Of a stretch of 64,000 nt of DNA, positions 1-64,000 are shown in pieces. Both the position numbers and the translations under genes were made by a program. A model generated the notes under the pieces. That model was not told the origin of the DNA. It saw only the letters and a list, made by a program, of their open reading frames with translations, and made no database searches. The stretch covers positions 1,688,538-1,752,537 of the forward strand of contig MU004235.1 in assembly GCA_010405405.1 (NCBI GenBank), in the 5' to 3' direction. This stretch comes from Microthyrium microscopicum. Lineage: Eukaryota. Positions within the stretch are counted from its first letter, which is position 1. Every line of letters begins with the position of its first letter.

Positions 1-1299
1 TTCCACTTCAGCCACTCAACGGAGAGCTCTTGCTATCCTCCCAGCAACGCTGCTGTCGATAGTAGGTGTGTATTATCATATCTGCTTGGTCGTCAAAGTG
101 GAGATTTTCCGATCATGACAATCCCCTTGAAAGTGTTCGTCCGCATTCAGTCTGCTGTAGAACCATCTGCTCGACTATCGACTTCTGATCCCGAGAAGTA
201 ATGCGATAGCAATTGAGTTGGCAGCGTCTATCCGCAATCTCGCAGATAGCCGTCGTCAGAACTTCCGGAGCACTGATGATGGCAATCGTTCTGGAGGTGG
301 CAGGCTGTAGATCATGTACCATAGTCGTCAGATCTGCTCAGGCCGTCAACCTTTACTCCGGATAGTACCGCGTGGCAATCAATATGTCAGTGTTTATCCG
401 CGATCTCACGGGCTGTCGTCGTCGAAGCTTCTTGGATATCAATCTTTGACCTGGACATCATCCGTCTCAGACATGTAGCACTGCCGTCGATGGCTTTTAT
501 ATCAAGCGTATATATCTGTCCTCGGGGTGAGCGCCATGACGACGTCTTTGCCAGGTTTTCTTAACTGCCTTGGAAGCGAAATGCCCTCGATGCAGCTATC
601 GCTCGACAAGAATGGTGTATCTCCATCGAAGAATTTCCAGCCATGTTATTCTTTACTTCAAGTTACCTATTCCAAGCAGCGAAGAGACGCATACTATGAC
701 AATGCTCCATGGTCTCGCGGCGATTGTCGAAGCCCACATTGATACAAAAGATGTATTACGTCTTCATCCATCTTATCAACGGGTTCATACTCTTATGAAC
801 GAAAGCGTAGCTCCAGGCAAGGACAGAACAGCGCGTCCAGATGAAAACAGTTCTTGCTACGTGTCCTGATGCTCAGCATAGGCCGGAGAAGTGATGGAAG
901 AAGCTGGATCGTGGTATAAAGCAGTGGTCTTGGTCAGCCCAAACTTAACTTTCCATCCACCACTCCATCCATCACTTCATTCTCCAACATCCTCGGACCA
1001 CATCTCCCGTCTCTGGTCTTCTTTTCCTCTCCAATATATAGGTGTCGCTGATACACTGTGCTTCTCAACTCCAGCCCGCATGGTTCCTCCGTCTCTCGCT
1101 CTGAAGCCGCTTCACTCTTCCCTTCACTCTGGTAGACCATCCTTGTGCATGTAGTCTCGTCTTTGCTTCCTCTCTCATATGTACCAATCACACATACACC
1201 ACGAGCCTCAAGGCCGTTCCAATGACAGTCGTATCCTTCCATATTTGTCATATCACTCTTTACTTCATCCCAAGCGACAATACCGCTGCATGTAGCCTT

Positions 1300-2300
1300 G
1301 TCTTTGTCTCTTCTCTTGTATATGCAACTTACTCATACACTAAAGACACCAAAAATCCATTCTTTCCGATGGCTTTTCTGTCCCCTTCGTTCATATACAT
1401 GGCCGACTTTGTACTAAGACTCAATGTATGCTCCGCTTGTTCGAGCAGAGCACAAGATGTCTGTCCAATTACAGCCCACAAGCCCAATTCCAGGCAATTC
1501 TTGACCAATGGCATCCCCAGGGTGATTGTAATCGGCTCCATTCTAATGGACGATAACGACCAGGGCGACAAGAAGAACTTGAGTCTGAGAGCGACAGTCA
1601 AAAAGTCTTTCGCACCCGTGGAATCAAGTCCCAAGATTATCCCATTGTGCTGTCATGAAGTTGCATGACTAAATCGGGACTGTGAGCCATCATAAGTCGG
1701 CTGACTGAGCTCCTTTCTCGTGCTCTGCTGGTGCCCATATGCTCAATAAGTTCGAGCAGCACCTACCTCTGCTTCCAATTGTCATAGTTCGAGGTTACTT
1801 CGTCTCTCCCGGCTATATGTACAATCACTCAACACGCAGGCTCATTTCACCCGCCGGGGCTCATGGATTCTTTCGTCTCCGCCGTTCTTTCTCGTCATTT
1901 TGCCTCTCAGGGTAATGACGATATTCTTGAATCTGACGATCTATGTCCGTAATTTCAGCAAGCATCGCATCCTTCAAAGCGCATCTCTGCAGCATTTCTT
2001 AAGCGATTGGCCCGAGAACACCTTGCAGTGAGGTGATCCTTCAGTGTTGAAGGAAGCAGAAACTGCGCACGTCAATTCGGACAGCAGTGAATACATGCTC
2101 AGCGAGTGTCTCAAAGAATGGTGCGCATCCACATCTCACTTGATTGAGGAACTCCCGCCGATTTTACCAGCAGCAACATAAGATAGGTGATCCACACGAT
2201 CCAGCTTATTGAGCGGATGCAATTGAAGGTTTCCTGGATCAAACACCGAAGGCCAACCACATCTTGGAGTTTCTTCTCAGACAGGCTCGTGGTGTGCGAC
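1300..2300 (-). pseudogene. Possible decayed NACHT/ankyrin (NLR-like) gene remnant
   Basis: Minus-strand fragments broken by stops and frameshifts resemble ankyrin repeats (LWAVIGQTSCALLEQ/GAYIES; NGADYNHPGDAIG) and a winged-helix-like QFLLPSTLKDHL. No intact ORF; boundaries approximate. Confidence 0.25.
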
Positions 2301-2783
2301 CGATCAAGAATCGTTACCTGCTCTCTTAAAAGTCTTTAAGGGACAAGCCAAGTCTCGCTAAATCACCACCTTAAACCTCATTGAGCCACTTATTATTACA
2401 TTTCAAGTAAAAATATCGCATCACAAGAAAACCCTACAAAATATAATCCAAACGAGGTAGAGGGATCATGTTAAATCTCTATATACGGCCTCTGTACCAG
2501 CTAGCCACCTTGGCCCATGACAGAACCACTAGGAACCGTTGGGAATACTTAAATGTAACAACACAATTAAAAGCCAACATACACGCCGCTCCTTTCTATC
2601 GAGATTGAAGTCACATCTATATCATTCCGCTTCAACTACTTCCCATCCCAATGCCCATCATCGGCCCCCACAACGGTAGCTGAAGCCCACGTAGACTTCC
2701 TGTCATATCGTCACTCGTCTACAGTACTCGGCGATCCAGGAGTAGTTTCCAGTACAGGCTTGCCGCATTGTCTTGCGGCTGAT

Positions 2784-4764
2784 CTAGTCCAGCGCATCGT
2801 GAAACTCATCAACCTCCTCCGTCTGCGAATCCTGCCGTACGATCGGTCTCTTCAAGTGACTTACTGCTGCCGGCACCGCAGCTTGCTGCCCCAGACCTTG
2901 GGTAAACCCCTGAGCGTGATTGATATCCATATTTCGCAGCTTTTCATGTAGTGCTACGTGTGATAGCTCGCCGCCAGCGCCGTGTGGTTGTTGTGCCTGT
3001 GAAGGTTCTTGGGCTTGAGATTGCTGGGCTTCAGGGGGTTGTTGGGCTTGAGACGGTTGCTGTGCGTCCGGGTGTTCTGGATGCGGGTTTAGTTGAGTTG
3101 CTGTATGTTGGCGCGAGAGACTCGGCGAACTCGTGTTTTGCCTGGAAGGTATCGAGAACCGCCGATCAAGCGCTTGACCCGGTAGGATAGGTGCGATGCG
3201 TAGGATTTGTTTGATCTGTTCGTCTGAGGTTTTGCCGTCACTGTAACATGGGGTATTAGCTTCCCTCCATAGAAAGGAACTATAATCTCTTACATCTTCG
3301 CATTCAGAATCCAGTCCAAGTCCTCCTCGCCTTCATCTTGCCCACCCGGCCCCCCTTGCACATGTCGAAATAACTTAGGCTTCCAGTCCAGCCCATCATC
3401 TGCTCGTTTCGAAGCCTCAAGTCGTTGTTGGTCCTCAATTGCTGATTTTTCGGTGGTGGCGGCAACATGATCTCGATTATGGATGGCTTCGTTTACTTTG
3501 GCCCAGAGGCGTTGAGATTCGCGCTCGTCTTGTTCTTCTATAGGTCGTGCGAGAGGTGGAGACGGTTTGGCGCCTTTGGCATTGAAGAGCAGCTCTTTTT
3601 GGTGTGTCTATAAAATCAATAGCTGAAAGACATACGGATCTGAGCTGGGTTCTTACCTTAATGTCTTTGATGTACATTTCTCCGTTCCAGAGGCCTGAGA
3701 GTTCGTATAGAGGTTGATCGGTTTTTGTGTCTCGGATGAATCCACCTATGGCGTTATATGTTCCACTGAAATATCCTTTTGTTTTGAATTCGAGATCTGC
3801 ATGGAGACCGAGTTCTGGACAGCGGACGAAGCTGTGGTCGCCTAGTTCGTACTTCATCTTGCCGAATAGGATGCCTCTTGCATACATATTTGGTTGTGTG
3901 ACGAAACTATACAAATCAGCAAAGACCTCTGCGATCCAATAATTTTCTTACTATCTCTCGTTATTGCGGTTCGTGAATCTCATGACTGCTATGCCTTCCA
4001 TCATACTTGCTGCGGAGTTGCCCAGAAATTTGCTTCGAGGTTTCAGTGTTCCGTCAATTCGTATGCCGTGTTCCGGGACCATGAAGAAGTAGCTCGATTT
4101 TGGAGGATGATGTGATGTTTGTTCCGAGATGTAGTAGCCCTTTGTCTTGTCTGGATATTCCCAATAGCATGTAAATGTTTCGCCTAGGATTGGATTCAGG
4201 GGTTTCTTTACGCCCCTATTTATACGTAAGCGTCATATTTCGAAAGGTTGATGCGGGACATACGGAGGTTTGATATGCCAACCACTGAGGTAGAATTTGA
4301 CTACGGATACGAACCGCTTGACTGGATCATCGATTTCGGGCATTGGTAGCATGATTTCGGGATGTGCCATGAAGCTATCGAGGCAGGTTAGTCGGGTTAT
4401 TGGCAATAAGGACGGATGGTTCGGTACTTTGTTATCCGTTCCAGCATGGATCTTGGTTCTAAGATGAAGGTCGGGAGAGTTACGCGACTGAGATCTGCAC
4501 CTGGTCGTAGTTGTGATATGATGTGTCCAAGGACTGAAAGAATTAGCCGCATCTCGAAGTAGAAAGTGGGAGAAGTTACCATTGCCTTGCTCGGCGTCGA
4601 CAACGGTCTCATCTTCAGTAGAGTATTCTCTTGTATCATCAATAGATGACCGGCCTAGGTGAAAAAAAAGAGTCAGCTTCTGATGCTTGATTTTCTAGAT
4701 TAGTAGCTCAAAGAAGAAGGTTGAGCTTACTGCCGCCAGAATGTCTTCGATGTCCTAGAACCAT
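2784..4764 (-). CDS. Oxysterol-binding protein, Osh6/Osh7 (PS/PI4P exchanger) subfamily; multi-exon
   Basis: The spliced model reads [12 protein letters not shown]...[37 protein letters not shown]...[12 protein letters not shown]...EQTSHHPP (OSBP signature)...[21 protein letters not shown]...[11 protein letters not shown]. The GT-AG introns I traced keep the frame. Confidence 0.92.
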
Positions 4765-5057
4765 GATGACTAGCTGCCAGGGAGAACACCGGCGAAGGGG
4801 GATAGGTATGTTTAGGAGCGACTGTGATGCTCAAGTGAGAACAGAAAAAGTGACAGAGGGAGGATCTATCAGGGCTGGTCAGACCGGGATGCAAGATGTT
4901 GTAGTTTGATGCAGATGATGGTGAATTTAGGCGGCAAGTAGCAAGAAGTTGGGCAGTCAAGGCAGTAACAGGTAGTTGAAGACAATCCTGGACTTTTTCA
5001 CTTTTTGCTTGACAGCACTGAGCAGTAGGATGACGACAACTGGTAGAGCTGGGAGAG

Positions 5058-5178
5058 CCAGTCAAACCAGTCAAACCAGTCAAATCGCTGCAGTCAAAAC
5101 CACTGCGTCAAAACCAGTACGGTGCGGTAGTCAAACAAACCGGCAGCAAAGCAGCAAAGCAGCAAAGCAGCAAACCAG
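5058..5178. repeat. Short tandem repeats (CCAGTCAAA x3; GCAGCAAA x4) upstream of the OSH gene
   Basis: Directly visible: ccagtcaaaccagtcaaaccagtcaaa and gcagcaaagcagcaaagcagcaaagcagcaaa. Confidence 0.85.
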
Positions 5179-5770
5179 CGCCGCTGGAAGAACAGGACGT
5201 CAGAGGACCAATTGCGGGGCACACGTTTAAAGCTTGCGCTCCACTGTGACCTCAAGCTGCTCAAGGTCCAACGGGTGAGGGACGGGAATAATACGGGAGA
5301 TTGCCGATTGATTGGTATGCTGGTGGAGGGATGATTCGGCCCGTCGAGATGATAGATTCAGGCACTTTTCTGTCAATTGATTATTTTGTGAAACAAGAGA
5401 TATGGAGATAGAAGTTGGCGATTGATCACTGATAGCGATGGCAAGCGATGGATACAAGACATCCCCAAGACATCCGAAGGGCAGGTTAAACCGCACGGGC
5501 TTAGTTGTGGATGATGCCCCTGGCCACCGCCCGCGGGCCCCCCGGCCAGGCGTTTTTGTGCCACAGCTTCAGCCACGTGCACGTCCCATAATAATTGGAA
5601 CAGGTAACAACATCATGAGAAAGGAGCGACAAGTGGTACATGCTTCTTTTTGGTGTTTCTACATCCATCTGCATCTAATTGTCCTAAAATCCATCTCCCT
5701 TACTCCCATCTCCTAAATTCTCATCGCCGTTTTCCTACTTCGCCATGCCCATTGTTCTCCTTGATTCAAT

Positions 5771-8700
5771 ATGACTGGTGTTCCAGTAGAGACTGAAAAG
5801 GCCATTCGCTACATCCAGACCTTGGATCTGGCCCGATGCCAAGGTCAATGGCTTCAAGTTCCTGAACACGCTCGCAAGGTCGAGAAACATGCGCCTCATC
5901 GCAACAGTATGTCAAATTCGCCAAATCCAACTACATATTCTCTGCTAACTATTCTCAAGTTCTCGTCCTCACTGCCAGGGCAGAAGCATCCGCTGCCACC
6001 ACCGCCTTTTCCGAACAATCCTCCACCTTCCGACCCCTGATATCATCCTTGGTCGACGCCATAACCAAACCAAATCCCTATCCCGAAGACTCTTTTCAGG
6101 CAATAGTATGTCTGTCCTGGTTACATTGGCTTCTCCAAGAGCCGGAGCAAGCTTTGGCCCAACTCGTCGAAGATCCGGTCACCGCATATGACACTGCCGC
6201 TACTGAGAGAGCTCGCTCAAGAGAATGGATCAAGGTATGCGCTCTGAAGTATGCATATATAAAGGGTCAGTCACAGTCAGGAAACACCTAGCCAAATTCT
6301 GACATTGAACAGGCTTCACCCTCGAAAAGTCCAATTTACCAAACGAGGCCGCGATCGCCTATTATTCCGCGCTTCCCTTACTCTCCGACGTTTCGAGGAA
6401 TGTTGCTCTAGGATCGATGCCACGAGAATTCAGGCTTTGGGCCGAGAGATTGTTGTCGCGCTGCGTAGCATACACCCTGAAAGCTCAACCTCTCGATGAA
6501 AATACCGAATATGGCCGATTACTCCAAATTTTCCATCATTGGGCCGCCTTGTTCAATTTCCATCCTACAGACTCCAAAACCGGACTTCAAGCACCTCAAA
6601 CTACACCTGACTTTGAACTTGGACAGGAAGTCGAGTATACACGATGGAACATGTGGATGTCATACTACACCATCCTCTCTCAGATTTTGAAGAGAGGATT
6701 TGTGTATTCAATTTCATACTCTGACTCGAACCCAAACGTGTTCACTGCGCCGTCGAATTACACCGCAGAGGAATACCGAGATTCTCGATTGAAACAGCGC
6801 AAGGAGCTAAAGAACGTGGAAAATTGTATAGAAACGAAACTCCTCGAAGAAACTAGCTTTCCAAAAGCCCACGTACGCAATGAACGAGTGGAGAATTGGG
6901 CTGATGCCATCATGGATAATTGGAAAATCATGTGTGGATCAAGCTGGTCAGATGCCGATTTAGGTCAAGGTGGTAAAAACGCAATTGCCAAAGGTGTCTT
7001 GGATGTCAGTTTTATCATAATGTGTACTTGCATTATTATTTTCTAACGTATTTTAGATTCTTTACCGAGCTGCGACAAAGACCTTTCATTCAACACAGAT
7101 ATTGCGACACCTTTTTACAGTCCACGCGTATCTGGCTGAATTTGACCTCGCGTTGAAGGCTCTGGATTCTTACTTGGAGCTTTATACACGCGGAAAGGCC
7201 AGAACTGAAAAGACAGGAGAAATTGATTTCAGTTTGGACCATGAAGATAAGGTTTTATGGATACTAAGTGAAGCTATTTCCATCCTATGTCGATTTGGTG
7301 GACGAAAAGAGGCAGAGAAAGCAAAAGATATTGCAGCAAAACTACGACTCTGGACAGAAGAATGGGACACTGAGCCTCAAATTCAAGAAGCCACCACGAA
7401 TGAACCGAATGGATTAAATGGAAGTGGTAACATCACCGAGCCTATTGTCAAGCCAGTATCAGGATCCATCATCTCGGTCGCATACCACGCGCTTGGAACT
7501 TCAGAAGCCCATTGGGGACGACTGACATATGAAGCATCTACTCGGACTCAACATCAAAACAAAGCACAAGAATACTTTCGACTGGCTTTACAAAGAAAAT
7601 ACAGAAACTCGCGGAACTTGGATTATTTATATTCCCTTGCAATTTTGATGGCTGAAATGAGAGATATACCAGGCTCCATTAAAGTCGTTAAACAGGCGCT
7701 TGCCGAAGGCGCAAATCAAGGAACATCAGAGGATGACTTCCAAAAGGAGAGAAAGCTCATTCGCTTTTGGCATCTACTAACTCTCCTACTGAGCGCTAGA
7801 TCCGACCTTCTGAATGCCGCGAAAGCATCCAACGCCGCTTTTGAACAATTCCAAGACCCAGGCATGCTCTTTGGCCATCAAGAATATCGGTCCGAGCACC
7901 TCAACGATACCGAGAAAACCAATAGCCCAGCTTTAATCGACCACATGAATCCTTTTGAAAAAGTCGGCGTTCTCGAAGTCAAAATGACTCAAGTTGCTCT
8001 ATTGGAAGCATTTGAAGGACCCGCCTCCGCCGTCGAAGCTTCCCCCGATCTTCTCGCCCTCTACGTGCGTCTCTTTGGCGATTTAAGAGATATGGAGCCC
8101 ATGAAAACAAGTGGGGAGGCAAAAGTGCCAAAGTCTAGGGTGGGGAGTCTGAGAGCAAGTCTTTTTAAGCGTGCACGTAGTAGAAAAGTCGATAACCCAA
8201 GGATTAATGTAGGACCTCCCCAGACAGCTCAACCACCACAAACGGCGATCCTTCAAACTGTTCAGACGGCCGTGGCGTTTCCCCGTCCCTCGACGGCAGG
8301 TACTTCGACGGCCGCGCCTACGATTCAGGTTACGGATACTTCCTCGTCTGGCATTGTTGAAGCACGCGGTAGGCCTACGACCAATGGTATTTCTGGGAGG
8401 CCAAAGAGTGGTGTTTATGATGGTACGAAGAATGCTGATGGTAGATTGGTGCAGAGAAGTCGAAGCCGTAGTAAGATTCGCAAGCGGAATTCCGTGAGGG
8501 ATTCAATGGAAAGTTTTAGACCGCCGAGTCCGACTGCAAATTACGATGAGAATTCACCGGAGAATGCGGAAGCACAGCAGATCAACGGTGTTTCTTCCGT
8601 GAGCGTGCGGAATTCTGTGCAGAGCTTTGCGAGACCTGGCACCTCGACTTCTACGGCAACGAGGACGACGGTTGCTCATCGTAATAAGCGAGAATCAAGT

Positions 8701-9739
8701 ATGAGTATGAAATCGACGGCTTCCGATACGACTTCAGTGCTTGCAGGAATGGTGATTGGGAGGGCGGCAAGTCCTGCACCGGCATTTCCTAATATCACGG
8801 ATCGACGGCATAAACTTAGTGTGCTGGTTGAGCTTTGGCTGTTTGTGTCGGGCATGTATATGCGCGCGGAACAGTTTGAAGACTCGAAAGACGCTATCAA
8901 TGAGGCGGCGCATCTTGTGTCAAAGTTTGAACTTGAGCTTTCAAGGGCTACTTCTAGTGCCAAAGCATTTGCAAACTCCGGTTGGGGTGGCGGTAGGAGT
9001 ATCGATCAGATGTGGGGAGATATATGGACACAAGTATGTTATCTCTATCCCCTTTTACCCATCTTGGGGTTATTATACTAATGTATCATAGCGAGGCGAA
9101 CTCGCCAAATCCAGCGACTTTCCCCACGACGCCATCAATTTCTTTGAAAAAGCCGTAGGCTACTGGCCCAACCACGCCCGAGCCATCGTCGGCCTCGCCT
9201 CACTACTTTTAGACCTCTACTCTGAAATCATCACCCCCGACGCCCCGGAAGATCGTCCACCACCCTTCCTAACCGCAACCAATTACATCACCAACTCTGG
9301 TTCCGCAACCAACTCCACAACGACAGCATCAGCAACGCCTGCTCCGCCTTCTCTCTCACGCCATCAAACCGGCCAATCCATTCCGCTCTCTATTGCCTCT
9401 GCCAATACTTCTACTAGCAATAACAATAATCCTTCTACTACTAACAACAACAACCTACCTACCGACACTCATCCCACCACCGACTCACCCGCAGAGACGA
9501 CACCAGATTTACTGAACCGCCTGGCAGCTCGCGACCGCGCGTACTTTTTGCTTTCTACATTGACAAAACTAGGCGTCGGCTGGGATTATTCTGAAGCCTG
9601 GTTTGCGCTGGCTCGAGTGTATGAGGAGAGTGGACAGGTGGAGAAGGCAAAGGAGGTGCTTTGGTGGTGTGTGGAGCTGGAAGATTCGAGACCGTTGAGG
9701 CCTTGGGGTTGTGTTGGACTGAATGGATTCTTGCTTTGA
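5771..9739 (+). CDS. YPP1: TPR scaffold protein of the Ypp1/Rhf1 (TTC7-like) family, subunit of the Stt4 PI4-kinase complex; 5 exons
   Basis: N-terminus KAIRYIQTLDLARCQGQW..VPEHARKVEKHAPHR, internal ILYRAATKTFHSTQILRHLF, C-terminus ARDRAYFLLSTLTKLGVGWDYSEAWFALARVYEESGQVEKAKEVLWWCVELEDSRPLRPW. Introns at about 5908-5958, 6266-6312, 7005-7056 and 9034-9090. Confidence 0.8.
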
Positions 9740-11132
9740 TGAGCTGATTGGGATGATATTGTCTATAGGAAAGTGAGGAAATAGGGCTGACGGGATAGGT
9801 GAAAGGTGCGTCAAAATGGAGGTGGAATTGTATGTGGTTTCTGTTGTTTGTTTACTCTGGGGGCGGAAATACCAGTTTGGTACGGAAAGGAGGAAAGGAA
9901 TAGATAGTACATATCCCATGATCGCGGTACATATGATTCAGTTTGTTGGTGTTATAGATGCGTGTGGTATAATGTTGTATTTTCTTCTTCATACCCCTAT
10001 CTCACCAAGCAGTCTATTCTTACCAATGTTCATTACTACTACACTTCTCCCTAAAATGTCTGATATCCCAACCCACGCTACATGTACCGAATCTAAAGAC
10101 CTTACTGTACGGATATGCTAAGACGATAAATAGTTGATTGAATCCTTCAGCACGTTTCTTGATATCCCACGGCTCAAGCCTTCTATACTAATGAGAAAGA
10201 CCCAACTGGACGGATCTACCCAGATCAAATCGTAGATGGAAAGGATTCGTAGGATTCATTGAACTATCTACATGCTACTTTTACCATGCTTTGCCACGCG
10301 ATATGCGAGTTCCTGGATCATAGCCTTATAGGGCTCAATTGCTGGTCTGTGACAGCCTGGTTGTCCATGCGCCGCCAGGAACCGTCTTGGCTTGCAGACA
10401 GTTGCAGTCGCTTGGTGCTGGTAGAGGCGATGGTTTCCGGGAATTATCTCTACCTACCTAGGTCGGTAGTATGCGGTTGTCTGCTAGATTGAAGTGGACA
10501 GTCAATTTTGGCACTGTTACGATGCAAGTCAACATTTTTGCCTTGCATCACTACTACGGTGAAATCTGATTCCTTAGATGTTATGCACAGAGGTGTAGGC
10601 GCACTCCAAAATCGATCGAGTAATTGAGCGACAGCGAAGCGGGCTGCATGCGGGATCCTGGTCTAAACCAGATCGTGGACAAATCATGGACGCCATCATC
10701 GCGACTGCAGGTGCAATTTGATCTAGAACTTATGCAGCTAATTTTCTTTCGCTTTGCTCGAACAATCCATGGCTGCATCCTTAATGTTGGAGGGGCGACG
10801 AGCTTCGCGGTGTACACTTGATTGCGAAAAGTGCTGTCTTTCTCCCTTGCTACTTGCTAGCATAAAATGGCAGATCTTTTAGATTTCTACTAATTATACG
10901 TAAAATAGCCTATAGAATTAGGAGGTAGAAACTCGCGCTATCTTTTACTAATAATTAAGTATTCTAAATATTAAAGTTATCTAACGATCTTATTATAGTA
11001 ATCTTAGTGTTTTAGGTACTATTTTAAAGCTTATATTTAGCTAATCTTTAGTAGATATTTAGTTAGATATCTCCTAATAGTTTCTTACCTATTTTATATA
11101 TAATTTAATTATCTTTATTTTATAACCTTATT

Positions 11133-12220
11133 ATGGACGCTATTTAATTAGAAATAGGCTAAAATAAAGCTTATTTAATCCTATCTTATCCTAAATGCTA
11201 TATTATAAATAGCTTAAGGCTCTTTATTATTATTATGCTCTAAATAGGCTAATTAGTGAGTACTATTGCTAGATATATAAAGGTTAGTAGGTCTACTATT
11301 TAATTCTATTACGCATAGCTTAATATAGTTACTAGTAAGTATATTAAACGCCCTTATTTTACTCTTAGTTATATTTTAGAGATATCTAAAGCTATACGTA
11401 ATTTTATGCTAGAAGTCCTAGCTCTAAAGGAGACCTTCTTCCTTAATAAGATATTAAATTTACTATAGTAAGAACTTAACGTTAATTATAGCTAATAGGT
11501 GATTCTAAGAGAGCTATAATATATAAATTAGACGAGGAAGCAAGTAAGTTATATTACTTTTTAATAGTAATTACTAACTTAACTTTAAAGTAAAAAAGAT
11601 TACTTAATAATGCTATAGCCTTTAACGTGATAAATATTTTAAGCGTATAACGTAATATAGTATTAAATAGCTTATTTTTGTAGATAAAAGTAGTAGTAGT
11701 AAATTAGATACTTATTATTAAATAGGATAGAGCCTATAGGGCTCTCTTTGCTAGTCTTGTAAGTAATTAGATTATTTAAAGAGGTTAAACCTAATTCTAG
11801 CTTATACTATTTATAGCCTTCTTAACTATAATAAATATAAGGTAAATTTAGACTAAGATAGATTTAAATAGTAGTTAGATTAGGTTTTTCTTTCTTAGTA
11901 TAGTTACTATCTTGCTTCCTATAGTATTATTATTATAGATAATGCCTCTTTTTATTATAATAGTAATATTTAAGAGATTTTTAATTAGTATAGGGTTTAT
12001 TTAGAATATCTGCTACTATATTCTTTAGATTTTAATCTAATTAAAGCTTTATTTAGTAATATTAAGTCTTATTTAAAGTAGTATTGTCTAGACTTTAATA
12101 GAGGAAGGAATTATAAAGAAAGATTTTAACTTTTTAAGGAGATTTTTAATTATATTATACGTATATAAAGAAAGGATAAAAGGCGCGCAAAAAATTATTT
12201 TATATATATAGGGTAGCTTA
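11133..12220 (+). pseudogene. RIPed DDE transposase (Tc1/IS630 type)
   Basis: LIFVDKSSSSKLDT (reverts to FVDESG) at about 11671. IIIDNASFYY...EYLLLYSLDFNLIKALF (reverts to DNASFH...YLPPYSPDFNPIEALF) at about 11930-12060. Many TAA/TAG stops; ends approximate. Confidence 0.88.
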
Positions 12221-12589
12221 GTTAGACGTTAGTATTTTTTTTAGAATTAAAATTAGCTTTTTTATTATAAAGATCGTATAGTAATAAAGTATAGTTTTAG
12301 TAATAGTCTTTATAGATTAAGTACTTTATAAATATCTTAAGTTTTGTTATATTAAATTATATCTTAGCACCTTACGTTAATGCTTATTATAGTCTAGTAA
12401 CTACTTATTATAGTTTAGCGTATTACGTATTTTACTTAATCTATAATTACTATAGTAAGATTTGTAACTATATCTTAATATTATAAAGCTAAATTAAAGT
12501 ATTTACTTATTTTAAATAATAGTAAGGTTAAATTTTATAATAAAACTACGAAACTAAATACTAATAGTATAAGCAAAGTATTAATTTAT

Positions 12590-14150
12590 TAACGATAGGT
12601 GTTCTTTTGTCATCTAAATATTAGCCTACTACTTTTTAATAGAATTACGAAGTTTAGACAAAATAAACTTATTTATAGACTTATTAAATCGTATAAACTA
12701 AGCAAGATCTTTCTCTTAAAGGAAGAGAGGTCGTATAAAGTAAGTCTATATTACTTTAAATACCTTTTAGACTTCTAAAAACAAAGGATTACCTATATCT
12801 TTAATATTAATGTTAGTAATCTTCTTAAAGGCCTAAGCTTTAAAGTCTTTTAACTCGTTAGTAATATTAGTATTAAGGCATATCTTTAGATATAGGTAAT
12901 TAACCTTTACAATCGCTATAAAAGATATAAGTACTAATAAGGATCTAAGGTAATTATAGATAATAATTCTAGCTCTAGAACTACTATTAGATAGTATAGT
13001 TATTTAATAAACTTACTATTATTAAATTATATCGTAAATTGCTATAGAAAGTCTTTTAATACTAACATTTAGAGTTATGTTAGCTTATTCTATAGCCTAA
13101 ATAGTAAGCAATTCCTTATCTATAGAGTAGTAGTTATAGCTCCTATTATTTTAGTAAGCCCTCTTTTTATAGTAAGGATAGATTTAGTATTTATAGGCGT
13201 ACTTATCTATTAATAGCTTTAACTTCTTTAGTACTCTATCGTCTAGAATATTATTACTATTAGTAGTATTTTAAGAGGTATTTTAATCGCTAGTTAAGCT
13301 AGCAAGATTAGTTTAGGTACCTTCTAGATAGCAACTCTATAGTTCTTGCGCTATAGTAGAAGTTAAAGATCTAATAATATTATTAGATCCTATAGTAGCA
13401 ATAGATACTTTAAAGGATAAGACTAAGATAAATAAGAGTTAATAATTATAATAAATATTCTACTAGCTACTAAGTTTGGCGTTAAGAGGGTTAAATTAAT
13501 TAGCTTCTTCTAGTAGAGGGTACTTAAGTAAAGAATAGGCAAAATCTAGTAAGATCTTTCTTAGGGTTACTACTATTAAAGAGTAGATTAAAAGCTTTAA
13601 AGATATAGAATATTTATAGTAAGGATAGCCTTTACTTATAAAATAACGCTTTTTCTTGCTTATAACTTTCTTATAGGCTAGACAAAGAGTTCTAAAGGTA
13701 TAGATATATTTATAATAAAATTCCTTATTTAAAATAACTTCCTTCCCTTATAATCTAACTAAGTATTTTATTATAATATTAAAAATAAGAAAAGAATTTA
13801 TTATAGCGTTCTTAGTATCTAATTAGTTAAATTTAAGGACCTTTAGAAGTTGAGATTCCTAAAGTACTAGAGACTTAGAATATTATATTTTTACTACTTT
13901 AACTTAAGTACTTAAAGAAGATTAAGGAAATAAAAGAGGGTAGCTATAGCTAGTAGTAAGAGTTAAAGGAATAATAGTAGTAGAGGCTTATATAGTAGCG
14001 TTAGCAATAGTGAGAGCACTAGGCCTCTTTTTATAGTAGCTCTAACGAGTAAAAATAATAGTATTTTTAGCTTTATAACCTATCTAGAGCAATAGTAAGG
14101 TTAAATTATAATAAAATTTAATAAAGGAATAATAAAGTTATAATAATAGA
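12590..14150 (-). pseudogene. RIPed second (cargo/accessory) ORF of the Tc1-type element with a Cys/His putative Zn-binding motif
   Basis: The minus frame at about 13240-13030 reads DKYAYKY*IYPYYKKRAY*NNRSYNYYSIDKELLTI*AIE*AN, which reverts by transitions to YACKHRICPHHEKGACWNDGSHNHH..LLTVWAMEWAN. The N-terminal part is Pro/Ser-rich and the C-terminus looks helical. Boundaries approximate. Confidence 0.6.
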
Positions 14151-14155
14151 AGAAT

Positions 14156-14317
14156 TGTTATGGGTTAGATAACGAAGAGACAAGTTATATTGTGAGCCTG
14201 CTAAATAGGAAGGTAACTTAGAGAGAAAGAAGAGTTAAGAGACTCTTTAATTGAGGTATTTATATATAATAGGGGTAGCTTAAATGGGCATAGCTTTAGG
14301 GGGTTTAATCCTTAATA
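14156..14317 (-). repeat. 3' LTR of the Gypsy element
   Basis: Starts TG on + and is a direct repeat of 21574-21735, with 15 differences by my count, all transitions. Confidence 0.93.
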
Positions 14318-14827
14318 TTACCTCTCTCGTCCAAAAAATTCTAGCTAAAATACTAAGTTAATCATAAGATCTTAATTTTATCTAGCTATGTTTAACGCTT
14401 GCTATTCTTATAGTTTGTAATAGAGCTTTTATTTATAACGTATAGATTTATGCGTTTACTTTTGGGTATAAAATATAAAGCTTAGGTTATTAACTATTAG
14501 TTCTATACTAGTGTTTTATCTATTTTAGACTAAATTCTAGGTATAAGGCCCCTTTCTTAGCGTATAATGTTAGTTCTTTTTAGTTATAATTTTATAAAGG
14601 TTGCTTAATTAGTAAGTTATCTTATTTATACTTAGTTAGAGCTCTATTATAATATTAAGGAATAAGATTAAAAGAACGTAACTATGGTTAAGTCACTATG
14701 CTTTTACCTATACGTTTAGAGGGTATAAAGTAATATTGTTTCGTAGAGTTAACTATTCTTTCTTTATTATACTTTAAATAAGCTTCTTCTTTTTTAATTA
14801 GTCCTTATTAAGTTTCTTTTTCCTTGC

Positions 14828-14870
14828 TTAATTAATTAATTAATTAATTAATTAATTAATTAATTAATTA
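14828..14870. repeat. (TTAA)n microsatellite inside the retroelement 3' region
   Basis: About 10 tandem TTAA units are directly visible. Confidence 0.9.
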
Positions 14871-17800
14871 GGTAAGTTGTTTATTATAGTGGCTATAGCC
14901 TTGCTAACTATATAGAGATAGCTACCCTAATTATTAACGCTTTTAACAATATTGTTAGCTTTAATAGTTATATCCTTATTACTATTGCCCCTTCTTATAT
15001 ATACGTTATTAATTATAATGCTTCTTAACCTTATTTGCTTACTATATATAAGGTAGCTATGCGTAAGGCTTGCTAGAACGATATAAATAAGGGCCTTTAC
15101 CTTCTTAACTAAGTCTTACTTTGTTATTAGAATAATATTATTTATAACCCTTATCTCTATCTGCTAACTACTCTCTAATATAAGAAGGTGTATATAGTTA
15201 TTAACTATTATAATCTATAAAATTGTGCTTTATTTAAGGTACTTTGTATTAATTAAATTATATATACTTCTCTAGCTTTTCTTAATTTATGCTAACATAT
15301 TTATAGAGTAAAGCTCTTTATACTATAGCTAACTATCCTTCTAACTTTTTTAATAAGTATCTTAACTTATTAAATGCCTTCTCTAAGGGGTTTACTAATA
15401 ATTTATAGCTTAACGTTTATAGCATTATAATTCGTTAGAGCTCCCTTAGCACGATTTAGTTAACTAGTAGCTAGGCTAGTTATTTTAAAGCCTTAGGTAT
15501 TTATTATATAAGTATCCTATAATTCTTTACTAAAAATAAGCAGAATAAGACTTATAAGGAGTAGCGTTATACTTATTGCGTTAGCTATTCTAATTTAAAG
15601 AATTAGCTACGATATATAGGTTACGTTTAGCTTTTAAGATTTTATAATAATATATATTTAAACTACGTCTATAATAATAATATTAGCTTAGGTAAGAAGT
15701 ATCTTTATAATAATAAGGAGGAGGTTACTAAGGAGAATAAGAATCCTCTATTATTAACTATCTACTTTAGTCTTCTTATGCCCTAAGGCACTACTTAAGT
15801 TTATCTTCCTTAGTAGTAGAGGTTTGTTAAGTATGTCTTATTTTTTTAGTTTTTTCATATTTTTGTAATTTTCTAGTTTTATTTAGTAAGAAAGGGAGTC
15901 TTAGTATAGATAAAAGAAAAGTATTTCTATGCATAGGTTATAGATAGTACCTTTAATTATATTTCTATAAAGTTAATTACTATGATAAGAGGGCTAGTTT
16001 TTAATCTTAGTTATACTTAAAGAATAGACTAGTTTAGTACTAATCTTCTATAATTATCTTATATATACTTTATCTTCTCTATTTACTTTACGTAGGCTTC
16101 TAACTATTTAATAAAGTTAATTAGTTCTTTCGTTATATCTAGATAACCTACCTATTTAATAATATAAATTATATAGAGTTTACCCTTTATTATCTTCTTA
16201 TATTTTTTAGCTATAATCTTCTCTATTAGCTACTCCTTTTGTTCTTCTTCGTCTAAGTTCTTAACTAAGATTAGTAGTAAATAAGAATTATTAGCGTCTT
16301 AACTTAGGAATAAGTCGTTTATTACTAGTCTAAGTAGGTTAACGTAGAATTTCTTAGTTCTCTATGGCGTATTTAGTATAATTATATATAAGCTTACTAT
16401 CTTTATAACTTAGAACTTAGAGTAATAGTAATTAAACTTCTTCTTTACTTATTTAGTCTTAGTATTCTTTAGGTCTAGCTAGACTTAATTGCTAACTTTA
16501 TACTTAGGCGTTTAGATCCTTATTTAGTTAGCTTATTTCTATATCCTTTCTTAGGTAAGGGTTATAGTATCTTAAGCCTATTTTATAGCTTTTAAAATTA
16601 TATAAGTAGCTTCTTTCTTTCTCTTTTTTAGAGTATTCTTCTATTTAAATAAGGGAGCTTACTTAGAGAAGTTTAGGAAGATAGAGTTCTTAAAGCTATA
16701 AGATAGAAAGAAGAATAAGAGTTTTGTTATAAACGAGCGTTACGAGTTAAGCATAAGTTAAAGTATTAGCATTAGTGAGAACTAGTTTAATTATATATAA
16801 TTTATATATATTTATACTTTGGTTTTAATGTCTAAGTTTTATCGTTCTATAGAGCTATCTATTTAGGGGTAAAATGTAGTTAATAGCTATAGCTCTATTC
16901 GTAGTAGTATATAGAACTTTGTCTAGAAGTTTCTTATAAATGCTAGGTTATAATCGTAGATAATTATATTAGGAATATTATAGAGGGAATAAACGTATTA
17001 TAAGAAAATAGCTATAATGTCTTTAGCTTCTTTTTGAGTAAGGGGGATTAGGATTACTTCTTTACTTAGCTAATTAGTAATAACTATTAAGATTATGTAT
17101 TTATTTAATAGAGGAAGGTTAGTTATAAAATTTATAGATAGTTCTTACTATTATTAGCTTAGGATAGGTAAAGGCTTTAGGAAGCTTCTTTTCTGCTTAT
17201 AACTAACCTTTAATTAGCTATATATATTATAATTTCTTATAAAACGCTTTATATTGGTTATAATTCTAGGCTAGAAGAAGTATAGCTATAGAGCTTAGTA
17301 AGTACCTTTATAGCTAGGATAGCTTTAGGTTAAGGATATATAAGCTACTTATAGTATTGCTATTTATAGAGATTCTAGATTTAAGATCTATAGTTATCCT
17401 CTTTAATAAAGGTAATTCTTACTATTAATTAAGTAGTTAAGAATAGAGATCTTAATACTCATAATTAATAAAGGAAACTTTTATCTACTAGCTTTAATTA
17501 TCTAATAGGCTACTTAATAGGTATTATTAGCCTATATTGCCTTATTCTACTAGGTTACTAATAGTTTAGAAACGTTTAGTATTAGTAGTAGTAAGCTAAG
17601 GATTAGAGCTTTATTAGCTAGTAAAGTCTTTACTAATTTGTTTTTAACTATTATAGGAAGGGTAGTAATATAAATAAGTAAGGCTTATAGTAGTTTAAGT
17701 AATTAATCTCCTTAGGTATAAAGTAGTTAGAAAGTTCTAGCCTAGATCCTCTTATTAGCTATATCTTAAGGTATATCTTATTTATAATAAGAGAGACTAT

Positions 17801-20800
17801 CTACTACGCTATTCTATAGGCTTAGTTAGTACTTAATTATTATATTATACTTTATAAGTTTAATAGACTATTAGACGTGCCTTTCTATAAGCTTTTATAG
17901 TTTTATAAAATGCTTTAGGTTCTTATAATTAAATATTACTTTAAACTTCTTTATTACTTATAGCTCTAAGTTCTATTCTTCTAAAGTAAGTATAATTATA
18001 AATATCTCTTTATTATAGATTAGGTAGTTACTTTAAGCAAAGTTATACTTTTTAAAAAAATAGGCTACTAGTTAAAACTTGCTTATCTTATCCTTTTGTG
18101 CTAGTATGGTTCTTAAAGAGTAACTAGAGGAGTTAGTATAGATAAGAGTTTTTTTATTATAGTTGAATAGGGCTAGTATTTAGTTGGTAGTAAAGAGCTA
18201 TTTTAGCTCTTTAAACGTAGCTCTCTTTAGGTCTTTAAATAAGAAGGGAACGTCCTTTTAGGTAAGTTAAATAAGAGGTTTTATAATTATTTAAAAGTTT
18301 AGTATAAATCTATAATAGAAGTTAGTAAAGCTAAGGAAAGCTTAAACTCTATAAACGTTCTTAGGAGCCTCTTATTCTTAGATTGCTTTAACTTTAGCTA
18401 GGTCTATTAAGATTCCTTATTTAGCCTTAATAATATAGCCTAGGTATGTTGTCTAAGTAGTTATAAATTTATACTTCTAGATATTAAGGTAGAGTCTTGC
18501 TTTTTATAGCTACTTAAGGACTTTATAAACGTAGGCCTTATATTGCTTCCTAGTATTTAAGCTAAAGATTAAGATATTATCTAAGTATATAGAAATGTAG
18601 TTATCTAAGATATTTTAAAGGGTAGAGTTAATAAATCTCTAAAAGGTGCTTAGAGCATTTAATAACCTAAATAGTATTACTATCTATTTAAATAAGCTAT
18701 ATTGTGTCTAAAAGGCTATTTTCTACTTATTACTTTTATGTATTTAAATCTTATAGAATGCTTAAGATACGTTTAGCTTAGTAAACTATTGTGCCTTTCT
18801 TAAGGCGTTTAGTGTCTTATAGATAAGTAATAAGGAGTAATAGTTCTTTATAGTTAACTTATTTAACACGTAGTAGTTATAATAAAATAAAATTAATCTA
18901 TCTGCTTTGTAAATAAAGAGAACTAGTGCTTTAGTAGGTAAGTTACTTACTTAAATAAACTTGCTTTCTAGTAGATTATTAAGGATTCTTCTAAGGGCTA
19001 GTAATTTGTCTTAATTTATAGGGTATAATATTTACTAAGGTAACTAAGGTTTCTTTCTATTAGCGTTTAGGATTAGGTTAATCTTATAGTTTATAGAAGG
19101 GCCTTAGATAGGTAGCTATTTATTAGCTAGCTCTCTTTAAAAGAGGTTAAGGTAATCTGAATACTATTTAGAAAGCTTCCTATAAGGGTTAATATGCTTC
19201 TTTGGAGTAAGGGCTTTTTATAAGTTGTAAAGACTTATAGTAAAGACTTATATAATTAGTATTAAGCTTTCTTAAGATTGTCTTGCCTACTTTTTGGCTT
19301 ATTAGGTAAGTATTCTAAATGCTATAGCCCTAATTGCTACGTGGTTATACTTCTTTTAAGGAGTCTTTAGACTTATAACTATATAACTTATTTTGTTAAA
19401 GACTAGCTTCTTAGGTTTTATATAGAGAATAATATCCTATTTCTTTATTTAAGGTAGGTTAAGGATTATATTATAGCCTAAGGTCTCTTTTATTATAAAG
19501 GCTTAAATAGTTTTTTTATAGCTTTTAATGTTAATCTTTATAATTGCTATTTTGCGAATTTCTTTAGCTTTATTATTTATTTCTTTAATAGGAATCGCCT
19601 AAGGTAGTAGTATGCGTTTAAGTTTATGTCTTTAGGTAAAGTAGAGACTTATAAGGGAATAGGTTAAGTAGCTATTATTAATAAAGCCTATATATAAAGA
19701 AAGTTAATTTACTATTAAAGGTATTAAAAAGGGCTTTATAACTATATTCTAAGTAAAGAACTTTTGACGTTATCTTAAAATAATATTTTTATAATTTTCT
19801 AGCTTAGTATTACGTCTTTAATCTAAGCTTGCTAGTTTTTTAATTCTATATTAGTAATGTTATATAGATTATTATAAGGGTTATTGTTTCTTAGCTAAGT
19901 AGTAGTAGCCCTTACTAGCTAGCTATTTTAGGGGACGTTTAGAGCATTAGTAGTACTAGCTTAGAATCTACTAGTATTGTTTTATAGGCGTCTACCTTTA
20001 GTAGTGCTTTCTCTACTTTATCCTTATCTATAGCTAGCCTAGCCGTAGGAGAAATTCTGACTTCTAGACGATGCTTAGGGCACCTATTTGTAATTTTGAA
20101 TCTTATAATTAGCTAAGCTATAGTAAAAATAAAGGTTATTTTGCTTATAGTAGTTACGTTAGGCTTGGCTAGCTTTAACTTAAACGCCTTTTATTACGTT
20201 TAGGTTCTAATTCCTAGATAGTTAACTTTGCTAAGTATTTATTTTAGCGCTTAGGCCTTTTAAGCTATAATAGCTTATATAGGCTTAAACTATTTAATCC
20301 TAGGTCTTTAAAGCTTCTTAGGTAAAGGTATCTAAATTATTAGGCTAAGGGTAAGTAATTAGAGCTATCTTAAGACTAAAATCTATAGCGTTTTCTAAGA
20401 ACTATATTTAGATAGAGGCAGCCTAAAATTATGCTTTAGTATAGATAAGGTACTGCTAAAACTTAGCCTAAAAGATTCTCTATTCTCTATCTTTTTGTTA
20501 AATTCTTTAAAGGTTTACTAAAGCTCTTATTTTTTCGTATAGGTTATAGAAGAGAAGGTCTATCTATTTTATAAACTTATTAAAACTTATAATATTATAG
20601 CTAGTAGGATTCTAAATCTAGGGAAGGACTTATTAGGCGGCGTCTCTTATAAGCTAGCTAAATATATAGTAGATTTAGGCGTAGTTATCTACGTAAATCT
20701 ATTTATTAATGTGTAATTTTGCTTTAATTATTTGGTAAAAACTAGGATAAAGGGTTAGGTTCTTATATAAATATCGTTCTAAGTTTAGGAGAGCTAGTTA

Positions 20801-21573
20801 AAGGTTTTATAGTAGTAGTTAAAGTAGCTTATATTAGGCGGCTAGAGGATTTATTAGAAGAGGTAGAGGAGGGGCTACTAATCTAGCTATTATGATTAGA
20901 GTCTAAGGAGGATTAGCTTATAAAATTAGAGGAGGGTAATAGCTATAGTTAGAGGTTTCTTTAGCAAAGGGTATAGCTAGTGTTGAAGAAAGAGTTATGC
21001 TAGGCGTTATAGATTCCCTTTAGAGTTATTCTTATTTCTGCTACTACTATTAGGTTAGCGTCTTGTGGGTAGTATTGTTTACTTATTGTGTAAGGATCTT
21101 GCCACTAGCGCAAATATTGGCAAGCTATTTGTTTTGGCTGTTAACTTAGGCTTAGAGTTTAGCATAGACTACTATAATCTATTGTATATTCTTATTTAAT
21201 TATGTATGAATTTTGCTAGTTAACTTGTTTAGTTATTATAAGGCTTATTTGTAATTAGTAGTAGTTATACGTAATTATGAGATAGATGAATTGAGCGTAT
21301 TATTAAGTAGTAAAATGCTATTTATTATTTGTTATAAGCTATTATTAGTTGCTTCTTAGGATGCATCTAAGTAGTTCTATAGCTTCGTCTATTGTTGGTT
21401 GATATACGTAAAGTACGCTTCTACGTTCTTGCGAGTAAAGCCCTTAGAGGACGTTTCTCTATCTCGTTTGGTAGTCATTAGGTAAGAAGGATCTTAGTCT
21501 GCTATTCTAGCTGTTTATTAATGGATGGAGAGGGAGTAGGTAAAAAAGAGGGGTTGGTTTTAAAGTTACTTAA

Positions 21574-21735
21574 TATTATGGGTTAGATAATAAAGAGATA
21601 AGTTATATTATAAGCCTGCTAAATAGGAAGATAACTTAGAGAGAAAGAAGAGTTAAAAGACTCTTTGATTGAGGTGTTTATATATAATAGGGGTAGCCTG
21701 AATGGGCATAGCTTTAGGGGGTTTAACCCCTAACA
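21574..21735 (-). repeat. 5' LTR of the Gypsy element
   Basis: Ends CA on +, is followed by the TSD AGAAT, and contains TATATATAAA on the minus strand. Confidence 0.93.
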
Positions 21736-22234
21736 AGAATTAGCTAAATAATATATCTTAATACTAGAATTATATATGTTTTTTAAGAATTATCTCTTAA
21801 AATACTATAATAGAAGATTAGATACTATAGTAGAATATTAGATATTCTTAGATTAGTAGACTAGAAGAAGCTAATTATTATAGTTACTAAAATACTAACT
21901 TTTAGTATCCTAATGCTATAAACTAGCACTAAAATCCTTAGTTACTATTTAGGCTATTTTATAACTAGAGTTTCATATATTTTAGTTTTATAGGCTATTT
22001 TGCATATAATTAGTAGAAATCCTAAAATTACGCCATTTTATGCTAGCACGGGCAAGGGAGAGAGATAGCACTTTTCGCAATTGAGTGTAATGATGAGGCT
22101 CAAAAAAGTAACGGGCAGGATTACGTCAACCTGATGATTTTCTTTCCTGGAACCGTTCTTTCCAATGGTAGCAGCATGTAGATGATGGTGTACCTGGATC
22201 TACTCATAGGTTCGAGCGGCTTCTTTAAGGGATC

Positions 22235-24016
22235 ATGTCTTCGTCTCAGCCTGATGGCGATGACTCGGACTTGATGATAAGCGCGGCTCGACCCACAGGC
22301 ATCGCTCAAGAGACTACTTTCAATAGTCGAAATGGAGACTCGAGTACCCAGGCCATAAAGTTGATTCACAACACCACCACCAACGATGAACATGTCCGAA
22401 GGGAACTAATCGCCCATGGCTTCCTCATCAATGGAGAAGGGATTGTAACCTGGAGTGGAGGTCACCCACGACACCCTAGAAACTGGAATGTCAAGAGAAA
22501 GATATACGATACAGGGACAATGATCATGTTCGAATTATTTGGAACAACTATAAGTAACACCGGGGTCCGTCTCCCCTCCCTTTCGAGCCAGAACCTAGAG
22601 CCTTCAAACAGTTAACAACAAACATAGTCGTTGACGGCCCTCGATGCATATAAGCGATTCAATATAAGCAAAGACTTGGCCTTATTCGCATTCGCCTCCA
22701 CGTACCTGATCGGCCAGGCCATTGGAGCTATTCTATTCCCGCAATATACAGAATCATATGGTAGAAAACCAACATATCTCGCGTCTGCTGTTGTTTTCAC
22801 ACTTGCCAACGTTGTTGTTGGAGCTTCAGACAACCTGGCTGGCATAATCATAGGACGATTTGTGTCTGGCCTAATGTCCGCAATTCCAGGTAGTGTCCTT
22901 AGTGGAAGCATTGAAGACTTGTGGGGTATCCAGGCTCGCATATGGGTCGTTGATATTTGGGTTCTTGCGTCTGTTCTGGGTATTGGTATCGCCCCATCGT
23001 TCGCAATTGGAATTGGCGCTTCTCGATTAGGGTGGTGAAGTTCTCTCAACCAACTATATAGGTTAGTCTTACTAACATATTGGTAGGCAATGGGTGTACC
23101 ATTTCGCAGCTATTGGCGCCGCTGTGATAACAATTGCAATATTCTTCATCAAAGAGAGTCGACCAAGTCGAGTGCTCAAGGCCGCTATTCAGTCACTGGT
23201 TACGCTTCCCCCGTCCTCCAGTATCAAGGTCGAGGATGACGACTCGATGCCATCGTTCTCGGCTTTTGTGCATACTGGGTTGTTCAAACCGCTCCATATC
23301 TTCTGCACTGAGCCTTTTCTTGTCATTGTAACACTCATGTCAGCCACTGCATACTCATGTGCATATCTATTGCCCGAAGCGCTTCCGAGTGTATATGCAG
23401 GCTTTGGCTACGCACCAACGCAAAGCGGCCTTGTTTATCTGTATATGTGCGTTGGTGGTGTGCTAGCAATACTAGTTCGCGTCTGGGATATTCGCATCAG
23501 TCATCGACGTCTACAGCAAGGAAAGGAGCTGGTAAGTTCTATCAGAAAGGAAGCATGGCCCTAACACGACAGCTAACAGCTAGTACTTAGACCCCAGAAG
23601 ACAAACTTCTTGGCTTCTACATCGCTGCACCACTTCTAACAGCCGCGTTCTGGTGGTTTGCGTGGACCATTCCACCATACGCAGCCTCATTTTCGCCCGT
23701 CGTTTCATCACTGGCAATAATTCCTATGGGATTCGCCATCAATGAGTTTGATTATGTACTTACGGGATACATTGTCGATACTTATACATCAGTTGCTGGC
23801 TCAGCATGTGCACCGCTTGGCTTTCTAAGGGCAATACTGAGTGCTGTGTTTCCAATAGTTGGCGAAAAGATGTTTGAGAGGATGGATAATAACGTCGCAG
23901 CGAGTATACTAGCCATCAATGCGACGGCATACTTGGGAATTGCTGTTGCCTTCTACTTCTTCGCGAACTCATTTAGAAAAGCGAGTCCTTGGGTGCGGAG
24001 AGAGGCAGAGAAGTAG
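22235..24016 (+). CDS. MFS multidrug/polyamine transporter, DHA1 family; 4 exons
   Basis: Motifs HPRHPRNWNVKRK, FPQYTESYGRKPTY, IIIGRFVSGL, GSIEDLW, IKESRP, PLHIFCTEP, TPEDKL and GYIVDTY, with many hydrophobic helices. Introns at about 22565-22627, 23033-23086 and 23532-23591. Confidence 0.9.
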
Positions 24017-24483
24017 GTGAGGAACAGAGAGGTCATTCTGACTGTATATCCTGCGTAGAAGTTGAGAAATTTGAGATCAATATTGAACTGTAAGCTAGAG
24101 CCTAGGAGGCTGCCAGGCAGAACATGGAAATAGAACTCAAGTCCCCGAGCCTGCTCCTGGACTCCTTGATCTAATACAACGTGCAAATCAAGCGTATACC
24201 CATGTGCAATCGTTACCACCATAATTTTGTTTGTAGATTCAGGAGTTTCGTTTCATCATGCTGCCATGCATAACAATGCTATGGCGATCACCACGTTCTT
24301 TTGAATAATGACAGCCTAGCTATATGAAAGAGGAGAAGTATATGTTTTCCCCTTCTGTTTCAATCTGTAGAAAGATCAAAAGTGATGTTTTATCCATGAA
24401 AAGTGAGAAAGATAAGAAACTGCTGGGTGATCGTAGTGTAACTGATATATATACGATTTTGAGCACATTTTTGGCTGTTTTAT

Positions 24484-24665
24484 GCCCCATTGACGCAGTG
24501 GTTAGCGTGTGGTTCTTAGTCAGTAATTTTCCAACCCTGCGCGGGTCAGCGCTAGTGATCGAGTCGTCATACTAACCGGCAATAGTACTATGACTAAGCT
24601 CTAGTATGGCAGGTTTTTGTCCTGTTGCGATGCCAAAGTCGTGAGTTCGACCCTCACATGGAGCA
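24484..24665 (+). tRNA. tRNA-Ile(UAU) with two intervening sequences: a spliceosomal-type intron 24519-24585 inside the anticodon and a canonical tRNA intron 24588-24629
   Basis: Acceptor GCCCCAT/ATGGAGC plus discriminator A, D arm ACGC-AGTGGTTA-GCGT, anticodon stem TGGTT/TGCCA, variable AAGTC, T arm GTGAG-TTCGACC-CTCAC, and a T6 terminator at 24671-24676. The scaffold resembles eukaryotic tRNA-Ile(TAT). The loop CT-TAT-A-A forms only after both inserts are removed. Confidence 0.88.
24519..24585 (+). other. U2-type (spliceosomal) intron within the tRNA anticodon, between A35 and T36
   Basis: Donor GTCAGT (the same donor as two YPP1 introns in this window), perfect branch TACTAAC at 24570-24576, acceptor AATAG. 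Its 67-nt length is like the mRNA introns nearby. Confidence 0.82.
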
Positions 24666-26215
24666 ATTTGTTTTTTGGTCTATAACATTTATTTTTTGGG
24701 TGCTTATGCAATACATATGGGCTGAAACTCGAGAGAGCGTTGTTGAGAAGAGTAGTTTGTGGTGGTGGGGAATAAAGGCTTCTTTGTTTTTTGGGATTTG
24801 GGTGGATATAATGCTGTTCAATAGGCAGATGGTGTCGCAGATAGAGTAGAGAACACACGATCAAGCGAAGGAAAGGACCCTCCAGTTGGAAAAGTTTATG
24901 TTAAGTTAATGATCAGATGGGATATATTGGACCGCACTTCCTCGGCATTTCCCAGCATCCAGGTTCGATTTGGTTGCGCAATAGATGGGGAATGATTTTA
25001 GGTAAGGCGTTCTCATGGTAATCAAAATTGGGTCCCGGTTGGTTACTGGGGTTTATATACTTTGTTAGGTACTGGTATATCTGGCTGGAAGATAATGTAT
25101 TAGCGGGAAGCGTTTGACGCATCTTTTGATCTCTTCTTGAGTTTAGAGTAAGTTGAGACAGAAATCGTCCATTGACATTGCTCAATATGGGACAGGATGT
25201 AGTGACTTCATCAGTTATTTCGTCAGGTGGAACAAAGCATAATGATTTCATATCTTGAGCCCAGATGTTTCGGTTGTGCAAATCATTTTGGTATACGCCA
25301 CACTCTGGTTGGGGGTAGTCTAACCCCAGACTGGAGCAAGTTGAGACGAATTGGTGTTTCATGGGACAAGTTTAGAAACAGTGGATCCTTTTGCTTTTCT
25401 AGTTCACAAGTTCACAACGATGGCAGCAAAAAATGGTGTGCAGATTGTTTGGAAGTGTAAGAGTGGATGAGAACAACCCAAGGGGGAAAGGTAAACGAGG
25501 GTGCAGCGTGGTAAAAGATGGTACGTGCAAAGGCTCACGGACCAAGGGCGTCATCTAGAAGGATTATCGAAGGTCCGAGGAACATTCTAAAGAGTCTAAA
25601 GAGTCTAAAGCGACAGGTTTTGTTTAATTTGACAGCGGCCACGATTTGACTCGACGAGTGGGCGTACAGTAGCGCGCAGACGAGCAGCCAAGACTCAAGA
25701 GGGAGATTTGAACTCGACTTTCTGTCCAGGACTCCAGTGTCAGGAGGGGCATTTCAATGTCAGTACTATAGGGGTCGATAGAGTATAACTTATATTGCAT
25801 GTTGATGAGAAAAGATGGGATGGAGCATTGGAGATGGATTTGGATCTTGTTAACCTGTTACTGATCTCTCCTTGAGTCCTTCAAGATCCCATAGAGTACT
25901 ATCTTCTGGCATTATTGGGATCCTCATTGAATTTTGCTAGACCGATGGTCCCGCTTTATCCATTATTCCCACGATTCCTGCTGTGACACCCTTGAATCCT
26001 CGTGTTAACCAACAATTGTTGACGAATTGCCCCATCCCCCCCGAGCGGCTCTTTTACTTGTGAGACTGTTTCCGGAAAGGAGGGTAGTGTCCGTAGAGCA
26101 GACCTTGTTAAGCCTGGATTGTTTTAACCACTGGCACTGGCACTGGCAATGGATAAAAGGTGAAAAAGACGACGGACATTTCCAGCAGCCAATTTACTGC
26201 AGCACTGAGCCGAGG

Positions 26216-26246
26216 ACTGACGACTGACGACTGACGACTGACGACT
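26216..26246. repeat. (ACTGACG)x4 tandem repeat
   Basis: Directly visible: actgacgactgacgactgacgactgacgact. Confidence 0.9.
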
Positions 26247-27034
26247 CATCTTCTCAACTACACTTGTACTCTCAACATCAAGATTTCTCTCTCCCTTTAC
26301 AAAGCACCACCACCACCACATTATACCAGGTACCATACATTCGCGCCCGCTCTGCCACAGACCTGCTCTATCTGCTGCCAACGCTCTCCATTACCCATCA
26401 TGTCTATTACCTGAATAACGCGCTTCCTTCTCCTCTACCGTATCCTCCCTGTCTCCATATCCCTCTCCGATTATCTCCTCAAATATACCCAGACACCCAG
26501 AAGCCTTCCCTGTCATTCATGCCCTAGCCAGACCAAGGACCCGCGACCCGTCAGACCCTCGCCAACGCCCTGAGTGGTAGACTGCTGCTTTGCCCGCCAG
26601 GTCCAGTCCTCCCTCAATATACTGCACGCGTTCCTCTCGGATCGCCCAGATCACCTCCCTCCTTGTTCCACTTGGCTTCTGAAATCACCCTCTATCCTCG
26701 TCCAGACATGCCCGCCCTGTGAAGAGCTGCTTGCAACCGCTCTTCCGTCTATTCTGCACCTTGCCGATGCGAAGCTGTCATCCCGCTCTACTCCCAACAA
26801 CTTGCCTGCAGCTAGCTCGGTACCTACCAAACAACATTGAGAACAACTATACATGCCAAAAAGACTGCTTGGTTCAGCTTTGACTCTAATATATTAACAT
26901 CTTGCCACCTGGACTTGGCCCTACCTTAGACACGTTTGCCCAAGATTCGAAAATATTTCACTTTCGCTTGCTTGTCTCGTGCCCCTCTAAGAACACCAAG
27001 AGATTGACCCGCGCCTGGTCAAGTCGCATTTACA

Positions 27035-30000
27035 ATGAGGCGCATTCGAGCTGGATCTGGAGGCACACTTCATGCCAATCGAGGAAATGCCGCTGATCCA
27101 TTGTCACTTATTCGATCATTCGATTCCGAAAATATTCCAACTCGACCAGTACGACCCTCTCCACTATCTGCCTCGACGTTCCATGGCTTACCGCTTGATC
27201 TACTCGACCGATTACGTTCCTTTCCTCTCTTTATATCCGCACCAGACAGCTTTCTCGCCGCCATCGGTTCACATTTGCGACCACAATTACATAATACGCA
27301 TGACTACGTCTTGACGGAAGGTGATGATGCAAAGGCCATGTATTGGCTAGTAAGAGGCTCCTTGATTGTCACGAGTAGGGATGGGGAGAGCACATATGCC
27401 GAACTCAAGCCTGGTGCTTTCTTTGGCGAAATTGGCATATTAATGGACATACCGAGGACTGCAACTGTCGTGGCCAAACTCAAATCTCTCGTGGTTAGAC
27501 TCAACAAGGAGGACCTGCAACAGGTTCTGCCAAATTACCCAGAAGTCGAGTCAACAATTCGGGATGAGGCGTTGGAGAGACTGAGTATTTTGGAACGGAA
27601 AAAGAAGGAACTCAATCTATCCAAAGGACTTCCAGCTTCGGCTCCTTTCAGAAAAGGCAAACGTCCACGTAGTATGGATGGTGAAGTTGTCATGGCAGAA
27701 GCTGGTATGCTTAAGCATGGTGAAATTGTGGTCAGCAGCAAAAAGAGAAAATCTCCAAGTCCAAGTACAACCGATTCATTGGCATCGAGTGCCTTGGGAA
27801 GTGGATCAGTCAATGTTCGACAAACTCTACGGGAACTACCTCTATTTGCAACTTTACCACCGGAGATTCTTCACTTCATCGGATTGAATGCACAACCACG
27901 GTCATACAAGCCCTTTGAGGACATAATCAAACAGGGTTCTACTGGTCGAGATGTGTTCTTTATCGTCCGAGGCGAAGTGGAGGTTGTGAGTGAAAAACTT
28001 CCACAGACACCAGTAGATCGTCCAGCCTCCAATGGTATGCCGGTTTTGCTACTGCCACCAGAGCCTCCACAAGAACCCGTCATCAAGGCAAGATTACGTC
28101 CTGGGCAATACTTCGGAGAAGTCACGAGTTTGTCGTTGGCACCAAGAAGAACAGCAACTGTCCGCTCGATATCTTCCGTCGAGGCTTTGATGATCAGTGG
28201 TGATGTTCTAGATGAACTTTGGATGAAATGTACTCCGGATCTACGACGCCAGGTTGAAAGAACAGCAAGAGACAGACTTCGATCTGCCAATGACGGAGAC
28301 GTTCAAATGACAGATGCTGATAGTACACCGGCTATCGGTGCACTCGAAATTGATGATGCTCGACCTCTTTCTCCAACAACAAAAGGAATGTTTTCATTAT
28401 CGGAAACTCTAAGAGCCGATGAACCCCCTGCCGTTGGTGTAGTAGATCCCGACCCGTACCTGAACGTTGATCTAGAAAATTTCCGATCAAGATCTCGACG
28501 GGGATCTTTGGCTCCACCATCACCATCAACGTCTACACCACCCAATGAACCTGCTCAGCCTGGTGATTCACCAAGCAAGCATTCACTATTCAATGGACAC
28601 AATATTCTCTCCCAAATCAAGTTCAAAATTGATCCCGTCTCTCCTCGCAAGGTATTGGCAAACAAAAGAGCCAGGCTGCTCCGTCAAATGCAAATGCGAC
28701 AAGAGAAACAAACTATACCCGATAATGTTTTGGTCAACGTATTCAAATATTTGGATGTTTATGACCTCATGAAGCTACGACTCGTTTCAACGCATTGGAT
28801 GAAAATAATCTCTACATCTCCTGATATACTACACCATCTCGATCTTACACCATATAATAGGTTCATCAACGACCACACTCTACAGAATGTCGTATGTCCA
28901 TTCATTGGCACACGCCCCAAATTTGTTGATATTAGCAATTGTTTCCATCTTACCGACGAAGGCTTTGCTACACTCGCTGCCACTTGTGCTGCCACCGTCA
29001 AGGTCTGGCGCATGAAGAGCGTCTGGGACATTACTGGCCAAGCCGTCCTCGAAATGGCGAACAAAGCCAAGGAACTCGAAGAAATCGATCTCTCCAACTG
29101 CCGAAAAGTTAGCGACAATCTCCTCGCGCGTGTCGTTGGCTGGGTCGTGCCTGCTCTCGATCCTGTGGAGCAAGTGGTTCAGCAACAGCGCCAGCAACAA
29201 CAACTCAATCGCCGCAACGGCAAACTCTCAAAGCTCACCTCCCCACCGCCATCCCTCCCACAACCTGGCACAGTAGTCGGCTGTCCGAATCTTAAACGCA
29301 TGACACTCTCCTATTGCAAACACATCACTGACCGTTCCATGGCCCACATTGCCACTCACGCCGCCTCCCGTATCGAAGAATTGAACCTTACGCGTTGCAC
29401 TACCATCACGGACGAAGGTTTCCACTTCTGGTCTGCTTGGGCCTTTCCACGTCTTACGAGGTTGTGTCTCGCGGATTGCACCTATCTCACTGATAACGCC
29501 ATCATCTGGCTCACTCACGCCGCCCGCGCCCTCACCTGGCTCGATCTTGTAAGTATCTCCCCGCAAACCTCATCCCCAATGCGGGCTGCTAATAAGTTCT
29601 ACCAGTCATTCTGCTGCGCTCTGTCCGACATCGCCACCGAAGTCCTCGCCCTTGGCTGCCCCTCCCTCCGCCATCTCAACCTCGCCTTCTGTGGGTCTGC
29701 GGTCTCTGATGCCTCACTCCGCGTAATTTCCCGTCACTTACTTGAACTTCGCGAACTGTCCGTACGTGGTTGTGTAAGAGTGACTGGGGTAGGTGTGGAA
29801 AGTGTAGTCGAAGGCTGTGAGAAGCTTGATGCGTTCGATGTTAGTCAGTGCCGCAACCTCATGCCGTGGATTGAGGGTGGTGGACGCGAGAAGGTCTGGG
29901 AGGGTGGGAGAAGTGTAAGGTTCTGCGTATGGGCGGGCGAGCCAGGTGGATGGGGGAGTGCAAGACCTGCTGGCGAGGAAGTTGGATGTGCGGATGGTGG

Positions 30001-30049
30001 AGAGAATGGAGTTGTTGACGGGGGGAAGATGGTGCTTGTTGAGGGATAA
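27035..30049 (+). CDS. Protein with two cyclic-nucleotide-binding domains, an F-box and leucine-rich repeats
   Basis: Two cNMP motifs (LKPGAFFGEIGILMDIPRTATV; LRPGQYFGEVTSLSLAPRRTATV), F-box IPDNVLVNVFKYLDVYDLMKLRLVSTHW, and Cys-containing LRRs (LSYCKHITD, LTRCTTITD). One in-frame 57-nt intron at 29549-29605. Confidence 0.9.
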   Translation: MRRIRAGSGGTLHANRGNAADPLSLIRSFDSENIPTRPVRPSPLSASTFHGLPLDLLDRLRSFPLFISAPDSFLAAIGSHLRPQLHNTHDYVLTEGDDAKAMYWLVRGSLIVTSRDGESTYAELKPGAFFGEIGILMDIPRTATVVAKLKSLVVRLNKEDLQQVLPNYPEVESTIRDEALERLSILERKKKELNLSKGLPASAPFRKGKRPRSMDGEVVMAEAGMLKHGEIVVSSKKRKSPSPSTTDSLASSALGSGSVNVRQTLRELPLFATLPPEILHFIGLNAQPRSYKPFEDIIKQGSTGRDVFFIVRGEVEVVSEKLPQTPVDRPASNGMPVLLLPPEPPQEPVIKARLRPGQYFGEVTSLSLAPRRTATVRSISSVEALMISGDVLDELWMKCTPDLRRQVERTARDRLRSANDGDVQMTDADSTPAIGALEIDDARPLSPTTKGMFSLSETLRADEPPAVGVVDPDPYLNVDLENFRSRSRRGSLAPPSPSTSTPPNEPAQPGDSPSKHSLFNGHNILSQIKFKIDPVSPRKVLANKRARLLRQMQMRQEKQTIPDNVLVNVFKYLDVYDLMKLRLVSTHWMKIISTSPDILHHLDLTPYNRFINDHTLQNVVCPFIGTRPKFVDISNCFHLTDEGFATLAATCAATVKVWRMKSVWDITGQAVLEMANKAKELEEIDLSNCRKVSDNLLARVVGWVVPALDPVEQVVQQQRQQQQLNRRNGKLSKLTSPPPSLPQPGTVVGCPNLKRMTLSYCKHITDRSMAHIATHAASRIEELNLTRCTTITDEGFHFWSAWAFPRLTRLCLADCTYLTDNAIIWLTHAARALTWLDLVSISPQTSSPMRAANKFYQSFCCALSDIATEVLALGCPSLRHLNLAFCGSAVSDASLRVISRHLLELRELSVRGCVRVTGVGVESVVEGCEKLDAFDVSQCRNLMPWIEGGGREKVWEGGRSVRFCVWAGEPGGWGSARPAGEEVGCADGGENGVVDGGKMVLVEG

Positions 30050-30327
30050 AGATGAGCGTATACTCTGTAATGGAGCGGAGGATGAGAAGATGGGGTTGAT
30101 GTTTTGAATGAAGTGATGGTGCTGATGCTGTATGGAAACGATCTATTGGCTATGTAATGCATCGTGGGCATGTCGACATCTTGATGTATGTTTGAGTCGT
30201 GTTTTCTTTGTGCAAGATACCACTGCATGTTGAAAGCGACGAGTAGGGTTTACTCATGTACTGTATACAATCTATTCCATCTTGTATAATTCGGTACTTT
30301 GAATCTTTTGTCTAGCAAGTTCATTTA

Positions 30328-30578
30328 CACGCGAAGTCATAATGTGGTTGCGCCGAGGACCCTCTCTCCATGATCCTTCTTAATACTTTCAGCTGAGTTG
30401 AGCCAGTCAGCAACTTATGCTGACACAACGTATGGAACCTAAGGAGAACTAGCATCATTATTGTCCTATGTAGATCTATGGCCATTGTATACCTATCATA
30501 GGCTGACGAGCGCAGAATTCTCAGAAAAGCAGTAGGAAGGAGAGAGTCCTCGGCGCAACCACATTCTAACTCTGGGTG
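30328..30578. mobile_element. MITE (Tc1/mariner-type), 251 bp
   Basis: About 40-bp TIRs (CAC..AATGTGGTTGCGCCGAGGAC..CTCTCC and its reverse complement), TA on both flanks, non-coding interior. Confidence 0.85.
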
Positions 30579-30727
30579 TAGATGTTTGCCATCTGTGGTG
30601 GTGAATCAACCTGGAGTTATGCTGGCTGCACTGCAATAGAGTGATCAAACGCGACTTTCTGATGGTTTGTCATGCGTAGATCTGGAGTTGAGCACATGAA
30701 TTGCCACAGCAGTGTGTCTGTCGGGTA

Positions 30728-30946
30728 CACTGGTTTGCGAAATGTGGTGAACTCTGACCCCCTCCCTAATAGGCTTATTCTTGCAGAATACAACCAATCA
30801 TATCAAGAACAGCTCATTACTTTGTGGTAAAGGCTCTGGCCTAGGTCTCAATGTTTAGATTCCGTCCCTCTATACAAAGCCAAAATCCACATGTTTAGAG
30901 ACACTAGGGGGGAGGGTTAGAGTTCACCACATTTCGCAAACCAGTG
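30728..30946. mobile_element. MITE (Tc1/mariner-type), 219 bp
   Basis: Near-perfect TIR CACTGGTTTGCGAAATGTGGTGAACTCT(G/A)ACCC, with TA on both flanks. Confidence 0.9.
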
Positions 30947-32337
30947 TAAGGCTCAGATCAAGTCAAAGTAACAATACTGGACAGCCACCTTGCATGATTG
31001 GAGATTCATTAGCATGCATACAGCTTGAATATGTTCTTAAATGATTCTTCAGAGGTTCCAACGGCATGAGAGCCGTTAACAAGAAGACGCTGGATTCTGA
31101 CCAAATCCTGCCTGCATTTGGCTGAACAAATGTTTCCGAGCGACGTTCACACGTAAACATGGAAGCATGGGAGCTCGGAAGAAGTGCGTTCGATGGCAGC
31201 ACTGACGCTCCTACTCTGACTCTGAAAAACCATTGCTAAAACTGAATTCTTATGTACACTGGAGTCTGGAGGTTGTATTCAGCCAGCCAATCAATGCAGG
31301 TCAAAGTTCAAAACACGCCGAGCGGATGACTGACTCTCTATGGCGTTGAGGGGATGTCAAGCAAGACTTTACATCTCACGCAACAACTAAATTGCGAGCC
31401 GAAAGCGGTGAATATGACAAGGATTTCAAGGCTGGGTTTTGCAGCTGGTTTTTTGACAAGAAGAATATGACATCTCAAATCGCGTGCCCCGTTCTGTTCT
31501 GTTCTGTAAAGCAAGAGCTAGGGGTGCGACCGACATAGCAGCGCGCAAATACCATTGGTTGCTGGTCATGAGGCAGTGCCAAGTTCACCTCGACCTGTCG
31601 ACAGTCTGGGCTAGGAACTGTTCATAGTTTTTCTTTGTCAACTTAAAACGCTTTGAAGCTGTTGTAAAGTATAATTGCTCTTGAAAGTTCGTTTGAGGCT
31701 CTGGGAACAATACCCATTGGATTCCGTGCATCCACCGATTCATAAAGCTTGTCAACATTTTGCCTGAATGAAATTTCCAAAGCTTTGAGGATAGCTTCTA
31801 TTGTTCTCGGAATCACTGATGTTGCCTTCCGTCTACTTGTGAGGACGTAAAATTGCTCCATACACTACATAATTTGTTGATTAGCTCCAAGACGTAGCTG
31901 CGTATGCAGGTCGAAATCGCGAAGTTTACCTCTAGCGTGTTCAGTTTGGTTGGCCTTTGACTGTCCGGCAGCTCATTGGGAGTGCCATTTGTGCCAAGCC
32001 TCAAAGAGCACTAGCAATCGCAGAGAGGTACCGAAAAAACTTGTTCATCTGTTCCTCAAGTACACACTCTGTAAGTTTTGGAAGCCCGTAGGCATTTTTG
32101 GGTTAGGCCCTTAGTCGTTGAGACCAAAGAATGCTCAAAGAGTCTCGCGCAATCGTTGCTCATGTTCATTACTGATGCTTTTGAGGAGTTTTTCTCTTCC
32201 AACATCTCAAAGTTAGTGACAATTCACGCGCTCGCTAGAAAGGTACCTACAGACATCCGGAGGCATACAACAAGTACTTGGCCTCGTCCATTCGAAATCG
32301 TACAACTTAGGCTCAGTCGTTCTGAAACTGTATGTTA

Positions 32338-32574
32338 CACCAGATGTAGAATGTGCTTGCGTTTTTGACACCACCTCATACATCGATCGAATTTACATAT
32401 ATCGACCATTCATAGCTGGTTAAGCGTGGAGATTTGAAAAGTTGGGGCCCAAGATAGAGCTTTAACGTACCAAAGTAGATGCTATTCTTTTATGATTAGT
32501 TAATTTGTTATTCAAAGTACTAAGAAACATATAGCGGAGGTGTCAAAAACGCAAGGACATTCCACATATGGGTG
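32338..32574. mobile_element. MITE (Tc1/mariner-type), 237 bp
   Basis: TIR CACC..ATGT.GAATGT.CTTGCGTTTTTGACACC on both ends, with TA on both flanks. Confidence 0.85.
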
Positions 32575-32849
32575 TACACGATCTTGACATTATAACAGCA
32601 GATTCAAAAAAAATGCTTCCCATCAAGTTTGAATATTCTCATTGAGCGTGATATTCCCCATCAGGTTTGACATTAACCATCGAGTGCTACATTGCTCAGC
32701 GATGCTGATATCTCTTGTCATGCGCCATATCTCCCATCAAGTGCGATACTACGCAGTGAATACGAATGATCCCGGTCAATTTTCATATTTGTTGATCGAA
32801 AATACTAGTGTCACCTATCGCTATGTGGCATACCACTCTTTAGCACCTA

Positions 32850-33090
32850 CACCCATTTGTGAAAGGCGATTTTCACCAACCCTCCCCGCTATATGAGAAC
32901 TTATACAGATCTCTACTTTTTATAGGCTTAGTAGTGTATTCGAAATTTGATATTATCGATTTAGCGTCCTAGATAACTACATTGACTTGCTATTGGGGTG
33001 TTTCCTAAGTTAACACGGTGATTTTATAGAAACCATCGTACAGGGAGGTGTCTGGGTGCTTTGGAGCTCATCATTTTTCGCAAACCGGTG
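32850..33090. mobile_element. Probable older MITE, 241 bp
   Basis: TA-CACCCATTTGTGAAA ... TTTCGCAAACCGGTG-TA. The TIRs are more diverged, and the right end resembles the 30728 MITE TIR. Confidence 0.55.
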
Positions 33091-33461
33091 TAATAAGGTC
33101 ATTTATATTCGTTGAGGATCAAAGCAGCGTAATCGCACCGTACTTTCACGGGGCAAAGGATTTGGGATTGCTGGAAGATTGTTCGTGTGTGATGAGGTTC
33201 CCTTCAGTGCTCTTTACAAGTCAAGTTTCAACTCTGCAATTCTCGGTGTGTAAGGAAACCACTGCATGGCGAATCAAACGAAATAAATGGCGTACTCTCA
33301 TCAACTTCGATGGCCCAAAAGGCTACGTCCTGTTATCGAGTGCTTTATTTGCCATAAAGTGCGTTCGGATTAGAAACATTTAGTAGATACGATAAGGTGC
33401 GACTCGACTCAGACACGATGAATACAAATTTGGAATGTTCTGGTCGTTCCTTCTGTACTCA

Positions 33462-33530
33462 AAGCAGGGTCGCTCCTTCTACATTCAGAGCAGGGTCGCT
33501 CCTTCTACATTCGGAACAGGTCGCTCCTTC
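33462..33530. repeat. Three copies of an approximately 26-bp repeat (CAGGGTCGCTCCTTCTACATTC...)
   Basis: Directly visible tandem copies. Confidence 0.85.
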
Positions 33531-33558
33531 CGCCCTCAGAATAATGTCATGCCGTTGG

Positions 33559-33907
33559 GAAACTCGACTTGAACACTCAGCGCTCTGTCCAGCAACTCAG
33601 TCTTGCAATTCTCACGGTGTGATGAAACTCGACTTCAAATGTTGAACACTCAGCGCTCTGTCCACCAACTCAGTCTTGCAATTCTCACGGTGTGATGAAA
33701 CTCGACTTCAAATGTTGAACACTCAGCGCTCTGTCCGCCAACTCAATCTTGCAATTCTCACTGTGTGATGAAACTCGACTTGAACACTCAGCGCTCTGTC
33801 TGCCAACTCAATCTGGCATTTCTCACTGTGAGGAAACTCGACTTGAACACTCAGCGCTCTGTTTGCCAACTTAGTCTTATAATCCTCACTCTGTGAGGAA
33901 AATCGAT
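33559..33907. repeat. Minisatellite, 5 copies of a 63-73 bp unit
   Basis: Unit GAAACTCGACTT(CAAATGTT)GAACACTCAGCGCTCTGT...CAACTCA.TCTTGCAATTCTCAC.GTGTGAT. Copies 2 and 3 carry an 8-bp insertion. Confidence 0.92.
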
Positions 33908-34039
33908 CATTCACTTTCTCCTTATAGCCTAATTTGGCAATCCATTTCCAATCCGACATATCTTGCCACTAACCCCTCCTCTCCCTTCAACCTCAATCTC
34001 GTACAACAACAACAACAACCTCGTACACAGCACATCACG

Positions 34040-34781
34040 ATGTCCGACTCCAATCTTGCTGAAGAAGTCGAAGAACATAACGGAGATAGTGCCTCTCCAT
34101 CTCATTCGGAGGAGCGAAAGAAAAGTTCCAGTCCTGCCAAAGAGCTCGAACAGCTCGAACAGCTTAACAGAGGTCCGGCCTTCAGACGATGGGTGAAGGT
34201 GACTCTCGAAACGGTCAAAATCCTGCTTTGGTCCGAAGCATCGAAAGCCTCGACAGCATCGAGTGTCCCGGTCCTTGAGTACGACTTTGCGAAGGATAAA
34301 GATGAGGATCCTAAAGATGATGATTCAAAAGATGAGCATTCTAAAGATGAGCATTCTAACGGCGAGGCTACCGAGGAAGCCAATGCTGAAAATGGGGAAA
34401 TGCTAGGAAATTTCACACCTGCGACCAAACGAAAGTGTGAATCCAAACAGGCATCAAAGGAGAAGAAAGCAAAGGTTGAAATCACTCCCGCGGTTGAGTC
34501 TGATATCGGCGTCAATCACGTCCATGTTCCTTCAACCCAGTCGCCTGTTCCGAGTTCAGGCGTTCCGAGTTCAGGCGTTCCGAGTTCAGACGTTCCGAGT
34601 TCAGATGTTGCATCTACTGCCATCGCACAACCATCGTCCTCTAAGCGCAAGGGCGGCATCCCAGGGTGTAAGCATTATCACGCTCGCAATATTATATTAT
34701 ACTAATCCTGATGTAGGGCCCGAATTTATTGCAAAGAGGCCCGCTTCAGGGTCTGAAACATCTGACGACGAATGGTATTAG
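34040..34781 (+). CDS. Hypothetical low-complexity acidic/Ser-rich protein (about 230 aa), 2 exons
   Basis: Open from MSDSNLAEEVEE. An intron GTAAGC...TACTAAT...TAG (about 34668-34717) joins to WPEFIAKRPASGSETSDDEWY*. Internal repeats SKDEH and PSS(G/D)V, plus basic NLS-like clusters. Confidence 0.6.
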
Positions 34782-36029
34782 ATATATCCAAGATGCTACT
34801 GTCACTGATGAGGATCTCACACTTTGCTTTTTATAGTTCAAGCTAATGCACAGAAAAAAAATGTTAATTCTATTTCTTATATATGTGCTATGTTCCGCTA
34901 TACCAGTCTTCTCTTTGTTCTGACTGTCATTCCTTGCGTGCAATATTTGATACCGCGCTGATGCGGAAGGTTGATTATGGGATAATAGTCCTGCCTTTCA
35001 GTAATAACCTAGCTTCCAATCTGGATCCACCAGTCTGTTTTTTCTGGATCCGTCAACCATAGTTCATTGGCCAGCCATCTTGATCCTCACCTATCGGTGA
35101 ATTTCTTGTTGAACTGCAACTGGAATATGGGAGCCATCGACGCTGATGGGAGAACGCCACTTATTTTGTCCTAAAGGGGTTTCAAAAACGCCACTTTTGC
35201 ATGGCCTTTGCAGCTCATCTTGCAACTCTCATCCATACAGCACACTCTAAAAAGCGCCTGTCATTGCTTTGCTCATCATTGCCGTCTTTGCGTAATCACG
35301 CTTGTCTACTATATACGTTATGGATGATGCTTCAATACCACCAGGGCGAAAGCGATCAGTACCACAACTTATTCGAGTCAACATCACATCCCTCTCCGCA
35401 AGCCAGCTCGTAAAGACTGAGGTAGAATTTCCCAGCAAGGCAGATACCAAGAAGAGCAAACAAGGTACTCACAGCCCCAAGAGCGAAATCTGGTCTACGT
35501 AACTGACGAGAGCCCTCACAGTCAAGACGTTTGATTCATCCAAATTCAAAACTGTGTTTCTGGAGACAAAGTAGATGATATCTTGGAGACAAAGTGTGGG
35601 TTACTGGCACGCCTGTCTCCACCATTACAACAAGGCACCAGTATGACTCGTTCAACCTGTTTGACTTCAAAGTGCAAGGACAGGTAAACAGTAGCACAAC
35701 TGGAATGAATCGCTGTCTGTTCAAACGACGTCATCAGGATGTTCACGTTAATGATAATGATAAATAAGTTTGGTGATTCCACGCTACTCTAGATAGTAAT
35801 ACAAGTCGTCAAGCCGTTACCTAAAATCTGTGTATGACTGTTGGAAAGAAACAATCCCCGTCCTGGTCGTAAACCTCATAAAGCAATCGTCTAAACAAGT
35901 AGCTATGCTAAAGCTCAAGCAAGATCATACAGCAGAACGACGAGTAATGCCATCGCCAAAATGACAATAAAAAATATGTGGTGTATATTGCTGAAAAACA
36001 GAAATTGCCAACCCAACAACACGTACATC

Positions 36030-38930
36030 TTATCTTTCAAACACGGACACTGGCCCATTCTCGACCAAGAACTTGGGCCCAATGCTTCGTCTGATTTCAT
36101 CCCGTCGTTTTTGAGCTTTGCGCTCACGTCCACGTAGTCGCTTTTCATGCCACAAATCACGTAAACCATTCAAGCCAACATACTCCACATGCAACCCAAG
36201 CATTCGCCATTGGCGTCGCATTTTGTTCTTTTGACTCTGAATACTTCGTAGACTACTGAGACTTTGCTTCCTACGTATTGTCGATTGTGACTGGAAAACC
36301 GTGTTTCCACTGACTTGCTCAATGGAGACCCGGTCTCGAAGAGCGACTTGGCTGTCGCGAAAATTCGGTGGAGGTTCAATGTAGTGGCGCCGTTTATTCG
36401 TTCCATGTCGTTCAATGTTCAAGCTATTGCCAATCAAGAAACCGCCATTGCCACGGAATCCGGGAAGTCGCTGAGTTAGCCGTCGTGGAAGACTTGCTGC
36501 TGGAGGATCAGATGTATCGCCACCTGTATCAAGGTAAGTATGAAAAACTGAAGAGGAATTTGTAATGAACTTACCAGCTGGAAGGGGTTCCACGTCGTCG
36601 TCATCGTCCCATTCAGAATCTGAATCACTTATAGTATCCCAAAAGTCTCGAGGATGCCAGAAAGGATGAAGATGATTATCCTTGGAAACACGTCGACGAA
36701 GAGGCGGCTGGCTATTAGTTCGGCGCCTAAAACTAGAGGTCCTAGAAATGATTGGCTGTATGAGTGTATCGGAATAACGACGAGCTCGTTGAAGCATCGT
36801 TGGACGACTTGACAAAGGAGGCCGACTTCTTATTGGATCCTCTTCATCATTCATGGGTGTTGCTGGTAGCACGTTTATGACTGGAGGTATAGGCGCAGTT
36901 CTTGGATTACGCAATGGGGAATCCACAACAAATTCTTCCTGCTTGTTTGGTGGAGTTGATGGTTGAAAAGAAACTTCCGGCATTTCCGAAGTAGCAGGCA
37001 GAAGAACCTGTTCGTCTTGTCTCTTCTGTAGCTCTATTGGCCTGGACGCTTGTTGAACCAGAAGAAGGGAGTGATTGTTATGTGGAAAGATGCTAATTGC
37101 AGTCGCTTCACTAACCTCTGGTGCGTCCGACATTTGTGAGAAAGGCGTCGTTTGTGAATATAAATTCCGAGGGTGGTCTTCGCTTCGTAAAGTTGATCGA
37201 TCAATACTCACTCGTCGATCCAATTCTGAGCGCTCCGCACCCACTGATGCATCACTCTGGCGTGGAATTATGGCTGGAACTGTCAAGAAGTCCTCAAAGC
37301 CAGGAGACGACAAACCGTTGGAATTGATCACTTCATCCAATCTTGTTGCACTTGTATGCTTTATAGGCCCGCTCATACGTTCTTGTGGTATAGACGTTGT
37401 AGAAGGTCGTTTAAGTATAGTTATCAGAGACTCATCTGTTGTTGACGGATGCCCCATGAATGGAGGCAAAAGAGCAGACTCTAGAGCACGATGGGTTGCA
37501 CTTCGATGTGACTGTATTGAAGTCTGACTTCCAAGAGTAGATTCCTTGACTTTGGAAGACACAAAAGAGTTCTGCCTGGACTGAGAGCTTGTGTTGGAGA
37601 TCGTATCATCGTTCCTTTTATAGGCTATGTCGGGAGCATTGGCCAGAATGGTTTTGGGGTTGCCGGTACCAGAAAGAACAGACCGTGATCTTGGTACATT
37701 GGCCTTTGGAGCATCATACACTTGATAATTTCCGGGATGAGCGCTAATCTTCATACCGTTTTCAGCCTCTTCTCGAAGAGACAAGCTATCTCTCCTATGC
37801 CTTAGTAGAGGGTCGGTAAAAACACGTTTGTGTCCATTTGAACCCGAGCCAGGAACAGGTGACTTTTCATGAGTAACATTGAGCCATTTGCCAGTGGGTT
37901 GTAAGAGTTGCAGATTTCCCGACTCAGATAAGGCTCGCTTTGATTGAGGATTTCCAATGATTTCTGCGAGAGAACCACCCTCACTGCGCAAAGACAGCGT
38001 TTTACTGACATGACGAAGTTTTCTTGGCTTTGGAGGCGGTGTACTGACTACGATAGCCTCCACAACGGTAGAAGTGCTCGACATTGCAGAATGTCTTCGA
38101 CTGGATTTATCGGATTGGTTGGGCGAACCACTTGCAAGCTTTTTCGGAGTCGGAGAACCACTTGCAAACTTTGTTGGAGTTAGAGATCCACTTGCATACT
38201 TGGTAGGGGCTGAGATTGATGCTGGAAATTTCTGATTGAAATCCTGAAAGGTGGGAGTACGAGGTGACCTAGGTGGAACTAAAGACGGAGCGGTGTGTAG
38301 ATTGGTACCATCAGCCAGGTTGGGTATAAGTTTCTTCTTTGGTCGTATTGTCACATTTCGCATGAGGTTGTTAGTATCCCATTCTCGGTTTGGAATTTGT
38401 ACCATATCGCACTGCTCTTTTGTACTTGTGGGTTTGTTTACTTGTGTTTCAAACGGAAAACTCAATCCTAAATCATTGCGATTACGGCGGTCCCCGGTCC
38501 ATTGAGGACTTTGTCCCTGGGAACTAGCATCATCCTCGGACAACCATGGCGATTCCCTCGCAGTCCTAAAGGATTCAGCAACTGACGGGGAAACTTGAGA
38601 CGGAAACAGCTGGGGCGGGCTTAATGAAGCTGGCGGGGTTCCATCTGGGGTTGGTAATTTTTGCAGCGTTGATCCAGAATGAGATGTGGATCGTTTCTTC
38701 TCTCCGTTGTCACGCCAATTGGTGCCATTCGATCGAAGACCTGGCGTTTTTGTTTGAGGTACACTTTCATTCGAATTTGAAGGAGGTGTTGGAGGAAATG
38801 ATCGATCTGACGTATTTGGAGCCGTATATCCTCCTGAAGGATATCTAATCCTCGGAACATGGGACGGAGGGAGTTGTAGTCCACCATTTGGTACACGTAG
38901 CGCTTGGACAGTATATATGGAAGGAGCCAT
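36030..38930 (-). CDS. Hypothetical Ser/Pro-rich fungal protein (about 950 aa)
   Basis: 2.9-kb ORF with conserved-looking islands (EVSEATAISIFPHNNHSLLLVQQ, DSPLRNPRTAP, LHPFWHPRDFWD, GFLIGNSL, VEYVGL). In-frame 51-nt intron at 36524-36574. Confidence 0.85.
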   Translation of the reverse strand: MAPSIYTVQALRVPNGGLQLPPSHVPRIRYPSGGYTAPNTSDRSFPPTPPSNSNESVPQTKTPGLRSNGTNWRDNGEKKRSTSHSGSTLQKLPTPDGTPPASLSPPQLFPSQVSPSVAESFRTARESPWLSEDDASSQGQSPQWTGDRRNRNDLGLSFPFETQVNKPTSTKEQCDMVQIPNREWDTNNLMRNVTIRPKKKLIPNLADGTNLHTAPSLVPPRSPRTPTFQDFNQKFPASISAPTKYASGSLTPTKFASGSPTPKKLASGSPNQSDKSSRRHSAMSSTSTVVEAIVVSTPPPKPRKLRHVSKTLSLRSEGGSLAEIIGNPQSKRALSESGNLQLLQPTGKWLNVTHEKSPVPGSGSNGHKRVFTDPLLRHRRDSLSLREEAENGMKISAHPGNYQVYDAPKANVPRSRSVLSGTGNPKTILANAPDIAYKRNDDTISNTSSQSRQNSFVSSKVKESTLGSQTSIQSHRSATHRALESALLPPFMGHPSTTDESLITILKRPSTTSIPQERMSGPIKHTSATRLDEVINSNGLSSPGFEDFLTVPAIIPRQSDASVGAERSELDRRVSIDRSTLRSEDHPRNLYSQTTPFSQMSDAPEVSEATAISIFPHNNHSLLLVQQASRPIELQKRQDEQVLLPATSEMPEVSFQPSTPPNKQEEFVVDSPLRNPRTAPIPPVINVLPATPMNDEEDPIRSRPPLSSRPTMLQRARRYSDTLIQPIISRTSSFRRRTNSQPPLRRRVSKDNHLHPFWHPRDFWDTISDSDSEWDDDDDVEPLPAGKFITNSSSVFHTYLDTGGDTSDPPAASLPRRLTQRLPGFRGNGGFLIGNSLNIERHGTNKRRHYIEPPPNFRDSQVALRDRVSIEQVSGNTVFQSQSTIRRKQSLSSLRSIQSQKNKMRRQWRMLGLHVEYVGLNGLRDLWHEKRLRGRERKAQKRRDEIRRSIGPKFLVENGPVSVFER

Positions 38931-40650
38931 GATATGGTGTAGCGCTCATCTGAGGCTCAGACAAATTGTGTATGCTATAACTGAATGAAGTTCATCGAGG
39001 TTGAGGGTGTCACCGTGGACTCGGGAGACCAAAGGCCAGTGGTGGTCGCAACTAGCCCAGTAGCATGTCACCGTTGCAAAGCTGTAGGCGTATAAGGTTT
39101 GCGACCAGGCTCAATCGAAATAAGAGGCCATTTATAATTGAGAATCTGGTTGATACCGAAGAGAGCTCTAGATATGATGGTTGTAGCAGGCGCGTGCAGG
39201 GGGCAAATCACTGGCGGGTTGCGAGAGTGCAAGTTGAGGACGAGTTGGGCATATCAGATGCCAGCAGCGAAATCGGAGAAAAGTCCAGATTGCAATGTAT
39301 ACTGTAAATATAAGTGAAGATAGAAGAGTGGTTCAGATGGTGAACTAGTGGCCGGCGGAAGATGGAGAAGCTGGGTAGGCTAGTTTGATATTCTGGGGCA
39401 AGATTGGAACAGGCCTCGAGGCCAGGGCGAAGCCTAGTATCAGAAGGCGGCGGCGGGCTGGGGAGACAATAGGGGATGATGGGTATCGTGCAAATAGTTC
39501 GTAGGCGCTGCTTGGAGAGGCGAAGTTGAGACGGAATGGAGAGGAGTGCCGGAGTTGAGAGAGAAACGCAGAGCAATGGTGAGGTGGAGAAGTGGTGGAT
39601 TCTGGACTATGAGTGGTGGAGTAGGCGATTCTTGCAGACGCTCTTGTGACAGTTGCGGCAGGCGCAATCCACTGGTCAGTGGTGGATGGAAGTTGCGACT
39701 CGCAACTTGGAAAGAGCTGCCAATTTGTTGGAACGTGCCATACTAGCTTCCCAGCCCCCCACCCAGAAATTAATGCAGCTCTAGCCTCTAAATCCTGCTA
39801 GGGTCAGCCTTGTCGGCTCGTGGCACTGATCCCAGTGGCGGAAAATCTTGGCAATATCACATTGACATCCTGCTAGTGGAGCGACAACAACTTACCTTCA
39901 ATGCCTCCATCCAGATGGCAATGATTACGAACTTCTGGACACGCTAGCAAATTGAAGTGGGAAGGTACTTCTTCATTGCTAAAGACAAGAGCTCTTGTAC
40001 ACAAAGAGCTGGGTCAAATCACATCTTACTTTAAAATCCTCGATGAATTCGTGAGCATCATCATGCTACTATATCGTGGATCAGAGCTCAGAAAGTCGCC
40101 TCAAGGAGGCCATTTCTTTCCTGAGATCCAATTATCCATCATGTTCTCAGGCAAGCGCTTATGGGACTATGCTGAGGACAGCTACCATTCCCTTGGTTGG
40201 ACAAACAATCCGTAACAACATCGGACAGTTGCATCATAAAGAACGAACCGGCCAGCATGTCTAGCTTCTAGGCACTCTTTGCTCCTCATTTGCAAATGTG
40301 ATATGTATGTTGATGCCATTTAGGTTTGGTATTCGTAAGAAACCATGATCGAGTCAAGGTTCACTAGCCGCGCCTTCCCTTCAGAGTCTGGAATCTGGAT
40401 AGCTCTTACCTAGATCTTTCAAACCACGACCTACTCCTTCTAATCATGTCTACTTCAACGTGGTCTACAATGCGCCTTCCCATCATCTTCCTGTCGCGGT
40501 TTCCTACCGCAAGCGTGGCAGCGTGGCAACCTATTTCCCCGCGCACTGGATTTATATTCTCTGCATCCTTTTGCCTCTTCAACTACACTCACTCGTTGTG
40601 TTTCTACTGCTTTTCGGTATTTTGAGGATCTCTGCAGTATAGCCATTATC

Positions 40651-43259
40651 ATGGCTACACTACCCACGACAGCTTCTCTTGAAGCTCTACAAAGCAAAGA
40701 GCAGCGCGAAATTCTTGACCTGGTCGACCGTTTGCGCCGCGCAGGATTGAGCTCAATTCTTAATCTCCCCCAACTCGTTGTCTGTGGAGACCAGTCCTCA
40801 GGCAAGTCCTCGGTTCTGGAAGCCATCACAGAGATTCCCTTTCCACGCAAAGAGAATCTCTGCACTCGATTTGCTACTGAGATCATTATGCGTCGAGGTG
40901 CGGAATCTTCAATTTCCTGCAAAATCAATGCAGACAAATCTCGCCCTCTCGAAGAACAGAAAAAGCTTGCTGCGTTTCGAAAACGCATTGCATCCTTCGA
41001 TGCGCTACCAGAGCTGATGGATGAAGCGACGACTTTGATGGGTCTTGACAATGCTGGTGGTGACGTGCGAGCTTTCTCGCGGGATGTCTTGAGTATCGAG
41101 ATATGTGGCCCAGGCCGTCCTCAATTGTATGTTCCCCTTCAGTAACAACGGATGACAAACAATCATCACTCGCGTGCGCCTGTTGATTCTTGTTTCTTTG
41201 CGTTTTACTCATTACGCTTTTCAGGACACTTGTCGATCTTCCCGGACTAATCCACTCCGAAAACAAATCCCAGACCAAACAAGATGTTCAATTGATCAAA
41301 AGTCTGGTTGAGGAATACATTAGCAATGAACGTACAATTATTCTCGCTGTTGTTACCGCCAAGAATGACTACGCTAACCAGATTATTCTCGAACGCGCCC
41401 GCAAGGTCGATCCAAAAGGTTCTCGTACCCTTGGCATCATCACAAAGCCCGACTTCCTTCATGAGGGCTCGGAGAATCAACAAACTTGGATCGACTTGGC
41501 AGCGAACAAGGACATCTTCTTCGAGTTGGGCTGGCACATGTTGCGCAATCGTAAAGACGATGAGAAGGATCTGACCTTCGCTGAGCGCAATGCCAACGAG
41601 ACGAACTTCTTCTCCGTTGGCAAATATCGTGATCTTCCAAAGGACAAGGTCGGCATAGATCATCTGCGCGTCAAACTCAGCAACCTGCTCTTCGCTCACC
41701 TCAAAAAGGAGCTACCAGTGTTACGTAAAGAGTTGAATGCCATGGCGGTGAAGACTAAAGGCGAGCTTGGTCTTATGGTAACGTGTCCTACAGGAACCGA
41801 TCCCCCGCTGGGCCTTCCAACTACTAACAATTACCTAGGGTGAGAAACGGTCTACTATGGAAGAGCGCAAGGACTATCTTATGCATATCTGCACGGAAGC
41901 CTGGAAGCTTTTGGATTCCGGAATGTAAGTTGGCGATATGATTTTCTTTTTGAAAATCCTGAACTGAACTCAATATGTGCATCCGATACTAACAAGTTCT
42001 CAGTCGGGGACATTACGACCACGAGTTCTTCCAACAGGGTGACTTTGACTTGCTGACGGAGGTGGGATGTCGTCGTCTTCGTGCTTCCGTTCAGAATATG
42101 AATATTGTCTTCGCCGAAGACATGCGGGTCAATGGTCGAAAATTCAAGTATCCTAAATCCGGCATCAAGAAGAAAAATAGACCCCAGCATTCGGAACCCA
42201 ATTTCCACCCGTTACCCCCAGGTAAGTCTGCTTGGTAAGCTAGAGATGTGGAGTTGCAACTCACACAGTTCAGGTATGACTTGTACGGTCGTTGAAATTG
42301 ATGAAGACGACAGTTCCAGCATTGATTATCATCCAGAAGACGACAAAGCGCCTATAGCACGAACTCGTGATGAAGCCGTGAAATGGGCAGCGAGTGTTAT
42401 TGAGAAGAGTCGGGGTATGGAACTTCCCGGCGTTTTCAATCATCAGGCTATCAGCCATCTCTTCTGGGAACAGTCCGAGAAATGGGAAGTGCTTGCTCGC
42501 CAGCACATCGATTGTGTGGCAGATTCATGCCAGGACTTTGCCAACCAAATTCTGGATCATGTTGCTGCTCCTGAGGTGAAACTTCGGTTGCTTGCACATT
42601 CGGTAGGTGTTCTTGTTACCCGAATCCTCACACCCTATTGGCCTCAACCATATTAAAAAAACAGTATATTGTGATAGTGCGCTAACAAATGCCAGATTGA
42701 TAGCGATTTGAAGGACAACCATCGAGCAGCTTTGCAAGAACTTGCATCCATTGCCAAGGACTTGAAACGTCAGCCCATCACCTACAATCATTACTTCACT
42801 GACAATCTTCAAAAGATGCAGCAAGAAAAGATCACACGTGATATGAGAACCGCTGTTGCTCACTCTACCAAAACGCTGAACGTCATGGGTGGATTCGGCA
42901 CCAATGCGATTCAGCAAGTCGTTGATCCAGAAATGCTGACAGCCAATATGACCACTGGCATCGAAGTCAACATGTCGAAGTACGCCGCCGAGCAGGCTTT
43001 GGATTATCAGTCCGCCTACTACAAGGACGAGCTGAAGTACTTTGTCAATGTCATCACCAAGCAAGTCATTGAACGACATCTGATCAGCAAACTTCCCGCC
43101 CTTCTTGCGCCCAACATGGTAACTAGATTGACCAATGAGCAGCTCGGAGAGCTCGCTGCTGAGACACCAGAGGTGGAAAGTCGTCGTCGTTACTTGGAGG
43201 CCCAAAAGGACATGTTGGAAGAAGGCCAAGCAGCATTTCGAAAGGCTGTGCGTGTCTGA
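40651..43259 (+). CDS. Dynamin-family GTPase, fungal Mx-like type; 6 exons
   Basis: G1 LPQLVVCGDQSSGKSSVLEAIT, G2 CTRFATE, G3 LVDLPG, G4 TKPD, then RRLRA and SRGMELPG, and a GED-like C-terminus (AYYKDELKYFVNVITKQVIERHL). Five GT-AG introns keep the frame. Confidence 0.92.
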
Positions 43260-44070
43260 GAAATGACAACTATGGGAGTTGCGATAATGATGCATGATCG
43301 GTAGTAGGATTTGACGGCCATGGATGCTGTACATACTAATATGCCATGGTAGCTTTTGGACTGGGCCTGGGTTAATGCTGCCGGCACAAACAAGAAATGA
43401 TGCATACTCAAATGATGAATTGAGATTGCTTGTTTTCATACGTATCCTACCTTTGCATGAAGCATAAGATGTTCTAAGATCACATCCTAAACCATAGAGC
43501 TGCAAAACTGTTATCACTTATGACCAAGCACGAGCATTAATTTGTGCATGGCTAAGCTTCTCGACAGCAAGTTTACCTTCCTCATTTCCAGGGCTGGAAA
43601 GACTGGACGATCTTTAGCCAGTTGTTGTAACACCAACGTCACTGCTATAGCCACTGTCTGTACCATTATTATTGGAAGAAACCTGGTTGCAGGCAAGACA
43701 GGTTTTCAACCTTTGAACCTAGGATATAAAACAAGCATTGACAAGCAAGAGGCTATAATGATGGTTCAGAGGATCTGACAAATGACGTTGATGTAGATCG
43801 TTCCTGCATCGGCCTCTACAGGCATAACAGGGCTGGCTTACAGCCTCCACAATCATGAATTACAAGTTTATGGGAACAGACTCGTCATAATTACGCCAGG
43901 CCTCTGACATAGTACCAAGGCGGAAAACATGAAATGTGGTACCTGTATATAAGTAAGTTGGTTCACTTAGTCCTTGACTTTGAAATCATCAATCATCAAC
44001 CATCAACCATCCATCAACACCACTACCTACACCCACAAACCAACCAAACCCATCTCTTCCAAGTATCAAC

Positions 44071-44349
44071 ATGTCTGACCTTATCAACAAAGCAAAGGGT
44101 GCCCTTGACAACAAGCTCAATAAAGATGCCCAGCCAGGCAACCAAGTAGAAGGTACCGCCGATACTGGTGCAAACAACAGTACGTTTTTCATCTCTTCCC
44201 TCTTTCCAAGAAATCACACAGTTCCTAACCTCCGCATAGAGATCAACGATATTGCCAACCAGGCCGGCGTCTCACAACAGGATGACGGTATCATCGACAA
44301 AGTTGCCGATTCAAAGATCAACCAAGATATTCCATTCGGAAACAACTAG
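44071..44349 (+). CDS. Small hydrophilic hypothetical protein (72 aa after splicing)
   Basis: Good start context (caacATGt) and a TATA-like tatataa upstream. 60-nt intron 44180-44239 (GTACGT...CTAAC...TAG). Asn/Asp/Gln-rich. Confidence 0.75.
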   Translation: MSDLINKAKGALDNKLNKDAQPGNQVEGTADTGANNSTFFISSLFPRNHTVPNLRIEINDIANQAGVSQQDDGIIDKVADSKINQDIPFGNN

Positions 44350-45497
44350 AATTATGTAGCATTTAGCGGCATGTTATAATAAACGGATAATGGCAATGAT
44401 CATGTGAAATCATCACAAAATCAACATTTTGAACACGTAATGTGAACCAGTGAACGAACGTAGAACTACAACATGAGTATGTTTTTTGGGGTCACTCAGT
44501 TGATCTACTTGGTTGCCATATCAAAAAAAAAAGTGAAGTCATGCTCTAAGCATAATCTGATATGAGATAAAAAACGGTTAATCGTAGAGAGGGAAATTAA
44601 GTACTAAATTAGTACATACCTACAACAACAAGAAAAGATGCAAATGCCGAGGCTAGAAACCAACTTGGCAACTGCGAGAACATCAGAAGACTCCACCCAG
44701 CCCTGTATTTATACTCAAAAATAGAGGTCAACAGGGTGGAAAAAGCTCCCGGCTTAGCTAACCATTACAGTACCACTCACTGGCACTTAGTACAGTAGGT
44801 ACAGTACCTGTAGAGTACCACGTCGTCGAGTACAAAGAATCTGTGCTCCTTGAGCTGGCTATATCCGGGCATAGCAAATTCTACAATTGATCTGTCCAAA
44901 TTTAGGTAGCATAATTATATAGCGGACTTGGATGGTGGTAACTCTGGGGTCTGATCTGATATTGAATTGTCTGTTCTTAGTCAAGCGGCGGCCTCACTTT
45001 CAACCTCATCTTTTGACTTTTCCCTCCACGCTAGACCGACATCGATCCGCACCAACACCAACACCAATACCAACAACCACTTATCCAACGTGTCCAATTG
45101 TCGCATCCTCGTTTTTTATACCATTATCTCTACTCTGCATGCTGGGCTCGTGATAGCAAGCTGTAGGAAACAACGATCGTCCATTTAACTCGCGCAATCT
45201 TCTCTCTCCAGCTTCCTGTCACCTCTCGCTCGGCCCTATCCTTCCTTCCGTATCGCGTCTCGTCCGCATCACTTCATTATCTCCGAACCTTACTCCTCTA
45301 ACAACGGTCCAAGTGCTCGTTGAGTAGCTTGTTGCATCTTCCAAACATCTTCTCTGCCGTTCCATTGGTTCCAACGCCTTCATATTATTCCCACCCCATC
45401 CACTACTAGCTCTGCCGCAGCCTAATATTGCCATAATCCATTAGCTTGGCCGACTTCATCGCTCAAAGCTTCGGTGCGCTTGTATAGTTTGCGCAAT

Positions 45498-47726
45498 ATG
45501 CAACAGTCGTCAATGCCATCTCGCAAGAGACCGGCTCCAGGAGCCTCTCCCGCCAACCCGCAATCGCAGGCCACATATACTGTTCAGCCAGGCGCTCCTA
45601 ACCAACCTTTACAGAACGACTCCTCGTTCGCCGACTGGGCTGCCTCAACCGATTACAGACAATTTCCTGATAATCTCGATGCCATTCCTGGAAACTTAAA
45701 CTCATACGATGCCACCACTCTAGGCTACAATCCAGCATTGGACGCTGAGGATAGTGTGCATTACATGAACGGCACTGACCCTCAGAATGCCGGTCAGTTG
45801 GTCCGACGAAACGCAAACCAGCAACTGGCACGGCAGGCCCGCAACTCTTGGGATGGAGATGCTAATCCTGATCGCACGAATTGGGAGGAAGAAGAAGACG
45901 ATGATGATGAGCTCGAGAGACGGGCATCGGAAGCCAAAAAGGAAGCAATTACCAAAAAGCGACAAATTCCGCCATTTGTACAAAAGATTCGAAGGTGAAA
46001 TTTTCTTCATTCTCGATGATCAAATGATGCTAACCTGATGAATAGCTTCCTGGATGAGGATAGAAATACCGAACTCATTCGCTGGTCTGATGATGGCAAA
46101 TCATTTGTGGTTTTGGATGAAGACGAATTCGCTAAGACTTTGATCCCGGAGTTGTTCAAACACAAAAACTACGCTTCCTTCGTACGCCAACTCAATATGT
46201 ACGGCTTTCACAAGAAAGTAGGCTTGTCCGACAACTCTATGAAGGCTAGCGAGAGTAGAAGAAAGACACCTAGTGAATATGCTAACCCATACTTTCGACA
46301 AGGCCGACCCGAGCTACTGTGGCTTATTCAAAAGCCCAAATCTGCTCCAGGAAAGAAAGGACCAGATGGGAAAATCGAAGAAGAGGAGGAAATTGGCAAA
46401 AAGCCTGGTAGCATAATGCAACCAGTCAAAGGAGGAAAAAGCCAGGACACATCAAAGGACCTTGTTGCAATAAATCGCAATGACTTGGATTCGATTAAAA
46501 CCGAGATCTACAATCTCAAAAAGCGGAACGAAGTGATTTCAAACTACATCGGTTCTCTGCGGCAACAAAATAGTACAATTCACCAACAAGCCGAAAAGTT
46601 CCAAGCAGCACAAAATCGTTTTCAACAGATGTATGATCGACATGAGAGTTCCATCAATGCGATTCTGACGTTCCTGGCCACCTTCTACAACAGAAGTCTA
46701 GAAGGACAGAACCAACCGAATTTTGCAGAGATGTTTGCAAGTACATTGCCGCCAAGTGGACAGTCTGGTAGTATTGTGGATATGTCCGATATGCCTAATA
46801 TGGATCTGCAGAACATGGCCAGTCGAAGTATGAATCAACCACGCAGAAATCAGAAACTACTTCTCGCGGCGCCGCATATTGCTTCATCCAGCACAACTCC
46901 TCTCCCGACTCCTAAAGTTGAGAGCATTGATACTCCTGTCAATGCATCTAGTCATGCAAGTCCATCCCCGGCGGCTGGTGTCAACGACATGCTGTCAAGA
47001 ATCAACTGGGCCAACGCCAACAGTCCACAAGCTTCTGGAGCCAACAACTTTGACTTTGACTCAGCCTTGGAACACTTGCAAACATCTGATGGCAACATGC
47101 CCCTCACTGACGCGGAAACCACGGATATATTGACTCGTATGACTCAAGACGCTGGAAGTACGTTGGACACTACGCCGGCAAAACCCTCCAATCCTCAGCA
47201 GAATACCAACAGCGCACTTGGTGGAGTGAACCAGTCATTTAACATTCCTAACATGCCTACAACTGCAGACTTTGATCGGATTCGTCACCAGCAGTATGCG
47301 CTCGACCAGGTTCAAAAGCTACAGGACGACCAGAACCAACGTGTACGGGAAATAGCGGACAAACTTGGTCCATTGTCACCCAACGGCTTCATACCCGGCA
47401 TTCACGACAACTCTAACGTACCTGTTCCTGACTCTTTTGATCTCGACGACTGGCTCAACAACCCGTACTTCCCGGAAAATTCTGGAAACTTGGATGGTAA
47501 TGCTGACAATGGACTGAATATACCTCATACCTCACTAACTGGACTCGAAGGACTGGAGAACTCCAATACGCTACTTCAGCAGAACTTAGGGGGTGATGGC
47601 ACGCAAGCCCATAGCGTGAGCTCGCAAGCCGCCAGTCCAGCCACGGTTGAGACACTGGATGATGTTGATGCGGACACCAATGTGTTGGCAGGGGAAGGAT
47701 CTCGAAAACGACGCCGACGGGACTAG
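45498..47726 (+). CDS. HSF1: Heat shock transcription factor
   Basis: HSF DNA-binding domain IPPFVQKIRSFLDE...IRWSDDGKSFVV...FKHKNYASFVRQLNMYGFHKK, followed by a coiled coil ending INAILTFLATFYNRSL. Intron 45994-46045. Confidence 0.92.
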
Positions 47727-48549
47727 TATCACCAGCCGGCATCGTGAGGAGACGCACTAAGTAAAAAAGAGCTGACAGATATCTGTCTGCAAACATGCTG
47801 TTATGGATGGACAGAGATTAAATGATTGAACGATTGAAATGCGCTTACGATATTCTTATTACCAGGTCTGAACCGCGGAAGCGGATTTGTACATGGTCCT
47901 TCGTCTAGAGAGAAATTCACAGAAATATATATTAATGAATGTATTTTTATACTCGGCTAAGCAAATCAACAGGCCCAGGAAAAATGAGCCAGCAAGCTTC
48001 GTTTCCTTGTCGAATGCCAATGATGGAAATCTTCAAAATACTCTAAGCCCCTAAATTGGGTTGGGTACTTTGGAGGGAGATTGTGGGCAGTCGCTGCATT
48101 CTCTGTCGTCTTCAACCCAAACACACACACTCAGCCACTACTACATACTCTACCTACTCCTTACCTTACAACCAAAACATGTCACCTCGCCTAAACCGAT
48201 GTTGAATATCTTTAGTGACTTTAACATGCAGACCACCGGCTACTACGTATAACCAATTCTTAGCTTCCCACTCCATTTGCTTGTAATTCAAAGGACCCAC
48301 CACACTACGCGGGCACCAACCAAGCAGGCTACCAGTTTTCAGTCAAGCAGCAGTCTCTGTGGTCTAACAATAATTGCCCAAACGGTTATTTGCGGCTGCC
48401 ACAAGTCCACGAGTCCACAACCCCTTCATTCCATCCCGGTGATCCCCTGAAATCAACTTGACATATATCCTCCTCTTTGATACACCAATAAGTCTCTCTC
48501 GTCTTCCACTCTTGGAGCCCTCTGTCCGCCATCATTCCTCCATGCCGTC

Positions 48550-49285
48550 ATGGAACCCCGCCGCGCACCCCCCGAGTACACCTTGGATGTATTCGCCGAC
48601 CCCACCTGTGTCAAAGACGTCGTAAAAGGTACTTGTTTGTCCTTTCTCTCAAACTGCCCTTCAATATATCTACCTTAGGTCCACTATAAATCCAGGGAAA
48701 AAACCACTGACATGGCATTCTACAGCGATTTTACACACGATATTCTTTCATCGCTACTTCATCCCTATTACTCCCACCACCCGCGACCTACTCGACCAAA
48801 CTCTCCCCGCAATCGACGACCCCGTTCTCGAATCCGTAATCGACGCGCGCGCAATAGCACTCGTTCGTTCCATGCAGGGCCCCAGACAATCCGCCGGAGA
48901 TCCGAGCGGGCGCGCACAGCTGGTTGTGAGCTTTAGCGAGAAGAAGCGCAAGAAGACATACTTCTTTGGTAAGGCGGATGAGGAGGTGTGCTGGGAGTTG
49001 TGGACGCTGGATGTGACATGTGCGACACCACGAACGGAGAGTGGTAAGAAACTCTTACTGAATGGGCATAACGTATTGGCTCTAATGTGCGTTGTAGAAG
49101 CGATCAAGGTGCGACGAGCGATGGAAAAGAGCTTACAAAAAACGGCGCTCAAGATTATTGGAATTGTGAATCGTGACAAGGACCACATTCCACCGATTAC
49201 TACGACTGAGACAAATCCGTTTCCGTATCAGATTCTGGTGAATCCACGGACGGAAGCTATAGGGCCTCGCACGGGTATCTTTTAG
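48550..49285 (+). CDS. ATG101: Autophagy-related protein 101; 3 exons
   Basis: MEPRRAPPEYTLDVFADP..VKDVVKAILHTIFFHRYF...EEVCWELWTL...IVNRDKDHIPPITTTETNPFPYQI. Introns 48629-48725 and 49044-49097. Confidence 0.88.
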
Positions 49286-49637
49286 TCAAAGATGCTTCCA
49301 TTCGGGACCTAGAGTGAAGAGTGATGAGGAGACGAATATTACGAGGGATGAGGTCTTATGGAGTGGCCATGAGAATGTGAAAGAGTCGTGGAGCGCGTGG
49401 TAGAGCGTGTTCATTGCTCCCACATAGCATCCACTCGTTGCGTGTGATTCAGCGCAATGGTTTGCAAACAAAAAGCCAAAGATACCCCTTTCTATTCTTA
49501 CATCTTTACAGGTTTAGCCTGTTTTCACTAGATAGACTTTGATTTATTGATTTTCTTGGAAACTGCACAAAAAGCACTGGATGAATAATATCGTATTGAT
49601 TCTAAAAAGTATGCACATTGTTCCATCTTCACGCTTG

Positions 49638-51082
49638 TTAGGTTCTATAGTCGCCATTAATAGTGACATATTCGTGGCTGAAATCGCAAGTCCAGTATAC
49701 TGCCTCCTCGCCCTTCTTCTCACTCAGCTTGACCAATATCTCGAGATCCTCAGCTTCCAGTATCTGCGCCGCCCGTTCCTCGTCGACCTTCTCAGGCTCG
49801 CCTTTGACGAGCAGTTGTAGTTCGGGACTGCCATCCGTCGGTATGAAGCTCACGCTCGTCTCCTCTGGCACCACACTCTCCACTCCCTCAGCATATCCCG
49901 TGGCGCAGAGGATACGACCCCAATTAGCATCTTTGCCATACAGCGCCGTCTTGACCAGCGGCGAGCGCGCGATCGTCGAAGCCACCCTCTTCGCATCCTT
50001 ATAAGTCGCCGCGTTAACGACTTTAATCGTAACAAATTTCGTCGCACCTTCGCCATCTCGTACCACCAACTGCGCCAAATCCCTGCCAAATCCCTCCAAC
50101 GTGCTACGCATCTCTGCGTACCCTTTACTACTCTCGCTCTCGATGACCTGTCCGCCCGCGGCGCCATTGGCCAGCATAGCAAGTGTGTCATTCGTGCTCG
50201 TGTCGCCATCAATGCTTATGCTATTGAAGCTCTTATCCACCGCGCCGGGTAGGAGGGAGCGCAGCGCGGTGGGTGCCAGTGGGGCATCGGTGCAGATTAT
50301 CCCGAGAAGGGTCGCCATATTAGGATGGATCATGCCAGCACCTTTAGTCATGCCAGCGATCGAATAGGTGGTGTCGGGCGAAGAAGGTAAGGTGAATGTG
50401 CGGGAGAGGAGTTTGGGGAATGTGTCAGTGGTGCAAATTGCGCGGGCGGTGGAGAGCCAGTGGTCGTGGGTTGAGCCGAGATCTGTGTAGGCGGAGGGGA
50501 TTTTGTGGAGGATCTTTTTGATGGGTAGTCTGGCAGAGTGTGGTTATTAATGTATGTAGAAGGTGGGCTTGAGGGTAATATGTACCTTTGGCCTATAACG
50601 CCGGTACTCATGACTATGGTTCGCGAACCTTTCCCGTCATCTTGGGTATCGTCGAAGCATTGGTCTGTAGTCTCGCCCATTTTGATGGCATCTTGGATCC
50701 CACCTTTGCCTGTGACGGCGTTGGCACAACCGGAGTTTATGACTACGGCTCTGATGCCAGAGCCTTCGCGGCGAGTGAGCATGTCTCTGCTGACGGTGAC
50801 GGGAGCTGCCTGGAACTTATTGGTCGTGAAGGTAGCTGCCGCTGAACATGGCGTTTCAGACGCGATCAAGGCCAAATCATCAAATCGTGTGTTGGAAGCT
50901 TTGACGCCGACGTGGGTGCTGGCGGCGAGGAAACCTTTAGGATATGTGCCGCTAGTTGGAACATACTTGATCTTTGCTGGAGGGACTCCGCCTTCGCCAG
51001 GAGCAGAGTACTGTCGGATCTGGGATCTAAAGCTGTTGGCGAATGTACCAAAGAGCTTGTTGGTGGCAGGACGAGCAGCCAT
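49638..51082 (-). CDS. ARG7: Ornithine acetyltransferase / arginine biosynthesis bifunctional protein ArgJ, mitochondrial
   Basis: Motifs [33 protein letters not shown] (autocleavage Thr), [23 protein letters not shown] and [10 protein letters not shown]. Basic presequence-like N-terminus; intron 50530-50585. Confidence 0.95.
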
Positions 51083-51206
51083 CGTATGTGTATGGCGTCG
51101 ATCGACGAATTCGGACAATTCTGATAACCGACGGTTTACATCTGAGGACTGGAGAAGAACTTATTCTCTTAAGAGGCACTAGAAGTCATAGCATGTTGTC
51201 GCGAGA

Positions 51207-51213
51207 TGAGTCG
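51207..51213. promoter_or_regulatory. Possible Gcn4/CpcA response element upstream of ARG7
   Basis: TGAGTCG is a 6/7 match to TGA(C/G)TCA, about 125 bp upstream of the ATG. Arginine genes are known cross-pathway-control targets. Confidence 0.25.
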
Positions 51214-51762
51214 AAAAAAAGATTGATTTGTTCAAATATTTTCCTTGCACATGCAGGTGTTCTGTATGATAACATTTCCCCTCAAGCCCCTCCACGCTAT
51301 CTGACTTTGCAGGGCTTATCCTTGCTAGCGTGATGCCGCACGTGTGCGTAGATTCAGCCTCACTAATTGGGAACGTGAGAATGGTCAGATCTCACTAAGT
51401 TAGTGAGGCGACGCGGAGATTAGCAGTCCGATCCCCCAAACCTGGATTTGTATAGCGACACATGCTACTAATCATCGCTAAACACCCATGTCGGTAGCTT
51501 TGCTATTGTGCTCCCTATGTCTTTGCCGTGTCAACTCGCACGATCACCACTCTCTGCCGGTGATCTTGATATCATTATACCGCCCACACGGCCTTGATCT
51601 GTGTTCTGTTATCAACCATGATTCTATTCACTTCCTTTTTGTTCCTGACGAACAGCCTATCAAAATTTATGCCGACAGAATTACCCAGAACGATACCAAT
51701 AGGTACCTAGCCATGTACTCCGTAACAGCTTTTAGCCGAATCGCACAGCTCCTTTAAAAGCC

Positions 51763-53783
51763 TCATATCGCCGGAGAACCGTATCCACGTCTGGACTGTC
51801 CATCCACTTGCGGTGAATACTGTGGTTGCTGTTGATCGCGACCTCCTCGCCCTCTCCATCCTCCTCCATGCCCATTCGCTCGCCCACGACCCCTAAACCC
51901 TCCACCTCCTCGACCGCGACTACCACCGCGAGGTTTCTTGCCTACCGAGAATGGGATCTTTTCCAAGGGTTCGAGAACCCACTCAAACTTCTGTAAACCC
52001 AGCCGCTGCTGCTCCAACTCTGGAAGCCTCCACGCCTGGAACAGACCCATGAGCTTCTCTTGATCAATTTCACCACTTCCATCCTTGATGTCGATGCGCC
52101 GAAGCTCTGGAATCCAAGTCATGATGTACGCGCCCTTGGAATCATAATCAAGAGATTGTTTGACAGGATTGAAGATTCGTCCTTCTCGCGGATCGTTTCC
52201 TACGCCAGAAACGTATTGCCAATTTCCCCAATTGCTGGACACGTCGTAGTCGACGAGCATACATTCATACCATTCGGCACCGTACCGCCAATCCATACCC
52301 AGATGCTTGGAGAGGAAACTGGCCACATTTTGACGCGCTCGGTTGCTCGTGTAGCCAGTCCAGAATAGCTCTCGTTGCGAAGCATCGATGAGCCCAATAC
52401 CAGTATGTCCGGCTAGGAAGCGGTCGAAGATTTGGTGGCCTCCCACTCCGTCCATGGTACGTTCTGGCGTTTTCCAGTCCTTGTCGCATAATCCACGAAA
52501 GCCATCCAGTTGAAAGAGCTTGGGACCGAATTTTTGAGCACAGAATCGCATATAGTCTCGCCAGAGGAGTTCAAAACGAACTGCCGTGGTGCCTGCATTT
52601 TCGCCCTGGCCGAAACCTTGCCCATTTTTGTATGACTCGAATCGGGCTTTGCTGTCCTTGTCTTGGAAGATTAATTTCCCGCCTTCGAAAACTGACATTT
52701 CTGCATGTATTTGCCGTGCAGATATGCTGCCTATTGCAAGATATCCGGAAAGTTTGGTGCTAAACTCAGTGCCAACAAGACCATTTCGAGTGTCCTTGTA
52801 TGCACTCATGGAGCCGCTTTCCATCAGTGTTTCGACGCGCTTCATTGCGTGAGTTTCACCGCCTTCAAACGGGTGGGCAGAATAAGTCTCAATATCATCT
52901 GCCGGTGGCATTGGTGTTGAAGATAAGCCAATCGAGTCGCCCAAGGGTTTGAGTAGGCCTTGAATAAGTTGTTTCTTTGTGGATGGTTCGGTAAACTCGC
53001 GCCGTATGGGAGGAATTGACGTAGTTGTCGGAAAAGGAGGCAGCTCGGTCGGTACTGGATGTGGTTGTCGAGGTCTTTCACGAAGAGGCTCTAGGGCCTT
53101 ACGAAAGGTGGTGAAAATGTCAGGTAAGTTGGACATTCCATTAAAGGGGAAATCATCACTGCTACTGTTTAGTAGGGAACTGGTTGCGGCGGTGTTGCAT
53201 GATCGGACGTATTGCCGATAGAGGGAACAGAGGCAACTTACTCGTCGACGAAGTATTTCTCATCCTTGAAAAGACGAAACTCCTTGCCACCGGCTTTGAC
53301 AACCTTTTGCACCTCCAGTTCTTCAGTCTGCTCCTCGGCTGTGATGTCTTTGGTCATCCAAACACCCACCACTTCGCCCCTGGATTTGTCGGCGTCGAAG
53401 AACTTGAAAGCATCCTGAACAACTTCATGAATGCGTCCAACGCGAATGGCCATTCCACTGCCATGGCTTTCCAAAGACTCTTTCAGATCCCAGACATTCT
53501 CCGCAAGAAACTTTGCTCGATGGGGTCCGCAGCGCCAGAATCGCGCGAGCTTGCTCCTTGCCTCTGGAAATGGAGAAACAGATTTTTGCGCGCCATCGTC
53601 CTCGCTCAATAAGCCAGAAACCTCAATTTGATGGGCTGAGAAGACGTAGATGGGCAATAAATGGGTGAAAGACACGTTCTTTGTTTTATTGCGAAAAGCC
53701 TGGCAGATTTCATGGAAGACTGGATTATCTGCAAGTCGAAGGTCCCTGCGAAGAAGGTAGATGAGAATCTTGGGCGTCGCCAT
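51763..53783 (-). CDS. Cryptochrome DASH (photolyase/cryptochrome family) with an RGG-rich tail; 2 exons
   Basis: Motifs YLLRRDLRLADNP, FEGGETHA, YKDTRNGLVGTEFSTKLS, FELLWRDY, TGYTSNRARQNVASFL and DYDVSSNWGNWQY..GVGNDPR. Intron about 53159-53241. Confidence 0.93.
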
Positions 53784-56700
53784 GGTAGGCAGTCTACCAA
53801 TACCTCAGCCTCCTCCTTCTCGGCAGTAAACACTTGTTACTTGCTCTTTAAGTCAATTATTTTCTCAAGCGGATACTGGATAAGCCACAATAATATGTGG
53901 CTAAATTTTGTTGCGTCAGGACAAGAACTCGACAGGGTCTCAATCTAGACTCTGGGCCCACGGCGACGTCCGCGAATCTCGACTTGGGCTTATTTGTTGC
54001 AGTTCCTAGGCTTGTGTAATGATTTGAGAATCAAGGACTGAAATTGGGCGTCTGTCAAAATGCGAATAACGTGGGAATCTTTGGACCCTGAACGGCGGAA
54101 GTGAGACAAATCTTTGACGTACGCAGGTCTCTGTATTATTTGGTTGCTGGATGGCTGGACACGGATTTGAGCTTGTTCGTAATGTGCGAATCACTGGCAC
54201 GACGGGCACGTCGCTCAGTACAAGTACTATAGTAGTTTGGTTTCCATACCTAGGAACAATCCGGTCATTAATGATTGGTGCATGCTACTATCCTGGCGTG
54301 TCTGGTAGACTTTGGTTGGCACCGGCCTTAGTAGTTACTAGTTGGCCTCGAGAAACTGCAAGTGTGCACTCTGCAAGCCTGCAGTCGGGAAGCCACATTA
54401 GCGGAGTACACTCCGACTTGGTGATGCCGTCAACTTGTTCGAACACCAATGGTACGATACCAACACGATTCGTCTCACTGGTACTGTAGATCTAGATGGG
54501 TGTTTCTAGTGCAATCGAGGCGGTAGGTTGATGATGCAAGTCGTTCAAGAAGTCTGCATTATCATGTGTCACTACTACTGGCTGTATAATCAATTGACTT
54601 CATGCTGTCGGCTAAGGTACCATATGGGGTTAAAATATCACTGGCGGCGTCTAGACTGCCAGTAATGCCTCGAAAAATGTCTCCGATGGCAAGATCCATG
54701 CCAGTGGTGGTGGAGATCGAATCCGCACAGAGCAGCCATAGCTTCCAAGGCACGAATCAATGATGAGTCCAATAATTGCACAAAATGCACACGAAAGGAA
54801 CACTCAAATGATACTCTTCCGACCAACTTTGCATAAATAATGTTTGACTTATACATGCCATGGAGTCACGATAGCACGTCAAATGAACGAGCCGCTAAGC
54901 AAAGATCTTCAAGGCTCGGTAGTGAGCGTATCCAATACCATTCAATGAGGAAATTATCCTGATCATTATGAGCTGTGTTTAGGTAGAATGATATATCAAT
55001 GTTTATTAGTAAAACTAATGTATTCAGTGCAAGTGAGGTTTTCGTGGTATAATCACATAGTATGTAAATATGACCTACGAATTCTGGACTGCGAACGGTT
55101 CGATTGTCTCACATTTGTACGGCATCAGATCTTGCGAAATTTCTCGACGACCACAATTCAGTTCTGTAATTGTTAGGCTCATTAAAGAGGCATCGATGTC
55201 TAAATATTATACCTGTATACCCAACTTTAATAATATCGGATCAAAGCCTGAAACTCTGTTTCTAGCACACCCGTTGCGAAGTATCTGTACAGCTTCCGCA
55301 GGTGCGTTGTGAAGTCTAGGCCCATCTCAGATGTCATCGGGTAGTAGTTCCTTGTTATTGTTAGCCTCGTACGTATAAAGTTGCCGCGATGATTCTTCAA
55401 TTCTTGAAACTCAAATTGAGGGGGCTCCCCGCGTGGCGCAGCTGTGTCCCAGAGCAAGCCAAATTTAATCGTGGGGAGCAACGTTTAACATTGATGGTTT
55501 TTAAACGATCTCAACTTCCTTTTGCATATCGACCTCGTGGCGTGCCGCGTTTACCAAGTCCCTGGGTAACCAATCCCCATTAACAATTTCAAACCTCGCA
55601 TTCGGAGCTATATCCGAAGGCTGGCGTCGGCACATTATACCTTTGGTCGAGACCCTTCTGCACCGTTTGTAGCCTTACTCCTCGCATATGCAAGGCCCGA
55701 TTACCGTACCTCCGTACGACGTGGCGGCGGTCTGGTGTTTGGTTTGTCCTGCCTTCTCGTAATTTTAACTTAACCTCCGTCAATTCTCGGGCCAAAATAA
55801 CCTCCGTAAACCATCGGAGTGTTGATGTAACAATCTAGTCTTTACGATAGTGCATTCTGGGTTAGCACAGTCGGGACTGAAAATGCTGACTGCATTTGCT
55901 GAAGTGCACGATACGCAGTCAATGACCCGTCGATCAACCCTGACGATGAATAGTTTGGTACCATGTGCCCAATCTATGTTTAGAGCTATGTATCTATAGT
56001 ATCTTCATCATAGTGACGTCAAGATCAACCATTTCAAAGGTTAAATGGACAGCCAAGCAATCTAGGTGGTAAATGACCGGTATCCGACAGGTGAGCTACA
56101 TCGCGGAAGAGGTCATCTTAACCTTTTAGTCGGTGTGTTGGTAGCGTCTCGGCGAGATACAAAGTATGCAGTGACTTGGCGTGAATGTCTCCAGCACAGT
56201 CATTTCTCAATTACTTTTGCCGATTTGATACTGAGTTACTCTCGGCGCCTACGGACAGGAATCCTGTGGAGCCAATTCCTACTTCGTGTTATATTTAGGT
56301 ACAAAGCATTAACTATTGAAGTCCTAGCTGTAGATCTTTATAGATCGTGACAGTGCTTAAATCCGATGCGTCTAATAGATGTACTCAAGGGCAATTCAGC
56401 ATGGGTCACGCGTCAATCTGTCATTCTCTGATCAGATTGTGACTCTTGATGATTTCTGATACTTGTCATCGCCGTAAACGCTCCGGACGTTCCGATCGTT
56501 CAGAGTAGGAGTAGTTGGAACTTCTTCGAGAATCAGTAAAGTAGTAAGTTTTGCCGTCGGAGATTGAGATCACCTCAAGGCTGAAAACAGTCTTCTATTC
56601 CACATTGTTATAATAAAAATGTTTCTGGTTTGCGAGTTGTAAATGTGGTGTTGCATGTAGTCTAGATCTAAAGTGGGAATGAACATCTAATTGTACCATA

Positions 56701-56994
56701 CATAGGTATGTGAATAACGAAGACGTTAGTAGTGCCAGACCATAGTAACGCCGAAAATAAACAAACGTAAGCGCCGAAATGAACGCAATAAACAAAGATG
56801 AAAGTCCAATCCGAAAGCATTACCATCTTTCCCGATTCCCTCCCTCGTAGGCCTATCCGTACATCATGCAGTGATTCGTGAGCCATGAGATTAAGCACCA
56901 TGGTGAGATAAAACAAGCCTTCCAATGACATGATAATATTGACAAACGCCGTGGCTATGCATGGGTATCGTAACGTCCAGAAAAAAAAGTTAAA

Positions 56995-57727
56995 TCAAGG
57001 GCGTCCAACTGGAGAACGTTCCCAGTGTCGTAACATCTCGCTTATAGCCCAAGTCCACTCCTGAGTGAAGGCATTCGCTAATTGTTGAACGCTATGCTGA
57101 GTTGGAGCCATATCGCCCCACATCTCTGGCTGTTGTGCTTGGTGAATGGCATAGTATGGTATCAATCGACTGTCGCGTTTTAGTCGGCTGATTCGTTGCA
57201 CAGGTTTTCGATCTCACTTACTCAGATTGTACCTTGGATAAAACAAGCCAGCAAAAATTCCAGCTTCTATTGCTCAATGGATCTGCATAAACTCTACGTT
57301 TTGCCTCGTCTATAACATGAGAACTAAAGTCAATTTAGCTCTTCTTGTCTGGACAGTTTCAGTGACTTGACCGACCTAAACGGATAGTTGGTTGTCAACG
57401 CTCGAAGTTCTGTGAGAAGCATATTGGAGTTCACATAGTGCGACCCTATATCTTAAGTTAGGTTTATCCTATAAGGCTGAAGCATGCTACTGTACTCACA
57501 AGCACTTGTCATGGGGCCCGTGACATCTGGCGTCCCTACTTCTGCAAACACTTTTTCAATTCTTCGAAGCTCCTGAAGAGTGTTTATTTGATGAGTTTGT
57601 AATGCGTGGATGAGCTGAGCCTTTTCAGTCTGTATTCCGATACAACAATATGAGCTATCTAAAGACAAAGGGGCGCGAGAATATGGAGCAAACTTACCTC
57701 CGTCATTTCATTGTCTTGATCCGTCAT
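56995..57727 (-). CDS. Uncharacterised 168-aa protein, 5 exons (57727-57698, 57629-57500, 57445-57376, 57323-57222, 57169-56995)
   Basis: All four GT-AG introns join in frame to a stop-free 507-nt CDS: MTDQDNEMTETEKAQLIHALQTHQINTLQELRRIEK...WSHYVNSNMLLTELRALTTNYPFS...SNRSWNFCWLVLSK...PEMWG...EWTWAISEMLRHWERSPVGRP*. Confidence 0.85.
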
Positions 57728-58299
57728 CGCTGTTCCTAGGTAGGTAAACGCTGGCCATGCGGCTGTATCTGGTGGTGCTGTTCTCGATTGTTGGATCAGA
57801 ACTGGTCCTGTCTTAACTTTTATGATGTTTACCCGAGTCGTCTCTGAGTGGGTTTTTGAATGCATGGCTTGTTTACCTCAAGGTTGACTTCGGGGAGTCC
57901 GCCTTATGAAATCAGTCTGATCTTATTTCGTATGGAACTGAGCTGTATGCAGGCGTATAGTTGTAACCTAAAGACTTTAACGTTCCCATAGGTCGTTAAT
58001 AACTCAACCCTCGAAACGCTACTTTAGGTAAGTTCCAGGTGCCTGATGTCTAATCATTTATATGTTCAGCTGCTCTAGAAAATCTCAAATACATAGGAGA
58101 CAAATGGTTTGCTTGTGCTCAAGTCTGAACAAGGGAACCACGGTACATAGGCTTGAAGCCACTTTACCCTTGTGATTGTGGCATCAGTCCTACGCTGACC
58201 TCACGTCCTCGATACTATGAAAGCGAAAACTCAACATTGAGCTTAAGCCTCCAAAGCATCATTTCGAGCTATAATTTCTTGGAGCATCGCCACAAGGAA

Positions 58300-59900
58300 C
58301 CCAAGACAGGGATTGATTTAGAGTTGGGGGCTGCCGGCTAGTTGATATGCACTGAGAGTGAGCTATTTCTCACTGGGCAGTATCGAACCAGTAGGCGCAG
58401 CCATATTTTGAAAGAACGAATTACAGCTAGTGGATTGTAAAGTGGTAATGCATTTCCAAACCATCATAGAGGTGGTGTCTACGATAATCTAGCTGCAGCT
58501 TATGTTAGTGATTTCTGCTTGTAGAAGAGCGACCTACCGTACAAGTATCGGCAAATTACCCCTATCGGGCATCAGTGGCCTCAAAGTACTATCAATTCTG
58601 ACCGAAATCATCAATTTGGGTAGAATAAAGAGCTTACATGATCAAATCCTTCACTTGGCAGTCCATGGTTGTCTGAAGATTGCATGCATATTCTTTTGGT
58701 AAATACTCCAGCTTGATCTGCGTCGGGTACCCCTGGGATGGACACCCGGTAAGTACGTGCTCTTTCAGTGGCTTTCAAGCTTGAACCAAGTGATTCTATA
58801 TTTCCCCGCGTGAGCTTTTAGCCCAAACTTTGAGAGAGCTTACCATAAGTTAAAAGGCTTGTCAGATTACGTAGCCGCGCCACAGCTTACCGTTCCGAGT
58901 CCAGTCTATGCTGGAGCAGTAACGCCCGGTCCGATGTTTGTGCAGATATTGTCTCCAGCATGTTACCTTTGAAGCCTATAACCGTTGAGTGCTTCGAAGA
59001 AAGCACTCGAATTGCCGTTCGTTGACCCTGTGGGTATCAGCGAGGGACTAAGTCACCGGAATTTACGGGCTGTCAAACTTCAGCCTGATAACTGCAGAAC
59101 ACGCACGTCGCATGCACTAGCGCCCGTTTCTCAGGAAAGTAGCTGGGCTTTCCTATACATGGAATCTATTTAGGTACTTATGCATTGCTCTGCGGTAAAG
59201 GCCTCGTGGCTTGTGCGGGAGCGGAATCTTGAGGCCTGACATAAGATGACGTTTCTCATGACTCGGAACATCTGGTTGGTTAGGAGATTATAATACGGCT
59301 CATATAGGGACGGTGCCCGGTCCAATTGGACTTTCCTTGACCACCCTGGCATCTAGAATTTATCGACCTCTTATGGAATCCAGAGGACGCCATCTACCGG
59401 ACAGTCGAAATGGTTCGAACTCAGCCTCATAGCATCTCAGGGGTTCACGAGCATAATAGCTGAAGGTTTTCGTCCTCCCAAAAGCTCCCTGCCATAATAT
59501 AATGGCTGTGCTTTTGCCAAGTTTAGATGTATTACAAACGCATCTTCTCTTTTTAAAATTGCTTCGAAATTCCGGCCGGTCAGTAGTCTTGCGGAGCGAC
59601 CACATCGTAGTGTTTCCGTGATCTGAAAACCACCTGTGTCCCATCATCCACCCTTTGCTACGATCACTCTTTTAGCATCGCCACTTATTCTAATCCTGGA
59701 ATAAAAATGCTACTCCCCTTTGCATCATGCAAATCCGGTTGATATATCTTCTCGATTTCAGCTTTCCGCCATGGCGGATGTTTATTACGCAGTGGGAGGA
59801 GATTAAGATCGACTGAACTTTTCCCACTGCTCAAGCAAATTCTTGAAATCTGAGGAGTTCTGAAATCCAGATTTACAGCTACAGCTCTGGTTCAGCTAAG
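58300..59900 (-). pseudogene. Possible heavily decayed NACHT-domain (NLR-like) gene
   Basis: Frameshifted fragments in the expected order: QRVDDGT/RWFSDH (R-x-x-GT-x-x-WF), ILWQGAFGRTKT (P-loop-like) and, much later, LSKYGCAYWFD. Many stops; boundaries approximate. Confidence 0.3.
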
Positions 59901-60783
59901 GTATATCCCTGGAAAACTTAAATGAGACAGACTGTCTGTGAAATTTCGATGGAGCGGTCGTAACCTCACCGATGGCTTCCTCTTACTCGAAGTTATGAAA
60001 ATATGATGCCCAAACCCATGCAAATCCTCCATCTACACCTCTCCACTCGTACGCCAATCAAAGTTTGAAGCAGAGTGCTGGAGACTGATGTAAGAACAGG
60101 TAACGCCCAAAAAGTGATCCTTTTATACTGATATTTGAGAAATAAGGTAGATGATAGGAACGATTTGACCCCACGAGAAGTATTCAGTAGTGAAGCGTTA
60201 CAGATTCCTTCACAATGTGCAAGTAGATTGTGTGTAGAGTACTGAATTGTGAATATAGGAGAGGCTTACCCCCTTTCAAAATCCGCTACCTGCTCGCTCT
60301 ATTGTAGGCGAAGTCGCCAAAGTACACCCTCGGTCTCGATTGTTGTAAATGGGGATCGATGTGTTGCCAGAATAATTGAGTCGACTCATGAGATTCAATT
60401 TCGAGATCTAATGGAGAGGGTCGGGTGCACATTTGGAGTACCTTCGGATCGCGATTTGTCAGGTGCAGAATTATTTTCGGGTCGTGCACGGGCCTTTTAA
60501 AAAATATATATCCCCAACCACCTATACCATAATGAGATCGAGATAGTAAATTCACGATTGCTCGCTATCTACCACATTATATACATTAAAACTACAAGTG
60601 CTATATTCCTTATAGTATATTACCTTATTAGGAGCTTAAAAATAATAGCTTTCCTTACTAGTTACTAAGTAAATATACTAAACTATTATTCTATTGCTTT
60701 AGATTCTTAGCTTAATCTATCTCTATATATAGTGTCTACTATAATAACTACTCCTTTTACTCTAATTTTAACTATTAGTACTA

Positions 60784-61830
60784 ATGCTATTATAAATCCT
60801 TATATTATAGCTACGCGCTAGATATAAATTTAGATATATTAACTAGGTAGGATATATATTAATATAACTTAATATATTTATGCTATTATATATCTTAAGT
60901 ATAACTAGACTATAGTAAGAATTACTAAGAAGATATACTATTTAATATAAATAATTAAGTACTAGTAATATAACCTAAGGAAATATAAGTCTATATAAAA
61001 ACTATAAATACTATTACGTAGAATACTTCTATAATTTAAACTAGTAGATAAGGATACCTTATTATAATATCTTTTATTATATAGTTAGTAGTTATAGGCT
61101 AAGATAGTTTACTAGCTAGAGTAAGAGTATAGTATATTAGTAGATAGGTTTATAGTATCTAGAATACTTAAGAAAAGAGGATAGAATATAAAAGCTATTA
61201 TATAATTATTACTAAATAAGAGTAAAGAGCTTTATGCTATATATTACTAGGATTTATTATAGTTTAAAGCTTAAGATTTAGTCTTCCTAAATAAGTCTAT
61301 CTTTAAAGAGTAAAATAGCTAGAGACTATATATATATATATTTATAAGTTAACCCTTATAATAAATATAGAATATAAACTATAGAAAGACGTATATAATC
61401 TTAGCTACTATAATACTTAATAGGTATCTTCCTTATACTAGATTTTAAGAAAAGTATTATAATGTAGAGGACTTCTATAATTAGATTAGGATATAACTAA
61501 TACTAATATTATAATGTTAGTTTAGAGATTATATACTTATTATAGTATTTAATAACGTTTTAGTTTATACTAATTTAGATATAGAATAGCTATTAGAGAG
61601 TATAGGCTTTATTATTTACTATTTACTACTCTACTCTCCTAATTTTAATCTAATAGAGTTAATGTTTAGTATTCTTAAGACCTAGATAAAAAGGAATTAG
61701 GTATATAAATAGTAGAATTTTAGAAACTTTATGTCTTTCTTAAAGTATATAGTTATAGCTAGTAGCTATAATTACTTTATAGTTAGATAGTTTAGGTATG
61801 CTACTAGTAATTTATATTATAAAGGAATAA
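60784..61830 (+). pseudogene. RIPed DDE transposase (Tc1/IS630 type), different from the 11.1-kb one
   Basis: LVFLNKSIFKE*NS*R (reverts to FLDESIFKEQNGWR) at about 61280, IIVFNNVLVYT (DNASVH) at about 61545, and YLLLYSPNFNLIELMFSILKT*IKR (YLPPYSPDFNPIE) at about 61620-61695. Ends approximate. Confidence 0.85.
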
Positions 61831-62569
61831 ATATATATACGTATTATAAGTTTCTTTAAGAATATAAGATATAAAGTATAGTAGAGCTTTATTAGTAGAA
61901 TAATTAGTTATTACGTTATAAAGGAAATATTTAGGGCAATATAGATGCTATTAGGTAATTTATATTACGATTATAGGATATTAATATTATATAGTAGTTT
62001 AGTTTATTTTATATCTTATAAACTAACTATTAAACCTTACTTTACTATTCTTTATCTCTTTATTTTTATTCTTACTAGCTATTTTATATTAGTAAGTAGT
62101 CCTTATTTACCTCTATATATAGCAAGTATAAATAAGGACTACTAACTAGTACTTTCTAGGCGTTATCTAATTTTATTTAAGTATAAGTTAAGATTCTATT
62201 ATATATTGCTATTTATATAGTAGCTTTTAACTATTATATTAAAGTCTTAGTAGAACTCTTTATTATCTTAAATATAAGGCTAGTAAGCTAAGGCTCTTAT
62301 TCCTATATACTTTAGTAATATATAGGGAATATAGGAGTAAAGATATAGAAGTTAGAGTCTTATATAAAGGATAGTATTTTTTAATATAGTAGAGGCGCGT
62401 ATTAGTAAGAAGAGAGTCTTAGGAATCTTATTACTACTTTTAGATAGTAGTAATCTAATAATAGTAAAGTCTTAGCTTTTTTAGTATTCCTTTTAGAATA
62501 GTAAGTTAGTAGAGCTTAACCTCTTATAGTATTCCTTTAGAATAATAAATTAGTAGAGTTCTAGTAAAT

Positions 62570-62935
62570 AAACTAGAAAGATAAAGAGAATACACGCTAG
62601 ATAGTAGCTTAACCTAAATAAACTAGAGAAATTAAGGAAATATATGCTAAATAGTAACTTAACTTATAATTTATAGGAATAATATAGAGATAGTACCTTA
62701 TAAGGAATAAAGTCTTATAGCTCTAAGTCTTAAAACTAAATTAGAGTTAATTTAGTGAGCTATAAAGTATAAAGTCCTAACTTTTTTAATAATATTATTA
62801 AGGAAATATACGCTAGAGGGTAGCTTAACCTAAATAAATTAGAGAAATTAAGGGAATATATACTAGAGAATAGCTTAACCTAAATAGACTAGAAAGATTA
62901 AGAAAATATACGCTAAAGGGTAACTTAATCTATAG
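62570..62935 (+). repeat. About five copies of a roughly 50-bp repeat inside the RIPed block
   Basis: Unit CTAGA(G/A)A(A/G)ATTAAG..AATATA.GCTAGA..GTAGCTTAACCTAAATA, in two clusters. Confidence 0.75.
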
Positions 62936-64000
62936 TTTGTAGATATAATATAGAAGTAGACTACTAAGAGAGTTAAAATCCTATTTAGATCCTAGTTATT
63001 ATTAGATTATAGTAAATTACTAGAGCTAGTAATATAATATTATAAGAAGGGACTTATTAATAGTATAGATACTAAAGGATAAGTTATTCTAAATAAAAGA
63101 ATAATAGAATAGGAATAGTAAACTAGTGCTAACCTAAGTAATAAAGTAATATATTAGTAAAGATAAGTATTAGATAAGGAAGATAGAGAAGTACTAAAGA
63201 ATAGTAAGTAAAGGATAGATTTTATATCTCTTCTATATTAAGTAATACTAGATTAAGATATATTTATTATAACTAGTCTTTATATTTATACTATGTACTA
63301 ATAAGTAATTTATTAGTAGTAGTAAAGCACTAGTATTTAAGAATAGACTTATATAACTTTAGTATTAAGACTAGAGTAAAGAACTTACTAATAAGAAGAT
63401 AAATAGTAAGAATATATTACTTAGTATTAAGAGAGAGAATAGTAAATACCTAATTTGCTATAGCTAAAGTTATATAGTATTTAAGTATTAAGGAAGAGAA
63501 GTTAAGAACTATTAATAGTATTATATAAAGCTATTATCTATACTAGCCTTAACGTTAATAATATAATTTATTAGTAATATAAGATAATATTACTAAGAAT
63601 ATAGATACTAAGAAGAGAACTACTAGCTACTTATAGTATATAATATTATTATGTATATTAAATTAATAGAATATACTATACTAAGAGATAAAGTTACTAT
63701 ATAATTATAAGTATAAAGTAAGTATAGTATATTAAGAATAGCTAATAATAAGATTATATTTAGGGATAAAGTTTAATAGTTATAAAGCTTTAGGTAATAG
63801 TAAGGTATATAGGTAATTATAATGTAGGTAATAAGGGATAATTATTAGCTATTTATAAATATATCTTTATAAAGTTATAACCTTAGTAGTTAAAGATATT
63901 AATATACTATATTAATCTAAATAATATATATTATAAGTATTTTTAAAGAAGATATTTAGCCCTTATTAAAATCTAGAGATAGTATATTACTCTTTAGTTA

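Follow-up and report, generated by a model that had tools for sequence, protein, structure and literature searches.

A tRNA-Ile(UAU)-type gene of Microthyrium microscopicum with a probable spliceosomal-type intron in its anticodon

Textbooks and reviews (PMC12530127, PMC10275265) separate spliceosomal introns, which belong to RNA polymerase II transcripts, from tRNA introns, which are spliced by proteins. The nearest case found comes from Schizosaccharomyces pombe: its only U6 gene has an intron reported to be removed by the spliceosome, and among the spliceosomal snRNAs U6 alone is a polymerase III product (10.1101/2023.01.27.525755). PMC5855946, citing Tani and Ohshima (1989, 1991) and Canzler et al. 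(2016), describes canonical spliceosomal introns in many U6 genes of fungi, often as species-specific gains thought to have arisen via reverse splicing; for introns in other snRNA genes and in rRNA genes, it cites Takahashi et al. (1993, 1996) and Bhattacharya et al. (2000). On the tRNA side, the S. pombe tI(UAU) gene is described as single-copy and essential (PMC11912914). The intron of yeast tRNA-Ile(UAU) is reported to be needed for pseudouridines 34 and 36, and the tRNA endonuclease to measure its sites from the tRNA body, by a ruler mechanism (both PMC4090602).

A search of open-access papers and preprints, outside which most subscription journals lie, returned no nuclear tRNA gene with a spliceosomal intron. 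The original prediction for the locus described here had mentioned, as unverified, a comparable report in another ascomycete; no tRNA case corresponding to it was found, and the nearest was the S. pombe U6 snRNA intron (PMC5855946). The accessible text of the Kuraishia capsulata genome paper (PMC3879985) contained nothing comparable, and the supplement of PMC6582322 held no Ile(UAU) sequences. Here we describe a locus in Microthyrium microscopicum that, judged from its sequence, is very probably a tRNA-Ile(UAU) gene bearing a genuine spliceosomal-type intron sequence.

Two tRNA halves and a GT-AG segment in the anticodon

The locus lies at 24484–24665 on the plus strand of the window, by which we mean the whole 64-kb stretch of DNA analysed, and reads as two tRNA halves 111 nt apart. 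ARAGORN with introns allowed delimits the 5′ exon (24484–24518; tRNA positions 1–35), comprising an acceptor strand, the D arm, an anticodon-stem strand and C32, U33, U34 and A35. The 3′ exon (24630–24665, plus strand; positions 38–73), likewise taken from ARAGORN, comprises A38, an anticodon-stem strand, a 5-nt variable region, the T arm, an acceptor strand and A73. Read without interruption, the anticodon loop is C-T-TAG-T; a contiguous TAT with a purine at 37 is absent from the gene as written, and TAT-A appears only once 24519–24585 is removed. The halves, the CT-TAG-T loop and the splice signals from which the original prediction had been built were all recovered in place.

Within the tRNA body, 19 of the 21 stem pairs are standard. 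The two non-pairing positions are C3·A70 and U31·U39, where two of the tRNA-Ile(TAT) genes used for comparison (L081 and L083) have U-A and A-U. Folding of the predicted mature form returned the cloverleaf as the minimum-energy structure, and the A-box and B-box regions are present. Upstream, the TATA element TATATATA (24446–24453, plus strand), 31–38 nt from the tRNA 5′ end, could act as a promoter element. Downstream, a T6 run (24671–24676, plus strand) placed 6 nt past the tRNA 3′ end would, from established knowledge of such runs, be a polymerase III terminator-like site. Additional T6 runs occur at 24692–24697 and 24787–24792.

The identity of the body was assessed with a search pattern derived from the masked 3′ half and run on other collections (genome contigs and viral contigs). 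It matched two loci in the genome contigs and one in the viral contigs, and ARAGORN called all three tRNA-Ile(tat). The 5′ half lay outside the search pattern, and 27 of its 35 bases are invariant in an alignment with the tRNA-Ile(TAT) genes L081 and L082; in the 3′ half, 30 of 36 bases are identical to the same two genes, these being fixed by the pattern. Across numbered positions, identity reached 54/68 with L081 and 57/68 with L083, in a reference set that includes no fungal gene. L081 and L083 have exactly the loop predicted here, CTTATAA, and U30·G40 is common to the locus and the compared genes. Pairs 7–66 and 10–25 and the tertiary pair 15–48 show double, pair-keeping changes relative to both L081 and L083, and pair 27–43 relative to L081 only. 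The uniform Ile(TAT) identity of the pattern matches, the similar 5′ half, the shared predicted loop and the compensatory stem changes support the earlier assignment of the body to the tRNA-Ile(UAU) type. ATA codons are in normal use, accounting for 15 of 71 Ile codons when 1,277 codons from exons with RNA support are counted, which speaks for a need for this tRNA.

A 67-nt segment of spliceosomal (GT-AG) type (24519–24585, plus strand) separates anticodon bases 35 and 36, with the donor GTCAGT at 24519–24524, the branch motif TACTAAC at 24570–24576 (branch A at 24575) and the acceptor AG at 24584–24585; the distance from the branch A to the G of the acceptor is 10 nt. Its in-silico excision gives, as had been predicted, the loop CTTA|TA, in which T36 and A37 (24586–24587, plus strand) complete the anticodon TAT and provide a purine at 37, with 42 nt then left before A38. 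The four RNA-verified introns of the window are 52–63 nt long, with branches reading CTAAC, TTAAC or CTAAT and donors GTCCGT, GTGAAG and, twice, GTAAGT; the segment matches these in its signals and, at 67 nt, in its size. The earlier statement that GTCAGT also serves local mRNA introns stood only in part: the donor occurs in none of the four RNA-verified introns, but is present in one predicted 52-nt intron (7005–7056) between long open frames.

The probability of such an arrangement arising by chance was estimated by requiring that a segment open with a donor, carry a branch motif 5–30 nt ahead of an AG, and be followed by TA. Under a moderate model, shuffling the insert produced such a segment in 20 of 200,000 trials, and scanning both strands of the window gave one at 33 of 127,778 positions. 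The strict model, with TACTAAC as the branch, returned 0 of 200,000 shuffles and two of 127,778 positions, of which the site itself must account for one or both, and a loose model returned 608 of 200,000 shuffles. A chance origin of the splice signals at the right place has a probability of about 1 in 10,000, and the agreement of the 67-nt piece with the model of local spliceosomal introns goes far beyond what chance would give. Splicing of this intron in some transcripts is, in our assessment, slightly favoured.

Related sequences were sought in two ways. An exact 22-mer of the 5′ half gave no match in metagenome contigs, and a synteny search through the neighbouring F-box/cNMP gene assembled 80 loci (1.04 Mb; best-segment protein identity at most 63%), none of which contained a similar tRNA; BLAST gave at best a match of 15 nt. 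Three of these 80 loci carried a tRNA detected by ARAGORN, in each case tRNA-Arg(tct). The 67-nt piece did not recur in the 64-kb window or in the 1.04 Mb of related loci, where the longest chance match was 15 nt.

Standard finders behaved as anticipated by the original prediction, missing or miscalling the gene. The whole 64-kb window yielded no tRNA with default ARAGORN or with Rfam at its gathering score. When introns were permitted, ARAGORN reported one gene (24483–24666) and named it Val(tac), its single 109-nt intron lying between anticodon bases 35 and 36, which is not a standard site. Once 24519–24585 had been removed in silico, the call changed to tRNA-Ile(tat), with 42 nt of intron now placed canonically, and default ARAGORN also gave Ile(tat) when both pieces were removed. 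The default misses and the misnaming as Val imply that similar cases elsewhere may be overlooked. Two other identities were considered and rejected: Val(UAC), ARAGORN's own call, on account of the Ile(UAU) type of the body, and Leu(UAG) on account of the short variable arm and U37. A sub-threshold Rfam tRNA match at 24598–24665 (22.3 bits versus a gathering score of 29) represents an alternative tRNA-like reading that uses the intron's GCTCTAG; it was judged spurious, as the real T arm supplies most of its score.

The 37/38 intron, RNA pairing and RNA contigs

The second intron is of the endonuclease (SEN) type and occupies 42 nt (24588–24629, plus strand); ARAGORN places it at the canonical 37/38 site once 24519–24585 is removed, in agreement with the original prediction. 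The pairing proposed there between its TAGTATG (24602–24608) and the joined TATACTA also forms, as a 7-bp helix in a constrained fold; taken by itself, this helix does not exceed chance expectation (2,485 of 20,000 shuffles). The G at −3 from the intron's 3′ end could pair with C32. A T5 run inside the intron (24614–24618) could, given the T-run lengths that polymerase III needs for a stop, cause it to terminate early. For the unspliced RNA, an 8-bp Watson-Crick helix is predicted between CTTAGTCA (24515–24522, plus strand) and TGACTAAG (24591–24598). This helix, the longest one, extends across the segment's 5′ junction, and helices of at least 7 bp arose in 146 of 20,000 shuffles of 24591–24629; in such a fold, the donor would be hidden from U1.

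Assembled contigs from one RNA run (X1) skip four GT..AG introns, indicating that they derive from RNA. Two of them, with no strand assigned, align downstream of the GT-AG segment: a 579-nt contig at 24586–25164 (mean word depth 12.5) and a second at 25158–25313 (depth 2). The first base of the 579-nt contig, 24586, is the first base past the acceptor, a coincidence that hints at the junction and is compatible with it, although assembled contigs prove neither an RNA end nor a junction. In an assembly graph, the spliced and unspliced forms would diverge at this very position. No X1 contig joins 24518 to 24586, and 24107–24585 is uncovered by the contigs of this one run, which as contigs do not demonstrate absence. 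The 579-nt contig retains the 42-nt intron and continues about 500 nt past the tRNA end, through three T6 runs. A 152-aa minus-strand ORF (24913–25371) matched no Pfam family and had no homologue among proteins of 83–266 residues; with no coding gene recognised, the 24586–25313 transcript was treated as non-coding.

Proposed maturation and rival readings

We propose that a nuclear tRNA-Ile(UAU) gene with an older 42-nt intron at 37/38 later gained a 67-nt U2-type intron between positions 35 and 36. Its transcript would begin just upstream of 24484. The spliceosome would then excise 24519–24585 and join ...CUUA to UA..., generating the anticodon UAU followed by A37, and the anticodon would now be able to pair with UAGUAUG of the remaining intron. 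Subsequently, the tRNA splicing endonuclease and ligase would excise 24588–24629, with RNase P and RNase Z trimming the ends. The carrier could be the usual polymerase III pre-tRNA, comparable to the spliced fission yeast U6 snRNA, or alternatively a longer polymerase II RNA running through the T-runs. Polymerase III transcripts are generally poor spliceosome substrates, which counts against the proposal. Since the endonuclease measures from the tRNA body, it could also cut the unspliced RNA directly, which would yield a product with UAG and U37.

Each processing step, as well as the function of the product, is one that we infer. The order of events envisaged in the original prediction is favoured by the Ile(UAU) body, the fit to the intron model and the 37/38 intron seen after removal; against it, no contig carries the 24518–24586 join, no mature tRNA read was seen among the assembled contigs of the one run, and the two stem mismatches, the T5 run, the helix over the donor and the lack of an orthologue in the searches above also weigh. 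Maturation by the spliceosome and then the tRNA endonuclease into a working tRNA is a tentative proposal, to which we assign a little less than even probability. Such a route could make AUA decoding dependent on mRNA splicing. The fuller version, in which the fungus's only AUA-reading tRNA is matured by the spliceosome and then by endonuclease and ligase, possibly on a polymerase II host transcript, appears unlikely on balance.

Much of the same evidence would be accommodated by a dead gene, in which a spliceosomal intron, perhaps mobile or reverse-spliced, killed one copy of tRNA-Ile(UAU) and a conventional copy reads AUA; the intron may still leave stray polymerase II transcripts from which no tRNA is made. 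We regard this as a real possibility, below even chance and only slightly less probable than two-step maturation. The uncompensated mismatches C3·A70 and U31·U39 fit decay, and the T5 run in the 42-nt intron, the helix over the donor and the lack of a conserved orthologue in the metagenome 22-mer search and the 80 related loci point the same way. The precision seen in the chance test and on in-silico removal is equally expected here: an intron that carries its own signals restores the anticodon in a live or a dead gene, so the precise fit cannot separate loss of the gene from two-step maturation. The contig that keeps the 42-nt intron and extends about 500 nt past the tRNA, overrunning three T6 runs, has the look of a by-product transcript, unlike a pre-tRNA. 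Introner-like intron gain is, moreover, described for Dothideomycetes (PMC5647799). On the other hand, every splice signal remains optimal and the tRNA is otherwise intact, with 19 of 21 stem pairs standard and with both box regions (A and B) and the terminator in place, so any death of the gene would have been recent. The 67-nt piece is single in the 64-kb window and the 1.04 Mb of related loci, and ATA is in normal use (15/71 Ile codons). A disabled copy would be impossible if the single-copy, essential status reported for the S. pombe gene (PMC11912914) applied here.

Two further explanations assign the GT-AG segment differently. The tRNA-derived sequence could now function mainly as the beginning, promoter plus first exon, of a non-coding polymerase II transcript that undergoes splicing (approximately 24480–25313), in which case the GT-AG intron would be part of that transcript and of no tRNA pathway. 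The RNA contigs at 24586–25164 and 25158–25313, the TATA element at 24446–24453, the passage of the contig through three T6 runs and the lack of a recognised coding gene (the 152-aa ORF having no Pfam family or homologue) are consistent with this improbable alternative; however, the contigs may be antisense, and the exact Ile(UAU) loop obtained on intron removal would go unexplained unless the intron had first been gained in a working tRNA gene. Such a transcript would also be compatible with two-step maturation and with a disabled copy alike. A single 109-nt protein-spliced intron would dispense with the spliceosome altogether, producing UAG with U37 if cut at 37/38, or Val(UAC) with G37 if cut at 35/36. 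This agrees with the Val(tac) call and 109-nt intron of intron-mode ARAGORN, with the 8-bp helix that joins the loop region to 24591–24598 and resembles an anticodon-intron helix of the unspliced RNA (146/20,000 shuffles), and with a ruler mechanism that cuts at 37/38 regardless of sequence, as reported in PMC4090602. We nevertheless consider it highly improbable, as the body is of the Ile(UAU) type (3/3 pattern matches) and its short variable arm means that it is not Leu. Cutting at 37/38 would also place a pyrimidine at position 37, which is highly unusual in tRNA. Furthermore, 35/36 is not a known fungal endonuclease site, no bulge-helix-bulge pairing of the ends was seen by eye for either 24519–24585 or 24519–24627, and the full set of spliceosomal signals would be left to chance, at about 1 in 10,000.

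Significance and relation to known systems

If the gene works, its tRNA would be a natural spliceosome substrate, one small RNA would pass through two splicing systems in a set order, and mRNA splicing would govern how much of an essential decoder is available. Should the only AUA-reading tRNA mature in this manner, the decoding of one sense codon would depend on mRNA-type splicing, and finders would wrongly report the tRNA as missing from such genomes. Were the gene dead, it would still be a rare record of spliceosomal intron gain in a 73-nt RNA gene and would bear on the origins of introns.

Introner-like elements form multi-copy families in protein-coding genes, and their copies bring their own splice signals. 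The present segment differs from them in having no second copy in the window or in the 1.04 Mb of related loci. They resemble the locus in occurring in Dothideomycetes (PMC5647799), and the locus would share with them a recent gain of an intron.

Ordinary intron-containing tRNA-Ile(UAU) genes of yeast, S. pombe and animals, as well as L081 and L082, have the same body, the loop CTTATAA and a 37/38 intron with a segment complementary to the anticodon. Such genes contain one intron, of 16 nt in L081 and L082, and an uninterrupted TAT; at the locus, 67 additional bases separate A35 from T36, and two stem positions do not pair. Like the locus, tRNA genes of the red alga Cyanidioschyzon merolae and of archaea may contain more than one intron, some at non-canonical sites, and are missed by standard finders (PMC3728597, PMC4090602). 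Their introns are of the bulge-helix-bulge kind, in which two 3-nt bulges around a 4-bp helix hold the ends, and are cut by the tRNA endonuclease; in contrast, the segment at the locus has GT, TACTAAC and AG, and no such pairing was seen by eye.

Spliceosomal introns in other fungal structural RNA genes, namely those for U1, U2 and U5 snRNAs and ascomycete rRNAs, are likewise comparable, and some of these genes are not transcribed by polymerase II; unlike the locus, the cases cited in PMC5855946 include no tRNA gene and no adjoining endonuclease-type intron. The closest parallel is with the fungal U6 introns, which share with the locus a small RNA gene of the polymerase III class and a canonical 5′ splice site, branch and 3′ splice site. 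U6, unlike a tRNA, sits in the active centre of the spliceosome, which explains how introns entered it. At the Microthyrium locus, unlike in U6, the putative spliceosomal intron splits an anticodon and adjoins a second intron of another class, an arrangement read here from the DNA that would place two splicing systems in series.

Anatomy and identity of the interrupted tRNA

The two tRNA halves lie on the plus strand at 24484–24518 (5′ half, positions 1–35) and 24630–24665 (3′ half, positions 38–73), separated by 111 bases. Uninterrupted reading of the loop gives C-T-TAG-T; this would place a Leu anticodon, followed by a pyrimidine at position 37, on a tRNA body whose variable region is 5 nt. 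The insert carries a GTCAGT donor (24519–24524), a TACTAAC branch (24570–24576) and an acceptor AG (24584–24585), followed by TA (24586–24587) and a further 42 nt before A38. The gene is flanked by a TATATATA element 31–38 nt upstream and a T6 run on its 3′ side (24671–24676). Re-reading of the sequence confirmed every feature named in the original prediction.

Standard tRNA finders miss or miscall the gene, as had been anticipated. Default ARAGORN and Rfam at its gathering score detect no tRNA anywhere in the 64-kb window. ARAGORN with introns allowed returns one gene (24483–24666), named Val(tac), with a single 109-nt intron at a non-standard site between anticodon bases 35 and 36. In silico removal of 24519–24585, proposed as a check, changes the ARAGORN call to tRNA-Ile(tat), the 42 nt now being read as a canonically placed intron; with both pieces removed, ARAGORN calls Ile(tat) already at default settings. 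Rfam in E-value mode lists a tRNA match at 24598–24665, with GCTCTAG inside the 42-nt intron as acceptor strand and a GGCAGG/CCTGTT hairpin as anticodon arm. At 22.3 bits it stays below the gathering score (29), and we judged it spurious, most of this score being due to the real T arm.

To identify the body, other sequence collections were searched with the 3′ half as a pattern. With seven variable positions masked, the pattern matched two short contigs assigned to bacterial MAGs (L081 and L082), and with one further position masked, one viral contig (L083). ARAGORN names all three matches tRNA-Ile(tat), two with a 16-nt canonical intron and the third intron-less. In the 5′ half, which lay outside the search pattern, 27 of 35 bases are invariant when aligned to the L081 and L082 genes, through CTTA; directly afterwards these two genes read TA, whereas the window reads GT. 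The predicted loop CTTATAA is identical in all compared genes, and U30·G40 is common to them and the window gene. Pairs 7-66 and 10-25 and the tertiary pair 15-48 show pair-keeping double changes relative to both L081 and L083; pair 27-43 does so relative to L081 only, L083 having T-A like the window. The L083 gene agrees with the window gene at 57 of 68 numbered positions. As judged from these alignments, the body is that of tRNA-Ile(UAU), the comparison genes coming from MAG-filed and viral contigs. Such a body rules out both the Val reading of ARAGORN and the Leu reading of the uninterrupted TAG.

The MAG-filed contigs carry eukaryote-type clusters of Leu(taa), Ile(tat) with the 16-nt intron, and Ala(agc) (L081, 1–404; L082, 1–490), and are probably host DNA binned with bacteria. 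The intron-less viral gene (301–373, minus strand, of a 140-kb contig) closely resembles eukaryotic tRNA-Ile(tat).

Intron signals in the 67-nt piece

Assembled contigs of X1, the one public sequencing run that contains this DNA, skip four GT..AG segments in two neighboring genes, which identifies the run as RNA and the segments as verified local introns. These measure 63, 52, 59 and 57 nt, with donors GTCCGT, GTGAAG, GTAAGT and GTAAGT and branches TTAAC, CTAAC, CTAAC and CTAAT located 10–20 nt upstream of AG. The candidate at 24519–24585 fits this local model, with 67 nt, a GTCAGT donor, a perfect TACTAAC and its branch A 10 nt before the G of AG. GTCAGT had been described as a donor of local mRNA introns; the donors of the four verified introns all differ from it, and it occurs in a predicted one. 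That 52-nt intron (7005–7056) separates open frames of 232 and 674 codons and has TTCTAAC as its branch and TTTTAG as its acceptor.

The chance test required, within 111 bases, a donor at the start, a branch 5–30 nt before AG and TA after AG. A loose model was matched by 608 of 200,000 shuffles of the insert and 538 of 127,778 window positions on both strands, and a moderate model by 20 and 33, respectively. The strict model (TACTAAC) was matched by no shuffle and by two window positions, the site itself necessarily counted. On these counts, the arrangement of intron signals is beyond a chance pattern. The 67-nt piece occurs only once in the 64-kb window and was not found in 1.04 Mb of related loci.

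In unspliced RNA, CTTAGTCA (24515–24522) and TGACTAAG (24591–24598) could form a perfect 8-bp helix (helices of at least 7 bp in 146 of 20,000 shuffles), which would draw the ends of the 67-nt piece together yet cover the donor, a point that speaks against a healthy gene. The post-splicing helix TATACTA/TAGTATG put forward originally forms in a constrained fold, but taken alone it is not above chance (2,485 of 20,000 shuffles).

A proposed two-step pathway and its rivals

Our tentatively favored reading is that a spliceosomal intron entered the anticodon of a tRNA-Ile(UAU) gene, whose product matures in two steps. The spliceosome would join CUUA to UA; only after that would the RNA carry A37, the anticodon UAU and, at the standard 37/38 site, an intron on which tRNA endonuclease and ligase would act. 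The endonuclease, described in a section of PMC4090602 as measuring from the tRNA body, might instead cut unspliced RNA directly, giving a useless UAG/U37 product. ATA accounts for 15 of the 71 Ile codons among 1,277 codons of RNA-supported exons, an ordinary level of use, and the S. pombe tI(UAU) gene is noted in PMC11912914 as single-copy and essential; this genome therefore needs a working gene, here or at another locus. The original interpretation is partly supported, in its Ile(UAU) body, its fit to the intron model and its canonical 37/38 intron after removal; function remains putative.

The main rival, a recently disabled gene copy, is almost as likely. Removing an intron that brings its own signals would regain the anticodon in a working and in a dead gene alike. 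Decay would fit the mismatches C3·A70 and U31·U39, which are U-A and A-U in the reference genes, and the T5 run (24614–24618) within the 42-nt intron, a potential polymerase III terminator. It would also fit the failure to find an orthologue: metagenome contigs contain no exact match to a 22-mer from the 5′ half, and no similar tRNA occurs in 80 loci around F-box gene orthologues (63% identity or less, 1.04 Mb). It is unlikely that a spliced non-coding RNA now takes its first exon from a tRNA relic, and one long protein-spliced intron is more improbable still.

The RNA view comes from assembled contigs of one run, which show neither RNA ends nor strand. A 579-nt contig (mean word depth 12.5) spans 24586–25164, its first base being the first past the proposed acceptor; a second (depth 2) spans 25158–25313. 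Since assembly-graph contigs end where two sequence forms part, the 24586 boundary is what coexisting spliced and unspliced RNA would produce, a hint of splicing, but the end of an antisense transcript could produce it too. The 579-nt contig retains the 42-nt intron and passes three T6 runs, so that, if sense, it represents a longer polymerase II-type transcript rather than normal pre-tRNA. No coding gene is evident under 24586–25313; for the largest ORF there, a minus-strand frame of 152 aa, neither a Pfam family nor a homologue turned up.

This low-level transcript lies between an MFS-type gene and an F-box/cNMP gene and includes a GTAAGT donor-like site (25148–25153, plus strand). The F-box/cyclic-nucleotide-binding (cNMP) protein shares 98% identity with one that NCBI assigns to Microthyrium microscopicum, a dothideomycete. 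The MFS-type contig stops at 24023 and continues directly into Illumina adapter letters, indicating assembly from untrimmed reads. In the stretch 25950–27008, the F-box/cNMP contig starts ~1 kb ahead of the gene's long open frame, implying a long leader or extra upstream exons. Just downstream of the F-box orthologue, three related metagenome loci carry tRNA-Arg(tct) with a 35–40-nt intron (L074, 13443–13555; L076, 13520–13629; L080, 4242–4351); the window has no tRNA at the corresponding place.

Relation to spliceosomal introns of structural RNA genes

Either outcome, a working gene or a disabled copy, is unusual. A full-text search of open-access papers and preprints turned up no spliceosomal intron in any nuclear tRNA gene, and the intron classes are kept apart in the review sections consulted (PMC12530127, PMC10275265). 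The closest known parallel is the spliceosomal intron found in fungal genes for U6 and further structural RNAs. The spliceosome removes the intron of the sole U6 gene of S. pombe, a precedent for its action on a polymerase III product; as outlined in PMC5855946, canonical spliceosomal introns occur in many fungal U6, some U1, U2 and U5, and ascomycete rRNA genes. The present locus differs from these in its tRNA host, its insertion site in the anticodon and its adjoining endonuclease-type intron, a combination that would be new relative to U6-type cases.
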